From assembly GCA_965369655.1 (NCBI GenBank), contig CBDUQR010000001.1, positions 160,001 through 224,000 on the forward strand: a stretch of 64,000 bases of DNA, given 5' to 3'. Each line of letters opens with the position of its first letter. The stretch's first letter is position 1. Under the pieces are notes generated by a model. It had not been told where the DNA came from and did not search any database. It was given only the letters and a program-made list of their open reading frames with translations. Below, one piece after another: positions 1 through 64,000 of this stretch. This stretch comes from an uncultured bacterium (GTDB lineage Bacteria > Zixibacteria > MSB-5A5 > JAABVY01 > JAHJOQ01). Both the position numbers and the translations under genes were made by a program.

Positions 1-1636
1 TGATCTCCTTTATTGCGTGGATCGATCTCGGACTGGTCGAAAGAGAATCGACACCAAGCCCGACCAGCAACTTCGCGGCTCTCGCATCACTGGCCAGCTC
101 TCCGCAGATGTTGACGGGGATATTGCTTTCATGCCCCGCTTCGATTGTCTGCGCGATGAAACGCAAAACGGCGGGATGGTACTGCCTGTACCATTTGGCG
201 ACCCTCGCATTTCCCCTGTCTACGGCAAGCGTGTATTGAATCAGATCGTTTGTGCCGATTGAAAAGAAATCAACTTCGAGCGCAAGCCTGTGTGCAATCA
301 TCACCGCAGACGGTATCTCGATCATGATGCCGAGCGGGACATCTTCATCGAAGGGAATCCTGTCTTTTCGCAGGTTGCGCTTGACGTTGGCAAATATCCG
401 CTTCGCTCTTACTATCTGCTCAACACAGCAAATCATGGGGAACATTATCTGTACTTTGCCGAACGCGGAGGCGCGCAGCATCGCCCGCAATTGCGTCCTG
501 AATATCTTCGGAACATCGAGAGAGAATCTTATCGCGCGCCACCCTAATGCTGGGTTTGCCTCTCCCTCGTTCTTGAAATGCTCGGTGAATTTATCTCCGC
601 CGAGATCGAAAGTACGCAGAGTCACTGTCAGGGGGCTGAACTGTTTGGCGATACTTGAGTAAACCTCGAATTGTTCCTCTTCGTCCGGAAAGTCGGAGGA
701 TTTCAGGTAGAGAAATTCGGTCCGGTACAGCCCGACACCGATGCCCTCGTCGACCAGTTTCTGATCGAAGGGCGTCGGCATCTCGAGATTCGCGGAGACT
801 TCGACGAAATGCCCATCGAGTGTTTTGGACGGAAGCTTTCCGATCGCTTCGAATTGCCTCTTATCTCTTCTCTTCTGGGCTGCGACACGCTTCCTGAACT
901 TTTTCCATTCCTCCGGAGTGGGCGCAACAACAACTTCTCCCGCACGCCCATCGATAGTGACATTCTGAGCAGCTTTGACTCTGTTGAGGCAGTCTTTGAC
1001 TCCGACGACCGCGGGGATGCCGAGCGCTTTGGCAATCAGCACCATGTGTGATGTCGGTCCGCCGTTCTCCGTGACGAAACCAACCATGTTGGACTTGCGC
1101 ATGTTCATGATCTCGTCGGGCGAAAAGATCGATGCGAAGCCAATCAGCGGGGTTCTGCTGCGATGCTGACCGCTGTCATCGATACCAGACAGATTATGCA
1201 GCAGGCGCGCAGCAACCGAGTTTACATCGGAGACCATCTCCCGTATATACTCGTCCTTCGAGCGAGACAGTGCTCTGATCGTTTTGCTGGCTTCCTGCTG
1301 GAAAGCATATTCGACATTCTGGAGATTTGCGATGACCGATTGTCTTACGCTCGATATGAAATCCTCATCCTCAAGGATCATCATCTGCGCATCGAAAATC
1401 CTTGACAGATCGGCGCCGACAGACTTGCGCGCTTCCCTGCGCAAAGCTTCAAGCCCCTTCTTACTCCTGGCGATAGCCGTGTCGAGTCGAGCGGTCTCGC
1501 TCTTGACCTGTCTACTCTGTATGCGCTGGGAAGTGACCCGCCCCAGCTTCTCATAGTGGACAAGAGCTGCGCCGCATGTCAGCCCCGGCGACGCGCCGAT
1601 CCCGCGGAGAACAAAAGTGTCGAATTCCTCCTTCAA
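1..1636 (-). CDS. ptsI: PEP-protein phosphotransferase (PTS enzyme I), 3' end runs off the window
   Basis: Not in the ORF track (no stop in window). Manual translation from TTG 1636 gives LRGIGASPG near the start and IMIEIPSA...DFFSIGTNDLIQYTLAVDRGN...ICGELA near the end. Directly follows HPr. Confidence 0.95.
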   Translation of the reverse strand, partial: MKEEFDTFVLRGIGASPGLTCGAALVHYEKLGRVTSQRIQSRQVKSETARLDTAIARSKKGLEALRREARKSVGADLSRIFDAQMMILEDEDFISSVRQSVIANLQNVEYAFQQEASKTIRALSRSKDEYIREMVSDVNSVAARLLHNLSGIDDSGQHRSRTPLIGFASIFSPDEIMNMRKSNMVGFVTENGGPTSHMVLIAKALGIPAVVGVKDCLNRVKAAQNVTIDGRAGEVVVAPTPEEWKKFRKRVAAQKRRDKRQFEAIGKLPSKTLDGHFVEVSANLEMPTPFDQKLVDEGIGVGLYRTEFLYLKSSDFPDEEEQFEVYSSIAKQFSPLTVTLRTFDLGGDKFTEHFKNEGEANPALGWRAIRFSLDVPKIFRTQLRAMLRASAFGKVQIMFPMICCVEQIVRAKRIFANVKRNLRKDRIPFDEDVPLGIMIEIPSAVMIAHRLALEVDFFSIGTNDLIQYTLAVDRGNARVAKWYRQYHPAVLRFIAQTIEAGHESNIPVNICGELASDARAAKLLVGLGVDSLSTSPRSIHAIKEI

Positions 1637-1637
1637 A

Positions 1638-1904
1638 TCAGTCTTCTCCAAACTTGCTTGCGAACACTTTCTCGATTGCGTCGATGGCTTCCTTTTCATC
1701 CGGACCATCGGCTCTGACCAGAAGCTCGGCGCCCCTCTCGGCCGCCAGCATCATCACTCCCATGATACTCTTGGCGTTGATTGTGAGTTCATTCCGTGAA
1801 ATCAGGACCTCCGATTCAAACATCGAGATCGTCTGAACGAGCTGAGCCGATGGGCGAGCGTGCAAGCCGAGCTCATTTATGACCCTTATCTTTTTCTCTA
1901 CCAA
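1638..1904 (-). CDS. ptsH: Phosphocarrier protein HPr
   Basis: GLHARP and NAKSIMGVMML motifs, 88 aa. Confidence 0.97.
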   Translation of the reverse strand: MVEKKIRVINELGLHARPSAQLVQTISMFESEVLISRNELTINAKSIMGVMMLAAERGAELLVRADGPDEKEAIDAIEKVFASKFGED

Positions 1905-1909
1905 ACTAT

Positions 1910-3028
1910 CTATCCATTATAAGGCGTGATGTTGAGTTTCACAAACTTTTTTCCCGGGACCTGCCTGACAGCACCCTTCAGTTCCATATCGAGAAGTATC
2001 CCAAGCAGTTCAGGCACTCCAATCGATGTCATTCGGGCCAACTGGTCAACATGAAGCGGATCGTCACTCATAACCTCAAAGACCTGAATCTGCCTTGAAT
2101 TCATGGAGACCCTCAGAGGCTCCACAGCATGCCTTTCGCCCGGCAGCAGAAACTCCAACTCCGAGAGCACATCATCGGCAGAAGTCACCAGGCGCGCACC
2201 CTGTTTGATCAGGCTGTTTGTCCCGGAACTCGTAATCGACGTCGTATTCCCCGGTACTGCAAAGACCTCCCTGTTCTGATCGAGCGCGTGACGAGCTGTC
2301 AGCAGTGCTCCTGATTTCCTGCCGGCTTCCACTATCACGACTCCGAGCGACAGCCCGGAAATGATCCTGTTCCTTCGGGGGAAGTTCGGGCCATCGGGCG
2401 GCGTGCCGCACGGCAGTTCCGTGATCACCGCGCCGTGATCCGGGATATCCCTGTACAGAGTCGTGTTCTCGGGCGGGTATACGATGTCGAGTCCGCAGCC
2501 GAGAACCGCAATTGTCCTTCCCGAAGCCCCCAGCGCAGCCTTGTGCGCTATCGAGTCGATTCCTCGTGCCATGCCGGATACGACTGTGACTCCCGACGAT
2601 GCCAGCCCGCAGGCGACCTGCTCCGCCATTCTCCTTCCGTAATGCGACGCAGCCCGAGAGCCTACAACGGCGACCGCGGGTTTGTCCGGGTCGGAAAGCT
2701 TTCCTCTCACAAAAAGCAGGTGCGGCGGATCATAGATGTGTCTCAGTATCGAAGGGTATTCCGGACAATTGATCGAGACAAGATTGAATTTCTTCTTGCG
2801 ACATATCTCCAGTTGTTCGTTCGCAAACTCCAGATCGGGACCGCCAAGAATTGATCTGGCAACCTTTGGTCCGACATCATCGACAGACCTCAACTCAGAC
2901 TCGCGCGCAGCGAACACCCCGTTCGGACTGCCGAACTTCTCCAGAAGCCTCTTGATGAGTACCGGCCCGATATGCTTCACCCTGCCGAGAGCGATCCAGA
3001 TCAGGCTGTCGTCGTTCAGTTCAATCAT
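1910..3028 (-). CDS. dprA: DNA-processing protein DprA
   Basis: VAVVGSR, VSGMARGID, FPRRNRIISGLS, EVFAVPG motifs. Confidence 0.96.
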   Translation of the reverse strand: MIELNDDSLIWIALGRVKHIGPVLIKRLLEKFGSPNGVFAARESELRSVDDVGPKVARSILGGPDLEFANEQLEICRKKKFNLVSINCPEYPSILRHIYDPPHLLFVRGKLSDPDKPAVAVVGSRAASHYGRRMAEQVACGLASSGVTVVSGMARGIDSIAHKAALGASGRTIAVLGCGLDIVYPPENTTLYRDIPDHGAVITELPCGTPPDGPNFPRRNRIISGLSLGVVIVEAGRKSGALLTARHALDQNREVFAVPGNTTSITSSGTNSLIKQGARLVTSADDVLSELEFLLPGERHAVEPLRVSMNSRQIQVFEVMSDDPLHVDQLARMTSIGVPELLGILLDMELKGAVRQVPGKKFVKLNITPYNG

Positions 3029-4004
3029 TGAGATTGAGTTTCTCTCCGAGTACCTGTTTCAATCTGTCGATGCCATCGCCGGTCACACCGCTCGTCGGCA
3101 CACATTCAGCTCCGAGAGCATCAATGAGTTGATCTATTCTCTCTGCGTCCATCAGATCAATCTTGTTCAGCGCAATCACGTAAGTGCGTTCGTTGAGCGT
3201 CCAGTCGAATTCGGCCAGCTCCTTTTGCAGAAGGCCGAGACTGTCTACCGGATTATCATCGGTACCATCTATCACAAACAACAGCACTCTGGTTCGCATT
3301 ATATGCCTGAGGAAATCCAACCCGAGTCCCTTGCCGTGACTCGCACCCTCGATAATCCCGGGTATATCCGCCATCCTGAACTGATCGAAATTATCGAGGT
3401 TGACCACCCCGATGTTCGGTGTCAGCGTCGTGAACGGATAATCGGCGATCTTGGGCCTTGCGTCGGATACCGCGGCGAGTATCGTCGATTTCCCGGCGTT
3501 GGGATACCCGACAAGTCCGACATCGCCGATCAGCCTGAGTTCGAGAAGCAGCTTCCGTCTCTCGCCCGGCTTGCCGGATGTAGCTTTTCTCGGAGTCTGG
3601 TTCGTAGCCGATTTGAAATGCACATTCCCGAGTCCGCCCCGTCCGCCCTGTACGGCAACAAACTGCTGCCCGTGAGTGACCATGTCGCAGAGAAGAGTGT
3701 CCCGATCATCGGTGTCGAAAATCGCAGTGCCCGGGGGCACCCTCACGACCACAGACTCGCCACCCTTGCCGGATTTCTGGCCGCCCGAACCGTCGGCTCC
3801 GCGCTCTGCCTTGTACTTTCGACGATATTTCAGGTCCATCAGCGTCATCAGATTCTCATCGACCTTGAATATAACATCTCCGCCCCTGCCGCCGTCGCCG
3901 CCATTCGGTCCGCCCTTGGCGATATTCTTCTGACGATGGAATGAGACGATGCCATTGCCGCCGTTTCCGGCCTGAACTTCGATTTCGACCAGGTCAACAA
4001 ACAT
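3021..4004 (-). CDS. obgE: GTPase ObgE
   Basis: Gly-rich Obg fold (GGPNGGDGGRGG), GYPNAGKS, YPFTTL, DIPG, NKID. Confidence 0.97.
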   Translation of the reverse strand: MFVDLVEIEVQAGNGGNGIVSFHRQKNIAKGGPNGGDGGRGGDVIFKVDENLMTLMDLKYRRKYKAERGADGSGGQKSGKGGESVVVRVPPGTAIFDTDDRDTLLCDMVTHGQQFVAVQGGRGGLGNVHFKSATNQTPRKATSGKPGERRKLLLELRLIGDVGLVGYPNAGKSTILAAVSDARPKIADYPFTTLTPNIGVVNLDNFDQFRMADIPGIIEGASHGKGLGLDFLRHIMRTRVLLFVIDGTDDNPVDSLGLLQKELAEFDWTLNERTYVIALNKIDLMDAERIDQLIDALGAECVPTSGVTGDGIDRLKQVLGEKLNLND

Positions 4005-4013
4005 CTATTGAGA

Positions 4014-4775
4014 TCACTTCTGGAGGATTTTCAGAAGAGTTTCCTTGAGGTTGAGCTTTTCGAGATCCCTCTTGAGAATGCCGCGCGACGCGCATGAAAT
4101 CGCACCGCTTTCTTCAGACACCACAAGGCAGATTGCATCGGATTCCTCCGTTATGCCGATAGCCGCCTTATGTCTCATGCCGAACAACTGGTCATACCTC
4201 GGATTTTGCGTCAGAGGGAGCACGCATGCCGCTGCGATGACTTCGTCCCCGCTTACGACGACCGCGCCATCGTGAAGCGGAGTGTACGGGGTGAATATGG
4301 TTGTCAACAGGTCCGCTGAAAGCTTAGCATCTATCGATCTCCCTGTCTCGATTATGTTTCTCAATCCAACTCCTCGCTGAATCACCACAAGCGCTCCGTA
4401 TCGCAGTTCGGCTAAGCGAATCACGCCTTTTACCAGTTCGTCGAGAGCCTTGTGTGTCTCGTAGCGAAACATGTGCCTGACGAAACGCGAGTGACCGATC
4501 TGCGCGAGGGCGCCCCGTATCTCCGGCTGAAACACGATCACGAGCACGATAAATCCGACTGTGGCAAGATTAGTAAAGAGCCATTTGATCCCTTCGAGCT
4601 GGAACCAGTACGAGAGAAACGCGATGATAAGCAGGAATGTCAGGCCCGACACTATCTGAGCCGATCGTGTACCACGTAGCAACATCAGTATCTTGTAAAT
4701 GATGTAGCTGACCAAGGCGACATCTATGACATCGAGCAGAGTAAACCTGAGAAATTCGTAGTGAAAGAGTTCCAT
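4014..4775 (-). CDS. cdaA: Diadenylate cyclase CdaA/DacA (membrane-anchored)
   Basis: Three N-terminal hydrophobic helices, FQPEIR, TPLHDGA and GMRHKAA motifs. Confidence 0.93.
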   Translation of the reverse strand: MELFHYEFLRFTLLDVIDVALVSYIIYKILMLLRGTRSAQIVSGLTFLLIIAFLSYWFQLEGIKWLFTNLATVGFIVLVIVFQPEIRGALAQIGHSRFVRHMFRYETHKALDELVKGVIRLAELRYGALVVIQRGVGLRNIIETGRSIDAKLSADLLTTIFTPYTPLHDGAVVVSGDEVIAAACVLPLTQNPRYDQLFGMRHKAAIGITEESDAICLVVSEESGAISCASRGILKRDLEKLNLKETLLKILQK

Positions 4776-4855
4776 GACAACCTTTCAGTAGTGACCAATA
4801 ATAAGACCTTTAATTGCTATTCGCAAGAACAATGGACTCTGCCGGTCTCAGATCG

Positions 4856-5833
4856 CTACCGACCGAGCAAAGACCGCAGAATATAGCGAGGTTTCCAGCG
4901 AGCTGCGCCGGAACTGTAAGGAAGATCGCACTTCGCGCAGGCGACATTCAGATCCGGATGACCATCCAGCAGGTTTTGCCTGAACCGGCGGTAAGTATCA
5001 CCATTCCAAACCTCCATGACAGTCTGCTTGAACAGATTACCGAACACACTCCGGGCCGCCGTGTCGCGACAGCATGCAACGCAGTCACCACTATGTGTTA
5101 CTGCCATTTGCGTCCAGGGATACGGACATAGGCGATAATCGCTATCGTGGATAACTTCGCCGAGATGGCCGCAGAAATTGTGGAACTCGCGCGAGGAAAA
5201 CCTGATACGTTTCGGCAGATCATCCGGGAACATCTCTCTCAGCGCCTGAAGAGACTCCTCCGGATCGCCGCCCGCAAACGGTGTCACATCGTGGATGTCG
5301 AGATGAACATGCCTGTTGTTGCGCGAAAGCTCGGCGATATAGCTGAGGTTTCGATAGACAGTCTCGAAGTCGCCATTTTCTCCTCGAATCTGTTTGAATA
5401 TTCTCGCATCTGATGCGAAATCTATCGAAGCGCGAAATGGTCCGGCCTCAACCAGTCGGTCTGCCATATCCAAGTCGATCAGCGTGCCATTCGAAGCGAA
5501 CACCGGAAAGCGTCCTGATTGGATCGTCAGTTCCACCAGATCGAGAAACTTGTTATTCATGAATGGTTCGCCATCGAGCGTAAGATTCAGGTTCCGATTG
5601 CTCGATCCGCTCTCGTCGATACGTTTGAGAATGATTCTGAAATCATCGGGAGACATTCGCCCGACTGGTCGCAATGCCCTGTGCTTCGGATCACTCTGAG
5701 GACAGAAGACACACCTGAGATTGCAGGCATTAGTCGGCTCGACCGTGAACTGGTACGGCGGGTATGACAGCCTCTTCGATCGAGCGATCTTGTAAGACCA
5801 GGCGAGTCGTATAAGATGAATCGGTTTCAGCAC
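4856..5833 (-). CDS. Radical SAM protein with SPASM domain
   Basis: CNLRCVFC (CxxxCxxC); C-terminal CPYPW...GDCVACC...CAKC. Confidence 0.9.
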   Translation of the reverse strand: MLKPIHLIRLAWSYKIARSKRLSYPPYQFTVEPTNACNLRCVFCPQSDPKHRALRPVGRMSPDDFRIILKRIDESGSSNRNLNLTLDGEPFMNNKFLDLVELTIQSGRFPVFASNGTLIDLDMADRLVEAGPFRASIDFASDARIFKQIRGENGDFETVYRNLSYIAELSRNNRHVHLDIHDVTPFAGGDPEESLQALREMFPDDLPKRIRFSSREFHNFCGHLGEVIHDSDYRLCPYPWTQMAVTHSGDCVACCRDTAARSVFGNLFKQTVMEVWNGDTYRRFRQNLLDGHPDLNVACAKCDLPYSSGAARWKPRYILRSLLGR

Positions 5834-5883
5834 TTGAACCTTACACCATATAGCATGTTGAGAAACTCTTTAGTAGTAACCGT

Positions 5884-6105
5884 CGTCATCCCGCGTCCCG
5901 CGGGACGCTGTGATCTCAATTCGTCATCCTGCACGCACATCGCGTTCGTCACCCCTGCGGAGGCAGGGGTCTAGGCAAGTTTTTCAAGTCCGTAACCTCT
6001 ACGCATTCTGAATCTGGTTCTGGATTCCTGCCTGCGCAGGAATGACGAGGACTGCTGGCTCGCATATGCGAGATTGCCGCGCTCCCTTCGGTCACTCGCA
6101 ATGAC
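5884..6105. repeat. Nested CGTC-tagged REP-like palindromes
   Basis: Inner pair gtcacccctgcggaggcaggggtctag (5948-5974) / ctggattcctgcctgcgcaggaatgac (6020-6046); outer pair 5885-5917 / 6070-6105. The 6070-6105 unit is the reverse complement of 24604-24639 with 2 mismatches. Confidence 0.8.
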
Positions 6106-6224
6106 AGCGATTTGCGCTAGCTGCATGATATTCCGCCTTAGTGATTATTGTCAACATGCCTCATAGGTGTTATCATACTCAACATGTAAGCAGATAAGCA
6201 ATGAAGATTCAACTATTATTACAC

Positions 6225-6262
6225 AAAGCAAAACCCCCACCGCATTCGGCAGGGGCTTTTTC
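6225..6262 (-). terminator. Probable intrinsic terminator after groEL
   Basis: Imperfect GC-rich hairpin flanked by A/T runs, just downstream of the groEL stop. Confidence 0.55.
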
Positions 6263-6285
6263 TGCATAGGAGAGATGCAAAGAAA

Positions 6286-7941
<1,656 letters not shown>

Positions 7942-8229
7942 CTACTTCAGGATAGCCAGGACATCGCTCTCGCGCATGATCAAATAGTCCTGATCGTCGA
8001 TTGTTACCTCGGTACCGGAATACTTACCGTAAAGAATCTTGTCGCCGATCTTGACTTCGAGATCGACCCTCTTGCCGGCATCATCGAGCCGGCCCGGACC
8101 GGCCGCCATGATTTCACCCTGCACCGGCTTTTCCTTTGCCGTGTCGGGGATAATGATACCGCTCTTCTTGACTTCTTCCTGCTCAAGCGGCTTCACCACA
8201 ACGCGATCTGCCAACGGCTTAATGTTCAT
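7942..8229 (-). CDS. groES: Co-chaperonin GroES
   Basis: [28 protein letters not shown]. Confidence 0.99.
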
Positions 8230-8284
8230 CCGAACATCCTCCTTATGATAAAAAATCCCTGCTTCAATGAGCTTATTACTCGTA

Positions 8285-8311
8285 TTAGCACTCGACTCTG
8301 ATGAGTGCTAA
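8285..8311. promoter_or_regulatory. CIRCE operator (HrcA site)
   Basis: Perfect TTAGCACTC-N9-GAGTGCTAA upstream of groES. Confidence 0.97.
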
Positions 8312-8320
8312 CAGCGCGCG

Positions 8321-8348
8321 AATATAAGTGTTCCACGTTTTTTGTCAA
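8321..8348 (-). promoter_or_regulatory. Sigma70-type promoter of groESL
   Basis: TTGACA-N16-TATATT immediately upstream of CIRCE. Confidence 0.7.
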
Positions 8349-8434
8349 GTGGATTCTAAGAAAAATATCGAGTTCAGCGATAGATTTTCTGGCAACAATC
8401 GCGTTCTCGGCCTAATCCATTGCCTCAAAAGGCA

Positions 8435-9568
8435 TTACAGGAGCGCCGACTGGACATACTCGGCTGCCTTCGTATATGCCCCGCCCTCCCCCAACAACTC
8501 CGAGACTGCGGCGATTCTGGAGCGCATTCGAGACGCAAGATCGTGATCGGAGAGAATCTGCATGATGATCTCTGACAGTCGACGGGCATTTGCTTCAGCC
8601 TGAATCAACTCCGGATACACGGTCTCTCCCGCAATGATATTGGCCATTGCGATGTTGGGCACCCTGACCAGTCTCCTCGCGATCAGGCAGGTTAACGGAT
8701 TCGTCCTGTAGAGCACAATCGCGGGACATCTGCATATGGCTGTCTCGACAGTAGCGGTCCCGGATGCCACCAGCGTAAGATCGGCTGCGCTCAGGAGATC
8801 ATAGATATTGCCGTTGTACGTCGTCAGTTCGATGGCTGAACTCCTTGCCGCGAGAGCCACCAGTCGATTCTGAGATTCGTCCGACGGTCTGATGACAACA
8901 TTCAATTTGTTTCCCTGAATCATCGCGAGTTCGAGACCATCCAGCATCACAGGCAATATCCTCTCAATTTCCTGTCTGCGTGATCCGGGCAGGACAGCAA
9001 TCAGCCGTTCATCGGCATTGATCCGGATCGATTCTCTGAATTCATCGCGGGTGAGTTCTGGCTTCGCCTTGTCGATCAGCGGATGACCGAAATACTCCAC
9101 ATGCAGACCGTGTCGTGCAAAGAATTCCGGTTCAAACGGGAGAATCGAAATGAACTTCGCGTTCCAGCGTTTCATCTTCTCGATACGGCTTGCATGCCAC
9201 GCCCAAACCTGCGGGAGAATGTAGTACACGAACGGGATTTCAAGCTCATTCAGTCTCTGCGCGAACTTGAAATTCATGCCGGGATAATCGATAAGAATCG
9301 CGGCATCGGGAGGATTGTTCTCGAGACTCTTCGAGATCGTACGAAAGACATGCCTGAAGAATGGGAGCTTGCTGATAACCTCGGCGAAACCCATCGTCGA
9401 GATATCTGACACATGGAATTGAATATCCGCACCGAGTGATTTCAGATTGTCGCCGCCCAGCCCTCGGAATTCGCAGTCGGGACACAGTTTGATCAACTCT
9501 GTGGCCAGCCCGGCTCCGTGAAGATCGCCCGATGCCTCACCGGCGGATATGAAGATGCTCTTTTTCAC
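8435..9568 (-). CDS. lpxB: Lipid-A-disaccharide synthase
   Basis: AGEASGDLHG, IDYPGMN, PQVWAW, LPGSRRQE, ASGTATVE. Confidence 0.96.
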   Translation of the reverse strand: MKKSIFISAGEASGDLHGAGLATELIKLCPDCEFRGLGGDNLKSLGADIQFHVSDISTMGFAEVISKLPFFRHVFRTISKSLENNPPDAAILIDYPGMNFKFAQRLNELEIPFVYYILPQVWAWHASRIEKMKRWNAKFISILPFEPEFFARHGLHVEYFGHPLIDKAKPELTRDEFRESIRINADERLIAVLPGSRRQEIERILPVMLDGLELAMIQGNKLNVVIRPSDESQNRLVALAARSSAIELTTYNGNIYDLLSAADLTLVASGTATVETAICRCPAIVLYRTNPLTCLIARRLVRVPNIAMANIIAGETVYPELIQAEANARRLSEIIMQILSDHDLASRMRSRIAAVSELLGEGGAYTKAAEYVQSALL

Positions 9569-10575
9569 CTGAGACGGGAACGGAGGTTCGCGATACCGGC
9601 CTCGGCAATCCGCTCGATATCGGTCGCTACCTGAAGCGCTTCTGATGCTTCCTCGCCCGACACCGCCACGGGCGTATCATGCTGAACCGAATCAATAAAC
9701 GATAACAACTCGGCGGTCAGCATATCGTAGGAATCGATTGGTGGCTTATTGAATGCGATCTTCTTTCCGGTCTCGCCAAAATCGACCGTAGTCGAGAAGC
9801 CGTTCGTCTCGTCCATAGTCTCGCCCTGTTTGAGAAGACGATAGACTTCAGCCGACGGCCGGCCCAGATCGATAGAGATATATCCCCTCGGCTGAAATAT
9901 GCGAATCTTGCGCATCGCCTTCGGAGATATCCGCGACGCTGTCAGGTTCGCGACACACCCCGACTCGAACGACAGCCGCGCATTCGCGATATCCATGTGT
10001 TCGGAGACGACTGCGGCAGCCGATGCCTGTATATCGATCACTTTCGATCCCGTGAGATGCAGGCAGAGATCGATATCGTGAATCATCAGGTCAAATATCA
10101 CGGCGACATCGAGGCCGCGAAAGTTGAACGATGCAAGTCGGTGCGCCTCGATGAATGACGGATACTCGATCTTGTCCGCGAGCGCTTTCACTGCCGGATT
10201 GAATCTCTCAATATGCCCGACCATCAGTTTGAGATTCTTGCGCTTCGCTAGGTCGATCATCTCTCGCGCTTGATCGACCGTTGTGGCGATCGGTTTCTCG
10301 ACAAACAGATGCTTGCCTGCATCGAGAATTTCGAGCGCGCATCTGTGATGTTCCGATGTCGGAGTGACGAGAGATATCGCATCGCATTCATCTATTAACT
10401 CTGATACGTCGTCAAACGACTTCGTGCCGAATTCTGTTGCTGCGGCTTCCGCCTTCTCCGTGATAATATCGTGACACCCGACCAACTCGCATGATTCGAT
10501 CTGCGACAGAATCTTCACATGCGCCCGTCCAAGATGCCCAACACCGATAACGCCGATTCTAAGTTTATCAGACAA
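9565..10575 (-). CDS. Gfo/Idh/MocA oxidoreductase (GnnA-like)
   Basis: GVGHLG, EKP, GHIERFNPA, DLMIHDID. Start moved to TTG 10575 behind GGAGG. Overlaps the lpxB start. Confidence 0.88.
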   Translation of the reverse strand: MSDKLRIGVIGVGHLGRAHVKILSQIESCELVGCHDIITEKAEAAATEFGTKSFDDVSELIDECDAISLVTPTSEHHRCALEILDAGKHLFVEKPIATTVDQAREMIDLAKRKNLKLMVGHIERFNPAVKALADKIEYPSFIEAHRLASFNFRGLDVAVIFDLMIHDIDLCLHLTGSKVIDIQASAAAVVSEHMDIANARLSFESGCVANLTASRISPKAMRKIRIFQPRGYISIDLGRPSAEVYRLLKQGETMDETNGFSTTVDFGETGKKIAFNKPPIDSYDMLTAELLSFIDSVQHDTPVAVSGEEASEALQVATDIERIAEAGIANLRSRLR

Positions 10576-10639
10576 CGTCCCTCCCTGATTGAGGGAAGGA
10601 TACGCGAGGAGATACAGATTGTCAATCCCGTAGATGTAG

Positions 10640-10685
10640 CTCACGCTCACTCGCCTGTCCTGAGTTTGACGAAGGGGAGCGTGAG
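10640..10685. repeat. REP-like unit (GTCCTGAG-N5-CGAAGGG core) inside a hairpin
   Basis: gtcctgagtttgacgaaggg (10657-10676) flanked by ctcacgctc/gagcgtgag; same core at 47474-47493. Confidence 0.6.
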
Positions 10686-11088
10686 GATCGAGATTGTCCT
10701 AATAGTGCCAATCAACTCAAGCAGGAAGCCGGCTCTGTCAGACCAAACGGCGTTCGAGAACGTTTATTTCACTTTTGTGATTCGCCCTTTCTTCCGCTAC
10801 TTGGAGATTGTGGATTTTGTATGCAATAAAGGAAAACAGAAGTACGAAAGATTAGCGCAATGGATGGGCTTCGAGAGTGAGTTCGCGTTTTAAGAAACTC
10901 TAGCGCGCGGTGTTCAACAAGAACTCAAAAAAACTATGAGAAGCAGCTGGCTGATCGCGTCGCATCTCAAGAAGAACAGCTTAGGCAATTGATTGATGGC
11001 CAAGTGCCAATTGATACCGAAGTATTCAACTTCTGTAACGATATACTTAAGGATAATAAAATAACCGAATGTAAGAATGTATCTGACA

Positions 11089-11582
11089 TCATTAGTGTCC
11101 GGTAAAAATTAGGAAATGGTCTGACTATCCTCGTTTTTGTGGATAGATTATCCCCTGAATTGACAGAATTTCAGAGGAGAACCAGACCATGAGACAAGTT
11201 AGTACGCTATTGTCAGAATTGCTCAGGATTTTTCCGAAATATGAATTTGAAAAGCTCGAAAAGCAGCATAAGGGGAACTACTACACCAAGTATTTTACCG
11301 GCTGGCAGCAGTTGATTGTGTTGTTATTTGCTCAGGTTGGCGGCAAAGACAGCCTTCGAAAAATTGAGACCTCGTTACATGTTCACCAGGCGAAATGATA
11401 TCATCTGGGGTTGAAGGGTGTCAAGCGGAGCACTCTCTCAGATGCCATGAGTAACCGTTCGTATGAGATTTTTGAGGGAGTTTTTTACAAGCTTCTTGAG
11501 AAATGCAGATCGGTTACTCCGAGACACAAATTTCGTTTTAAGAATCCGCTTTTTTCATTGAACTCGACTGTCATCGATTTAA
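11089..11582 (+). pseudogene. IS4-family (DUF4372-type) transposase remnant with probable left end
   Basis: ORF from 11189 (LLFAQ...SLRKIE...YHLG...RSTLSDA...LNSTVIDL) has an in-frame TGA at 11396 and is truncated at the first DDE strand. CATTAGTGTCC at ~11089 resembles an IS4 terminus. Confidence 0.8.
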
Positions 11583-11633
11583 CCAATATTCAGTGCCACT
11601 TTCTGTGGTTCTACCGGGCTATCTCAGCAGTCC

Positions 11634-12596
11634 TCATACCACTTTCCGTCTCAGAATATCATGCAGATGGATCAGGCCGGTTGGTTTGCCGTCGGAATCG
11701 ACTACGGCCAATGATGTGATACTGTGAGTCTCCATGATCGAGAGGGCTTTCTCGACCAGTTCATCAGCGGGGATGGTCTTGGGGTTCTGGGTCATATACT
11801 TCGAGACCGGTTTCACCAGAAAATCGTTGCCCTGTTCGACCGTTCGCCTGAGATCGCCGTCGGTGAAGATGCCGACCAATCTGCCGGAATCGTCGACCAC
11901 AATCGTGACGCCGAGTCTCTTCGTGGTGATCTCAAGAATCGCGTCTTTAGTCAACGCCGATATTTTCACAATCGGCATCTCGTCACCGGTGTGCATCAGA
12001 TCGGAGACGTGCAGGAGCAGCCGTCGTCCCAGCGCGCCGCCCGGATGACGAAGCGCAAAATCCTCAGGGGAGAATCCGCGCATCTCGAGCAGCACAATCG
12101 CGAGAGCATCGCCGAGAACAAGCGCGGCTGTCGATGACGTCGTCGGCACCAGATTGAATTCGTCGGCTTCGGAATCGACACCCGCATCGAGCACAGCATC
12201 GCACTTCTTAGCCAATGGCGAGTCCGTATTTCCCACGATCCCGATGATCGGTACGGCGAGCCGCTTGAACGGCGGTATGAGTTGCGAAAGCTCGTCGGTA
12301 TCGCCTGATTTGGAGAAAATCAGCACGACATCATCAGGCGTGACGATCCCCAAATCGCCGTGCATTCCCTCGGATGGATGCAGGAACATCGAGGGCGTTC
12401 CGGTGGAATTGAACGTGCCTGTGATCTTGCGCGCGATGATTCCCGATTTGCCGATGCCGGTCACTATCACGCGGCCCTTGCAGGAATACAGCAGGTCCAG
12501 CGCGCGATCGAAATTCTCGTCGAGCTTCTCGGCCAGCTTTCCAACCTGTTCCGCCTGGCTGCGGATTACACGTATTGCGCGTTCACGTCTGTTCAT
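11634..12596 (-). CDS. kdsD: Arabinose-5-phosphate isomerase (KpsF/GutQ)
   Basis: GIGKSG, HGDLG, PTTSSTA, HPGGALG, CBS pair. Confidence 0.95.
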   Translation of the reverse strand: MNRRERAIRVIRSQAEQVGKLAEKLDENFDRALDLLYSCKGRVIVTGIGKSGIIARKITGTFNSTGTPSMFLHPSEGMHGDLGIVTPDDVVLIFSKSGDTDELSQLIPPFKRLAVPIIGIVGNTDSPLAKKCDAVLDAGVDSEADEFNLVPTTSSTAALVLGDALAIVLLEMRGFSPEDFALRHPGGALGRRLLLHVSDLMHTGDEMPIVKISALTKDAILEITTKRLGVTIVVDDSGRLVGIFTDGDLRRTVEQGNDFLVKPVSKYMTQNPKTIPADELVEKALSIMETHSITSLAVVDSDGKPTGLIHLHDILRRKVV

Positions 12597-13117
12597 ATCA
12601 GGTCTGTCAGTTTCTTACCCTTCGCCAAAGCAACAAGTTCATACAGGTCGCGCACAGCGCCATGTCCACCGGCTCTTTTCGTTTTGTGATGTGATACACG
12701 AACAACCTCTCGAACGGCATCAGCAGGGCAGGCGGCGGTTCCGGCCGCTTCCATGACTTCGATATCGAGAATGTCGTTGCCCATGAAGATCGTCTCCTCA
12801 GGGGTGACGCCGGCGCGTTTCAGCATGTCGTTAAAGCATCCGATCTTGTCCATCTCCTGATAGACGTATGGAATCTGCAGTTCCGACATTCTGGCATCTG
12901 TGGCGGCTGAGTGGCGAGCAGATACTATTCCCGTCTCGATACCGATTCTGGTGATAAGCCTGATCGCGAGCCCATCCGATACGAAAAACCTTTTCAACTC
13001 GTAGCCGTCAGGACCAACGTATATCGTGTCATCGGTCAGGACGCCGTCAACATCGAGGACAATCAGTTTGACCAGTTTGATTCTCTTAAGGAATTTCTCA
13101 CGAGTCAGAAGCGGCAT
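12593..13117 (-). CDS. kdsC: KDO 8-phosphate phosphatase
   Basis: LDVDGVLTD HAD motif, GGHGAVR. Start moved to ATG 13117, just after the kdsA stop. Confidence 0.92.
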   Translation of the reverse strand: MPLLTREKFLKRIKLVKLIVLDVDGVLTDDTIYVGPDGYELKRFFVSDGLAIRLITRIGIETGIVSARHSAATDARMSELQIPYVYQEMDKIGCFNDMLKRAGVTPEETIFMGNDILDIEVMEAAGTAACPADAVREVVRVSHHKTKRAGGHGAVRDLYELVALAKGKKLTDLI

Positions 13118-13118
13118 G

Positions 13119-16319
<3,201 letters not shown>

Positions 16320-16323
<4 letters not shown>

Positions 16324-16610
16324 TTCTCGATCACTTTCGGGACCGAGAACATGTTTCTCTCTGTTACACTGGCATTCCCGATGGCTTCTGTCACAGGTAG
16401 CGACGGCCTGACTTTGTCGTCGCGAAGAGCATCGTGCAACATGTCAGTTACGAGCTGCGGTTCGACCCCCTGTGCGTCGATCTGCTTGAGAATATCGAGA
16501 TAGCCGAGAATCTTGCTCAAATCAGCACGGAATCGCTCCAGCTCAACCGGTGTCAACTTCAGCTTTGCCAAAGCCGCAATATGTTCGACTTCGTTTCTCA
16601 ATACAGACAT
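16320..16610 (-). CDS. gatC: Asp/Glu-tRNA amidotransferase subunit C
   Basis: VEHIAALAKL, LRDD, FSVPKVI; 96 aa. Confidence 0.9.
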
Positions 16611-16673
16611 ATTCTATTCACCTCACACACTGAGAGATATTATGTGGCTGAGAGGGTATTGTCAAGGAACAGA

Positions 16674-16700
16674 AAAGCGGGCGGCTGAGCCGCCCGCTTT
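16674..16700. terminator. Hairpin terminator after the histone-like gene
   Basis: aaagcgggcggc-tga-gccgcccgcttt perfect stem. Confidence 0.75.
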
Positions 16701-16735
16701 CACCACGAACTTCATCTGAAACAGCAGTCAGACGA

Positions 16736-16954
16736 TTATCTCTTTTTTGCTGTTTTCTTCTTAGCTACTTTCTTCTTGGTGACTTTCTTCTTGGCGACTT
16801 TTTTCTTCGCCACTTTCTTTCTCCCTGTCTTCTTCGTTACTTTCTTCTTAGCGACCTTTTTCTTCGCTACTTTCTTCCTGGCCGTTTTCTTAGTCGTTTT
16901 CTTTCTTGTTGTCTTCTTGGTCGCTTTCTTCCTCGCTGTCTTCTTAACCGGCAT
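16736..16954 (-). CDS. Lys-rich histone H1-like small basic protein (72 aa)
   Basis: ATG 16954 behind GAGGAG; repeated KKVAKKK/KKTARKK units; own terminator. Confidence 0.8.
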   Translation of the reverse strand: MPVKKTARKKATKKTTRKKTTKKTARKKVAKKKVAKKKVTKKTGRKKVAKKKVAKKKVTKKKVAKKKTAKKR

Positions 16955-17203
16955 GGCCTCACTCCTCGGTAAGGGTTTGGTTTCTTTTCCTTTGAGCGGA
17001 ATTTTAACTTTGTTCAAACATCAGTCAACAAAAAATCTTTCATAAGGTATTCTTTTCATCGGCGATTTCGAATACAGACGTTAGTGTCGTGTGCAACATT
17101 TCAATCAACGACATGAATGCGGTGACGGTGACAACATCAATTTCACCATAACTTCCGTTGAGTGAGGTAAGCTCTCTGCGTTTTCAAAGATGTTATCCAT
17201 GTC

Positions 17204-18193
17204 TTAACGCGACTTGATTCGTCGTCTCGCGTTGTTGTGTTCGCGAAGAGTCTTCGAAAATATATGCCCGCCGTTTCCATCGGCGACGAAGTAGAGGTAG
17301 TCGGTGTCCGATGGATAGAGCGCAGCGACCAATGATGCCGCACCGGGCGAACAGATCGGTCCGGGCGGCAGACCGGAATACTTGTAGGTGTTATACGGTG
17401 AATCCACTTCGAGATCCTTATAGAGCAACGGTCTGTCGAGCCCGCCGAGCGCATAGATGACTGTTGGATCACACTGAAGAAGCATTCCCTTGTCGAGACG
17501 GTTGTGGTAGACCGAAGATATGAGCGCCCGTTCCTCACCATTCTTCGCTTCGGCTTCAATCAGTGAGGCGAATGTTACGAGTTCATGGAATGTAAACTGC
17601 ATTCGCTCCATCTGATTCTGAAGCGAATCAGACATGAACTTCGTTAGTTGTCCAACGATAGTCGCCAGCACATGATCGGGAGGCGAGCCCCAGGGAATCA
17701 GATACGTCTCGGGAAACAGATAACCTTCGAGGGAATCTGCGTCTATGCCGAACGATTCGATAAAGCTTCTGTCGGTCGCCAACGCCTCAAACTCGGCGAT
17801 ATCGATATCGGCGGCGCTGGAAAGAATGCGCAGAATCCGATTCAACGTCAGTCCTTCGGGAATAGTGATTTTGAGTTCGGATGATTTACCTTCACTCAGG
17901 ATTTCGAGAATGTCCCACCGAGTATGATCCCTGGTGAAGTCATATCTGCCGACCTTAAGATTTTTATCGAGCCCGGACACGGAACAGAGCAGACGGAAGC
18001 TCCGGTCGGATGGAAACAGTTTCAGGCTGTCGACACGTATCGAGACCCGTCGCGCAGTCTCCCCGGAGTAGATGTAGAGCGAAATCCCTTCAGGCACGGT
18101 CACCGGCTTAACTGCGAACCATGAGTACGACAGCAACACCGCGACAACAACGAGCAGGAGTGCAACAACAACGATCAAGCGGATTGACTTCAT
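17204..18193 (-). CDS. mltG: Endolytic transglycosylase MltG
   Basis: N-terminal TM helix, TIPEG, LEGYLFPETY, ASLIEAE, SPYNTY, GLPPGPI. Confidence 0.95.
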   Translation of the reverse strand: MKSIRLIVVVALLLVVVAVLLSYSWFAVKPVTVPEGISLYIYSGETARRVSIRVDSLKLFPSDRSFRLLCSVSGLDKNLKVGRYDFTRDHTRWDILEILSEGKSSELKITIPEGLTLNRILRILSSAADIDIAEFEALATDRSFIESFGIDADSLEGYLFPETYLIPWGSPPDHVLATIVGQLTKFMSDSLQNQMERMQFTFHELVTFASLIEAEAKNGEERALISSVYHNRLDKGMLLQCDPTVIYALGGLDRPLLYKDLEVDSPYNTYKYSGLPPGPICSPGAASLVAALYPSDTDYLYFVADGNGGHIFSKTLREHNNARRRIKSR

Positions 18194-18196
18194 CGG

Positions 18197-18325
18197 TTAC
18201 AGCTTCTTGAACAGCCGCACAGGATACGACATGAGTTTGAGTGGTACATACAGAATCGCCGATGCCAGAATGAGAGTCGTGAAGAAAAGCCACGAGAAAA
18301 TATCTGTGATCGAAGATCGTGACAT
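18197..18325 (-). CDS. Small single-pass membrane protein (42 aa)
   Basis: MSRSSITDIFSWLFFTTLILASAILYVPLKLMSYPVRLFKKL fills the ruvX-mltG gap with 3-nt spacers on both sides. Confidence 0.6.
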   Translation of the reverse strand: MSRSSITDIFSWLFFTTLILASAILYVPLKLMSYPVRLFKKL

Positions 18326-18328
18326 TCT

Positions 18329-18751
18329 CTACAGCCCTTTCCCTCTGTCGAGATATTCGTTTAAGATCACCTCGGCTGCCCCGGCGTCGACACGACCCTT
18401 GTCATCGCCGATCCTTCCGCCTGCAGCGTGGATGTGACCGAGCGCGATCACCGATGTGTATCGCTCATCAAGAGTATCAAACGCGACTGTCGGGAGACCG
18501 GCCTTAAGACCCGCACAGATTTCGTCGATCTCTTCGCAGAGTTCACCACGCTCTCCATCCTCGCGGATCGGATAACCGAGGACGACCTCGTCGATATCAT
18601 GTGAGCGAATATACGACATGAGCTTCTTGACAGCATCTTTCTTTCCGCTGACCTGAATAGCCTCTGAATGAGACACGATAATCCTGTCGGGATCGGAGTA
18701 GGCCACTCCAATTCGTCTTCTTCCATAATCGATCGCAAGGATTCTTCCCAT
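18329..18751 (-). CDS. ruvX: YqgF/RuvX family nuclease
   Basis: ILAIDYGRRRIGVAYSD, DERYTS, VDAGAAEVIL; start ATG 18751. Confidence 0.92.
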   Translation of the reverse strand: MGRILAIDYGRRRIGVAYSDPDRIIVSHSEAIQVSGKKDAVKKLMSYIRSHDIDEVVLGYPIREDGERGELCEEIDEICAGLKAGLPTVAFDTLDERYTSVIALGHIHAAGGRIGDDKGRVDAGAAEVILNEYLDRGKGL

Positions 18752-19018
18752 ATTATTGTATATACGCCCATGTTCATTCCAAGTCAACCGTGATGCAACC
18801 TGTTTCACAAAAAGCGATACAAATGTGCAGACACTTGCCGTACGCAAGTCGCTGCATGATGGTGTTCAATTTCTGAACAGCCTGCCTAAATCATGCTGCG
18901 CCAATGTGTAATATGCCTCAGCACCCGATCGGCTGACAAGCCGACGCCATGCTGTCGGTACGGCACGCGCGTTGCGTCATCAGCAGACAGAGAAGAGAAT
19001 AGAGATGAAGGAGGCCGC

Positions 19019-19639
19019 ATGTTAGCAACAAGATATGAGAGAGGTTTCCCGAGAGAAAGGCTCGATAAATTCTCGGAGCCGAAAGTGAAGCGCGACGACA
19101 AGGGTTTCTATATAATGACGCTGAGCGAAAACGTCAAGGTCTACATCGAGGACTACTACTCATTCCTTGAGGAACTGTGGGAACGCGCGGAGGCAAAATA
19201 CCGCAAGTATGACGCCAAGCTCGCAGACGTCGACCCGTCGCAGCAGGAAACGATTTCATTTTACAGATCGCAGAAGATCATCTTCACAATACTGCTCAAG
19301 AACATTCGATCATTCTATACCGACGCCAACAACCTCAGTATCATAATGACGCCCTGGTGTTTTGGTACTGTGGTTCTCGAAAAAGTCGAGGCGTTCAGAG
19401 ACAAGCTGAGGAAGGGCGAGATCGAAGGCGAGGACGTCGGGGACTACCCGTACTATGTTGTTCGCTACATAGACGAGACCTACAAGAAGACCCTCCTCGA
19501 CATATTCGCCTTTCCGCCTAAGGCGTTCTCTATGCGATGGCAGTATTCGGAACTGTTGAAAAGATACAGCAAGTCGTTGACGAATATTTCTTCCTCCCTC
19601 CAGAGCGTACTTCTCATGATCAAGAACTACACTTCTTGA
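19019..19639 (+). CDS. Hypothetical helical protein (206 aa)
   Basis: ATG behind AAGGAGG; coding-like composition; no motif recognised. Confidence 0.75.
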   Translation: MLATRYERGFPRERLDKFSEPKVKRDDKGFYIMTLSENVKVYIEDYYSFLEELWERAEAKYRKYDAKLADVDPSQQETISFYRSQKIIFTILLKNIRSFYTDANNLSIIMTPWCFGTVVLEKVEAFRDKLRKGEIEGEDVGDYPYYVVRYIDETYKKTLLDIFAFPPKAFSMRWQYSELLKRYSKSLTNISSSLQSVLLMIKNYTS

Positions 19640-19739
19640 TCTCTATTCTCTCCCGTGCGTGATAGAAATCCTGTCTCTCGGCAGGATTTCTTTGTTTCGT
19701 GTTTAATGTGAAACAGCTCCCGACCGATAATTCATACAA

Positions 19740-20732
19740 ATGGTTAACTCGGCAGTAAAGCAGACCGGGGAATCGGTTTTTCCATATCTCCCCATATACC
19801 TCGATAGTCTGGTAGTGGATACCGTGCTCGACTTCGACCTGTTCCTCAAATTCGGACGAGAGTTGGTTCTCTACAGATCGAGCCGTCTTCCATTCACCGA
19901 ACGCAGCCGAACGAAACTTGTCGAAAACAATGTCACCAGACTGTTCGTGCCCGTTACTGCAAAACAGGAATACCGTAAGTACCTCGAGAACAATCTGACG
20001 AGAATTGTGGAGGATACTGCGATTCAAGAGGAGACAAAAGCTGCGATAGTATATGATTCGTCAAAGGCGCTCGTCAAAGACATCCTGGACAACCCGTCTC
20101 TGTCGGAAAACATCGAACGATCAAAAAACATGGTGGGCAACCATATCCTATACATAATGCGCGGCAGGGAGGCATTTCTCAACCTGCTGAAAATTGCTTC
20201 GTTCGACTACTACCTGTACACTCATTCAGTCAATGTCTGCTCATTCTCGATCGCCCTTGCCATGCACTTAGGTATTAAAGACAAGGAATCACTCTGGCTG
20301 CTCGGTCTTGGCGCGCTCCTGCATGATGTCGGCAAATCGAGGATTTCGGGCCGCATACTCAACAAGAGCGCCCCGCTCAATCGCGCCGAGTTCGAGATCG
20401 TGAAGAAGCATCCCTCATGGGGCAAAGAGATCTTGAGCGAAACGGATATCATCCCTGACGAAGCATACTACCCCATCATGCAGCATCACGAGCGTCTCGA
20501 TGGCTCAGGTTACCCGCGAGGAATCTCCGGTAGCGAGATTCACCACTACGGGAGAATAATCGCCGTCTGCGATGTATTTGATGCCCTGACCACACAAAGA
20601 GCCTATCAGGACGCGATGGGCACCTACCCTGCTCTGAGGGAGATGTACAATCAACGACAAGCCTATGATAGCAAGATTCTCGAAGCATTCACGATGCTAA
20701 TGGGGCCGAATGAACCCATCCTGCAGCCATAG
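19740..20732 (+). CDS. HD-GYP phosphodiesterase
   Basis: HSVNV, LLHDVGK, HHERLDGSGYP, DVFDALT. Confidence 0.93.
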   Translation: MVNSAVKQTGESVFPYLPIYLDSLVVDTVLDFDLFLKFGRELVLYRSSRLPFTERSRTKLVENNVTRLFVPVTAKQEYRKYLENNLTRIVEDTAIQEETKAAIVYDSSKALVKDILDNPSLSENIERSKNMVGNHILYIMRGREAFLNLLKIASFDYYLYTHSVNVCSFSIALAMHLGIKDKESLWLLGLGALLHDVGKSRISGRILNKSAPLNRAEFEIVKKHPSWGKEILSETDIIPDEAYYPIMQHHERLDGSGYPRGISGSEIHHYGRIIAVCDVFDALTTQRAYQDAMGTYPALREMYNQRQAYDSKILEAFTMLMGPNEPILQP

Positions 20733-20815
20733 CACACCAATCGAGCCCCAGGGCACAACCCTGATTGACATTCCCGACCGGTACTCCTATTTTGTCTGCT
20801 GGAAAGGAGAATGTA

Positions 20816-21202
20816 GTGGGAAAGAGAATCATCTCTACCGACAAAGCGCCGCAGATGACAGGCGCGTACTCCCAGGCGATTACCTCTGATAACCTGCGAA
20901 TGGTATTCTGCTCCGGACAGATAGCCATCGATCCCGAATCGAATAACATGATCACGGGCGGAATCCGTGAGCAGACAGAACGAGTCATCAGGAATGTCGG
21001 GGCTGTCCTCGACGCGGCGGGGTCCGACCTAAGCAGAGTGTTGAAAGTAACGGTCTTTCTGAAGAGCATGAATGACTTCCCTGTTTTCAACGAGGTCTAC
21101 GCCGGATTCTTCGGGTCATCGCCTCCGGCGAGAGCCACTGTAGAAGTGTCGGGACTTCCAAAAGGCGCGCTTATCGAAATGGACGCGATTGCAGAAATAT
21201 GA
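20816..21202 (+). CDS. RidA/YjgF family deaminase
   Basis: GAYSQA, SGQI, PARATVEVSGLPKGALIEMDAIA; GTG start behind AAGGAG. Confidence 0.93.
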   Translation: MGKRIISTDKAPQMTGAYSQAITSDNLRMVFCSGQIAIDPESNNMITGGIREQTERVIRNVGAVLDAAGSDLSRVLKVTVFLKSMNDFPVFNEVYAGFFGSSPPARATVEVSGLPKGALIEMDAIAEI

Positions 21203-21283
21203 TCACATTTGAGAAAGGAGAGGGTCTATGCACCGGACCGAGACGTATAACCTCAGGACAAACACTTAACAGGAGGATAAATC

Positions 21284-21952
21284 ATCCAAGCCAAAACGAG
21301 TAAGCTCATACGTATAGGGATATTCTATGACGGCGGCTATTTCTTCAAAGTAAGTAACTACTATAAGTTCGGGCATCCGCGTGGTGCACGATTATCATTT
21401 GGTGGAATCCATGATTTCGTTCGTGCGAAAATCGCCGAGTTGGAGAATGTCGATGTGCAATACTGTCATATCATAGAGGCTCACTATTTCCGTGGGAGAC
21501 TTTCAGCCCAGACCGCTTCCGCGACAGATCAACTCGGGAAGGAGAGAGCATTTGACGATGTTCTAATCAGATCCGGCATTCTAACGCACTACCTTCCACT
21601 CGATGAGACTAATTATTCGCACCCTGTCGAAAAGGGTATCGACGTGATGCTCTCTGTCGAGGCGCTCGATCTGACGTATCACAAACAATTCGATGTTGTT
21701 GTCCTTGTGGTCTGTGACGGCGACTATGTCTCCCTTGTCCGGAAAGTGAACGGTCTCGGGACGAGGGTCATGTTGCTGGCCTGGGATTTCAGTTACGAAT
21801 ATGAAACCGAATCGAAATCGATAAGAAAAGAGCACACAAGAGTATCCCAGTCTCTGATCAATACAGTGACATATCCAATCATGATGTCGAGACTGATCGA
21901 CGACCGGACGTCCTCACGCGACGCGATCGTGAACGGTCTATTCGTCGGTTGA
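21284..21952 (+). CDS. NYN (LabA/DUF88) PIN-like nuclease, apparent ATC start
   Basis: RIGIFYDGGY, EKGIDV, DGDY motifs. The first motif lies upstream of the tracked TTG at 21440. Confidence 0.82.
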   Translation: MQAKTSKLIRIGIFYDGGYFFKVSNYYKFGHPRGARLSFGGIHDFVRAKIAELENVDVQYCHIIEAHYFRGRLSAQTASATDQLGKERAFDDVLIRSGILTHYLPLDETNYSHPVEKGIDVMLSVEALDLTYHKQFDVVVLVVCDGDYVSLVRKVNGLGTRVMLLAWDFSYEYETESKSIRKEHTRVSQSLINTVTYPIMMSRLIDDRTSSRDAIVNGLFVG

Positions 21953-21975
21953 ATTCAAACATACGATCCATAGGA

Positions 21976-22001
21976 AAAGGGCCGCAGATAAGCGGCCCTT
22001 T
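21976..22001. terminator. Bidirectional terminator
   Basis: aaagggccgc-agataa-gcggcccttt between convergent genes. Confidence 0.8.
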
Positions 22002-22023
22002 CTCGTGTTGTCTTTCGAGATGA

Positions 22024-22590
22024 TCAGTTGCCGTCATTGTCCCACGGCCAATCTCCGAAACGAAATCCCCGTGGAGCCTCGCCGAACATCATACAATCAT
22101 CGTTCATCATGCCCATGCCGATTCCATGTCCGCGTGGATGACGCCCGCCTTGTCCGCGGCCACCGAAGGGCATCGTTTCGAGTTTCGCCTTTTGCTCATC
22201 GGTAAGCATGTTGCGGAAAGCGAGTCGCTGATGCACATTGATCTTCTGGATATTGGTTCTGATCGCCGACATCTGATCGATCTTTTTGTCGATCTCGGCC
22301 TTGCCAGCGCCACTCCGCATCAGTTCATGCAGTTCGAGACGAGCAAGCTTAAGATCAGACTTGATCGGGATCAGTTTCTTCTGTGTCTCAAGGCGCATTG
22401 CCCTGGCCTGCTTGATCTGATCAGTTGTCAGCTCGAGCATTTCGATCATGCTCTTGCCCTGACTGAATCCTTTGTGGAAATTACCACCGCCAGGACCTCC
22501 GCGCCCCATGCCTCTCTGTGCATTTGCAGTGACACCTCCGAATACGAATAGCGTAATTACCAGAAGTGTCAGGATTCCTGTCTTTTTCAT
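22024..22590 (-). CDS. Spy/CpxP-family periplasmic protein
   Basis: Signal peptide, Gly/Met-rich segments, LELTTDQ and LTDEQK (LTxxQ) motifs. Confidence 0.85.
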   Translation of the reverse strand: MKKTGILTLLVITLFVFGGVTANAQRGMGRGGPGGGNFHKGFSQGKSMIEMLELTTDQIKQARAMRLETQKKLIPIKSDLKLARLELHELMRSGAGKAEIDKKIDQMSAIRTNIQKINVHQRLAFRNMLTDEQKAKLETMPFGGRGQGGRHPRGHGIGMGMMNDDCMMFGEAPRGFRFGDWPWDNDGN

Positions 22591-22591
22591 T

Positions 22592-23296
22592 TCAGATACC
22601 TCCTTCAGGAGACTTGTAGCCTCCGATTTCGATTTTGTTACACTCTTGTCTTATTCTCTCTCTATGCAATCCGTCGCAGGGGAATTGGGTACTTGATCGA
22701 TTTCCGATATCGTATACGACGCACCCATGATCGGGTGGGAAATCAGGCACCATGCAGGGTGGCGAGTCGATGAAGCCGATCATGCCGATCGGCAGCCTCG
22801 GTCCTCTTCCGACGCCACGGTGTTTTCTCCAGTGACCTTGCTTTTCCCTGTACCTGCCGATCTGACCTTCCAGCATGCCGAGGAGTTTGCGCTTCTGACG
22901 TGGAGTGAGCATCTCCCCTTCACTCATTATGTATCCGATCGCATCTCTATGGAGTCGGTTCTGGACGTTTCCTATAGAATCGACCAGTCCGAATACCAGC
23001 GCAGTGTCGGGCGATTCAGCGTGCATGGCAGCGAAGAGGTTCGACTGGAGTCTGTGCAGATCATCAGCCAGATGTCGTGTGCCTTCAAAAAACTCTCTGC
23101 GGGAATCTCTCACATGTTGCATCTGCTCTTTATCGAGCCCGATCCTGTTGAAGAATCTCAATTCGCGCTCAGCCGGATCACCCGGAGGCATCGGGAGTCC
23201 GCCGTGTGACCATCTCATATAAGCGACTGTGGAAATCGCGGTCAGATTGAATATGGTCAGCAGAACGATGGCAAATATGAACAACTTCTTTTTCAT
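22592..23296 (-). CDS. Periplasmic Spy/ZraP-like (heavy-metal sensor type) protein
   Basis: N-terminal TM, IGLDKEQ and LTPRQK motifs. Confidence 0.78.
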   Translation of the reverse strand: MKKKLFIFAIVLLTIFNLTAISTVAYMRWSHGGLPMPPGDPAERELRFFNRIGLDKEQMQHVRDSRREFFEGTRHLADDLHRLQSNLFAAMHAESPDTALVFGLVDSIGNVQNRLHRDAIGYIMSEGEMLTPRQKRKLLGMLEGQIGRYREKQGHWRKHRGVGRGPRLPIGMIGFIDSPPCMVPDFPPDHGCVVYDIGNRSSTQFPCDGLHRERIRQECNKIEIGGYKSPEGGI

Positions 23297-23784
23297 GATT
23301 CGTCACCTCCTGCGGCATCGTTGCTTGCAGTCAGATCGAAGTAGAGATCGGCGAGTGAACCACCCGGAAGATCCTCGAAACTGTCGAGGCCATAGTCAAC
23401 GAGAAGGTCAGATGACTCGTCAACGGACTCACCGGCTGTGGCTGGGACTACAGCGAATTTGTATCCTGAAAAGACAGCCAGAAGAAGAGCCACAGCAATT
23501 GCCGCTGGCTGGAGCGTCGGGAAAATCCTCTTCCAGATCGGGTCCGGCGATTTTCCGACGATCTCGTCATCGAGCCGCGCTTCGAGTCTGGTCCGGAAGA
23601 ACGGCGATGGTTCGAGTTCCTCAATCTCATCGACACTCGTCCATATCGCCCTGAATTGCTCGACCAGCTCGCGGCAGGAAGCGCACGACTCGATGTGCTG
23701 CCTGATCCGCTCGGTCAACTCATCGTCCAATTGCTGTTCGATGAAGTCTACGAGCTTTTCCTCTATGAGCCTGCAATTTTTCAC
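23293..23784 (-). CDS. ZAS (zf-HC2) membrane anti-sigma factor, module A
   Basis: HIESCASC (HxxxCxxC) followed by one TM helix; downstream of an ECF sigma. Confidence 0.88.
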   Translation of the reverse strand: MKNCRLIEEKLVDFIEQQLDDELTERIRQHIESCASCRELVEQFRAIWTSVDEIEELEPSPFFRTRLEARLDDEIVGKSPDPIWKRIFPTLQPAAIAVALLLAVFSGYKFAVVPATAGESVDESSDLLVDYGLDSFEDLPGGSLADLYFDLTASNDAAGGDES

Positions 23785-23806
23785 ATCAACCTCCGTCTAT
23801 CTCAGA

Positions 23807-23831
23807 GACACTTGCATTCGATAATACTTGC
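23807..23831 (-). promoter_or_regulatory. ECF promoter motif A (GCAAGT-N14-GTGTC) before the anti-sigma
   Basis: Same bipartite motif at 24451-24475 and 26012-26037. Confidence 0.65.
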
Positions 23832-23841
23832 ATGCTTTTTC

Positions 23842-24438
23842 TCACTTCCCGAGCTTCCTGACGAGCGATTTCCGAAGACGTAATTTCGCCCTGTGGATTC
23901 GGGATTCGACAGCCGAGAGCGATATTCCGAGGAATCGGGCGATCTCGACATAGGGCATGCCATCGAGCTTGTGCAGGGAAAACGGCTTCCCGAGTCTCTC
24001 CGGCAACTCGGCGATCGCGTCATAGAGAATCGCAGCGTTCCGCTCGATCTCGAAGCTCCTGTCCGGCCTGTCCGAGTCCCTGCCGGGGATCGATTCTTCG
24101 ATATTGCGGTCTGAATCGGAGGATTCCATCGGGATCAGACCTGGCTTTCTGTTGTCGCGAATATAATTGAGAGACTTGTAATGTGCGATTCGCAGTATCC
24201 ATGTCGAAAGCGATGATTCGCCCCTGAACTTGTGGATATTTCGATAGACCTCGACGAAGACGTCCTGAGCGATGTCCTCAGCGTCCATCTTGTTGCCTGT
24301 CAAGCGATAGCAGAGATTCAGTACTCGACGGGAGAGACGGTCAACAAGAGTGTTGAACGCAGCCTTGTCACCCGACCTGATCTTCTCGATCAGCTCCCAT
24401 TCGTCTAAACGCTTTTCTATCATAAGCCGGATAGACAT
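23842..24438 (-). CDS. ECF RNA polymerase sigma factor, module A (start 24438 or 24423)
   Basis: DAEDIAQDVF, STWILRIA, YVEIA...AVESRIHRAK. Confidence 0.95.
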   Translation of the reverse strand: MSIRLMIEKRLDEWELIEKIRSGDKAAFNTLVDRLSRRVLNLCYRLTGNKMDAEDIAQDVFVEVYRNIHKFRGESSLSTWILRIAHYKSLNYIRDNRKPGLIPMESSDSDRNIEESIPGRDSDRPDRSFEIERNAAILYDAIAELPERLGKPFSLHKLDGMPYVEIARFLGISLSAVESRIHRAKLRLRKSLVRKLGK

Positions 24439-24450
24439 TACTACAGATTC

Positions 24451-24475
24451 GACACGAATAAAAGGCAAAACTTGC
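24451..24475 (-). promoter_or_regulatory. ECF promoter motif A before the sigma gene (autoregulation)
   Basis: GCAAGT-N14-GTGTC. Confidence 0.65.
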
Positions 24476-24602
24476 GGAAATCTCGACAGTCCCGTATATA
24501 AATAATGAAGCTCGTTCGCGGGCGTGATTCAATACCCAATGCGAGAGAGGTATGTTGAATAAGGTAGTTAGTATGGTATATAGAGTGGTCGTTGGAATTC
24601 GC

Positions 24603-24699
24603 CGTCATTGCGAGCGACCGAAGGGAGCGTGGCAATCTCATATTGGGCATCATATTGCATGAACTGAGATCACCACGTCGCTTCACTCCTCGTGATGAC
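24603..24699. repeat. CGTC-tagged REP doublet
   Basis: cgtcattgcgagcgaccgaagggagcgtggcaatctc ... gagatcaccacgtcgcttcactcctcgtgatgacg; same family as 6070-6105. Confidence 0.8.
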
Positions 24700-24748
24700 G
24701 ACAGTTGGCTCTGTAGGTTTTTCAACAAGCCCTAAGAGGGAAGACATC

Positions 24749-25921
24749 ATGCGTATAACAGCATTTATCCTTCTGCAGATCATTTTCACCGTCATGGCTG
24801 CGGCGGGAACTTCAGCCACATTCGAGGAGTCAAAAGCGCTCTCAGCAAAGAGCGGGAAACCGATACTCTTGGAATTCGTGCGCGAGGACTGAGAGTATTG
24901 TGAACTCGCCGCTCGTGAAGCGGAAAGTGAAAAAGATGTCAGGAGTGCCCTAACATATGTTGTACATCAGCCTGTCAATGTTCTTGATGAAACAGGCTCA
25001 CTTCTGGCGGAAGAATACGATGTCGGTACAACATATCCTGTATTCATCCTGACTAATTCACAGGGTGAGATTATCACTCGCTGGACCGGGTACACCGGCG
25101 GAGCACAGGGATTCATCAGGAATCTGCTGAATGCTCTCAAAGATCAGCGGACAATAGCAGAGCGCGTTGAGCAATTCAAGGCTCAGCCGATACTGCTCGA
25201 AGCGGCCGCACTGGCAGGGTTTTTCGCCGAAATCGGCGAGCATCATAAGGCTGTCGAGTATTTCAGACAGGCTGAGTATCTCAGAACCGGATCAGGTGCG
25301 GGATTTTCGTACGACATTTTCAAAAACACAGCCAATGCCGTCTGGAACGAGAAGGCTGAGTATGAGACTGTCTTCCCTGTCGCTGACACTGCGTTGGTTC
25401 TGGGGAAGCGAAATGCTACAAATGTGATCGGTGTTGCAAGGATCATGAGCAGGATGTCGAGGAAATTCGAGCGGACCGACTCTCTGGAAAAATACTTACA
25501 GGTTGGAATCGCTGCCGCGAAAAGCAGTACCGATCCCAAGTTGAACAGATCGCAGTACAGCCTGAGCGCTGATATGGCGCTTCAGATCGACAGCGACACG
25601 GCGCAGGCAATAAGCACAAGAAAGCAGGGTATGGGAGCGAACTGGTCTGACAATCGCGACAAGGCGTTTTCGTTTGCTAAATGGTGTCTCGAGCGGAAGA
25701 TCAACCTTGACGAGTCGGAATCGATTGCGCGCAGGACTGTCAATCTTGTTCACCCAGGTGTGTACAGGGCAAGGGTATTGAGTACGCTTGCGCATATTCT
25801 TGACGCTCGCGGCAAGATCGACGAAGCCATTACGACAGTCGAGCAGGCGATTGAACAAAACCCCGATGATCCATACTATTCCAAACAGTTGAAACGCCTG
25901 AAAGGTGAGACAGATGAATAA
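24749..25921 (+). CDS. Exported thioredoxin-like + TPR protein, probable selenoprotein (Sec at codon 48, UxxC)
   Basis: One frame with a single TGA (24890-24892) in KPILLEFVRED-U-EYC; continues through a YP (cis-Pro-like) strand into ORF 25394..25921; signal peptide; hairpin just 3' of the UGA. Confidence 0.8.
24904..24928 (+). promoter_or_regulatory. Candidate bacterial SECIS element
   Basis: ACT-cg-CCGCT-cgtga-AGCGG-aa-AGT; loop starts 21 nt after the UGA and has G at its second position. Confidence 0.55.
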
Positions 25922-26011
25922 TGGCCGAGCAGGTCGGTGACCCGACACGGACCAAACATCACGCAACTTTGTGCTTTTCTGTCCAGTATTACATATATTA
26001 TAGATACTGCT

Positions 26012-26037
26012 GCAAGTTTGCAGGCATGGTTCGTGTC
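26012..26037 (+). promoter_or_regulatory. ECF promoter motif A before the macA-like operon
   Basis: GCAAGT-N15-GTGTC, 40 nt upstream of the TTG start. Confidence 0.55.
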
Positions 26038-26076
26038 TTGTATGTGGATTCGTGTAACCTGACGGAGGAGTACACA

Positions 26077-27333
26077 TTGAAGAAACCGATATACGCAGTC
26101 ATCGTAGTCGTTGTCATTCTGGTGGGATACTACGGGGTCAATGCCGTTTTCACGGTCTCGACAGAGATCCCGACCGCTCTCGTAACCAGGGGAGAATTCG
26201 TCATCTCGCAGTCTGCGAATGGAAGCGTCGACGCCAAGCGTGCCTACATCATCTCCACGCCACGAGCTCGCGGACTCCAGATCACCTGGCTCGCTCCCGA
26301 AGGATCGATGGTAAACGCGGGCGATCCGGTGGTCAAGTTCGATGCTACCCAGCAGTTGGCCGACCTTGCCGAGAATGAGTCGTCGCTGAAGATCGCCAAT
26401 ACGACGTTAGAGCGCGCCAACCGCGAGTATACTATTCAGGAGAAGCAGCTCAAGCTTGAGTTGAAGAAGGCTCAACGGAACTATGATGAGAAGAAGCATG
26501 AAGCTCCCAAGGTCGCGGAAGAAGCCAGGCTTGAACTTGAACTGGCTGAACTGAATTTCGACGCAAAACTCCAGCAGATCAAGGCGGATGTCGAGAAAGC
26601 CGAACTCCAGGTCCAGCGTGCGCAGGATCGGTTGAATCAGTCGCAGCGAGAAGTCGATCAGACGTCAATCAACGCTCCGATACCCGGTATGGTGGTCTAT
26701 CTCGAAATCTGGAAAGGTGGCACTATGAGCAAAGTCCAGGAAGGAGACTCTCCATGGCCCGGACAGGGGCTTGTCAATCTTCCCGACCTCTCGGAGATGA
26801 TCGTCGATGCCGCAGTGTCGGAAGTTGACGCAAGCATAATTGATTCCGGGCAGCATGTTGTCATCACACTCGACGCATTTCCCGATCAGATATACAGAGG
26901 CGTTGTCGACAAGAAAAGCATTCTTGCTCGACGCAAGGAGCCCGGCTCCAAAATCAATGTCTTCGATGTCGAAATCGACATACTCAATCATGACGAGAGC
27001 GTAAAGCCGGGCATGTCGGCCTCCTGCAAAGTGATTATCGATCGCATCCCTGATGTAATCCAGGTCCCGCTCGAAGCGGTTTTTCAGAAGGAGGGCGAAG
27101 TTGTCGTTTTCCTGAAGAACAATGAAATGCGAGCGGTGCAGGTCGGCAGACGCAACGATATGCTCGTCGAGATTCTGTCTGGCCTCGATGGCGGTGAGCG
27201 CGTATGCTTAGTCGATCCGACTCTCGAGGAGCTTCCCGGGGACAAAGCCACCGAGCCTGAACTGAACAAGGGAAGGCAACTCAACGGCCCCCCGAATAAG
27301 AGACCTCAGGGGGCCAAAGGACGCGGGAAGTAA
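26077..27333 (+). CDS. Efflux periplasmic adaptor (MacA/HlyD-like)
   Basis: TTG start behind GGAGGAG; EGSMVNAGDPVV, coiled coil, INAPIPGMV, KPGMSA, GLDGGERV. Confidence 0.9.
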   Translation: MKKPIYAVIVVVVILVGYYGVNAVFTVSTEIPTALVTRGEFVISQSANGSVDAKRAYIISTPRARGLQITWLAPEGSMVNAGDPVVKFDATQQLADLAENESSLKIANTTLERANREYTIQEKQLKLELKKAQRNYDEKKHEAPKVAEEARLELELAELNFDAKLQQIKADVEKAELQVQRAQDRLNQSQREVDQTSINAPIPGMVVYLEIWKGGTMSKVQEGDSPWPGQGLVNLPDLSEMIVDAAVSEVDASIIDSGQHVVITLDAFPDQIYRGVVDKKSILARRKEPGSKINVFDVEIDILNHDESVKPGMSASCKVIIDRIPDVIQVPLEAVFQKEGEVVVFLKNNEMRAVQVGRRNDMLVEILSGLDGGERVCLVDPTLEELPGDKATEPELNKGRQLNGPPNKRPQGAKGRGK

Positions 27334-27342
27334 TAGCGCGCC

Positions 27343-28644
27343 ATGGATTTTAGCTTTCTTTTCAGCATATCCATCGAGTCGCTCGGCGCTCACAAGCTCA
27401 GGACATTCCTGACAATGCTCGGGGTGATTATCGGCGTAGCCGCTGTGATAGCGATGTTGTCTATCGGCGAGGGCGCGAAACGGGAGGCGCTTGAGCAAAT
27501 AGAGATTCTCGGAATAAACAATGTTATCATAAATGCCAAAGTACCCGAAGAAGACCCGGCATCAGGTATCTCTCTCCAGAGATCGCCTGGCCTCTGTCTT
27601 GCCGACGGAGAGAACATCTCTGAGTTCAGCGAGCTTGTGGCGAATGTTGTTCCGCAAAGATTCGAGCAGATTACAGCAATTAGCTATCGAGGCGCTGAAG
27701 CTCCGGTCCGCGTCGTCTCGACCACTCCGGAATTCGTATTCTCATCATCTATAGGCGTCGAGTACGGACGTTTTATCACGGAGCTCGACTTGACCGATTT
27801 CAGCCAAATATGTGTCCTCGGCTCAAAAGCCAAGCGTGCGCTTTTTGCGTTCGATGATCCGATCGGCGAGTACGTCCGCATTGGAGACCTCGATTTCAGA
27901 GTCGTCGGAGTGATGATGGACAAATACATTGGCCGAGGCAAGGTCGAGGGACTTGAGTTAAAGAATTTCAATGAGGATGTGTATATTCCGCTAACTACAG
28001 CGCAGAAGAAAATCGATCGTGTAGAGAGCACAGGAGGACAGGCCTCATGGCGATTCGTTATAACAACCTCGGAAACGGAAAAGGCATACAACACGCCCGA
28101 GATTGACCAGTTGACAATTACAGTATCTGACCTGAAGTTCGTGCCGACGGTGACGAAGCTGGTCGAGAGGATTATCGAGCGGAGACATGCAGGCGTTGGC
28201 GATTATGAAATCGTCGTGCCGGAGTCTCTGCTAAGGCAATCTCAGAAGACACAGCAGATTTTCAACATTGTCATGGGCGCCATCGCCGGACTGTCGCTCC
28301 TCGTCGGGGGCATCGGCATAATGAATATCATGCTTGCGTCGGTGCTCGAACGAACGCGCGAGATCGGAGTCAGGCGAGCGGTCGGAGCAAAGCGGAATGA
28401 CATCATGAGACAATTCCTGATCGAAGCGGTGACGATATGTCTCCTCGGTTGCACCGTCGGACTCGTGCTTGGTCTTGTAATATCTAAAGCAATTGCATTC
28501 TATGCTGGCTGGCCGACCATAGTTTCAATCTTCTCCATCGTGCTGTCGATTGGAGTCTCATCCACTGTCGGCATAGTATTCGGTCTCTTCCCAGCTCACA
28601 AGGCATCAACGATCAATGTGATAGAGGCGCTCAGGTATGAGTAG
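27343..28644 (+). CDS. MacB/FtsX-like ABC permease (no fused ATPase)
   Basis: LTMLGVIIGVAAV, LLVGGIGIMNIMLASVLERTREIG, ALRYE. Confidence 0.93.
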   Translation: MDFSFLFSISIESLGAHKLRTFLTMLGVIIGVAAVIAMLSIGEGAKREALEQIEILGINNVIINAKVPEEDPASGISLQRSPGLCLADGENISEFSELVANVVPQRFEQITAISYRGAEAPVRVVSTTPEFVFSSSIGVEYGRFITELDLTDFSQICVLGSKAKRALFAFDDPIGEYVRIGDLDFRVVGVMMDKYIGRGKVEGLELKNFNEDVYIPLTTAQKKIDRVESTGGQASWRFVITTSETEKAYNTPEIDQLTITVSDLKFVPTVTKLVERIIERRHAGVGDYEIVVPESLLRQSQKTQQIFNIVMGAIAGLSLLVGGIGIMNIMLASVLERTREIGVRRAVGAKRNDIMRQFLIEAVTICLLGCTVGLVLGLVISKAIAFYAGWPTIVSIFSIVLSIGVSSTVGIVFGLFPAHKASTINVIEALRYE

Positions 28645-28672
28645 CATCTTTTTTTGAAAAGGAACCGTTGCG

Positions 28673-30145
28673 ATGAAAGCACTGCTCGCATTAACCCTGT
28701 GTGGCATGATGTCATTATGTACCAGTGTTCATGCTACGAAACTGACTCTCGAAAACGCGATAGACATCGCACTAAACCGGACATCCCGGGGTGAGATGAT
28801 CCGCGGGAATCTTGAAGTTGCAGAGCAGAACTACTTCGCCCGGAAAATCAATTTCTATCTGCCGGAGATATCGATCAACGGAGCACTGCCTCAGTACACT
28901 GTCGATGAATCATACAGGTTCTTCGGAGGCGCCACAAAGAAGGGTTTGCGAACGACTCGTGAATTGAATTACAGGTCATTCATTCGGCTCAAGCAAAGTC
29001 TCTTGACGGGAGGGGACGTCAGCCTTACGGCTAATCTTGTATCAGGCGACGAGAGATATCCCGATCTGCAGCTCAATCCCGCAACTGGCGAAGTGACAAG
29101 CAGGGGAACTATCGTCGAGGAGAGTCGGCTCGGGGATTTCGAACTTGTTTACACTCAGCCGATCCTCAAACCATCGGAATCGAAGAACAATCTCTACAAT
29201 GCAAGAGACGATTTGTCGACAGCCCGGCTGGAGAGATTGGAGGATGAAGCTGATCTTAAGCGAGAGACAATCGAGACTTATGTCGATCTGCTCCAGTTGG
29301 GAATACAATCGGAGATCATCGCCGACAAGTTCGAATCTGCAAGGCTGGCGGCGGAGATTGACTCGATGAAGCTCTCCGATGGAGTGGTCTCCGACGAGGA
29401 CTGGCTGATTTCGGCTTCTAACAGGCTGGATGCCGAGCTTGAATTCTTCGATATCGAGAATTCGACGTCAGAAAAACGTCGCGAACTGGCTATACTGATG
29501 GATTTCGATCCGGAAACAGAGATGGAGCTTGTCGAACCTGCAGTCGGTGATCGCCTTAGCGAACAAAACAAGAATCGGATGCTCGTATCCTCGGGTAATA
29601 CCGTACAGGTCAGGAAAGCCGAGATTCAATACGCCAGTGCCGAACGACAGGCCGATCATGCTGCGTCGGGACTCGGAATAAACGCCGATCTTGAAGCTAA
29701 GTACAAGACAGGCAAAGGATGGTACGAAACGAATGGCGACCGTCTCGATGTGGACCTCGAAGGCTGGGGAGTCGCGCTCAATTTCTCTTTCCCGCTTTGG
29801 GATGGCGGCGCTGCGGGCGCTGCGGTCATGTCGGCTCGTCTGGAAGCCGAGCAGGCAAAACTTGATCTGTCCAGACAGAGAAAAACCGAAAAAGCTGAGA
29901 TCATCAACCTCGTTAACAAGATCGACGTCAGTTTCAAGCGACTCGAAATTATCAGACAACAGATTGAGCTTGCCCGGAACAAACTCGATATCGCTCAGTC
30001 ACGTTACGACGATGGCCAGATTTCCCGCATCACGTTTCTCGAAAGCAGAGTCTTCTACCTCGAGACCAGGGACAAGTATCTTGAGGAATTGAAGAGCTAC
30101 CTGCTCGACAGGATTCAACTCGACAGCAAATTCCTCGAAGAATAG
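28673..30145 (+). CDS. TolC-family outer membrane channel
   Basis: LTLENAIDIAL, FPLWDGG, RYDDGQIS; operon context. Confidence 0.85.
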   Translation: MKALLALTLCGMMSLCTSVHATKLTLENAIDIALNRTSRGEMIRGNLEVAEQNYFARKINFYLPEISINGALPQYTVDESYRFFGGATKKGLRTTRELNYRSFIRLKQSLLTGGDVSLTANLVSGDERYPDLQLNPATGEVTSRGTIVEESRLGDFELVYTQPILKPSESKNNLYNARDDLSTARLERLEDEADLKRETIETYVDLLQLGIQSEIIADKFESARLAAEIDSMKLSDGVVSDEDWLISASNRLDAELEFFDIENSTSEKRRELAILMDFDPETEMELVEPAVGDRLSEQNKNRMLVSSGNTVQVRKAEIQYASAERQADHAASGLGINADLEAKYKTGKGWYETNGDRLDVDLEGWGVALNFSFPLWDGGAAGAAVMSARLEAEQAKLDLSRQRKTEKAEIINLVNKIDVSFKRLEIIRQQIELARNKLDIAQSRYDDGQISRITFLESRVFYLETRDKYLEELKSYLLDRIQLDSKFLEE

Positions 30146-30244
30146 GTATTATCTCAGGTCATATCGCATAAGCGACACGAAAGCCCCGGCGAACATGAAC
30201 ATGCTCCCAGACAGCAACAGAGACAGGTCGATCGGTGACACATA

Positions 30245-30274
30245 ACAGGCGATCGGGATAACCCGACCGCCTGT
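30245..30274. terminator. Hairpin between convergent tolC-like and astacin genes
   Basis: acaggcgatcggg-ataa-cccgaccgcctgt. Confidence 0.6.
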
Positions 30275-30300
30275 GTCGTGAAGTATCTGGGGGGGATGAT

Positions 30301-32754
30301 CTATTTCATTAGCACCATCTTTCTGGCGTCAGTGTAGTCGCCCGCCGATATCCTGTAGAAGTAGATGCCGGATGATACCGACTCGCCGCCATCGGTCGTG
30401 CCGTACCATGTGACACTGTGGTCTCCTGCCTGCAATACATCATCGATCAGTGTAGAAACACTCTGACCCATGATATTGTAGACCGTGAGAGTCGTTCGAG
30501 AGGTTTTCGGCAGACTAAAGCTGATCTCTGTCATTGGGTTGAATGGGTTAGGATAGTTCTGATTCAGCGTGAAGCTCGTCGGAATCATACCATCAGTAGT
30601 CTGCCTGTCGAACCGTGTTTCGAGCCTTCCTCCGCCCCTCGCGACGGCGATCGAATTGACAAGTTCCAACTTGCCGTCACCTTCGTATGAAATACTAACG
30701 ATGTCGATTCCACCTGCGGGGATCATATTCTGACCGTAGATGTCGATCAGGCCAACCTTGAACACGCCATTCTTCTCACCGAAGAAGACATCCACACCAT
30801 CGACAAGACTCCTTGCCTCCAGTCCGGAGACATCTCCAAAGATCGTGAATTCGAACTGCACAGCCTGGACCTCTCTGTCGGCATCCAGCGACAGCGTGAA
30901 CGAATCTCCGGCGTCGGTATTGTCAATCACTGCCACTGCGGCGCTGCCGACGATCATTTTGGTGGGGGCGGGACCACCGCTGCAGTTTTCCGGCGGTGGT
31001 CCACCGGCGAAGATGTAGTTGATCAGATAGACAGCATCATCGATATCGACCATGCCGGAGCAGTCAGCATCGCCAGCCTCGTAGGGAACCGGCGCCTGGC
31101 CGCCTGCGAAAATGTATTCTATCGAGAAGACGACATCGTCAATGTCTACATTTCCGCTTCCATCGGCATCGCCATCGACATAGCTTCCCTCGTAGTAGAG
31201 ATTCCAGACCGACTGAGTTATGACCGGAAGCGCACATGAAGAACTCTTACTGACAACTCGCGCCGGAGTTTTGCTGGTGGCTGTGACCGGAACGAGAGCG
31301 GGTGCACTTTCGAACAGGTCAAAACTAACTGGTGCGCCCCAATTGAGATCCCAGTCGATTTGCAAATTGCATAAAATGATCGATTCGCCTGGCAGCAAGA
31401 TACCGGGGTCGGGATTGTTACCGTACAGTTCATGCATGAACAAAATACAGTACCGTTTGAGATGATCCGGAGTCCCATTTGTTACCAAATGAATAGAAGT
31501 ATTGCAACCACCCGCTGACAGCTCATTATACCAAGTGTATGATATAGTTCCATGAGATGGCGTCACCTTTGGCAGCTCAATAGGGATCGTGACCATCCAG
31601 AGATACATGTCATCAGGACCGGTGTTAGTAAGACGAATAGTGTATGTGCTTGATCCAATGTTGTTAAGTACGACTTGAGCAGGCAGTGTGACCTGAAGAT
31701 CGGATTGACTGGATGGCCAAATCGGATTCTTGACTGTCAGTAGCGTGTTTTCGTTCCCATTGCTGAAATAGAGGGCAAACTGAAGCAAATCACCGAAAGT
31801 TGGCTGGCAAGGGAATGATGGGTTTTTATAGCCATCGTACTCCCAACTATAGTTGTTCCACGAGATGAACCCTGGATCACTTAACAAGCCGTTGGTCATG
31901 CACACGAGATCAGCAACAGTCAGCAGTATGTTGTCGTAGTTTGGGTCCCACTTATGACCGGTGTAGCCGGAGGGTGCGGGATCGGGATAAAGATTGGTCA
32001 TTGTGAGCATGTCCACAGCACTTAGTCCATCGCGCTGCCCGATCTCATTCTGCCAATACCTGAATGGTGGGAACACATCAATAGTAGGATCGCCATTCTT
32101 GCTGAATGCATCATCGCTGTAGTGCATCACTGAGTTGAAGTCGTATGGGCCGAACACTTCGCCCGGAAAAGTCGAACTGGGCGAGTGGATTTCGAAATTG
32201 TGCATATCGACGGAATCCATGTTTGTCCAGTTTATCCATACGTAGCTGCCGCGATCCTCACGGCTCTGCTCGTGCCAGAGTCCGAGCGCATGTCCGAGTT
32301 CGTGAGCGATGATGAATTCATACGACCAATTGTAGATATTAACAACCTGTTCTCCGCCGATACAACCGACGTACGAACTGTTACCTGTTGAACTTTGAAT
32401 ATGAATGTAGTTGGTATGGGTGTCTAAAGGAACGAAATCTACTCCGGAGACTTCCTCCCAATTGGACATTGCCTGAAGAGCTCTTGCTTGATTCGTCGGA
32501 TTTACATTTGTGTCGAATTCATAGGGGACCACGCCATTGGTCCACAACTGGTTGTACACACAACCGAGTGTCATTTGCTGTTCAAAATCGATAGGGACAA
32601 TGATGTCCCCTTCGATAATCTTGAAGCCTTCAGGTATTCCGTCAATTTTCTCACCGGAACCGGGGGTTCCACCCGCAAATGCGATGCATGTCAGCAGCAA
32701 AATCATTGTCGCTGCGATAGCAATCCTTCCGGTAATTGTTGTTACGAAGTTCAT
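30301..32754 (-). CDS. Secreted astacin (M12A) metalloprotease with dockerin and FlgD/T9SS-like C-terminal domain
   Basis: IEGDI propeptide, HELGHALGLWHEQSREDR, SVMHY Met-turn, paired GDADxSGxVDIDD, QNYPNPFNP...SGIYFYRI...KMVLMK. Confidence 0.92.
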   Translation of the reverse strand: MNFVTTITGRIAIAATMILLLTCIAFAGGTPGSGEKIDGIPEGFKIIEGDIIVPIDFEQQMTLGCVYNQLWTNGVVPYEFDTNVNPTNQARALQAMSNWEEVSGVDFVPLDTHTNYIHIQSSTGNSSYVGCIGGEQVVNIYNWSYEFIIAHELGHALGLWHEQSREDRGSYVWINWTNMDSVDMHNFEIHSPSSTFPGEVFGPYDFNSVMHYSDDAFSKNGDPTIDVFPPFRYWQNEIGQRDGLSAVDMLTMTNLYPDPAPSGYTGHKWDPNYDNILLTVADLVCMTNGLLSDPGFISWNNYSWEYDGYKNPSFPCQPTFGDLLQFALYFSNGNENTLLTVKNPIWPSSQSDLQVTLPAQVVLNNIGSSTYTIRLTNTGPDDMYLWMVTIPIELPKVTPSHGTISYTWYNELSAGGCNTSIHLVTNGTPDHLKRYCILFMHELYGNNPDPGILLPGESIILCNLQIDWDLNWGAPVSFDLFESAPALVPVTATSKTPARVVSKSSSCALPVITQSVWNLYYEGSYVDGDADGSGNVDIDDVVFSIEYIFAGGQAPVPYEAGDADCSGMVDIDDAVYLINYIFAGGPPPENCSGGPAPTKMIVGSAAVAVIDNTDAGDSFTLSLDADREVQAVQFEFTIFGDVSGLEARSLVDGVDVFFGEKNGVFKVGLIDIYGQNMIPAGGIDIVSISYEGDGKLELVNSIAVARGGGRLETRFDRQTTDGMIPTSFTLNQNYPNPFNPMTEISFSLPKTSRTTLTVYNIMGQSVSTLIDDVLQAGDHSVTWYGTTDGGESVSSGIYFYRISAGDYTDARKMVLMK

Positions 32755-32944
32755 TTTCTCTCTCTCCCATTCAAGTCTGTTTTGTGAATTGTCCAGGGAC
32801 TGTCGCCTGGATTGTCCGTGCAGTAACACTCTACTGCAGTTTGCACTTCTTCTCCATCCTGTCTCCTTCCCTCGTAATTGATTGTGAATTTCTGTATCCG
32901 GGTTTCTCATCTCTCATTCCCTCGTTATGTCGTTCACTTATCCC

Positions 32945-32969
32945 AACGACCGGGAATTGCGTTTTCGGA
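32945..32969 (-). promoter_or_regulatory. ECF promoter motif B (TCCGAAAA-N13-CGTT) before astacin
   Basis: Identical boxes and spacing at 37318-37342. Confidence 0.65.
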
Positions 32970-33094
32970 GATAGTGACGAAGAATATTACGAGCAAAGTA
33001 CTCGGGATGGGATTATTCAGTGCGCGCAGCGGCTATGCCGCGACGAGCGTTATTTGAGAGATTCGAGTTGGAGTAGGTCGATATGGCAGGGGCG

Positions 33095-36000
33095 TTATCG
33101 CCAGTCGCCGAGAGCGATAAATGCCGCCCAACTGTATGGATGATCGGCAAGGCCGTTCTTGCGAAGATCAGCTATCCGTTCGAGTTCGATCCTTCTGATT
33201 TTCTCGGCCAGTGTCTCGGTGGTGCAGGAATATAGCTCAGCCATGATAGTAGCAGCGGACTGGTCGGGCACAGACCATAGCGCGCTCACGACGGTTCTTG
33301 CCCCTGCCATCTGAAATGCGCGCCTTAGACCGTAGACTCCTTCCCCTTCCTGGACACGTCCAAGTCCCGACTCGCATGCGGACAACACGACCATGTCGGC
33401 GCCGTACAGGTTCATTCCCGACACCTCGTAGGCCGTAAGAACTCCATCGTCGATCCCGGCGCTGTCTGCGCCGTCGCCGTAATGATTTGCCCCGGCAAAA
33501 AACAAACCTGACTGCAGCAACGGGTTCTCTCCGGCGTACGGTTCCGATCCTTCATTCGCATCGGCATCAGCTTCTGATTCACATTGACCCGCAACATAGT
33601 AGCCGTGCGTTGCCAGATGGATACACCTCATGCCGGAAGCACGAGTTTTCAGTACGTCTTCACTCGCTTCCGCCCCGAGAAAAACGGTGACTGGTTCGAG
33701 AGAATTAGCTTGCCAATTGACTGCGATCTGTTCGACCTCGCGTCTCGTTCCCGGCAGTCTGACTAATTTGATATCACTGAAATACTCACATCCTGAGCGC
33801 AGATTTCTTGCCGCGTAGACATCGCTTTCTGCCGAGACATACGCAGGACTGTCGAGCAAATGTTGTCGCGCATAGACATCTGCGTCGTAGTCTGGATCAC
33901 CGATGGCGAGCAGGCCTGAGCCTTTGATGGCGTCATCTTTTAATCGAATAAGTTCGCGTCCTGTCGCAAGATAATGGATCGAGAATCTCTCGATGAGATA
34001 GTCTCCGCTATCATGGATCAATCCGGAAAACGATATGAGATTCAGCCCGCCGTCTGGAGAAATAAACACCATCCGCCTGTCCGAAGTGTAATCCTCGACA
34101 GGATGCACGAGATGGTGATACAGTTCGCGGGCGATGATTGCATAAGATTCTCTGTCCGGCTGCAGAGGCATGTGCCGCAGCTTCGAGAGTCGGAGCATAT
34201 GCTGACGATATTCGGATATCAACGTATCGATACTCGAAGCCCTGCCGAGATTCAGGGCGACAGGGTCTCTCTCCGAATCGATGACGATTGCCATGTAGTG
34301 TGTGACGCTGGTATCCGACTCTGGCAACCTGTAGTTGTACTTCACATATTCTATGAGCGCTGATCCATCGGGCAGGAGCGATCCGATCCGATCGGCACTG
34401 ATCTCTGTTTGCTGTTCTCTGAACAAGGCACTTCTGCTCAGCAGCTGAGCTTCGAGATCGTCCGCAATCCTGTTCAATGAGTCCATCTGCAATCGCAACG
34501 CCTCTGACTCATAGCTTGCCGCCTGCACGTACAGTTCAGAGATATCAGCTTTGACAGACCTGATCTGCTGCGTGAGTGCTCTGGAAGTCGAATCAGTTGT
34601 CAGCGCTGCAATCTTACGACTTTCAAACATACCGTCAAAGACCTGTCCCTTGCACGCCAGGACAATATCGGCAGCCGCTTTCGCACTGTTCGGGTTATCC
34701 AATCCGGCATCCATGAAACATGACAGGTAGTTGTCGACAGAGTTTCTCAGGTATCCCGCATATGTCAGAGCGTCTCTCTCGGATAGCGTGATCGAATTCT
34801 CAATGAAATTGCTGCGCCTGATCACGCAGGCCCGCATCGCAGCATCAAGGGCATCGGCGTACATGTCCTCCAGTCGAAGCAATGTAGATTTCGTTTCGAG
34901 CGCTCTTGCCACGAGATGATGTTCCGATCCATACATCGCCTCCCAGATACCCTGGGCGAGATTCAACAGCGAGTCAGCCTCATCGTATCTGCACTGATAA
35001 ATCTTGAGCCTTGCCAGATTGTGCAGACAGGACGCAGGAGCGGGATGTTCGGGTCCGAGTATCTCCTGCCATATCTTTAACACCTGATTGTACAGCGACT
35101 CAGCTTCATCAAACCGGGACTCTCTGCTCTGGAGCGACGCGAGGATGAACAATGTCCTGGCGACATCGGGGTGAGTCTCTCCCAGAGCCTCTCTCCTGAT
35201 CGCAAGCGCATGCCTGAAAAGACTGTCCGCTTCGGATCGCTTACCGACTCGCATGCAGACGATTGCGAGGTTGTGCACCGCTGTGCCGACACTCGGATGC
35301 TTCCGGCCAAGTCTGTTTTCTAGGTGCCGGAGCGCCAGCCTGCTGAGTGGCTCAGCCTCGTCGAGTTTGCCGAGCTTCAGATAGAGGCTCGCGAGATTAT
35401 GCCGGACAGTCGCGGTAGATGGATGTTCGGAACCGTAGACTCTCTCGATAACCGGTAGCGCGCGCCTGTACAACGGCTCAGCCTTAGAGTACATGCCGAG
35501 GAACACGTAGATGTCCGCGAGATTGCTGGCGTTCTTCGCCGTTTCGGGGTTGTCTGCGCCCAGAAGTTTCTCCTTGATGGCCAGAGATCGTAAGGAGAGA
35601 TCCTCCGCTTCAAAATACCTGCCGCGATCCATCGTCACGGTCGCCAGATTGTTGAGCAGTTGCGCAACCCTGATATGATCAGTGCCAAAGGCTTTCTCGT
35701 TAATGGTCAGCGAGCGTCTGTAGAGATCTTCCGCCTCACGGTAGTCGCCTAAGTAGTAGCACAAGCCAGCCCTGTTCGTGAGGATCATTGCTACATCAGG
35801 GTGATCCGGTCCGAGCACATTCTGCCTGATTTCAAGCGCTCGTTTCAGGAGCGAATCACTCTCGGCGAATTTGCCCTGTTTCAGCATGGTGATTGCGAGG
35901 TTGTTCAGAATACCGGCTATGTCGTTGTGATCTGCACCGAGACGATCTCTCCTGATCGACAGGGCGCGACGCCAGAGCGATTCGGCTTTGACATACTCCG

Positions 36001-36247
36001 CCCGCTCCTCGCAACACTTAGCCAGAACATCGAGAACCCTCGCCACCAAAGTGTCGGAGCTTCCATACTCCGCCTCGGCTCTCTCCAGCAAGTTACCTGC
36101 AAGAGCATACGCTGAATCAAGATCCATCACCTTCTGCAGAGAATCAGCAACATGGATAAGAGCGCTGAGCGTCTGCGCGTGGCTGGTTCCATGCGCTGCG
36201 AACAGAATTAGAATACCCATACAGACTATTCGCGCGATCTGTTTCAT
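33095..36247 (-). CDS. Signal-peptide TPR-CHAT (caspase-like) protease
   Basis: ATG 36247 behind GGAGAGGAG; signal peptide; about ten 42-aa TPR repeats; HLATHG and VLSACESG catalytic His/Cys motifs; WAAFIALGD. Confidence 0.93.
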   Translation of the reverse strand: MKQIARIVCMGILILFAAHGTSHAQTLSALIHVADSLQKVMDLDSAYALAGNLLERAEAEYGSSDTLVARVLDVLAKCCEERAEYVKAESLWRRALSIRRDRLGADHNDIAGILNNLAITMLKQGKFAESDSLLKRALEIRQNVLGPDHPDVAMILTNRAGLCYYLGDYREAEDLYRRSLTINEKAFGTDHIRVAQLLNNLATVTMDRGRYFEAEDLSLRSLAIKEKLLGADNPETAKNASNLADIYVFLGMYSKAEPLYRRALPVIERVYGSEHPSTATVRHNLASLYLKLGKLDEAEPLSRLALRHLENRLGRKHPSVGTAVHNLAIVCMRVGKRSEADSLFRHALAIRREALGETHPDVARTLFILASLQSRESRFDEAESLYNQVLKIWQEILGPEHPAPASCLHNLARLKIYQCRYDEADSLLNLAQGIWEAMYGSEHHLVARALETKSTLLRLEDMYADALDAAMRACVIRRSNFIENSITLSERDALTYAGYLRNSVDNYLSCFMDAGLDNPNSAKAAADIVLACKGQVFDGMFESRKIAALTTDSTSRALTQQIRSVKADISELYVQAASYESEALRLQMDSLNRIADDLEAQLLSRSALFREQQTEISADRIGSLLPDGSALIEYVKYNYRLPESDTSVTHYMAIVIDSERDPVALNLGRASSIDTLISEYRQHMLRLSKLRHMPLQPDRESYAIIARELYHHLVHPVEDYTSDRRMVFISPDGGLNLISFSGLIHDSGDYLIERFSIHYLATGRELIRLKDDAIKGSGLLAIGDPDYDADVYARQHLLDSPAYVSAESDVYAARNLRSGCEYFSDIKLVRLPGTRREVEQIAVNWQANSLEPVTVFLGAEASEDVLKTRASGMRCIHLATHGYYVAGQCESEADADANEGSEPYAGENPLLQSGLFFAGANHYGDGADSAGIDDGVLTAYEVSGMNLYGADMVVLSACESGLGRVQEGEGVYGLRRAFQMAGARTVVSALWSVPDQSAATIMAELYSCTTETLAEKIRRIELERIADLRKNGLADHPYSWAAFIALGDWR

Positions 36248-36294
36248 TGATCTCCTCTCCACGACCCGATGCTCCCACCCGAGAATAATGCAGC

Positions 36295-37239
36295 TTAGAA
36301 CGCTACTGCTGCGACTGCCGAAGCGGCGTACTCAGCACCGATTCTGTACGTAAAGACGATGCACGCCTGGCTGTCGGATTCGGGGTCCAGGACGACAGCG
36401 ACCGAGTCATATTCCATGTCGAGCATCTGCAGGCGTTTCGACGGAAGCGACAGAATCCAGCCTTTGATCTCTCGAGTTGTATCGACAAGGCTTGCCTTGT
36501 GTATCGCAAATGGACTACCGGATTCGTCGACCAGCCTTATCATAACCGACTTGAATCTTCCCTGCGGCGTTTCCGGCTCATCTGACGTGTCGATAGTATA
36601 CTCGCCATCAAGCAACATAATGACTTCCGAGAATGCTGCTTCTGCGGCGAGCAGATGATCGTCGAAAAGAACCTGCACGTCTTTTTCCTCGTCGGGACTT
36701 CGTGTCAGATTCGAGACAAACAGCCCGGCATCCATCTCGGCTACGGTCTCAAGCTTTGCGACCCGCAGGCCATCGATCGTATCCGGTCCGATACGGATAA
36801 ACTGTATGCTGACAAACGCAAGGATAACCACAGCCGCCGCGCCGAATAATGCGACGCGGGGAGCGGCGACAGGTATTAAGAAGCTGTGGATTCGCGACCA
36901 CATAGATATTCTCTCTTTTTGATCCACAGAAGGCTCAGAGAGAACATCCCGGAGCGCAGGAGCTTCCGACACGGGACAATTTACGAAAGCCTGCATAGTC
37001 TCCGGGTCGGTGAGTGACGCCAGATCCTCAGCCATATGAAGAATCTCTCGCCTGAATTCGGCGGACCGGATCAGAGCTTCTTTGACCTCGTCCTTTTGCG
37101 CACCCGTGGCGACACCGAGCAGCCAGGCTTCAATCGAAGCGTCCGATGGCCTCGTGAAATCATCCCGGCTCCGGCTCGCCCTGATCAACCGGCCGAGCTT
37201 CCTGTCTTCACCGGAGCTGTTTTGCTGATTCTCCGACAT
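36295..37239 (-). CDS. Putative single-pass membrane anti-sigma factor, module B
   Basis: N-terminal degenerate ASD-like helices (no Cys ligands), central TM (VALFGAAAVVILAFVSI); lies between the ECF and CHAT genes. Confidence 0.65.
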   Translation of the reverse strand: MSENQQNSSGEDRKLGRLIRASRSRDDFTRPSDASIEAWLLGVATGAQKDEVKEALIRSAEFRREILHMAEDLASLTDPETMQAFVNCPVSEAPALRDVLSEPSVDQKERISMWSRIHSFLIPVAAPRVALFGAAAVVILAFVSIQFIRIGPDTIDGLRVAKLETVAEMDAGLFVSNLTRSPDEEKDVQVLFDDHLLAAEAAFSEVIMLLDGEYTIDTSDEPETPQGRFKSVMIRLVDESGSPFAIHKASLVDTTREIKGWILSLPSKRLQMLDMEYDSVAVVLDPESDSQACIVFTYRIGAEYAASAVAAVAF

Positions 37240-37317
37240 CGATATATCCGCCTCTCATATCCATTCTCAAATCGGTCATGCCGCCGTGGCAGCCTTTATC
37301 TCATCTCTACTCAACAT

Positions 37318-37342
37318 AACGGTTGGTCGAGCGTTTTTCGGA
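37318..37342 (-). promoter_or_regulatory. ECF promoter motif B before anti-sigma/CHAT
   Basis: TCCGAAAA-N13-CGTT. Confidence 0.65.
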
Positions 37343-37380
37343 AATCAGATGACAAAAAACTCGGCATCGCAGGCGATATC

Positions 37381-38004
37381 TCACGATTGCAGTATAGATA
37401 CAAGGTCAATTCCTTCCCCTGCAACGATTTTCTTCAGTTGTTTCCGGCACTGTCTCAGATCATCTGACACCTTCTTATTACTCTCCTCTGGCCATCCGAG
37501 AACCAGTGCCATTTCTCTCGGCGTATATTCATCGGCCGCGAGTTGGAGCAATAGCTGACAATGCTTCCTGAGTCTGGAGACACATTCCTTCACACATTCA
37601 ATAACGCGCTTTAGATTCGTCCTGTCGAGCGGGTCAATGTCGGAATCTGACGCGATCCAGTCGAGATCAGGGCTGTTCATATCTGACTCATATTGCACAG
37701 TCATGCTTTCCCGTTTCTTCGCTCGAAGATAGTCCAGGCATTTGCGATGGGCGAGTATGTAGAGCCATGCGGCAAACGGCTTGCCGCAATCGGAGTATTG
37801 CCGCAGGACTCTGAAATTGTCCCGCGCACAGTGCAGGATTATATCCTGGGTCAGATCCTGCGATTCTGCTCTCGACAGTCGCCGCATGCTGCCGGGGGGC
37901 TTCACCTTCAGCAATCGGCATGTAAACGAGTAGAATTGTCTGAAAGCCTCGTCCGGGCTGCTATACAGTATATCCAGGAACGATGGCCAGGATTGGTTCA
38001 GCAT
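37381..38004 (-). CDS. ECF sigma-70 factor, module B
   Basis: QDLTQDI, FAAWLYILAHRKCLDYLR (region 2), YTPREMA...CRKQL (region 4). Confidence 0.88.
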   Translation of the reverse strand: MLNQSWPSFLDILYSSPDEAFRQFYSFTCRLLKVKPPGSMRRLSRAESQDLTQDIILHCARDNFRVLRQYSDCGKPFAAWLYILAHRKCLDYLRAKKRESMTVQYESDMNSPDLDWIASDSDIDPLDRTNLKRVIECVKECVSRLRKHCQLLLQLAADEYTPREMALVLGWPEESNKKVSDDLRQCRKQLKKIVAGEGIDLVSILQS

Positions 38005-38057
38005 CTCATCGCCAAATTAGTTCTGCGTATTTCCTGACTAATCAGTGGTCGGACTAA

Positions 38058-38086
38058 AGAATATCTCCTGAATCTCCTTATGTCAA
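38058..38086 (-). promoter_or_regulatory. Sigma70-type promoter for the module B sigma gene
   Basis: TTGACA-N17-TATTCT. Confidence 0.65.
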
Positions 38087-38102
38087 CTGATTTGGAGTGT
38101 AG

Positions 38103-38174
38103 TCTTGAGTAGTGACCCGTCCCTCAGGATCGGGATCAGCGACCGATAGCGAAGCGGAGTGGTCCTGCCATCTT
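38103..38174. repeat. GTAG-tagged REP-like element, copy 1
   Basis: tcttgagtag...cagcgaccgatagcgaagcggagtggtcctgccatctt; inverted copy at 50849-50898. Confidence 0.75.
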
Positions 38175-38213
38175 CTGTTCATGGCAGAACCACTTCCGTT
38201 TTTTTCCTGCTAA

Positions 38214-40001
38214 CTAATAGATGAAACAGTCCGGTGGTTCCGGGCCACCTCCGAAGATGTAATTGATCAGGAATACAACGTCATCAATGTCGACACTGCC
38301 GCTGCAATTAGCATCACCATTTAGGAGGCGAGGCTGAGGTTCGGGACCTCCGCCGAACACGTAGTTGATGATATAAGTGACGTCATCCACGTCCATCAAA
38401 CCGTTGTTGTCTGCATCGCCGCGAGTCACTGCCAGCAACGCCCGATCAGCATTCACACGCCCCCAGCCTACGTAGTTGTTGACGCGGAGCGTATCGGTTC
38501 CACCATATTGCTCGCGATCTGCTGACAGCCGAATGATCCGCCTGACCCTGTCCGGGTCGCCGATCAGGTCCGGCCTCCTCAGCATCAACAGTATGCATAT
38601 TCCCGACACCTGCGGGCAGGCCGCCGAGGTACCACCGAAGTTGCAGAGGTAGTCTGCGTCCTGCGTCAGGCAGTCCATAGAACCATCGTTTTTCCCCAAC
38701 ACTCCCATCTGGTCAAGGCTCCAGAAATGACCGTTCCAGTTGACATTTGCACCGGGAGCGACGACATCGAGCAGGGGACCATACTGGCTGTAGTACCATC
38801 TCTGGTCAGTGCTGTCCGTCGCACCGACCGAAATCGTGTGAGCATGACAAGCCGGATAGCCGATGGTTGAGTAGCCTGCATTACCTGAGGCAAATACCGT
38901 TACGACTCCAAGATCGTGGGCGCGATTGAGAGCAGAGTCGATTGCTGTGGAAGGCGTTTGAGCTGCTCTCCCCCAACTGTTGGATATTGCCACAGCACCG
39001 GAATCGATAGCGTTGCTCAGAGCTCGACCAATGTCTGACTCGCTTGCAACTGCCCAATGGTGGAATATCTTCTGGTTCAGAACTCGGACGTTGAATCCAG
39101 TTATGCTTGCCAGACCTGTACCATTATTCGTGTTGGCGCAGATTATCCCGGCGGTCGCCATGCCGTGAGCATCAGTTTCCCACGGGGATTCATCGTCCTC
39201 ATCGCTCACGTAGTTCCAGCCATCCGCGAGTCGTCCGGCTGGTAAATCAGCATGTGGGGCAAACCCGTCATCGACTACCGCAACAAGTATCGGTGTTGTC
39301 GGCATGTAGTAATCTCTGGCAAGGTCGAGATCAATGTCGGCATCAGGAGTACCTCCCGTCTGACCGGTATTCTTGAAATGCCACTGGTACTCCCAGTACT
39401 CGTCGTTCGGATCTGAGAAGCGTTCAAACGGTAATATGAAACTCGCGCGTGCAAGCTTAGCGACGCCAAGCTCATAAATGTCGTTTCCGATCGTCAGCAC
39501 ATCCGCAGGAGAGTCCTCTGTTACCTCCAGCGCCTGAAACCGGAAATCACCAAACAGAGTGTCGACAAGAACAAGGTTGTACATGTCGATTATGTTGTAA
39601 ATCGCAGTTCGCGACGTCTCTGCTCTGAATATGACAACCAGACTTCTTGTCAGGTAGATTTCCTGCTCAGTCTCATCGATGAAAGCCGCGTTGGCATAGA
39701 GAATGTCATCTCGGTCCCTTAGCCTGTTGAGCAGGCTGTCGATGTCGTAGCCTTCGTTGACAGTGAGAACGTGAAAGTGACTGGCAATCGGCTCGGGATC
39801 GGCTGTCTCATCCAATGCCTGGTCCGATTCCGTGATGTTCTGCCATGTTGTAAACTGAGCAGGGTCGACCTGCACGGTAACGGCAGTTTCAGAAACATCG
39901 AAGTCAACCCGACCGTCGGGTTCATACCAGAAATAATCCGCTCCATGCGCTGTCATAAAACTGGCAGCTATGAGCGCCAAAATAAGTATTAGCTTTTTCA
40001 T
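38214..40001 (-). CDS. Secreted subtilisin-like S8 peptidase with C-terminal dockerin
   Basis: Signal peptide; VAVVDDG, HGMATAG, GTSAACP triad; paired GDAD/GDAN...DIDDV repeats. Confidence 0.93.
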   Translation of the reverse strand: MKKLILILALIAASFMTAHGADYFWYEPDGRVDFDVSETAVTVQVDPAQFTTWQNITESDQALDETADPEPIASHFHVLTVNEGYDIDSLLNRLRDRDDILYANAAFIDETEQEIYLTRSLVVIFRAETSRTAIYNIIDMYNLVLVDTLFGDFRFQALEVTEDSPADVLTIGNDIYELGVAKLARASFILPFERFSDPNDEYWEYQWHFKNTGQTGGTPDADIDLDLARDYYMPTTPILVAVVDDGFAPHADLPAGRLADGWNYVSDEDDESPWETDAHGMATAGIICANTNNGTGLASITGFNVRVLNQKIFHHWAVASESDIGRALSNAIDSGAVAISNSWGRAAQTPSTAIDSALNRAHDLGVVTVFASGNAGYSTIGYPACHAHTISVGATDSTDQRWYYSQYGPLLDVVAPGANVNWNGHFWSLDQMGVLGKNDGSMDCLTQDADYLCNFGGTSAACPQVSGICILLMLRRPDLIGDPDRVRRIIRLSADREQYGGTDTLRVNNYVGWGRVNADRALLAVTRGDADNNGLMDVDDVTYIINYVFGGGPEPQPRLLNGDANCSGSVDIDDVVFLINYIFGGGPEPPDCFIY

Positions 40002-40004
40002 TTT

Positions 40005-41156
40005 CTATTTCTCCTTTTCCCAGTCAATTGGGATTAGTGCCATTGCTCGGGTATTCCCGAAGTCATTGTGTTTGAAATCGCGAACGATCTGCTTTGTCGC
40101 CATGTCTATCACATGTACCGGCCATGTCCCGAATCCCCAACCATTCAAAACAGCCATCTGTTTGCCGTTGGGTGTAAAGGCAAGGTATCGCGGCATAAAC
40201 CAGGGTGCTCCAAGGTTGTAGTAATCTGCATTAACGAAAGATTCGAAGATACCGGTTGTCAGGTCGTAAACGTCAATTCCACCCATCTCAGGGTTATCAA
40301 ACCCACCGTTCCACGGCATGAACAGGCGTTTCCCGTCCGGATGCCAGATGTACTGTCCGTACGATTGCCATGGGGCTAACCTCAACTCAAACTCGACGCT
40401 GTAATCAGTCGTATTGAGAATCTGGAAGAAAAGCACGCCCGGTCCCTTAATTCCCAGCACGACCAGCGAATCCCCGGAGGGGACAAATGACATGACACCG
40501 GGGACAAGCGGGTCGCCTGCCAGGTTTGTAAGTGGGATTGCAGATATCAGTTCAAGGCTGTCAGATTCGAAGGAGTACACGTACAGACTGTCCTTATGTG
40601 ATTTGGCAACTACCACAACTTTCTTACGTGGATGAAAGGTCATGTTTTCGGAGTGGAATGAGCCATCATTTTCCTCGAAAACCGGGGTCAGTTCCGGAAC
40701 CTTGTAGATAGCTGTGCGGGTTGTTAGGGAAGTGGCAATATACTGACCATCCGCAGAAATCGCCATTTGGATACCGCCATGCTCAGGATCGAATGCGAGT
40801 GTGTCTCCAGTACGGGTATCTGTCACCCATGTTGAGGGCTGTGAGTGCTCACAATTTATTACTGATCTCCGGGTGTAGTATGAGTACTTCCCGTCAGGTG
40901 AAAAAGTCACAGCGTCGAACGGATAGCAGGAGTAGCAAGTCGAATCAATCAGCAGCCCGCTCTTAAGGCTGTAAGTCGTGACAACATAGTCGACCGGCTC
41001 GTAGTTCGGCCGGACATAACTGTACAACAGGTGATAATCCGGCTCGCTCGGACACTCCGGACAAACCGGGCAGTCGTCATCGCCGCAGGAAAGCAGCAGG
41101 GCAAATGCCGATGCCGCGACGAGCATAATAACGATTAGATTAGTTTTGTAGTTCAT
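40005..41156 (-). CDS. Lipoprotein, beta-propeller (YncE-like)
   Basis: LLLSC lipobox; repeated FSPDGK/ISADGQ/WHPDGK/FTPNGK blades. Confidence 0.82.
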   Translation of the reverse strand: MNYKTNLIVIMLVAASAFALLLSCGDDDCPVCPECPSEPDYHLLYSYVRPNYEPVDYVVTTYSLKSGLLIDSTCYSCYPFDAVTFSPDGKYSYYTRRSVINCEHSQPSTWVTDTRTGDTLAFDPEHGGIQMAISADGQYIATSLTTRTAIYKVPELTPVFEENDGSFHSENMTFHPRKKVVVVAKSHKDSLYVYSFESDSLELISAIPLTNLAGDPLVPGVMSFVPSGDSLVVLGIKGPGVLFFQILNTTDYSVEFELRLAPWQSYGQYIWHPDGKRLFMPWNGGFDNPEMGGIDVYDLTTGIFESFVNADYYNLGAPWFMPRYLAFTPNGKQMAVLNGWGFGTWPVHVIDMATKQIVRDFKHNDFGNTRAMALIPIDWEKEK

Positions 41157-41510
41157 GTTCCTCCTTTTGTGGCGAACGTGTCAGGTCACACTCGCGCTCC
41201 GCGCGATCAAGACCCGACACAACGCAAAATGCTGTCGAATGATAATACAGATGCGCGGACACGCGCAATAGATTATGCATAAGCCACCTCCGTTCCCGAG
41301 CCGATAGTATCCACCGACTCAATCTCACCACCGGTGCAATTCGACATTCCCTTTCATCATTGGCGACACTGGTACAGTTGTATGGTAACGCACACAGGAG
41401 CGTTTTGTCAATGGTGATTTGAGCATTGGGAGTCTTCTTGACAATCGACCAGTCAATCATACCTTTATGTAGTGCCCTTAAGAATGTGCAACGACGCGCG
41501 CCGACAGGAT

Positions 41511-42578
41511 ATGGACAACAAATCCGAGATCATCAGGGGTTTTCTGAAAGCTCCGTTGAATCGCGATAGATTCGATGAATTCTATGCTCTGATCTACCGT
41601 CACACGGTCGGATATCTCAGCTATCTGAGACGAACAGGATACACGCTTCCAGCCGAGACCGGCGGCAGAGATAATCAGCTCTCCGATCTCGCGATAGATA
41701 TACTCGGAACACTGCTCCGGTGCGATTCGACGCGACCGTTTTATCTGATATTCGATTGTTTCGACAGGCACGGTATCACGGACTTCGATCGTGCCGCACC
41801 GGATGATCTATACTCCTGCCTGATCTCATTGCTACATGGGCATATACATCAGGAACTCAGCAAGCTGCTGAAAGCAACAAACCCTCAGATAGACAATCTG
41901 AAGCGGAGATTCAAAGATATCCTGAAAGGGAAGAATTATGGCTCTCTGAATACGGCGTCTGATACGTCGGAATGCGTGTATCTGCTGAAATATGAGGATG
42001 CACTTAGGGAGAATATGGTGTCATCGTCGGGCGATTTCCTGCTCTGGATAGCCGAGGATGCCTATCTCCAGAGCAACACGAGAAAAGCCTGGTGCAACAT
42101 GATTTTCGAGATGATAAACGAACAGACAGATCATCAGAATTTCACTCGGAAGCATGAACTTCTGGGCACAGTCGTATCAATCAACAGCCGCCAGATGGAA
42201 ATCGATACTATCCCGATGTACAGGCCTCGGAGTCCGATGCAGGAGTCGCTTCACCGCGAAGCGCAGAAATGCAAATCCGTGACGCTCGAATGGGCAAAGA
42301 ATGAAATCCTGAGCCATTTCGTCGAGAAAGGGAATATCAACAAGAGCGATGCCGTCGGACTGATGGCTGCGCTTGAAAAATATCTGAACGATTTCTGCGA
42401 GCATGGCGACACAGACCCGCTTCCGCGATATTTCAGGGAATGTATGCCTGATGAGACTCACAGGATGTATCTCAGCCACTACAAGTACATTTTCGAGACG
42501 CTTGCGGACAAATCGCTCGAATACCTGAAAGTTATTCTGAGAAAAAGAGCTACAGTTTTGGGTCTTGGAGACTATTAG
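41511..42578 (+). CDS. Atypical sigma-factor-like protein, module C (355 aa)
   Basis: RFDEFYALIYR...LSDLAIDIL resembles sigma region 2; precedes a ZAS protein; its 3' end overlaps a repeated promoter-like motif. The family call is weak; the ORF itself is solid. Confidence 0.55.
   Translation: MDNKSEIIRGFLKAPLNRDRFDEFYALIYRHTVGYLSYLRRTGYTLPAETGGRDNQLSDLAIDILGTLLRCDSTRPFYLIFDCFDRHGITDFDRAAPDDLYSCLISLLHGHIHQELSKLLKATNPQIDNLKRRFKDILKGKNYGSLNTASDTSECVYLLKYEDALRENMVSSSGDFLLWIAEDAYLQSNTRKAWCNMIFEMINEQTDHQNFTRKHELLGTVVSINSRQMEIDTIPMYRPRSPMQESLHREAQKCKSVTLEWAKNEILSHFVEKGNINKSDAVGLMAALEKYLNDFCEHGDTDPLPRYFRECMPDETHRMYLSHYKYIFETLADKSLEYLKVILRKRATVLGLGDY
42550..42577 (+). promoter_or_regulatory. Promoter-like motif C before the ZAS and Lon genes
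   Basis: CTACAGtTTTgggtCTTGGaGaCTATTA, 21/28 identical to 45852-45879. Confidence 0.65.
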
Positions 42579-42607
42579 TACAATGAACGGACACAGGAGG
42601 GTGGATA

Positions 42608-43462
42608 TTGCATCCGTCTAAAGCAGAACTGAGGCTGTTTGTCGAGAACGCCATGCAGGATGCCGCCGCGCGCGCGCGTATCTCTGAGCACATAGGGAAC
42701 TGCGAATTCTGCTCGGAATTCTGTGAGGAGTACACGTTATATCTCGTCTCTATCGAGGACACGGATAGATTAGATCTCTCACAGGCAGCTTTCAATGCCG
42801 CTGATGATATATTCAGGCACGCTCTGCGAGGGGTGATTATTGATATGCAACCTCTCGCAGGCGATATCGATACGCCTCTCAGGCTTGCAGCCGATGGCAA
42901 GGAGGAATTCCGGCCCGAGATTGTTAATCTCGCAACGCTCTGCTCCGAACAACCCGAAGCTATTCTCCGCGTCATGCGCGACAGCGGTCGTGGCATCGAC
43001 TATGTGCAGTTGATCTCCGACGACCCGGAGTTGTCCCAGAACGTGATGATACGGATACCGGAGATCGGATGGGAGTCGCTCACCGATGATGAAGGCAAAG
43101 CGATCATCGAAAAACAGATCGGCGATGACATATCAAACCTCAAGTGGCAGATTAAACTGCCGGATGCCGTATTCTCGATGAAGCCGCTCGAGTATGATCC
43201 TGACGAGACCAGATGCTCAGGCGAAACCGAACTGACTACGGCCGACTCCGACAGGATTCATGTCGAGCTTCAAAGTAAGACCGAAGGCAAACAGATCGTA
43301 ATCAAAATTCTCGAACTAGACGGCAAGAAAGATTTCGGCGATGTCCGGGTCGCCATATCGCAGGGCGGTGTCACAACTACATCGTCAACGTCCGGAAACA
43401 AGACAATCTCGTTCGATTTGACCGACACAGAGAGTGTCATAAACATCAGGATATTCCAGTAA
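42608..43462 (+). CDS. Soluble ZAS-type anti-sigma-like protein, module C
   Basis: HP..ELRLF..HIGNCEFC (HxxxCxxC); no TM helix; TTG behind AGGAGG. Confidence 0.72.
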   Translation: MHPSKAELRLFVENAMQDAAARARISEHIGNCEFCSEFCEEYTLYLVSIEDTDRLDLSQAAFNAADDIFRHALRGVIIDMQPLAGDIDTPLRLAADGKEEFRPEIVNLATLCSEQPEAILRVMRDSGRGIDYVQLISDDPELSQNVMIRIPEIGWESLTDDEGKAIIEKQIGDDISNLKWQIKLPDAVFSMKPLEYDPDETRCSGETELTTADSDRIHVELQSKTEGKQIVIKILELDGKKDFGDVRVAISQGGVTTTSSTSGNKTISFDLTDTESVINIRIFQ

Positions 43463-43466
43463 CACA

Positions 43467-45842
43467 ATGTCCCTGCTGCAATTTGCAAAAGAATTCGCGA
43501 AGCTCAAATCGGACCTTGCCGCCCAGCCGGTTCCCGATTTGCAGCTCCTGTGTCTGATTGATTTCTGGCCGAGCCTCGCGGATCACGCTGCCGAGAGTTC
43601 ATACCGGAGTTATCTCGATGAATATGTGCCACTGCTGCTACACCTGATCTCAGCCGAGAATCTCTCCGATCTCACCATGCACGAGCTATTGCACTTACAA
43701 GATGTGCTCGCCGATCTTTCCGCGCTTGAATCGGTGAATGACAAACTCAAAGATCAACGCAGGCTTGTTTCGCAGGAACTTGCGCGACGGTATTTCTATG
43801 CCGGAGCGGTCGAAGATGCCCTGACAATATGCATCGAACCATCGTGGGCGGCAGAAGCAGTAGGTCGGCGTTCCGTAGCAGGCGAAGCCTGCAAGAAACC
43901 CGACACCAGCACAACAAAGAGTAAGTGTCGCGTTTCTCTCCCTCGTACCTCGGCATCGGAACACGACCTACAAGATCTAAGCGAGTTCGAAGCATTTGAA
44001 TCAATCATCGAACATACCCGAGGCCGCGACAACTCGCTCGACGCTTTCCTGAGCAATCTCCATGACGATTGGCAGGGCGACCGCGACGCGATCTATCACG
44101 ACCGGATCAACGCGCTGTTTGTCGACAAGGATGACGCCGGTCGTGCATGGCGCGGCAGGATGAAATCACTCACCGGCAAGGTCGAGCTGTTCGGCAAATC
44201 GGCTACGACCGACGAGATCACGTTCGACAACCAGATCAAATCGCCGGATGATCCATTTATCGGCGTGGCGTATCATTCGCTCGATGCTGTGCGGCAATCG
44301 ATGAAACGCGCAAGGTTTAGGAAACAGTCTGAGGCGTTCTATCATGCTCATTTCGCGGTCGAGAATAGCCAGCAGACATTCACCGGCGATTCGATTGGGC
44401 TGGCGACAGGGCTGCTGACTTACGCGCAGCTTCTGGAACCTGAGATCATGCGGCAGGACAAGTTCATCGGGGCGGATATCGCTGTCACGGGTGGTGTGGA
44501 TGATTCCGGCGCAGTAACACAGGTCAACGACGATACATTGAAGCTCAAAATCGAACGGGCGTTTTTCTCGCCGGTCAGGCATATTATCGTGCCGGATGGG
44601 AATCTGTCTGCTGCGCGTGAGCATATCGAGAAATTGCGAGAGAGATATCCGCGCAGGCGGCTCAGGCTGATCGGAGTTGAATCGCTGACCGATGCAATCG
44701 AGAACAGGAATATCATCCGCGAGGAAAAAGTCTGCATCGGCGAATTCGTCACGAAACAAGTTTACCACTACAGTCGCACAGCCAAAATTCAAGTACCGAT
44801 ACTGCTGATACTCGCATACTTCCTCCTCTGCATGATCTACCCAAAAGCATGGGTGGGATTTGATTGGAATCCGGCAAGTGTGGAACTGACGGAGACTGGA
44901 TTTGTCGCTCTGAACGCTGATTCAAGGTCCTTATGGTCAGTTGAATATGAGTGTGAATTGCTCTATGCGAGATCGCAATGGACAATGAGCGATTTGAACG
45001 GCGATGGCATGAATGACGTAGTTTTCATGCCTATGGCGTCCCCCAATGCTCCCTGCAGAAGCAACGCTCATCTTTTCGCGTACGACCACACAGGCAAAGA
45101 ACTGTTCGCAAGGCAGGGGGCGGTTCTTGGTGAATATGTGAGTGATACATCTGCTAATTTCCCATATTCGGCGGGTTTAATTGACGTTGTACAAGTCAGT
45201 GGAACGAGTGTCATCGTCAGCAGGGTCTATGCATCCTACCCTGCTCGTTACCACATCAAAATGTGGAGTACTGATGGCGACTCTCTCGGTTGGTACATAA
45301 ACTCAGGATATAGCGGTGTTGTGAATGAAAAATGTTTCGCTGTCGATAGATACGGCAACCTGATGTTTCTTGCGCTCAACAATCGTATGGGTTGTGCCTG
45401 CTTTTTCGTAATTGCTCCGGATTCGAGCTATGGCGTGTCACCACCTTATCCTGAATGGCTTCGTGGCCAAAGAGGACTTAGACACGGGAACCAACTATGC
45501 TATCTTCTGTTTCCGCGCACAGATATTAACCGCGAGATAGAACTGGATTACAATGGACCATTCCGTATTGTCATCAACTCCAGTGACGAGATTCGAGTCG
45601 ATATAGGTGAATCTAAAGAACCCGAATGCAACCTAAGCTATTTCCTTGACGAGAACTTCCGTGTTACACATGTAAAAGCCGATGACCGGTTCATCCCACT
45701 TAGGCGTCGCCTCATAGACGAAGGGAAACTCCCTTCAGTGGACTTGTCTACGTATCTGGCCAATCTTGTCGACTCAGTTACCTACTGGACCGACTCCGGC
45801 TGGGTAACCGAAGGCGAACTCCGCGCCTTGGAAAAAAACTGA
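43467..45842 (+). CDS. Membrane-anchored Lon (S16) protease-domain protein with extracytoplasmic FG-GAP/beta-propeller-like domain
   Basis: GDSIGLA...DIAVTGGVDDSGAV..V...LKLK...IIVP..N matches the Lon proteolytic domain (Ser-Lys dyad); no AAA+ module; one TM (VPILLILAYFLLCMIY); DLNGDGMNDVV repeat. Confidence 0.8.
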   Translation: MSLLQFAKEFAKLKSDLAAQPVPDLQLLCLIDFWPSLADHAAESSYRSYLDEYVPLLLHLISAENLSDLTMHELLHLQDVLADLSALESVNDKLKDQRRLVSQELARRYFYAGAVEDALTICIEPSWAAEAVGRRSVAGEACKKPDTSTTKSKCRVSLPRTSASEHDLQDLSEFEAFESIIEHTRGRDNSLDAFLSNLHDDWQGDRDAIYHDRINALFVDKDDAGRAWRGRMKSLTGKVELFGKSATTDEITFDNQIKSPDDPFIGVAYHSLDAVRQSMKRARFRKQSEAFYHAHFAVENSQQTFTGDSIGLATGLLTYAQLLEPEIMRQDKFIGADIAVTGGVDDSGAVTQVNDDTLKLKIERAFFSPVRHIIVPDGNLSAAREHIEKLRERYPRRRLRLIGVESLTDAIENRNIIREEKVCIGEFVTKQVYHYSRTAKIQVPILLILAYFLLCMIYPKAWVGFDWNPASVELTETGFVALNADSRSLWSVEYECELLYARSQWTMSDLNGDGMNDVVFMPMASPNAPCRSNAHLFAYDHTGKELFARQGAVLGEYVSDTSANFPYSAGLIDVVQVSGTSVIVSRVYASYPARYHIKMWSTDGDSLGWYINSGYSGVVNEKCFAVDRYGNLMFLALNNRMGCACFFVIAPDSSYGVSPPYPEWLRGQRGLRHGNQLCYLLFPRTDINREIELDYNGPFRIVINSSDEIRVDIGESKEPECNLSYFLDENFRVTHVKADDRFIPLRRRLIDEGKLPSVDLSTYLANLVDSVTYWTDSGWVTEGELRALEKN
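43860..43971. repeat. GTAG-tagged REP doublet inside the Lon-domain CDS
   Basis: gtaggtcggcgttccg / cggaacacgacctac outer inverted repeats, gaaacccgacac / gtgtcgcgtttc inner inverted repeats. Confidence 0.75.
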
Positions 45843-45851
45843 AGAACATCT

Positions 45852-45879
45852 CTACAGATTTCCTCCTTGGTGTCTATTA
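45852..45879 (+). promoter_or_regulatory. Promoter-like motif C before the secreted protein gene
   Basis: CTACAGaTTTcctcCTTGGtGtCTATTA. Confidence 0.65.
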
Positions 45880-45917
45880 TTGGTTTAGAAGTTAAACCTG
45901 AACTGAGGAGATGTCCA

Positions 45918-47333
45918 ATGACTTCAAAATGTTTCTATGTGTTCATCACACTGCTCTTTCTTGCTCCGTATGCTAATGCAACAGACCCGCCCGGAAATGT
46001 GCTGGTCTATGCAACGTACGTGGGCGGCAACGGTTATGACCAGTATATGTTTGATTCAACTCTAGTCGGAGTTTTGTATGAGCGCGGTTACAATGCCACA
46101 GTAACAGACAGGACCGAAACAACGGAGATAACTGCTCTACTGTTGGAGAACTATGATCAGCTTTGGTTTTTCTCTACTCAAGAAGGTCCGAGCGTGGAAC
46201 TAGCCCCTGAGGAGATCAATGCAATTCTGGCATTTCAATCCCAGGGCAAAGGGCTATTCATAGCTGCTGAAAATGCACCACATTATACGTACACTGCTAA
46301 CTTGGTTGCCTGTTCACTAGGTGTGACTTTTTGGGGAATTGTCGATCACGCTGAAGGAGATGCTGGTGGTATCATTATCTTCCCTGAGTTTGAAGACCAT
46401 CCCTTGTTTTGCGGGGTGTCCCAGATTTCTGCATATAGGAACGAATGCGATATGTCTGTTGTGCCGCCTGCTGATGTAGTCGCAACCTACAACGGTCACA
46501 ATCTAATCGCTGTACGAGACGCCGGCGCAGGCCGGTGTGTTTTTGACGTTAGTTTCGTCAGAGCATTCGATGGTCAGATTATGAGGGGTGACAATGCGCA
46601 ATACTACGGCAATATTGCTGATTGGTTGCAGTTCTGCGTTCCGTCCATCACTATGATTTCTCCTGACCCAACCTACGTCTACTGGGCTTTTGCTATGATA
46701 CCGATGGTGGAAAAAGTATACATTGGTGATTTCGGTTGTGGCTATACAGCAAGCGATATAAATCCGTGGTCTGTCCTTCTGAACGGATCGGTTTCGCCAG
46801 TAGATTTCGAGATTCTTCCCGGTATGGAAGGTTTCACAGGCGAAGTGATGGAACTGCACTATCCTCTCGCAGATTTCATCTGGACATACCCTGTTCTTTA
46901 CGACACAACCTTGCAGGAATATGGCGTTGCTGGTATGTTTACCGATGGTCATACTTTCGCTGCCTCGGGAGATGTCACGATCATTGGCAAGAACTCTCGC
47001 GCAACTCGTAATGTATACCTCAAGCCAGACAACGACGAAATCAGCATTAAGCCATCAGAGTTCGCGCTGTACCAGAATCAGCCGAATCCATTCAATCCGA
47101 CGACTGAGATCAGTTTCAATCTGCCTGTGATGTCGAATGTCAGGCTTGATGTCTACAATATCACTGGACAGAAAGTCACAACGCTCGTCGATGGACCGAT
47201 GCAGCCGGGACCGCATTCGGTGACATGGAACGGCATGTCCGACAGCGGCGAACCGGTCGCGTCCGGCATTTATTTCTATCGTATCGAGGCCGGAGATTTC
47301 ACGGAGAACAAGAAGATGCTGCTTCTCAAATAG
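45918..47333 (+). CDS. Secreted protein with GATase-like/DUF4350-like N-terminal domain and FlgD/T9SS-like C-terminal domain
   Basis: ATG behind GAGGAG; signal peptide; LLENYDQLW...GKGLFIAAE; QNQPNPFNP...SGIYFYRI...KKMLLLK. Confidence 0.82.
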   Translation: MTSKCFYVFITLLFLAPYANATDPPGNVLVYATYVGGNGYDQYMFDSTLVGVLYERGYNATVTDRTETTEITALLLENYDQLWFFSTQEGPSVELAPEEINAILAFQSQGKGLFIAAENAPHYTYTANLVACSLGVTFWGIVDHAEGDAGGIIIFPEFEDHPLFCGVSQISAYRNECDMSVVPPADVVATYNGHNLIAVRDAGAGRCVFDVSFVRAFDGQIMRGDNAQYYGNIADWLQFCVPSITMISPDPTYVYWAFAMIPMVEKVYIGDFGCGYTASDINPWSVLLNGSVSPVDFEILPGMEGFTGEVMELHYPLADFIWTYPVLYDTTLQEYGVAGMFTDGHTFAASGDVTIIGKNSRATRNVYLKPDNDEISIKPSEFALYQNQPNPFNPTTEISFNLPVMSNVRLDVYNITGQKVTTLVDGPMQPGPHSVTWNGMSDSGEPVASGIYFYRIEAGDFTENKKMLLLK

Positions 47334-47346
47334 AGCGAATGAAGCG

Positions 47347-47507
47347 TGTCAAGACCTCACCCCAAGGGGTGAGCCACCCGAAATCGCAGCATCAAATCGG
47401 GGTGGGCGAAAAGCCTGCCCCTTATTGTTGTGCGATTCAAATTGATCCTCACTGTGAAGATGGACCCCGGCAGGTCCTGAGTATAGCGAAGGGTTTTCAC
47501 CGGGGTG
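47347..47507. repeat. Cluster of short palindromes / REP-like units between convergent genes
   Basis: ctcacccc-aa-ggggtgag; accccgg...gtcctgagtatagcgaaggg...ccggggt (core shared with 10657-10676). Confidence 0.55.
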
Positions 47508-47708
47508 ACATGAGAGGCAACCATCCGACCGCAGTGGGTGAGTCCAGTAGCGCAGGAGTCGGAGGCTTATGCGAAATTTTTCTTGCGGCTACGGCTTCAC
47601 ATCCCAGGAATGCAGGAATGCCAAAACGGTTTTCGTGTTCGGGTGGTCGGATCCAAGTATGGCGAGATATATCCCGTACGCGCGTTTGACCATTTCGACA
47701 CGCACACT

Positions 47709-50700
47709 TTAATTCTTGACTGCGGCAGAACCCTTGACTTTGACGATGATTTTCCTCGCACATTCTTCAGGCTTCAATCCTGAGATGTCAATGTACCCGA
47801 CGAGTGAAGACAAACCTTCAAGCTCAGAGTTATCAAATCTCATCGGTAGGATATAACCTTCAGCTTTCTGAGCGATGACTTTCGACAATGCGGACTTGAA
47901 CTCATGATTCGTCCATCCCTTTTCAACATAGTCCTTAGATATGAATATAACGACCCGTTCGGATTCCTTCCCATAGATCCTGCTAAATTCATTAGCCAAA
48001 TCCTTTCCCCAAAGCTCCACTTCATAATCCTCGTCATAGAAAACGTTAATGTCGCCTTCTTCATCTAAAGTCTTTTTCACTTGACGAACATAGTTCCGTT
48101 GCTCACCTGCAAAGGAGAGAGCGACATCGAATTTCTTGCCTCCCACAGTACCAACCTTGACCTTCGGTACAGCTTCTTCATGTTCAACCCTTGCAAGCTC
48201 AGCCTTAATTTCGGCGTATCTGCTCGGATCAATCCTAAAGGACTGCGCTCCGCTCAGTCCATTAATCATAACATACTTAATATTTGTGTTCGAAGGCACC
48301 CGCTCAAGCAAACCAGCCCTGTTCAAATTTCGTAGCCAATTGGACATTTCCTCCTGTTCGTTGGGGAAGTTGTGGCACAGATCGAAGATACTAATCGGTT
48401 GTTCTGGCATCTCGCTATTGATGTCAAGGATGAACTTGAGTATCAGACTGCGGAGTGTACGACCTTTACTTATTGGAATATGTGGTGGAGATTCATAGTC
48501 ATCAGTTTTAAAGGTAAATTCCGTGGCACCAGGCTCTTCGGAAATCATTCTCAAGGCGAATCTGATGGTCTCATAGTGCATCTGGTTTTTTTGCTCATCG
48601 AAGTGTGTCTTAATCAGCAATGATGTTACCAATACTCTGAAACTTGAGTCCCCGTTTACTTGACGGAAATCATATATCCACCTGATCATATCTTGTGGAT
48701 CATCTTTACCAAAGTCAGATTTTCTGGCCAATACCAGATAGCGGCGAGGTTCACCTTTCACAACGGTTATCGTGTAACCTAAATGAGCCATATTGTGTCT
48801 TCCCCTTAGTACTAGCGAGTAGTGCTCGTCTTTGAGTACTTCGATCGCTTTCTCCCTGATTTCATACGCCCTTTCATACAGCGGCTCCGCATCATCATAT
48901 CTGCCCTGAGTCTCGTAGAGTATGGCGAGGCTTTCGAGGTCAGCAGCGACCTTTAGGTGATCTGAACCGTAGATATTCTCGTCAATCTTAAGCGCCCTCT
49001 TGTACAACAGTTCCGCTTGGCCGTAGTCAGCTCGGTCATGAAGATAGTAGCCGGTGCGACTGAATAGCTGGGCTACAGTCTCGTTAGAAATCTCCAGCGA
49101 ATCTGTATGTTGAACTAGTGAGAGTATGTGCGGCAATATTGTCTCGCATTCAGACCAGGTCCTATAATCTCTTTCATCCGGGAGCGTCTCTGAGGTGCAA
49201 ACTATAGCCAACTCCGCCCACTTACGCGCATCACCTGATTCAGTGTGATTATCACGTATAACCGCCTGGAGCAGACGGTGCAAGCTGAATTCATCAGTAT
49301 CTCGTTTGCGACGGATCAGCGAATAGCTCTGAAGTGCCCCGAGAGCCTTGTCCAATTCGAATGTGTCATAGGCAACACTCTTGAGATTATCGTCGAATGA
49401 ATCCACTCTCTTCCTGAACAGACCAAGCGGAATGGCATCAGGTGCGAAGTATGCCGCAAGCGATAGAACATCAATTGCTACCTTACTCTTCTGCTGAAGT
49501 GTTTCTAGAGACATCGACCATGTTGTGGCAACAGTGTGATCATAATCATCTGGCGAGTAACGTTTATCTTTAAGTACCTCGATCCCCTTTTCCTTGAGAT
49601 CGTTCAGGTAATCGTCCAGACTGCACCGTGTCTTTTCGACAAACGCACCCGCCTGATCGACTGCCAGCGGCAGCAGACCGAGCTCATTGGAGATATCCTT
49701 CGCTGTCCGGTGTTGATCATCCGTCGGCTCTTCGATATTAGCTCGTTTCAGGAGAAAATCTATAGCTTCATCTTCGGCCATCTCGGTTACTTCGAGAGCC
49801 TTCGCAAGATTACCAAAAGCCGAAGCTCTGGAGGTTAAGAGTGTTTGTCCCTGCCCTGAGCGTGGTTGATACTCTTTGATGATCTCAGGTTTGTCCGCAT
49901 TATCGTATATCAGCAGCCATTCGTTGTGAGTTTCAAGCCATGTCTTGACAGCAGCAACAACAACTCCTAATTCCTTATCATCCTTCTCCGGAAGATTAAG
50001 AAGTCTGGCGATTTCACTGTAGCTGGATGTTATTGTAGTTTCAGATTCAGAGTTGACCCAGATTATGAACTTGTAGTCTTTGATATGTTGATATGCATAT
50101 TCGACAGCGATCTGTGTCTTGCCGATTCCTCCCAATCCTGATATGGCTTGAGGCTGTGACAATGCAGTACTGCCAGACTTACTCAGCGATTCATGAAGAT
50201 CCTTCAACAAGTCTTCACGACCGGTAAACAGAGGATTCTGCGGGAAAGGGAGATTGTGCAGTGTCACACCGGGAATTTCGTATGGCTTGAATGCCTCGGA
50301 ATCGATGTATCCTCTAACATCAAGAGGTAACTCTGCAGGATTCCTGATTTCTATTTGTTGTCTCATTCCCATGCGTTCAAATATCATTTTGAGAAAGAGA
50401 TCCAACCGTCTACTAACTTTCGCCGAAAGCAACTGTTGCAGCGGCTGCTGAGACCACATGCGATCTTCGAGTCTTTGTACGAAGAACATGATCGCTTCTT
50501 TCTCATTATCTCCAATGGTAAAGTCGCGATATGTATCTTCCAAATCTTTCCACAACCTGTCAAAATCGACTGGTTCTGTGATACCCGGATCGAGTAATTT
50601 CCGCCACAGTTCGTCATTCACTGATTCGTTGATAATGAAGCTGTGGTCAACAGAACCATGACCACCAGTGTCGTATCCCTGTTTAGCCAAATCTTTAAGA

Positions 50701-50813
50701 GTTTCTTTGAGAGCATCGCGAAACGCTGACCGCTGCTTTTTATCTGTGAGCCATTGATCAACTTTGTGGCCAAGAATTGCCGTAGCCGCGAGTTCTATAA
50801 TCTTGAAAATCAT
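47709..50813 (-). CDS. STAND/NB-ARC NTPase with TPRs and C-terminal TIR domain (start 50813 or 50819)
   Basis: FTGRE, GLGGIGKT, LLIYDNAD, GLLPLAV, LHRLLQ; about 2 TPRs; FDVALSFAGEQR...FISKDYVEKGWTNHE TIR. Confidence 0.9.
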   Translation of the reverse strand: MIFKIIELAATAILGHKVDQWLTDKKQRSAFRDALKETLKDLAKQGYDTGGHGSVDHSFIINESVNDELWRKLLDPGITEPVDFDRLWKDLEDTYRDFTIGDNEKEAIMFFVQRLEDRMWSQQPLQQLLSAKVSRRLDLFLKMIFERMGMRQQIEIRNPAELPLDVRGYIDSEAFKPYEIPGVTLHNLPFPQNPLFTGREDLLKDLHESLSKSGSTALSQPQAISGLGGIGKTQIAVEYAYQHIKDYKFIIWVNSESETTITSSYSEIARLLNLPEKDDKELGVVVAAVKTWLETHNEWLLIYDNADKPEIIKEYQPRSGQGQTLLTSRASAFGNLAKALEVTEMAEDEAIDFLLKRANIEEPTDDQHRTAKDISNELGLLPLAVDQAGAFVEKTRCSLDDYLNDLKEKGIEVLKDKRYSPDDYDHTVATTWSMSLETLQQKSKVAIDVLSLAAYFAPDAIPLGLFRKRVDSFDDNLKSVAYDTFELDKALGALQSYSLIRRKRDTDEFSLHRLLQAVIRDNHTESGDARKWAELAIVCTSETLPDERDYRTWSECETILPHILSLVQHTDSLEISNETVAQLFSRTGYYLHDRADYGQAELLYKRALKIDENIYGSDHLKVAADLESLAILYETQGRYDDAEPLYERAYEIREKAIEVLKDEHYSLVLRGRHNMAHLGYTITVVKGEPRRYLVLARKSDFGKDDPQDMIRWIYDFRQVNGDSSFRVLVTSLLIKTHFDEQKNQMHYETIRFALRMISEEPGATEFTFKTDDYESPPHIPISKGRTLRSLILKFILDINSEMPEQPISIFDLCHNFPNEQEEMSNWLRNLNRAGLLERVPSNTNIKYVMINGLSGAQSFRIDPSRYAEIKAELARVEHEEAVPKVKVGTVGGKKFDVALSFAGEQRNYVRQVKKTLDEEGDINVFYDEDYEVELWGKDLANEFSRIYGKESERVVIFISKDYVEKGWTNHEFKSALSKVIAQKAEGYILPMRFDNSELEGLSSLVGYIDISGLKPEECARKIIVKVKGSAAVKN

Positions 50814-50848
50814 GCTCAATCCTAAATTGCTCCGGTAACCATTGACAA

Positions 50849-50898
50849 AAGATGGCAGGACCGCTCCGCTTCGCTACGGGTCGCTGCCCTACTCAAGA
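50849..50898. repeat. GTAG-tagged REP-like element, copy 2
   Basis: Reverse complement matches 38103-38174. Confidence 0.75.
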
Positions 50899-50912
50899 TT
50901 CCTGCGTCAACA

Positions 50913-52367
<1,455 letters not shown>

Positions 52368-52401
52368 CTAATTGTTGACAAATCCCCGATCATGTTTAAT
52401 T

Positions 52402-52427
52402 TACGTAACTCCGATAGGAGTTATGTA
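52402..52427. promoter_or_regulatory. Palindromic operator overlapping the RBS of the Rrf2 gene
   Basis: tacgtaactcc-gata-ggagttatgta, downstream of TTGACA (52375-52380). Confidence 0.6.
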
Positions 52428-52429
52428 TT

Positions 52430-52864
52430 ATGGCTGGATCGAAATTGAATTTTGCAGTGTCCGCTCTGATCGAGATTTACAGATCAGGCTCCAACGGACC
52501 GATAGGTGCAAGGGAGATAGCCGAGGCAACCGGTCTGTCAAAGCGTTATCTCGAGCAGGTGCTTGGGCTGCTGAAAACGTCGGGGATCATCAAGAGCACT
52601 CGAGGTAAACATGGCGGCTATGAGTTGGCGATGACTCCCGAGAAACTACACCTTATGGATGTCTGGATGGCATTGCGCGAGGATCTGACTATTCCGGTGA
52701 ATAAGGCAGTCCTTGCCGCTCCGAACGACGGTTTCTCCGGAAGCAAAGCCGTATCATCGCTTTGGATCGATATCCATGAGATCGTGACAGAGTATATGGA
52801 GCAACAGACTCTTCGCTCGTTGGCGCTGCTTGATCTTGAAAGAGAAGGCATGTATTACATTTAG
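52430..52864 (+). CDS. Rrf2-family regulator, CymR-like
   Basis: YLEQVL, STRGKHGGY; no Fe-S cysteines; C-terminal MYYI; upstream of cysK. Confidence 0.88.
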   Translation: MAGSKLNFAVSALIEIYRSGSNGPIGAREIAEATGLSKRYLEQVLGLLKTSGIIKSTRGKHGGYELAMTPEKLHLMDVWMALREDLTIPVNKAVLAAPNDGFSGSKAVSSLWIDIHEIVTEYMEQQTLRSLALLDLEREGMYYI

Positions 52865-52889
52865 TCGAACCTGATTACTGGAGGTCGCT

Positions 52890-53822
52890 GTGAAAGTCGC
52901 TGATTCGATACTTGAATTGATCGGCAGTACGCCGCTGGTCAGACTGAACAAGATGTCCACCGGACTCAATGCCACGATTTTGGGCAAACTCGAATTCTAC
53001 AACCCGTGCGCATCTGTCAAGGACCGGATCGGTCTCGCCATGATCGAGGCTGCAGAATCTGATGGAAAGATCAACAAAGACACGGTTATTATAGAGCCGA
53101 CATCGGGAAATACCGGCATAGCTCTGGCATTTGTTTGCTCGGTGAGAGGCTACCGATGTGTGTTGGTGATGCCCGACACGATGAGTGTCGAGCGCCAATC
53201 TCTGCTTCTGGCTTTCGGCGCCGAAGTCATCCTGACTCCGGGCGCCGATGGCATGACTGGAGCGATCAATAAGGCCACGGAGATTGCAGAATCGGACTCC
53301 GGCAAGTATTTCATGCCGCAGCAATTCGAGAATCCGGCCAATGTGGATATCCATCGACGAACTACCGCAGAAGAGCTCTGGAACGACACCGATGGCAAGA
53401 TCGATATTCTCTGCGCTGGCGTCGGCACAGGTGGGACGATCACCGGTTGCGCTGAAGTCATCAAGGCTCGCAAGCCGGAGTTCAAAGCTATCGCGATAGA
53501 GCCGGAAGCATCGCCGTTTTTGTCGAAGGGCGAGAAAGGTCCCCATCCGATACAGGGCATCGGCGCAGGATTCAAACCGGATGTGCTGAATCTTGATCTG
53601 ATCGATGAGATCATCACGATCACGAACGATGAAGCTATGATGACCACCCGCCGGCTTGTCCGCGAAGAGGGGATATTGTGCGGCATTTCGTCGGGAGCCG
53701 CCGTCGCGGGCGCTCTCAAGATTGCCGCGCGGGCGGAGAACAATGGCAGGCTGATTGTCGCGATTCTTCCCGATACCGGCGAAAGGTATCTTTCGACGCC
53801 GACATACATGGAGTTAACGTAA
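52890..53822 (+). CDS. cysK: Cysteine synthase A
   Basis: [37 protein letters not shown]. Confidence 0.97.
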
Positions 53823-53944
53823 CGTTCCCTGGTGGAACCTCATCCAATTGATGAGCGTACAACTCGACAGAGTCGCAGAAGGCGCTCGATTTGCAGTTGC
53901 GAATATCGGTTTGCGGTGTTATATAAGGTGCGTTCTGATTTGCC

Positions 53945-54031
53945 GGAGAGGTGGCCGAGTGGCTGAAGGCAGCTGCCTGCTAAGCAGTTATACGTTCACG
54001 CGTATCCAGGGTTCGAATCCCTGCCTCTCCG
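53945..54031 (+). tRNA. tRNA-Ser(GCT)
   Basis: GGAGAGG/CCTCTCC acceptor stem, anticodon loop CT-GCT-AA, long variable arm, GGTTCGAATCC; CCA not encoded. Confidence 0.96.
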
Positions 54032-54115
54032 CTTTATCATATCAGATTCTTGTCAGTACATAATCAAGCCCGAAAATTGTCAGACAACGAGAATTGTCTT
54101 GACAATATTGACTGA

Positions 54116-54131
54116 TTGGCTATTTTGCCAA
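54116..54131. promoter_or_regulatory. Candidate ArsR operator
   Basis: TTGGC-tatttt-GCCAA palindrome upstream of the arsR-like gene. Confidence 0.45.
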
Positions 54132-54155
54132 ATAACCTAATAGGAGTGTGGTGAT

Positions 54156-54479
54156 ATGGATGGCAAGACTCGCAGGAAATTCGAAGCGAGAGCGAAAATC
54201 ATCAAAGCAATGGCGCATCCGACAAGGCTGTTCATCGTCGATCAATTGTCTCAACAGGAGAGGTGCGTCTGTGATCTTACGGAAATGATCGGTGCCGACA
54301 TCTCGACCGTATCAAAGCACCTCTCGATCCTCAGGGAGGCCGGAATCGTCGAGGACGAGAAGCGAGGCTTGCAGGTGTGGTATAAGCTGAGAGTCCCATG
54401 CGTGCTAAATTTCTTTGGCTGTGTTGAGTCGGTTCTCAACTCGGAGGCAAAGCGGCAGGCAGAAATAGCCGAGCGCTGA
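54156..54479 (+). CDS. ArsR/SmtB-family repressor
   Basis: KAMAHPTRL, ERCVCDL, TVSKHLSIL. Confidence 0.94.
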   Translation: MDGKTRRKFEARAKIIKAMAHPTRLFIVDQLSQQERCVCDLTEMIGADISTVSKHLSILREAGIVEDEKRGLQVWYKLRVPCVLNFFGCVESVLNSEAKRQAEIAER

Positions 54480-54558
54480 TTTGACTTCCGTTAGCATATA
54501 GCTGAGGATATGACCAGATGATTCAAGTATTGCAACATATGTTTGAGCGAGTGATCCC

Positions 54559-55866
54559 ATGAACTGGAAATCGGAGTGGAAGGCATTAGCGGGCATCGTG
54601 GTTGTCTTCCTGACTATCTACAATCTGCCTGTCGGTTCGAATCGATTTCAGGGTGCAACAATGGAGGCTCTGTACCTTGCGAAATGGTACGCTCAGGAGC
54701 ACGTTTTGCTGTGCCTGATTCCTGCGTTCTTTATCGCCGGGGCAATAGCAGCTTTTGTCAGTCAAGCCTCGGTTATGAAATACCTCGGTTCCGAAGCCAG
54801 GAAGATCATGTCGTACGGTGTAGCCTCTGTTTCCGGTACTATCCTCGCGGTCTGCTCATGTACAATTCTCCCGCTATTTGCCGGTATTTACCGTATGGGT
54901 GCAGGTCTGGGTCCGGCAACAGCCTTTCTCTACTCGGGACCCGCTATCAATGTTCTGGCTATCATTCTTACCGCTCGCGTGCTTGGGGTTGAATTAGGCA
55001 TTGCCCGAGCAGTCGGCGCAGTATTCTTCAGCATTGTAATCGGTCTCCTCATGCACTTCATCTTTCGCAAGGAAGAAACAGAAAGAACTCAGGCTCGGAT
55101 GGTTTTGCCTGAACAGGAAGTGTCAAGGCCGTTGTGGCAGAATGCCTGTTACTTCGGAGTAATGGTAGCGATACTTATCTTTGCAAACTGGGGCAAGCCC
55201 GACGAAACGGTCGGGTTCTGGTACATCATTCATGATTTGAAATGGACTATCACCGGTGCGGCTTCAATCCTGCTTGGAATAATGTTAGTTGTGTGGTTCG
55301 GGCTGAAATGCTGGAAAGTGCTCGGTGTTGGAGCTGTCACAGCGGTATTAGCGTTTTGCTTCCCATCTGATCCGCTGATTCCCTTTGGTGCAGCCGTGAT
55401 AGGCCTCTCCTGGTTCACAAGCACAAATAAAGGCGAAGCCGGAGAATGGTTCTCGCAGTCATGGGGATTTGCAAGGCAGATACTGCCACTCTTGATGTTT
55501 GGCGTGCTTATTGCCGGTTTCTTGTTAGGTCGTCCGGGACAGGAAGGGATGATTCCCTCGAACTGGATCAGTCAATCAGTCGGTGGCAACTCGCTCGGCG
55601 CAAATCTTTTTGCCTCAGTCGCCGGAGCGTTTATGTACTTCGCCACGCTCACTGAAGTACCTATCCTGCAGGGTCTTATCGGTAACGGCATGGGCAAAGG
55701 ACCGGCGCTTGCATTACTCTTGGCCGGTCCCGCGCTGTCGCTGCCAAACATGCTGGTTATCAGGTCGATCATCGGGACGAAGAAAGCAATCGTGTTCACA
55801 GTCCTCGTGGTCATAATGGCCACTCTCTCAGGACTGGTATACGGAACCTTGTTTCAGGAGACATGA
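54559..55866 (+). CDS. ArsP/DUF318-family permease
   Basis: Multi-TM; AVCSCTILP, SGPAIN, MYFATLTEVPI, AGPALSLP. Confidence 0.88.
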   Translation: MNWKSEWKALAGIVVVFLTIYNLPVGSNRFQGATMEALYLAKWYAQEHVLLCLIPAFFIAGAIAAFVSQASVMKYLGSEARKIMSYGVASVSGTILAVCSCTILPLFAGIYRMGAGLGPATAFLYSGPAINVLAIILTARVLGVELGIARAVGAVFFSIVIGLLMHFIFRKEETERTQARMVLPEQEVSRPLWQNACYFGVMVAILIFANWGKPDETVGFWYIIHDLKWTITGAASILLGIMLVVWFGLKCWKVLGVGAVTAVLAFCFPSDPLIPFGAAVIGLSWFTSTNKGEAGEWFSQSWGFARQILPLLMFGVLIAGFLLGRPGQEGMIPSNWISQSVGGNSLGANLFASVAGAFMYFATLTEVPILQGLIGNGMGKGPALALLLAGPALSLPNMLVIRSIIGTKKAIVFTVLVVIMATLSGLVYGTLFQET

Positions 55867-55868
55867 AA

Positions 55869-56105
55869 ATGAAAAAGATCGAAGTACTCGGAACTGGCTG
55901 TCCCAAGTGCAGGAAACTGGAAGAAGAGACACGAAAGGCAGTGAGTCATTTGGGTCTGGATTGTGAGATTGAGAAAATTGAAGACATTCAGAAAATCACC
56001 GCCTATGGAGTGATGATGACACCGGCATTGGTAGTTGACGGTCAGGTGAAAGTTGTTGGTAAAGTACCGTCAATAGAAGAATTGAAAAAACACATTAGCG
56101 ATTAG
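55869..56105 (+). CDS. Small thioredoxin-like protein (MTH895/ArsE-like)
   Basis: LGTGCPKC, YGVMMTPALVVDG. Confidence 0.9.
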   Translation: MKKIEVLGTGCPKCRKLEEETRKAVSHLGLDCEIEKIEDIQKITAYGVMMTPALVVDGQVKVVGKVPSIEELKKHISD

Positions 56106-56117
56106 GAGATAAATAGA

Positions 56118-56495
56118 ATGGCGGAGAATGAAGACCATTGCTGCTGCGGATCGCCACGTCTCATTTTTGCCTGTTCGGGTGCTTCCGATGTTGGTACTAT
56201 TGCAGATCAGGCGGCGCGGCGACTTTCCATAACAAAAGTGGCATCCATGGGATGTCTGGCAGCCATTAACAGTCAGTTAGGCTTCGTTATCGATTCACTA
56301 AGCGTCGCATCAAAGATAGTTGCTATTGATGGTTGCTCGGAAGGCTGCGCCAAACTGACCCTTGAAAAAGTTGGCGTGACCGATTTTCATCAGCTTCTGC
56401 TATCGGATATGGGAATGGAAAAAGGGCATTCTAAAGTCGATCAGACCAATATAGCAAGAGTATATAAGCAGGTTCAGATAATCTTGGATAATTAG
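56118..56495 (+). CDS. DGC-domain putative zinc-binding protein
   Basis: FACSGASDVG, CLA, AIDGCSEGC. Confidence 0.88.
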   Translation: MAENEDHCCCGSPRLIFACSGASDVGTIADQAARRLSITKVASMGCLAAINSQLGFVIDSLSVASKIVAIDGCSEGCAKLTLEKVGVTDFHQLLLSDMGMEKGHSKVDQTNIARVYKQVQIILDN

Positions 56496-56515
56496 GTTTG
56501 GAGGAGTTTAGAGTA

Positions 56516-57037
56516 ATGAAAGCTAAGACATCGATGATGGGATTACTTGCTGTCGCGCTCATGGTTCTATTAGCCTTCAGCAATGTCGTGTGTTCGGACA
56601 CGAATGGCAAGAATTCTAAACCAGCCAATGAGGAAAAAACCAACATAGATTCTGCTGCCATAAATGCGGTGGAATTGTCTGCAGATTCAACAGATGATTT
56701 CCCTGAAGTAATTGCGTATTACTTTCACACAACATACCGCTGCGTTTCTTGTAAGAAAATAGAAGCATATTCAAAGGAGGCGATTGAATCTGGATTTGAT
56801 GAAGAATTAGCAGATGGTACTATGGAATTTTATTCATTGAATACTGATGAAGATGAAAACAAGCATTTTAGGGTTGATTATCAATTGTACACCAAGTCGC
56901 TTATTATCTGTGATATGAAAGATGGTAAGCTGGTTGCCTGGAAAAACCTGGACAAAGTCTGGCAACTTATCCGCAACAAAGATGAATTCATGAAATATGT
57001 CCAGGATGAAATCAATGCATATCTGAAGGAGAGCTAA
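56516..57037 (+). CDS. Exported thioredoxin-like protein (ArsF-like)
   Basis: N-terminal hydrophobic segment, YYFHTTYRCVSC, WKNLDKVW. Confidence 0.8.
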   Translation: MKAKTSMMGLLAVALMVLLAFSNVVCSDTNGKNSKPANEEKTNIDSAAINAVELSADSTDDFPEVIAYYFHTTYRCVSCKKIEAYSKEAIESGFDEELADGTMEFYSLNTDEDENKHFRVDYQLYTKSLIICDMKDGKLVAWKNLDKVWQLIRNKDEFMKYVQDEINAYLKES

Positions 57038-57732
57038 TGGAATCATATTTGTTGGGCATCAGCTCTGCGATCTGGTTCGGGATATTGACATCAATCAGTC
57101 CTTGCCCTCTGGCAACAAATATTGCGGCAATCTCCTTTATTGGGAAACGGGTAAGTAGCCCGAGACTTGTTGTTATGTCAGGCTTGCTATATATGTTCGG
57201 GCGTATGCTGGCTTATTTGGTTTTAGGATATATCTTGGTCGCCAGTATTCTGTCAATTCCCGATCTGTCTTACTTCCTGCAGGAGAATATGAATAAGCTT
57301 CTTGGCCCTTTGTTACTAATAGTCGGCGTCTTTTTGCTTGAGTTGCTACCTTTGAGCCTGCCCCGATTGGGTATTAATCAGAATATACAGCACAAAGTCT
57401 CCAAGATGGGTATATGGGGTGCCGGTATTTTAGGATTAGTGTTTGCATTATCGTTTTGTCCGGTATCTGCGGCTCTGTTTTTCGGAAGTTTAATTCCGTT
57501 GGCAGTAAAACATGATTCTAACTTCGTTATGCCTCTGGTGTATGGTATTGGGACGGCCTTGCCAGTCATGCTTTTTGCATTCCTGGTCGGATTTGGGACA
57601 ACACTTGTAGGGAAGTTCTTTAATAGAATTAAAATCTTCGAAATCTGGGCGCGTCGGATTACAGGCGTCGTTTTCATCGTTGTTGGGCTGTACTACTCTG
57701 TGACGTACTTGCTAAATGTCAACATCTGGTGA
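57037..57732 (+). CDS. CcdA/DsbD-like membrane protein (ArsG-like)
   Basis: SISPCPLATNIAA, FCPVSAALFFG, GIGTALPV. Confidence 0.85.
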   Translation: MESYLLGISSAIWFGILTSISPCPLATNIAAISFIGKRVSSPRLVVMSGLLYMFGRMLAYLVLGYILVASILSIPDLSYFLQENMNKLLGPLLLIVGVFLLELLPLSLPRLGINQNIQHKVSKMGIWGAGILGLVFALSFCPVSAALFFGSLIPLAVKHDSNFVMPLVYGIGTALPVMLFAFLVGFGTTLVGKFFNRIKIFEIWARRITGVVFIVVGLYYSVTYLLNVNIW

Positions 57733-57820
57733 TTTTGCACGCGATCCATTGTCCCTTTTGTGTTGATAATCGAACGGCAGCGCGTATCTTCCATTGGCCG
57801 ATCTAACGAGGAGATATGCG

Positions 57821-57925
57821 ATGCGACTGATTCTACAGATCGCTACTCTCATACTGAGACGTTTCACTCGGCTGCCAATTTCCATGAAGCTATATTTAAT
57901 TCTGGGGCTGGTTTCATGGAGGTAA
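57821..57925 (+). CDS. Possible small hydrophobic/basic peptide (34 aa)
   Basis: GAGGAG 7 nt before ATG; MRLILQIATLILRRFTRLPISMKLYLILGLVSWR. Confidence 0.35.
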   Translation: MRLILQIATLILRRFTRLPISMKLYLILGLVSWR

Positions 57926-58977
57926 CCTTCGATTCTACGGCTGGTTTTGCGGGGGCTGACGATTGATATGCCCCAAAGCGAACACGCGAGGAAATCGACA
58001 TCGACTCAGTTTCCCACTTGTTTGGGGCGGATTACTCTTTGACATTTTGTTGATATTAGAAGTCTTACGGTTAACACCGGGAGAACAAGAAAAGTTGTGG
58101 TGACAGTTGCGCACAGAGAGCTTTGATTCTTTTTGCACAACTGCTTATGCACATCTGAAAACCTAAAGAATAAGTTGATTTGCTGCCACAGATCATCTGA
58201 TTCGACCTGAGATGTATCATGTCTGATGGAATCGAAGACTGCATGAATCTGTTGGTAAGAGTGACTGGAAACTTCTATTTATACATTCACTGCCACATTC
58301 GCAATCTGACAACGAAATAAATCGATGGATATGCTGAACGGCTCGGCTGTCTGATAGCCTGGTGCAGCGAAAACCAACCGATCTACAGATAAATAAGTAG
58401 ATTGCCTACCCATTGCATGGGTAAATTTGTACTATCGAGATCACTTGACAATTGCCTGCTATAATGATAATCTATTACACGAAGAGGCATATCGACAGTC
58501 TTATATACCTCGTGCATTACAGCAGGGTGTGGGAATCGACATACACCTGGTTTAAGTGGTGGCCGGTGTGAATGAGTGCTCCATATCACCGGTCCCACTG
58601 AGCCCAATACGTGCCTGATCAGGTCGAATACGGCCTGCGTCATTGATTCAAATGATTGAAATTGCACCTGATGAGAATCAATTCAAGTCTAATAATCGCT
58701 TCCGCCAACCAGGTTGGAAGATCCCAAAGGAGGTGATAAGTTAGTACAGACAAAACGTCTAAGTAGGTACAGACGGCTGTCAGGTGGCCTCTCCTTTTCG
58801 AGGGAGAACGGCTTCCTGGATTCTATCAGAGAGAGGCGGGGGGGGGAATCCAATTCGTCCCAGAGAAGAACTGACTGATCGTAAACGTCAAGAGAGCCCT
58901 TGGGAGATCAGAGAATTCATTGGGGGGAGTATCCTGTGCAATGCAGGATCGACAATTGTAAAGGAAGGAAGAAGAAA

Positions 58978-61900
58978 ATGACAAGAATTCTAATTTTGTC
59001 TCTAATCGTAGCGCTCGGACCATGCATTGCTCTGGGAGCAAATGCAGGACCGGCAACATTCTGGACCGGTAATCCGGCCGACGTGATCGGAAGTGGCGAG
59101 CCTCCGATCCAAACTCCGCTCGAAAATCTGTCGCTGGATGTCGGCGATCCGGTCGATTTCGACGCTGCGCTCACCGCTGGTGCGGATTATCTGAAAGGAA
59201 TGCAGGCGGACATAACTGAGGACAACGCCGGCAACGGCACTGACGGTGTTGATGAAAGTCCCGACGATCCTGACGATGGTGGCTGGGATTGGAGAGTAAC
59301 TTCACCACCAGCTCCGTTCTCGCATACAACTACCGCAAGCTCTACAAACCTATATGGCGTTACAGTGATGGGACTATATAGCGCCTATCTTGAGTCGGGC
59401 GACGCAACACATTTCACAGCTATGCAGGATGCCGCCGACAGAGCAGTAGCGGCCGGGGTCGACAGCATCAGGACAGGCGCGGATTTGAAATTCCTGATGC
59501 TGTTCAATGATCTTTACAGCAGTGAGGTCGCGCCGACCACAGTTTACGAGGATGCTGCCAAGGCCAAGTACGACGGAAAAATCACCGCATGGGGCGGCTC
59601 CGCTACTGCGTTGGCAGAGTACATTCGCGATGCGCGCGCCGGACAGGGCTACGAAAATGGTATTATCGCGTGGGACATTGGCATTTACGCAGTGGTTGCG
59701 CAGATGCTGTATGATCGTTTCGGCGGAACATATGATGTCGACGCCGACGATATATCAGAAGTTCTCTGGCAGGATTCGTACAATGATAATCCCGGCTATT
59801 TTGATATCGTAGATGATGCCGGTTGGGATCCGACATACGCCACCTATGACTACTACTGGTATTCACTCGGAATAACAGGATTGATCGACGCCTTCTCAGC
59901 TTCCGGTGCGCACACATCCGAGTTGTCAGGTCTCTTGACGATACTGTTTGACTGCCAGTATACCGGCGGTGGAATCAGCTTCAGCTATGGTGCCAATACC
60001 GATGATGAGGACTGGCAATCGACAGCTTACGCGATGATCTCCCTCGGCAATTATGACCAGGCTACCTACCAGATGGAGATTAACTGGATGGGTTACTGGC
60101 TCGGCGCCACACAGGACGCCAGTGGAGGCTGGGTCTACAGTTCCGGCAACCATTATCCCGAAGTCGGCGGTGAGTGTACGCATGGTTTGCATTTCACATC
60201 GAATACACTTGCGGATGTCATCGTTGACGACGACTTCACCAGCCAGGCGGATGTAGACGCATACAACACAGCTAACGGCACAGACTACGTCTGGGGTTAC
60301 GACGCCTTTGCCACGATCCAGGATGGTATCGACGGCGTCACAGGTAGCACGGTCAACGTAGCAGCGGGAATCTATCGCGAGCAACTCTATGTTGATCATA
60401 GCTTGGACCTGCTTGGAGCAGGGGTCGGGATATCAATCATTGAAGCGCCGGACCCGGTCGACCGAACGACCTACCCTGTTACGCAGTGGACGAGTGACGT
60501 ACGGACAATTGATGCCGTTATCGGCGTTGTTGCCGCTGGAACTGTCAATATTAGTGGGTTCACGGTCGATGGCCGTGACGTTGGCCCAGACAATTTCTAT
60601 GGTATCCATTTCTTTGATACCGACGGTTCAGTCACCTACTGCACGATTGACAATATCACGAATGCCGCGGCTCCGAGCAACTCGCGCGTAGTCAGTGTGG
60701 CTGCCACTCACAGTCTGGGGCAGACATTCACGATTGATATATCAAACAACGCTATCCCTGTACTCCAAAAGGGTGGTATCTTGGTTATGGGACCGGGTGC
60801 CAGTTTCACGGTTAACCACAACACCGTGACAAATACACCCTCTCCGGTTCTAGCCGGCAATGGTATACAGCTTTCGTATGGAGCTAGTGGCTCTACTTTG
60901 CAAAACATTGTCGCCGGCACTATATACTCTGGTGACGATTGGGCCGCCACCGGTATCTTGCTTTTCGAGAGTGGTGATGTCTCGATGGTTGGAGACGAAG
61001 TCTACAATTGTCAGTCAGGTGTGAATTTCAGCGATTGGGGTTGGGTGCACCTACAGCCGTCACCGGTTATCCTAAGTTTCACCGATCTCAACCTGCACGA
61101 GAACGAGTGGACACTCGGTATCCAGCTAAGTCGTGACAACAGCGATGTTAATATGACTGTCACCGACTGCGATATTCTCAACAGCACCGGTGATGGGATT
61201 GATCTTTACTGCACAGGTGTGGACCCATGGGGTGGGTCCTACTACACCGGCTGGAACAATGGTGATCTTAACGCCACGATTACCGGGTGTTACGTCAATG
61301 GTTCTACCCTTGATGGCATTTGGGGTGGAGACTATTCCGGGAACGTGAATAATGTTGCTGTGTCTGTATCCAACTGTGGATTTGCAGGCAATACTGGATC
61401 GGCCATTAACAACGGTTTCACTCAGCTCATGGATGCTTCAGGCTGCTATTGGAATGATCCTACCGGACCGACAATTGGCGTTAAATCCGGCGGTATGCGC
61501 TCTGTAGCGCCCATCGTCAACCCGTTTGGCGGTGAGCTACCAGCAAAGGCTAGCTCGGTTTCCACAGAATTGATAGGCGCTGACAAGGGTTCCGGTGAAA
61601 CCATCTTTGGTAATGTCGACTACACACCATGGCTCGGTGGTGGTGCCCAAACCAGCCCTGGTTTCGCTGGTGACTTTGCCACCCTCTATGTTGACGACGA
61701 CAGCCCACAGGCTGGCGCCACAACTCGCATTCAAGAAGGTGTTGATCTGGTTTCCGGCAGCACGGTATATGTCAAGGACGGAATATATGGAGCCGATCCC
61801 GTAACCGGAAGAGGCGTCTACATCACCAACGATGGCCTCAGCCTGATCGGTGAATCACAGGCCGGCACCATCATTGACGGCGCTATTGGAGGTGTGGGCA

Positions 61901-64000
61901 GTTCTGGTTCATACTGGTCAAGAGGCATCCACGTCCAAGCCAATAACGTCACTATTCAGAACTTCACTGTTCAAGGATTCACCGGTGACCTCGTTAGCTC
62001 CGGTGGGTACGGTGTACTTCACCGGGACTACGCTCATGACACGCCAACCGAGGGTTATATCTTCTATGACGGTTGCTCCGTGAATCATGTTACGGTTCAC
62101 AGCTGCTACTCGGTTGTCTACGCTCTCTGTTTCACCAACTTGACGGTGGCCGATTGCTACCTCCACGACAACTACTCGGACGGGATGTTCATTGCTCGCG
62201 GATCGGATGGTGCAATTATCCACGATAACATCGTGACCAACTCGGGCGATCAGGGAATCTGGGTTGGTAAGTGTTGGTCGGGGCTTGATCCATCTGACAA
62301 CGCTACCATCTACGATAACACCGTCAACGGTGCTCGTGAAGGTGGAATCTGCTTTGTGGGCTCGGACGTGGCTGAGATATATGGCAACTCTATTACCAAT
62401 GCTGCCTCTGAAGGTTGGTCAGTAGGTGCCTTGAATCTCAAAGACGGCCCGACCAACGTAAACGCTTACGAGAACAGGATATTCAACAACGACGGAGCCT
62501 GGAACGGTTACAGTGGCCTCGGACATGGCGTTGGAATTGATGGAGGTGCCGGGAGCATCAATCTCTACGACAACGCTATTTTCGGGAACACCGGACTGGG
62601 TGTCTATAACGCCTCAACAAAGGCCTCCTCTGGCATGTGGGAAACGCGCTTGATTGAGGACGAACTGCCATCCACTCCTGAGCACATGACTTCCGGGAGT
62701 TCCGACAAGGGCACTCGCGGACTGATTATGGCCGAAGACAACTGGTGGGGCAGCTTCGATGGTCCTGAGGACCTTACCGGTACCGATGAGGCCACTCTCA
62801 ACACCTGCTTTGATGTCTCGACGATGATCAACGCTATTGACGAACTGGGCAATGGTCTCGGTAACGGTGTCAGCGATGACGTTGACTACTGTCCGTGGGC
62901 CAGTGGCCTGTATCTCAGTCCGGACGAAATCCTGTATCACTGTAGTGGCAACTTCACTTTTGATGCTGGTATTGACGTCGCTGTGACTGATATGAAGGTT
63001 GGAGCGTTCAAGTTCGAGTATGATATGAACATCACGTATGTCAACGTGACTACTTCACTCACCGGAGACGTAATACTGCAGCATCAGGTTGTCGGATCAA
63101 ATCCGACGAGGACGAAGGACACTCTTTTCGTTGACATCGGCTTTGGATCAGGAGAATCACTTGACGGCCCTGCGACATTGTTTACTGTCGAAATGAACAG
63201 CAATACCGATTTCTGCAATGGTACTCCGATCGACATGTTCTACGCATTGGTGAAGGACATCAATGACGATCCGATTACACTGCCACTTCCGGTTCCAATC
63301 AATCTGATCGCAGACTGCGAGGATCCGGATGTATGGGTCAATGCGCCTGCAGAAGATGTGCATTACAACACTGCGCCGATTCTCGATATCGAAGCGTATG
63401 ACAACTGCGATCTCGATGCTGTCTACTATCAAGTTGACGGCTGTGGCGGAACCTGGATCTCGATCGCAACCGGTTTAAGTGGACAGAGCTACAACAACAT
63501 AGCCTGGACATTCCCGGATTTCGGTTCGGTGAGTGAAGGCCAGCACTGCATCTATTTCAGAGTCACCGATGATGCTACTCGGGAGAACTTTGACAAATGC
63601 GATGCTGATTCCGCGTGGTGTTTCGTCAAAGATACGGAGAATCCGGAACCGTCGGAGAACTTCACGGCACTTCCCGGACATAACAAAGTGCTTTTGAGCT
63701 GGGATGCCTCCCCGAGTGGAGATGTAGTCAGATACCAGATTCAGCGGATTGGCTGGGCAGATTATCCGCTCTACGGACTTCCTGCCCCGTCGTATCCGCT
63801 TGATCCGACGGTAGGCACGACTGTTTACAACGATGATGGTCTCGACACTACCGACACACAGGGGCTTGAAAACGCGACTCGTGATATCTACTACTACTCG
63901 ATATTTGCGTTTGATGCCGCGGGCAATTACTCTGCGAACGTGAATCCACCGACTCCGGGAACGGGAACACGTGACCGTGCCACATCATACTGGCTCGGCG
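58978..64000 (+). CDS. Very large secreted protein (>1670 aa, partial): alpha/alpha-barrel-like N-domain, two right-handed beta-helix domains, cohesin-like and Ig/FN3-like domains
   Basis: Frame open to the window end (absent from the ORF track); signal peptide MTRILILSLIVALG; QDASGGW; TIQDGIDGV..STVNVAAGIY and RIQEGVDLV..STVYVKDGIY beta-helix caps; LDGPATLFTVEM; YYYSIFAFDAAGNYS. Confidence 0.88.
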   Translation, partial: MTRILILSLIVALGPCIALGANAGPATFWTGNPADVIGSGEPPIQTPLENLSLDVGDPVDFDAALTAGADYLKGMQADITEDNAGNGTDGVDESPDDPDDGGWDWRVTSPPAPFSHTTTASSTNLYGVTVMGLYSAYLESGDATHFTAMQDAADRAVAAGVDSIRTGADLKFLMLFNDLYSSEVAPTTVYEDAAKAKYDGKITAWGGSATALAEYIRDARAGQGYENGIIAWDIGIYAVVAQMLYDRFGGTYDVDADDISEVLWQDSYNDNPGYFDIVDDAGWDPTYATYDYYWYSLGITGLIDAFSASGAHTSELSGLLTILFDCQYTGGGISFSYGANTDDEDWQSTAYAMISLGNYDQATYQMEINWMGYWLGATQDASGGWVYSSGNHYPEVGGECTHGLHFTSNTLADVIVDDDFTSQADVDAYNTANGTDYVWGYDAFATIQDGIDGVTGSTVNVAAGIYREQLYVDHSLDLLGAGVGISIIEAPDPVDRTTYPVTQWTSDVRTIDAVIGVVAAGTVNISGFTVDGRDVGPDNFYGIHFFDTDGSVTYCTIDNITNAAAPSNSRVVSVAATHSLGQTFTIDISNNAIPVLQKGGILVMGPGASFTVNHNTVTNTPSPVLAGNGIQLSYGASGSTLQNIVAGTIYSGDDWAATGILLFESGDVSMVGDEVYNCQSGVNFSDWGWVHLQPSPVILSFTDLNLHENEWTLGIQLSRDNSDVNMTVTDCDILNSTGDGIDLYCTGVDPWGGSYYTGWNNGDLNATITGCYVNGSTLDGIWGGDYSGNVNNVAVSVSNCGFAGNTGSAINNGFTQLMDASGCYWNDPTGPTIGVKSGGMRSVAPIVNPFGGELPAKASSVSTELIGADKGSGETIFGNVDYTPWLGGGAQTSPGFAGDFATLYVDDDSPQAGATTRIQEGVDLVSGSTVYVKDGIYGADPVTGRGVYITNDGLSLIGESQAGTIIDGAIGGVGSSGSYWSRGIHVQANNVTIQNFTVQGFTGDLVSSGGYGVLHRDYAHDTPTEGYIFYDGCSVNHVTVHSCYSVVYALCFTNLTVADCYLHDNYSDGMFIARGSDGAIIHDNIVTNSGDQGIWVGKCWSGLDPSDNATIYDNTVNGAREGGICFVGSDVAEIYGNSITNAASEGWSVGALNLKDGPTNVNAYENRIFNNDGAWNGYSGLGHGVGIDGGAGSINLYDNAIFGNTGLGVYNASTKASSGMWETRLIEDELPSTPEHMTSGSSDKGTRGLIMAEDNWWGSFDGPEDLTGTDEATLNTCFDVSTMINAIDELGNGLGNGVSDDVDYCPWASGLYLSPDEILYHCSGNFTFDAGIDVAVTDMKVGAFKFEYDMNITYVNVTTSLTGDVILQHQVVGSNPTRTKDTLFVDIGFGSGESLDGPATLFTVEMNSNTDFCNGTPIDMFYALVKDINDDPITLPLPVPINLIADCEDPDVWVNAPAEDVHYNTAPILDIEAYDNCDLDAVYYQVDGCGGTWISIATGLSGQSYNNIAWTFPDFGSVSEGQHCIYFRVTDDATRENFDKCDADSAWCFVKDTENPEPSENFTALPGHNKVLLSWDASPSGDVVRYQIQRIGWADYPLYGLPAPSYPLDPTVGTTVYNDDGLDTTDTQGLENATRDIYYYSIFAFDAAGNYSANVNPPTPGTGTRDRATSYWLG

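Follow-up and report, generated by a model that had tools for sequence, protein, structure and literature searches.

The window analyzed here, a stretch of DNA of 64,000 nucleotides, contains a single frame at positions 24692-25921, which ends in TAA and has, when translated with TGA as U, the TGA at 24890-24892 as its sole internal stop. An earlier note on this DNA had treated ORFs 24692..24892 and 25394..25921 as one frame split only by this TGA, and re-translation gave the same result. The ATG at 24749 is likely the start codon, and is preceded by a purine-rich run resembling a ribosome-binding site. The GTG at 24692 was considered as a start, but it sits within a dispersed palindromic repeat and is probably not one. 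This REP-like repeat (about 100 nt, 24601-24702, -45.7 kcal/mol) lies directly upstream of the gene; it is represented by 83 BLAST pieces in the window genome, 27 of them of at least 60 nt, and its contig depth is very high in sediment metagenomes. Within 24300-26300, neither a sigma-70-like promoter nor a plus-strand terminator was found. The features of the locus, all on the plus strand, are as follows.

24734..24743, +, purine-rich ribosome-binding-site-like run AAGAGGGAAG ahead of the ATG at 24749 (direct reading of the letters)
24749..25921, +, predicted exported thioredoxin-TPR selenoprotein gene, 390 aa, ATG to TAA (full-length alignment with homologues)
24749..24808, +, signal-peptide-like N-terminus, about residues 1-20 (charge and hydropathy heuristic; helix 3-20 in the structure model)
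24812..25147, +, thioredoxin-fold domain, residues 22-133, with U48-x-x-C51 and Pro97 at the expected cis-Pro position (Pfam, structure match, invariance)
24890..24892, +, in-frame TGA, putative selenocysteine U48 (TGA at 52, TGC at 21 and TGT at 3 of 76 distinct loci)
24899..24901, +, Cys51, second (resolving) Cys of UxxC (TGC or TGT at 76/76 loci)
24909..24923, +, putative bacterial SECIS upper stem-loop CCGCU-CGUGA-AGCGG, encoding A-A-R-E-A-E: stem 24909-24913, loop 24914-24918, stem 24919-24923 (folding and conservation)
25154..25900, +, TPR-like helical superhelix, residues 136-384, 13 helices (structure model; Pfam TPR matches at 341-374)
25685..25687, +, Cys313, within W-C-L-E-R in the TPR part (conserved at 90% or more in homologue alignment A1, invariant in alignment A2)

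The TGA occupies the first Cys position of a thioredoxin CxxC, in the context LLEFVRED-U-EYC. Homologous loci were obtained from relatives, from a 201-genome sample of the phylum, from genome contigs (42 loci) and from metagenome contigs (34 loci). In the phylum sample, 83 genomes were matched at 1e-30, some of them through a shorter sister family, and loci were taken from the best 30 matches. Duplicates, six loci without an alignment over the column and 12 sister-family loci were dropped, leaving the 76 distinct loci, which have either TGA (52) or a Cys codon (24) at this column, consistent with the placement of the TGA proposed in the earlier note. Other than one terminal stop, no further stops were present within the matches. 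Beyond these 76 loci, one family gene (L159) has AxxC. Among 241 database proteins, the Sec column is spanned by 124, with CxxC in 120, S in two, W in one and A in one; 117 lack the column, 104 of them beginning at residues 50-99, and some of these may be contig-edge fragments. The records, named "hypothetical" or "tetratricopeptide repeat protein" of Zixibacteria at NCBI, come mostly from that phylum where named. The earlier note had held that standard annotation would miss the gene: the front end and the active site are indeed lost, such that about half of the database records have neither signal peptide nor active site, but the gene itself is usually called as an N-truncated "TPR protein".

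The hairpin that the earlier note placed after the TGA lies at the coordinates listed above, with 21 nt separating the UGA from the loop and a G at the second loop position. The bSECIS model, as outlined in the text of the 2026 catalogue (PMC13188914), has a loop of 3-9 nt, a stem of 4-16 bp, a G in the first two loop positions, a spacing of 16-37 nt and a minimum free energy of at most -7.5 kcal/mol; the corresponding values here are a 5-nt loop, a 5-bp stem, G second, a spacing of 21 and -10.3 kcal/mol for the 41-nt region, the bare 15-nt stem-loop having -5.7 kcal/mol. On its own, this hairpin is within chance (z -1.4; equally good folding in 20/200 shuffles), and an equal or better hairpin, by our own hairpin rule, was found at 271/4000 random genomic TGA triplets. 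It is significant because it is conserved in the TGA genes, and not because of folding alone. Across 51 distinct TGA sequences, stem pairing amounted to 97.6% of cells, a value reached in 0/500 shuffles and compared with 23-45% in slid controls; for the 24 Cys sequences it was 53.3%, with 140/500 shuffles as high. All five stem pairs were present in 45 of the 52 TGA loci and four pairs in the remaining seven, and five pairs in 1/24 Cys loci. Compensatory changes were observed in the TGA genes, the loop-closing pair being UA in 45, CG in 4 and AU in 2, and the outer pair having changed from CG to UA in 3; such covariation counts are inflated by the kinship of the sequences, and pairs changed on both sides did not go beyond shuffles (107/500). 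The Arg codon within the hairpin is frozen as CGT (48/52), and the codon for Cys51 is free (36 TGC, 16 TGT). Decayed remnants of the hairpin persist in some Cys genes (L068, L070 and L015). A search of Rfam at E up to 1 with positions 24000-26500 yielded no match, and a naive genome-wide scan for UxxC or CxxU followed by a hairpin returned 150 candidates, mostly spurious.

A pseudogene or a sequencing error, with the TGA as a nonsense change, could be proposed on the grounds that the hairpin by itself is not significant and that two relatives (G210 and G211) have frameshifts elsewhere in the gene. Of these two split genes, which may reflect either assembly error or decay, G210 (L158) retains both the UGA and the hairpin, and G211 (L160/L161) has Cys. 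This explanation is very improbable: the TGA recurs at 52 loci, at identities as low as 35%, the frames after it are intact and the hairpin covaries, and a contig from a second sample of the same study (run X2), spanning 24850-25063, has zero differing letters and thus retains the TGA. Contigs of both runs, X1 (which may be the source) and X2, span the TGA without mismatch, and there was no variant at 24890-24892 among the metagenome contig matches listed. The frame has no signs of decay, which the earlier note had named as a refuting sign, beyond one stop in 390 codons, and the structure model is confident.

Likewise, the Sec machinery expected in the genome by the earlier note was all found. 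In the window genome (99.5% complete), selA (512 bits), selB (329), selD (402) and tRNA-Sec (74) all scored above cut-off; selA, selB and tRNA-Sec, the latter with the anticodon UCA, lie together on one contig (C17), and selD on another (C13). This selD (C13:12519-13445), which has Cys (CACK) rather than Sec, is located within an open frame of 751 codons, where it seems to be fused behind another domain. In a sample of 61 genomes of the class, selA was above cut-off in 57 and tRNA-Sec in 58. The possibility that TGA has been reassigned to Trp, Gly or Cys is negligible, the W at the Sec column of one database protein (P0030; probably a database code-4 call) standing against Cys in 120/124 database proteins, selA, selB, selD and dsbD genes without in-frame stops, and a hairpin whose presence tracks TGA. 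From these sequence comparisons, we predict that the TGA at 24890-24892 is almost certainly read as selenocysteine.

Outside the phylum of the window, matches were obtained in 6/401 genomes of the phylum of Sulfidibacter corallicola (Acidobacteriota). Three of these six have TGA at the identical column, with a 5-of-5 stem and equal spacing (stems assessed by eye, contigs taken as binned), and selA was above cut-off in 5/5 of those checked, the three TGA genomes among them. Of 301 genomes in the phylum to which G210 belongs, only G210 itself matched, and this gene copy may be misbinned. Ignavibacteria, which appeared as a further phylum in the titles of nine loci (L041, L051, L056-L060, L066 and L077), were not counted as such, because five loci so titled duplicate genomes of the class of the window (L051, L056, L057/L058, L060 and L077) and the record titles look wrong.

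Cys versions of the gene occur in Sec-competent genomes (e.g., G002, G003, G006, G008 and G026). In a tree of 94 proteins, built by a quick method with the Sec column masked and two short rows left out, Sec and Cys forms were interleaved, with 13-14 changes versus 22-32 in shuffled data; the strongly supported branches force only two Sec/Cys changes, and Cys forms are over-represented in the distant reference set. A single SECIS design is found in both main clades and in two phyla, and this, together with the decayed remnants in Cys genes, suggests that Sec is ancestral and has repeatedly reverted to Cys. The sister family consists of shorter Trx-TPR proteins (about 280-295 aa), exported or lipoprotein-like, with TGA or Cys at the first CxxC position. 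TGA was found in 7/12 of its loci (L026-L037, from relatives), with hairpins after the TGA that were strong in two, weak in two and absent in three by our own rule. None of six members scanned passed an NCBIfam cut-off, and the copy in the window genome (G000:C61, L146:1360-2220) has Cys.

The structure of the protein was predicted with AlphaFold from 90 sequences (pLDDT 95.2, pTM 0.89), giving an N-terminal helix, a thioredoxin domain and 13 helices. A positively charged N-terminus followed by a hydrophobic stretch was found in 68 of the 73 loci with a start, none of these 68 having a lipobox; these results, obtained with a heuristic rather than with SignalP, support export of the protein by a putative cleavable signal peptide. 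The architecture put forward in the earlier note, a 390-aa Trx+TPR selenoprotein with a signal-peptide-like N-terminus, is therefore retained, with Sec as a prediction. PF13098 matched the window protein with 28.5 bits (cut-off 27) and with 23.9 bits, below cut-off, in the genome scan. The Trx part aligned best with DsbH 2ju5 in the VIA search (Z 14.7, rmsd 2.3, 110 residues aligned), and also with 2kuc and 3fk8. Residue 48 (as Cys), C51 and P97 are invariant in alignment A1, and the domain has the characters of a thioredoxin oxidoreductase: a Trx fold, a (U/C)xxC at a helix start and a conserved Pro. The helical part resembles the superhelices of LGN/Pins, OGT and CTPR (Foldseek and VIA), and no solved structure spanning both domains was found in the structure searches. 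Cys313 has no partner Cys in the protein.

No conserved partner was identified among 391 ORFs flanking the 76 loci. The largest neighbour cluster comprised 17 loci, in varied positions and on varied strands, and has a dockerin-bearing representative; dockerin-bearing proteins are common in the window genome. A shared operon with the HlyD/MacB/OEP genes that lie downstream was not accepted as a family trait, such a neighbour not being general; the HlyD gene probably starts near 26078 rather than at 25921. On the minus strand, at 22024-24468 and divergent from the selenoprotein gene, lie genes for an ECF sigma factor, a zf-HC2 anti-sigma factor and two Spy/CpxP-like (PF13801) proteins, a sigma-factor neighbour being present at 3/76 loci only. 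Because neighbourhoods vary across the 76 loci, they indicate no client or partner.

We favour the interpretation, to which as a whole we assign a probability of about 0.55, that the gene encodes a selenoprotein of a conserved family, with Sec specified by the hairpin, and that the protein is exported and acts as a DsbD-fed envelope disulfide reductase or isomerase, with the TPR part holding clients. The hairpin 21 nt past the UGA would recruit SelB-bound Sec-tRNA, and Sec would be inserted as the attacking residue of UxxC. In the envelope, the selenolate of U48 would attack a client disulfide or an oxidised cysteine, Cys51 would resolve the Sec-client adduct, and the Se-S bond would be re-reduced through the DsbD/CcdA membrane relay. 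The TPR superhelix would bind the client, perhaps one of the numerous large exported proteins rich in Cys. A thioredoxin fold does not fix the redox direction; support for a reductase or isomerase comes from the closest structural matches of this fold, namely DsbH, 2kuc, 3fk8 and DsbD-gamma. DsbD feeds periplasmic oxidoreductases, as described in the text consulted (PMC3322552), and the window genome has a three-domain DsbD of 635 aa. DsbB and VKOR were not found in the window genome. Among 61 relatives, DsbD_TM was detected in 58, DsbB in none, VKOR in two and the DsbA-type PF13462 in three, the last count being a possible underestimate for DsbA, given that PF13462 did not detect the E. coli control. 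In the two genomes with VKOR (G041 and G060), it is fused to a DsbA-type domain, and neither has a match to the selenoprotein family. The scarcity of DsbB and VKOR in the class sample contrasts with the many Cys-rich exported-type proteins of the window genome. Possible clients include the products of 56 ORFs of this genome with a dockerin-like motif and 2-51 Cys each. Against a coupling to DsbD, other exported thioredoxins in the window genome could accept its electrons, and DsbD/CcdA occurs almost universally in the class, also in genomes that lack the selenoprotein family; Dsb co-occurrence is weak support for this reason.

A wider proposal extends the favoured interpretation: the undescribed family would be ancestrally Sec-containing, would have kept a single SECIS design in both phyla and would have gone back to Cys several times in Sec-competent genomes. 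With the sister family, it would be central to an envelope system independent of DsbA/DsbB in which exported Cys-rich proteins of Zixibacteria are folded or repaired, as an exported selenium "chaperedoxin". We regard this as speculative and rather unlikely.

Three other functions were weighed against the reductase or isomerase. The protein might be mainly a redox-protective envelope holdase, an exported counterpart of CnoX whose TPR part keeps hold of unfolded clients, their cysteines being shielded by U48 or C313 as mixed adducts. The conserved third Cys313 away from the CxxC and the presence of YbbN (3qou) among the Foldseek matches are in keeping with this function, as is a domain order like that described for CnoX/YbbN in the source consulted (PMC8129009). 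However, the match to 3qou is weak (TM 0.23, rmsd 22.8), there was no match to TPR_20 (PF14561) or CnoX, an exported protein would have no access to GroEL/DnaK, and the fully conserved U/CxxC points to catalysis; a predominantly holdase role is thus unlikely. Service to one pathway is doubtful as well, whether the reduction and chaperoning of apocytochrome c, as a CcmG plus CcmI/NrfG-like fusion, or the handling of a substrate based on peroxide, sulfur or metal. CcmG and CcmI between them supply these two activities, Trx and TPR, and the window genome has four multiheme ORFs, but no ccm or cytochrome family was present among the recurring neighbour clusters (26 representatives scanned), the genome has separate TlpA-like proteins, and the protein lacks a membrane anchor. 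Finally, an oxidase that introduces disulfides and is re-oxidised by small molecules such as polysulfide would suit a lineage with the low DsbB, VKOR and PF13462 counts and the many Cys-rich exported-type proteins given above; it is quite improbable, given that the model lacks the DsbA-type helical insertion and that Sec lowers the redox potential and favours reduction.

For envelope thiol chemistry, the protein offers a candidate catalyst within a phylum in which DsbB and VKOR were hardly ever detected. The family itself, apparently uncatalogued and mainly from Zixibacteria, adds a well-supported set of more than 50 UGA-bearing members with matched Cys relatives, probably missing from current selenoprotein catalogues. 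Sec and Cys alternate within it in Sec-competent genomes, and its Cys genes have lost the hairpin, which makes the family a clean natural experiment on SECIS constraint and on Sec-to-Cys reversion. The mechanism of Sec insertion is unchanged, UxxC thioredoxin selenoproteins being the commonest kind.

The full-text literature search retrieved no paper on a Trx-TPR selenoprotein family. The 2026 catalogue of 119 prokaryotic families, which includes those of Haft and Tolstoy 2025, describes in its text many Trx-fold UxxC proteins, among them the PF13098 type and several envelope proteins; the words "TPR", "tetratricopeptide" and "Zixibacteria" are absent from that text (PMC13188914). Term searches of the available text of deep-Sep (PMC12013277), BSepDB (PMC13326102), SelCysML (PMC13745706) and PMC8318568 gave no TPR selenoprotein. 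The part of the BSepDB supplement consulted contains at least seven Zixibacteria genomes (PMC13326102), and members of the family could be filed there under the PF13098 family by homology. The nearest catalogued type, compared by its description in Table 1 of the catalogue only (PMC13188914), is the PF13098 UxxC thiol:disulfide interchange selenoprotein, which likewise has PF13098, Sec first in UxxC and a SECIS directly after the UGA; the protein described here differs in being fused to a TPR superhelix of about 250 aa. In NCBIfam (June 2026), no model was above cut-off for the window protein or four homologues. Trx7/PDZ (NF041199), TsoB (NF045694) and VPGUxxT (NF041383) are also multi-domain thioredoxin-fold selenoproteins, with weak matches to the Trx part (12-20 bits versus cut-offs of 275-805), but have other motifs (CxxU, UxxxxU and VPGU) and other partner domains. 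CnoX/YbbN shares the domain order, with thioredoxin at the N-terminus and TPR behind it; it is described in the text consulted as cytoplasmic, with SxxC in E. coli and two five-helix TPR subdomains, and as working with GroEL/DnaK (PMC8129009), whereas the window protein has a signal-peptide-like N-terminus, U/CxxC and a 13-helix superhelix. The DsbH model NF043050 (cut-off 190) gave 14-15 bits in homologues and was not among the matches of the window protein. In structure, DsbH of Chlamydia (2ju5), DsbD-gamma, 2kuc, 3fk8 and 2lst were the best matches of residues 22-133 (Z 13.6-14.7, tied with LGN/Pins on the other half), and these proteins have the same exported CxxC oxidoreductase fold, at about 20% identity and without TPR or Sec.

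Follow-up and report, generated by a model that had tools for sequence, protein, structure and literature searches.

Four co-oriented genes in the window, the whole stretch of 64,000 nucleotides analyzed here, make up what looks like an apparently undescribed route for passing signals across the membrane. [quoted passage not shown] We lean toward the view that these genes encode a proteolytic transmembrane signaling module with a dedicated output promoter, in which g3 acts on the anti-sigma-like g2 and thereby on the sigma-like g1. The combination had not been recognized as described when the locus was first annotated, and our literature search likewise found no description of a Lon-domain receptor together with a ZAS protein and a sigma-like partner.

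In the mechanism that we propose, the N-terminal domain of g2 would keep g1, a divergent sigma-like factor, inactive. A periplasmic signal would activate the Lon domain of g3, most likely via a changed oligomeric state of the receptor, with ligand-induced clustering as a possible form of that change. The protease would then cleave the g2 linker at an invariant site between LAA and DG, and the ZAS fragment, now ending in LAA-COOH (an ssrA-like degron), would be removed by ClpXP-type proteases; ClpX is present. Once released, g1 would bind RNA polymerase and a bipartite motif and initiate transcription at the TCYACA-N16-nCTAy promoter that immediately follows g3. The target would be the gene for a type IX-secreted surface protein that varies among loci and, at some of them, g2-g3 as well.

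The g3 model (pLDDT, 92.3) comprises a helical N-domain (residues 1 to 205), a Lon proteolytic domain (206 to 420), a transmembrane (TM) helix (about 443 to 462), and a beta-propeller with a conserved tail (466 to 791). Profile searches, Foldseek, and the fold-comparison tool VIA all identify the Lon (S16) domain (44082 to 44726). A profile of 81 family members matched Lon proteolytic domains (Archaeoglobus fulgidus LonB, 1z0e; E = 1.4e-7) and aligned GDS309 and K361 with the Ser-Lys catalytic dyad of LonB. Both residues, encoded at 44391 to 44393 (Ser309, in the GDS of residues 307 to 309) and 44547 to 44549 (Lys361), are invariant in the 81 sequences. Foldseek matched Lon at E = 4.3e-9 (TMt of 0.83 and rmsd of 3.0 for the Escherichia coli Lon domain), and VIA aligned 177 residues with 8dvh_B (Z = 22.1, rmsd 2.2). 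Canonical Lon domains fit g3 far better in VIA than does CalpL (7qda_A; Z = 12.8, rmsd 2.5, 135 residues aligned). Pfam and NCBIfam searches found no AAA+ family in g3, and its 205-residue helical N-domain matched no Pfam or NCBIfam entry. The initial annotation's reading of a Lon domain lacking AAA+, with a dyad expected to superpose on that of Lon, is thus confirmed.

The single TM helix that had been noted in g3 corresponds to one strong hydrophobic segment (VPILLILAYFLLCMIYPKAW; 44793 to 44852), with hydropathy windows of 1.7 to 2.2 starting at residues 438 to 447 and a model helix at 439 to 457; a borderline window at residue 632 falls inside the propeller. Because g3 lacks a signal sequence at its N terminus and has basic residues ahead of the helix, we read that terminus as cytoplasmic, which would place the helical N-domain and the Lon domain in the cytoplasm and the propeller in the periplasm. 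The C-terminal half, earlier described as FG-GAP/propeller-like, bears out that description: residues ∼450 to 766 match propellers in VIA (Z = 11.4 to 14.0), the g3 profile matches YesW and a hemolysin-related FG-GAP protein, and FG-GAP Pfam families are recorded on two g3 homologs. Unexpectedly, the propeller and the Lon domain are about equally conserved (identity to the window's g3 of 0.33 versus 0.38), which counts against our preferred explanation, since this would be odd if paralogs sensed different ligands. The window's g3 also carries an in-frame insertion, a 114-nt dispersed palindromic repeat (43858 to 43971; residues ∼131 to 168) modeled as a low-confidence loop (pLDDT of <50 at residues 134 to 151). 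Translated searches match this repeat 28 times elsewhere in the genome, blastn gives 49 matches besides the repeat itself, and its RNA fold has an energy of −47.2 kcal/mol (z = −5.7); only 2 of 80 homologs cover this stretch of g3.

The trio travels together. Of the 27 loci that extend 2 kb or more upstream, 23 have g1, g2, and g3 adjacent and co-oriented, and the remaining 4 g3 homologs have no g1 or g2 alongside. A second, short paralogous class has the same gene order; hidden Markov models found a g2-like gene in 14/14 of its loci and a g1-like gene in 10/14, and hhalign identifies g1 of the long class and its short-class counterpart, g1′, as homologs (99.3%; E = 3e-20). Of 151 Zixibacteria genomes, 70 encode at least one g3 homolog and none more than five, and the flanking genes vary from locus to locus. 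Such recurrence of one gene order in many genomes puts the arrangement of the trio far beyond chance, and the synteny on which the initial annotation had staked its proposal is conserved.

Directly behind g3 stands a bipartite promoter-like motif (TCTACA, 16 nt, TCTAT; 45851 to 45877), 8 nt past the g3 stop codon; another 41 nt separate it from the g4 ATG. With a leave-one-out position weight matrix (PWM), TCYACA-N16-nCTAy was found just after g3 in 23 of 24 long-class loci, against a background of 9 matches in 779,938 strand-bases. Scored by a PWM built without the window, the window's copy (21.0 bits) is the best in the 2.99-Mb genome, where the next reaches 13.4, but two of three shuffled genomes gave best scores of 20.1 and 20.3, so that the weight of the window's motif rests on its position and recurrence. 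All 15 long-class regions and 9/10 short-class regions contain the motif, and hexamer position 4 tells the classes apart: it is A in every long-class copy and G in every short-class copy, while a 16-nt spacer is common to all. The A/G split falls between two clades and may stem from one evolutionary event. A weak second copy (GCTACA, 16 nt, ACTAT; 42549 to 42575) falls just inside the 3′ end of g1, before g2, and its 9.2 to 9.9 bits fall within the shuffled-genome range; strong copies occupy the same position in loci L012 (27.7) and L019 (28.7) and in the short-class locus L052.

Upstream of g1 we find a promoter-like site of the housekeeping type and not the bipartite motif. In the window it reads TTGACA, 16 nt, TACCTT (41438 to 41465), a site seen by reading the sequence and not listed by our consensus scan; across loci, 13 of 22 have TTGAC-N16-19-TAnnnT in the 200 nt ahead of g1, and 200 shuffles averaged 0.32 and never exceeded 3. 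An intrinsic-terminator-like hairpin with a T-run (47399 to 47430; 9-pair stem with 7 G-C pairs) ends the four-gene unit. A STAND gene with NB-ARC, TPR, and TIR domains adjoins the module on the opposite strand. Family and PADLOC scans of eight neighboring proteins found no cas family match among those eight.

The open reading frame lister began g4 at TTG 45867; its likely start is ATG 45918, which stands behind GAGGAG and is followed by the signal-like MTSKCFYVFITLLFLAPYANA. After the signal peptide come an N-terminal part with no domain assigned and a FlgD_ig/Por_Secre_tail sorting domain, the C-terminal domain (CTD) of T9SS cargo (FlgD_ig, 7.3e-10; TIGR04183, 1.7e-7), in keeping with the earlier call of a secreted fourth protein. 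In 16 of 27 other loci, the gene occupying this place likewise has a T9SS CTD behind N-terminal modules that vary, and many of the cargo genes carry dockerin, CBM, BACON, or PKD modules; the window's whole genome has 36 T9SS CTD matches. Thus, g4 itself is not conserved across loci, and what is kept is the kind of gene, a T9SS cargo.

For g1, we prefer ATG 41511 to the GTG at 41472 chosen by the lister, since orthologs align from the former. The model (pLDDT, 82.9) divides into a sigma-2-like domain (residues 1 to 123), a mixed alpha/beta middle part (139 to 231), and a helical C-domain (238 to 355). Residues 1 to 123 match sigma-2 domains at Z values of 5 to 7.6, a range that the fold-comparison tool calls middling for helical models; ShbA scores 7.6, SigC (2o7g_A) 6.6 (rmsd 2.9, 86 of 88 residues aligned), and SigI (8i24_F) 6.1. 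Sigma factors account for 10 of the 12 matches spanning this domain in one fold comparison, and sigma or holoenzyme entries for all 12 in a second. The N-domain fold thus resembles sigma region 2, weakly but consistently. Sequence comparisons speak differently: Pfam, NCBIfam, and PDB searches gave no sigma-70 signal, none of 22 g1 homologs has a Pfam family, profile-profile comparison with 12 sigma factors encoded in the same genome yielded probabilities of 0.4% (g1) and 0.3% (g1′), and Foldseek returned no match at E ≤ 0.001. No sigma-4-like domain was recognized in comparisons that barely covered the middle and C-terminal parts, and the C-domain has generic helical matches only (phycobiliprotein-like, Z ∼7.5). 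The sigma-region-2-like N terminus of the initial annotation therefore stands by fold, at middling Z, and is not seen by sequence or profile; of the sigma-2 and sigma-4 regions it expected, only the former was found.

These gaps, together with the middling Z values, are what would be expected if g1 were a DNA-binding activator or some other effector that g2 sequesters in the same proteolytic cascade, acting on TCYACA-N16-CTA with the housekeeping holoenzyme or having a nontranscriptional role. We consider this unlikely, although it deserves more weight than the alternatives below. The matches that span the N-domain are nearly all sigma-2 domains, and the partner, g2, is of the ZAS type, a family known to bind sigma factors. 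The motif, with its two parts, fixed 16-nt spacer, and position close ahead of a start codon, resembles an ECF-type promoter. Complex prediction supports binding between the two proteins: g1-g2 gave ipSAE values of 0.67, 0.68, and 0.66 in three runs versus 0.16 for the best control, passing a mark that 58 of 80 solved complexes reach, as do 2 of 110 mismatched pairs, with contact agreement of at least 87% and partner pLDDT of at least 74. The predicted interface joins g1 residues 15 to 77, 185 to 191, and 225 to 233 to g2 residues 1 to 76 and includes helices 18 to 41 and 53 to 68 of the sigma-2-like domain. The sigma:ZAS complex that had been suggested as a check is thus supported by a controlled prediction in which g1 binds the ZAS domain of g2; part of this pass may stem from likeness to known complexes, because sigma/ZAS complexes have been solved.

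In g2, the ZAS domain (residues ∼1 to 80) is joined by a linker to a strongly conserved C-domain (100 to 284). The protein had been described as HxxxCxxC-containing and TM-less, and both features hold: the zinc motif HIGNCEFC occupies residues 28 to 35 (42689 to 42712), and no 19-residue hydrophobic window reaches 1.6. In an alignment of 46 family members, H28, C32, and C35 are invariant and H2 is nearly so. The expected zf-HC2 match appears in 22 of these 46 at E ≤ 0.1 (best, 2.3e-7), but not in the window's own g2 at that cutoff; the top PDB match of the g2 profile is RsiW (E = 0.018). Between the two domains lies LAADG (residues 93 to 97; 42884 to 42898), the putative cleavage site. A94 and A95 are invariant and L93, D96, and G97 at least 90% conserved in the 46 sequences; LAA is kept in 46/46 long-class proteins, and the short class has LAAxG/A in 13/14 and IAAEG in 1/14. 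This universal LAA within an otherwise variable linker matches the site in CalpT and strengthens what had been a guess, that RLAAD is the point of cleavage.

A soluble protein with an H/C...HxxxCxxC ligand set might instead form with g1 a redox- or zinc-responsive pair like RsrA-SigR, sensing cytoplasmic thiol stress directly. Cleavage of g2 by g3 is, after all, something we infer, and g3 would then be a co-transcribed membrane protease with another substrate, e.g., in periplasm-linked quality control or self-processing. This strikes us as improbable: two paralog classes keep g3 strictly adjacent, the LAA motif mirrors the CalpT site, and the large, strongly conserved C-domain of g2 would be left without a role. 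Less probable still is a CRISPR-independent anti-phage or abortive-infection system related to CalpL-CalpT-CalpS, whose freed factor would reprogram or arrest the cell, for which one could cite a weak match of g3 residues 312 to 393 to PADLOC CARF_LON (E = 5.8e-4), the CalpL structural match, and the STAND gene next door, but g3 has neither a SAVED nor a CARF domain and would sense through a periplasmic propeller behind its TM helix, no PADLOC model matches g1 or g2, canonical Lon domains fit better, and what is conserved next to the trio is a T9SS cargo gene preceded by a promoter-like motif of its own rather than defense genes, the flanks differing among loci.

Taken as a proteolytic signaling module, g1-g2-g3 combines features of several known systems. 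From LonA, LonB, and LonC (MEROPS S16) it shares the proteolytic fold and Ser-Lys dyad; unlike these, g3 has no AAA+ module detected by Pfam or NCBIfam, and it has a helical N-domain without matches in either and a C-terminal TM helix and propeller. SigI-RsgI and the Bacteroidota ECF/anti-sigma pairs of surface polysaccharide-degrading systems are alike in having several paralogous sigma/anti-sigma modules per genome, each controlling a neighboring secreted or surface protein, as is proposed here. To our knowledge, neither these nor PorXY-SigP has a Lon-domain receptor, and a literature search found no paper on one; their anti-sigma factors span the membrane, or a two-component system is used instead, and their sigma factors are recognizably of the sigma-70 family. 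PorA, a T9SS CTD protein, is reported to act as the ligand of a T9SS regulator.

In the type III CRISPR-associated system CalpL-CalpT-CalpS (SAVED-Lon protease, anti-sigma, and ECF-like sigma), too, an ATPase-less Lon domain serves as a site-specific signaling protease encoded beside anti-sigma-like and sigma-like proteins. As published, CalpL cuts CalpT within LAAA, in an unstructured, Ala-rich motif, so that the new C terminus, LAA, acts as a degron and the sigma factor is set free; the invariant LAA of the g2 linker parallels this site. Unlike CalpL, g3 has no SAVED domain or cyclic-oligoadenylate input and carries a propeller sensor behind a TM helix; the place of CalpT, a MazF-like/DUF2080 protein, is taken here by g2, of the zf-HC2 ZAS type; CalpS is recognizably ECF-like, and g1 is not; and the output here would be the local promoter of a T9SS cargo gene. 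Because CalpT is not a ZAS protein, the likeness is limited to the logic and the Lon domain.

RsiW/SigW (PrsW, RasP, and ClpXP) and RseA/SigE (DegS, RseP, and ClpXP) resemble the proposed module in that a ZAS-type N-domain holds the sigma factor, an envelope signal leads to proteolysis of the anti-sigma, and the final step proceeds via an Ala-Ala C-terminal degron, cited as VAA for RseA. Their anti-sigma factors span the membrane and are cut by separate site-1 and site-2 proteases. Here, by contrast, g2 is soluble, and it is the protease, g3, that would itself span the membrane and carry the sensor domain, so that a single cut by a cytoplasmic Lon domain would stand in for the site-1/site-2 relay.

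The ORF listing contains the four co-oriented genes described in the initial annotation, all on the plus strand. The first, g1 (41511-42578), encodes a candidate sigma-like protein of 355 aa; its ATG at 41511 is backed by the orthologue alignment, versus the GTG at 41472 chosen by the ORF lister. It is followed by g2 (42608-43462; 284 aa, TTG start), which encodes an anti-sigma-like protein with HIGNCEFC at residues 28 to 35, by g3 (43467-45842; 791 aa), with GDS at residues 307 to 309 and K361, and by g4 (45918-47333), which likely begins with the ATG at 45918 behind GAGGAG and continues with the signal-like MTSKCFYVFITLLFLAPYANA. A terminator-like hairpin with a T-run (47399-47430, plus strand) closes the four-gene unit. 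Hydropathy analysis found no hydrophobic segment in g1 or g2, in line with the earlier description of g2 as an HxxxCxxC protein lacking transmembrane (TM) helices. In g3, it found one strong segment (windows starting at 438 to 447); a further window, at 632 within the propeller described below, was borderline. All named homologues of g1, g2, and g3 are annotated as hypothetical; one UniRef name begins with "Lon."

Single-sequence searches with g3 gave no match in Pfam, NCBIfam, or PDB sequences, and its sole PADLOC match, a weak one to CARF_LON (residues 312 to 393, E 5.8e-4), spans the Lon part only. The g3 family comprises 1077 representatives at E≤0.001, counted at the 50%-identity level; tightening the cut-off to E≤1e-10 leaves 725, and to E≤1e-30, 199. 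Its profile matches Lon proteolytic domains, the best being A. fulgidus LonB (1z0e, E 1.4e-7), and in the profile alignment GDS309 and K361 stand opposite the catalytic Ser and Lys of LonB. Both residues are invariant in an 81-sequence alignment of the family, as are G307, G614, G656, and P659. The AlphaFold model of g3 (pLDDT 92.3, pTM 0.66) matched Lon in Foldseek at E 4.3e-9, with the E. coli Lon proteolytic domain 3wu6_B at TMt 0.83 and rmsd 3.0. VIA-align placed residues 207 to 419 on B. subtilis LonBA (8dvh_B; Z 22.1, rmsd 2.2, 177 aligned) and also matched the Lon domain to E. coli Lon (1rr9_A, Z 21.5), to the Lon-like domains of RadA, ComM, and BrxL (Z 17 to 18.6), and to CalpL, the SAVED-Lon protease of a type III CRISPR system (7qda_A; Z 12.8, rmsd 2.5, 135 aligned). 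Profile, Foldseek, and VIA-align agree on the Lon proteolytic domain originally claimed for this protein: it belongs to the S16 fold family and has a Ser-Lys dyad, and its catalysis is predicted. The accompanying claim that g3 lacks AAA+ also holds, as scans of Pfam and NCBIfam at E≤0.1 returned no AAA family; a comparable scan of a true LonB/LonC-like neighbor at locus L028 returned AAA_32 at 1.7e-44.

The C-terminal half of the g3 profile matches FG-GAP-type proteins (6mlt, 3.4e-6; YesW, 3.1e-4), and VIA-align matched residues about 450 to 766 to beta-propellers with Z of 11.4 to 14.0; together with the one strong hydrophobic segment, this bears out the single TM helix and propeller-like C-terminal half first read from the sequence. 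A signal peptide was not found in g3, and basic residues precede its TM helix, so the propeller should face the periplasm, with the Lon domain and the helical N-domain in the cytoplasm.

An in-frame 114-nt palindromic dispersed repeat (43858-43971) lies inside g3 and covers residues about 131 to 168, in the loop between the N-domain and the Lon domain. The 2.99-Mb genome holds 49 other blastn matches to it at about 68 to 97% identity, partial copies counted, and 28 translated matches, many with stop codons; the predicted RNA fold has an energy of -47.2 kcal/mol (z -5.7). This stretch is absent in most orthologues, and two g3 homologues (P0079 and P0082) carry unrelated-looking insertions at the same spot. 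The repeat is reminiscent of the in-frame palindromic elements of Rickettsia.

Searched as a single sequence against Pfam, NCBIfam, PADLOC, and PDB sequences, g2 gave nothing above noise. Three of its 51 homologues carry PF13490 in precomputed data. Among 46 aligned sequences, H28, C32, C35, A94, and A95 are invariant, H2, L93, D96, and G97 are conserved at a level of at least 90%, and the C-domain (residues 100 to 284) is the best-conserved part. The protein has the zinc motif HxxxCxxC with an upstream fourth ligand (H2), the arrangement by which the ZAS family is recognized. The zf-HC2 family (PF13490) matches 22 of 46 g2 family members at E≤0.1 (best, 2.3e-7), a threshold at which the window's own g2 has no match, and among PDB entries the family profile best matches RsiW, an anti-sigma factor (E 0.018), in an alignment on HxxxCxxC. 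Judged by sequence at the family level, g2 appears to be of the ZAS/zf-HC2 kind. ESM Atlas scores for its C-domain were ≤0.82 and uninformative.

The sigma-like nature of g1 is a matter of fold. None of its 22 homologues has a Pfam family, and sequence and profile searches of g1 in Pfam, NCBIfam, and PDB gave no match, including to PF04542 and TIGR02937; with PADLOC, too, g1 gave nothing above noise. A Sigma70_r2 family search of the genome found 12 other sigma genes, g1 not among them; hhalign of g1 against those 12 sigma factors gave a probability of 0.4%, and g1', the version of the protein in a second, short class of the module, was likewise without similarity. With the g1 model (pLDDT 82.9, pTM 0.39), Foldseek found nothing at E≤0.001. 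A VIA-align search of the same model covered 48,161 chains, and 10 of the 12 rows spanning residues 1 to 123 were sigma factors: ShbA (9m84_F, Z 7.6), pro-sigma-K (Z 7.2), BldN (6dxo_A; Z 6.5, rmsd 2.8), SigI6 (Z 6.1), CnrH (Z 6.0), SigB (Z 6.0), sigma-E region 2 (Z 5.9), RpoS region 2 (Z 5.9), R. sphaeroides SigE (Z 5.8), and SigW (Z 5.5). The two non-sigma rows were an SRI domain and an RNA-editing complex. In a second VIA look, all 12 rows spanning the N-domain were sigma or holoenzyme entries, and the sigma-2 domain of M. tuberculosis SigC (2o7g_A) aligned with it over 86 of 88 residues (rmsd 2.9, Z 6.6). These Z values are middling by the tool's own scale, and the evidence lies in the consistency of the matches, not in their height. 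The sigma-region-2-like N terminus claimed by the initial annotation remains a candidate by fold, on consistent, middling matches, but it has no sequence or profile signal.

Elsewhere in g1, residues 238 to 355 gave generic helical matches only, and no fold match was listed for residues 124 to 237, a part barely tested by the whole-model search. A sigma region 4 was not found: g1 has no Pfam region-4 family, and no sigma-4-like fold match was listed in a search that barely tested the non-N-terminal part. On the predicted model, g1 would be only fold-like, outside the sigma-70 family by sequence. ESM Atlas look-alike clusters of g1 are labeled Calditrichota, Bacteroidota, and Ignavibacteriota (score 0.96) and serve as a lead only.

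Complex prediction supports, at the level of a model, binding of g1 to g2. Full-length g1 and residues 1 to 100 of g2, each with its own alignment, gave ipSAE values of 0.67, 0.68, and 0.66 in three runs versus 0.16 for the best control. Of 80 solved complexes, 58 score this high, as do 2 of 110 mismatched pairs; these counts apply only approximately here, where own alignments were used. The runs share at least 87% of contacts, with partner pLDDT of at least 74, and the predicted interface joins g1 residues 15 to 77 (the sigma-2-like helices), 185 to 191, and 225 to 233 to g2 residues 1 to 76. Complexes of sigma factors with ZAS proteins have already been solved, so the pass of the g1-g2 pair may partly reflect likeness to them.

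To follow the module across genomes, we scanned one genome per species and obtained 31 loci, 27 of them with at least 2 kb upstream of g3. By HMM, 23 of these 27 have g1, g2, and g3 side by side in one orientation; four more loci end upstream of g3, one of them showing the end of g2. Among the exceptions, L036 and L038 have a rubrerythrin upstream, and g3 of L036 is in three frames. L028 (4458-7016 on the minus strand, and 10461) has a divergent LonB/LonC-like AAA+ protease upstream in place of g1 and g2; its g3 paralogue, without adjoining partners, is followed after the stop by TCTACA-N16-GCTAT, a copy of the promoter-like motif described below, so g1 and g2 partners may be encoded elsewhere. 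At L032 (6494-7442, minus strand), a truncated g3 homologue in a 527-aa frame lies beside a divergent canonical ECF sigma factor (Sigma70_r2, 2.4e-18; r4_2, 5.9e-15) and a short, weak g2-like ORF (E 1.6e-8); this locus could connect the module to ECF/ZAS pairs of the ordinary type.

A g3 homologue is present in 70 of 151 Zixibacteria genomes (phylum sample, E≤1e-10), in up to five copies. Two classes of homologues can be told apart, a long one and a short one; in the short one, the match starts at about position 184 of the profile. Sixteen additional loci were taken at shorter or weaker g3 matches, and 14 of these are short-class g3 loci. Upstream of g3, HMMs found a g2-like gene in 14/14 and a g1-like gene in 10/14, so that the trio recurs across genomes in both classes; three of the four loci lacking a g1 HMM match have an ORF of 347 to 418 aa at the g1 position, the remaining one being L058. 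Two loci (L066 and L067) match g3 in the propeller only and have neither g1 nor g2. Comparison with hhalign shows full-length homology between the long-class g1 and the short-class g1' (99.3%, E 3e-20). The short-class g2' carries HxxxCxxC in 14/14, with a Cys about 25 to 30 residues upstream in every printed stretch; its linker reads LAAxG/A in 13/14 and IAAEG in the remaining one. Both classes coexist in single genomes (e.g., G099 and G019). Metagenome-assembled genomes (MAGs) labeled "Ignavibacteria" were considered as a possible second phylum: a search of the phylum of G151 gave matches whose contig coordinates coincide with those around G000, so these MAGs apparently belong to the same phylum. 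Hints beyond Zixibacteria come from unnamed Atlas clusters and one MAG labeled Abyssobacteria.

In the window, g1 adjoins a divergent operon on the minus strand that encodes a beta-propeller protein with a lipoprotein-like N terminus (40005-41156), an S8 subtilase with a dockerin-like tail (38214-40001), and an ECF-type sigma factor (37381-38004; TIGR02937, 7.9e-13). These genes are not conserved beside the module in other loci. Convergent with g4 is a 1036-aa STAND protein (47709-50819, minus strand) with NB-ARC, TPR, and a C-terminal TIR; it matches PDC-S66 (6.7e-12) and RT-TIR (9.1e-5) in PADLOC and is likely a defense gene. The ORF list continues with a 474-aa frame (50913-52337, minus strand).

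The gene directly after g3 varies among loci, and a type IX secretion system (T9SS) sorting domain was found in 16 of 27 loci scanned, behind N-terminal modules that include FG-GAP, dockerin, PKD, BACON, CBM, LamG, or C10 peptidase. In g4, this domain scores 31.1 bits with TIGR04183 (cut-off 23) and 39.1 bits with FlgD_ig (cut-off 27); the genome encodes 36 T9SS sorting domains in total. The fourth gene can be kept as secreted, given its sorting domain and signal-like start, but not as a conserved fourth member of the module: only the T9SS tail recurs across loci. In L009 (10402-13233) and other loci, several cargo proteins are FG-GAP propellers, one of which weakly matches the g3 profile (E 1e-5); sensor domain and cargo may be related in some loci.

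Between g3 and the cargo gene, we observed a bipartite promoter-like motif, TCYACA followed after exactly 16 nt by nCTA[TCA]. The search pattern accepted either A or G as the fourth base of the hexamer. The motif was found in 15/15 long-class regions, always with A at this position (hexamer position 4), and in 9/10 short-class regions, always with G (TCTGCA, TCCGCA, CCGGCA, TGGGCA); L055 and L068 have degenerate variants. The split of A and G between the two clades may go back to a single evolutionary event. A position weight matrix (PWM), used leave-one-out, was run over the 24 long-class loci with sequence from -80 to +400 around the g3 stop, and 23 had a same-strand match there, a count that includes loci never in the training set. 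Against this stand 9 background matches in 779,938 strand-bases, part of them second copies of the motif between g1 and g2. When the PWM was built without the window, the best site in the 2.99-Mb genome was the window's own at 45851 (21.0 bits; next, 13.4). The best scores in shuffled genomes were 13.8, 20.1, and 20.3; because two of these come close to the real site, the weight of the motif lies in its position and recurrence. It does not appear to fit the consensus of a sigma-54 promoter or of a Bacteroidota-type housekeeping promoter.

The second copy at the g1-g2 junction scores 27.7 in L012, 28.7 in L019, 12.5 in L010, and 9.2 in the window, and is also present in the short-class locus L052; this placement suggests a possible feedback on g2-g3. 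Upstream of g1, a housekeeping-type TTGAC-N16-19-TAnnnT occurs in 13/22 loci (shuffles: mean 0.32, maximum 3). Autoregulation at g1 was rejected, with TCYRCA-N16-CTA found upstream of g1 in 0/22 loci.

From these observations, we infer that a signal received by the periplasmic propeller of g3 would activate its cytoplasmic Lon domain, which would cut g2 between LAA and DG; the ZAS fragment would then be removed via a degron, and free g1 would act at the motif. Expression of the T9SS cargo would follow. The proposed site, with its invariant alanines, directly follows the ZAS domain of g2, in a linker that is variable apart from this motif. By analogy with CalpT and CalpL, the anti-sigma factor and protease of the CRISPR system, the C-domain of g2 probably docks on the N-domain or the Lon domain of g3. 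The CalpL study describes a cut in CalpT within LAAA, between A204 and A205, after which the fragments stay bound to the sigma factor CalpS; the cut exposes an ...LAA terminus that serves as a C-degron, and CalpS is released once cellular proteases have removed the fragment (10.1101/2024.05.08.593097). Cleavage of g2 between LAA and DG would leave the same ...LAA end as in cleaved CalpT. ClpX is encoded in the window's genome (615 bits).

A more far-reaching picture, which we offer tentatively and think rather unlikely to hold as a whole, is that g1 founds a transcription-initiation family with a sigma-2-like core beyond the reach of sigma-70 profiles and with its own code, TCYRCA-N16-CTA, in which position 4 insulates paralogous modules within one cell; that g3 signals across the membrane in one polypeptide, a single Lon cut replacing the site-1/site-2 relay; and that the modules are secretion-coupled, one-cargo regulators. 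In this picture, since the propeller is conserved while the cargo varies except for its sorting domain, the receptor may read either that domain of the cargo or how type IX secretion stands. The proposed mechanism makes sharp predictions: the cleavage site between LAA and DG, the catalytic residues S309 and K361, a promoter in which one base sets specificity, and a target gene that can be named. The module would, in addition, offer a first handle on how uncultured Zixibacteria control type IX-secreted surface proteins.

That envelope signals can act through the regulated proteolysis of anti-sigma factors is textbook knowledge, and to our knowledge, signaling Lon proteases have until now been known from the CRISPR-linked CalpLTS. 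No cas families were found in the 8 proteins at 37381-50819 with Pfam and PADLOC. The words "Lon" and "protease" are absent as whole words from the main text of the ECF classification paper, and in the literature searched we found no account of a receptor of the Lon-TM-propeller type that works with a ZAS protein. Canonical Lon proteases (LonA/LonB/LonC) have an AAA+ or degenerate AAA-like module N-terminal to the protease, unlike g3, which lacks AAA+. CalpL senses cyclic oligoadenylate through a SAVED/CARF domain, whereas g3 has a TM helix and a beta-propeller C-terminal to Lon. The known part is the regulated proteolysis of an anti-sigma factor by a signaling Lon domain; what is new is that the protease is a transmembrane receptor, that its ZAS partner is soluble, that the output factor has diverged strongly, and that the module has a promoter of its own. 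The module, whose family is common in one phylum and whose three genes are all annotated as hypothetical, so far has the output factor diverged, would join envelope anti-sigma proteolysis with the signaling Lon, placing sensor and protease in one membrane protein.
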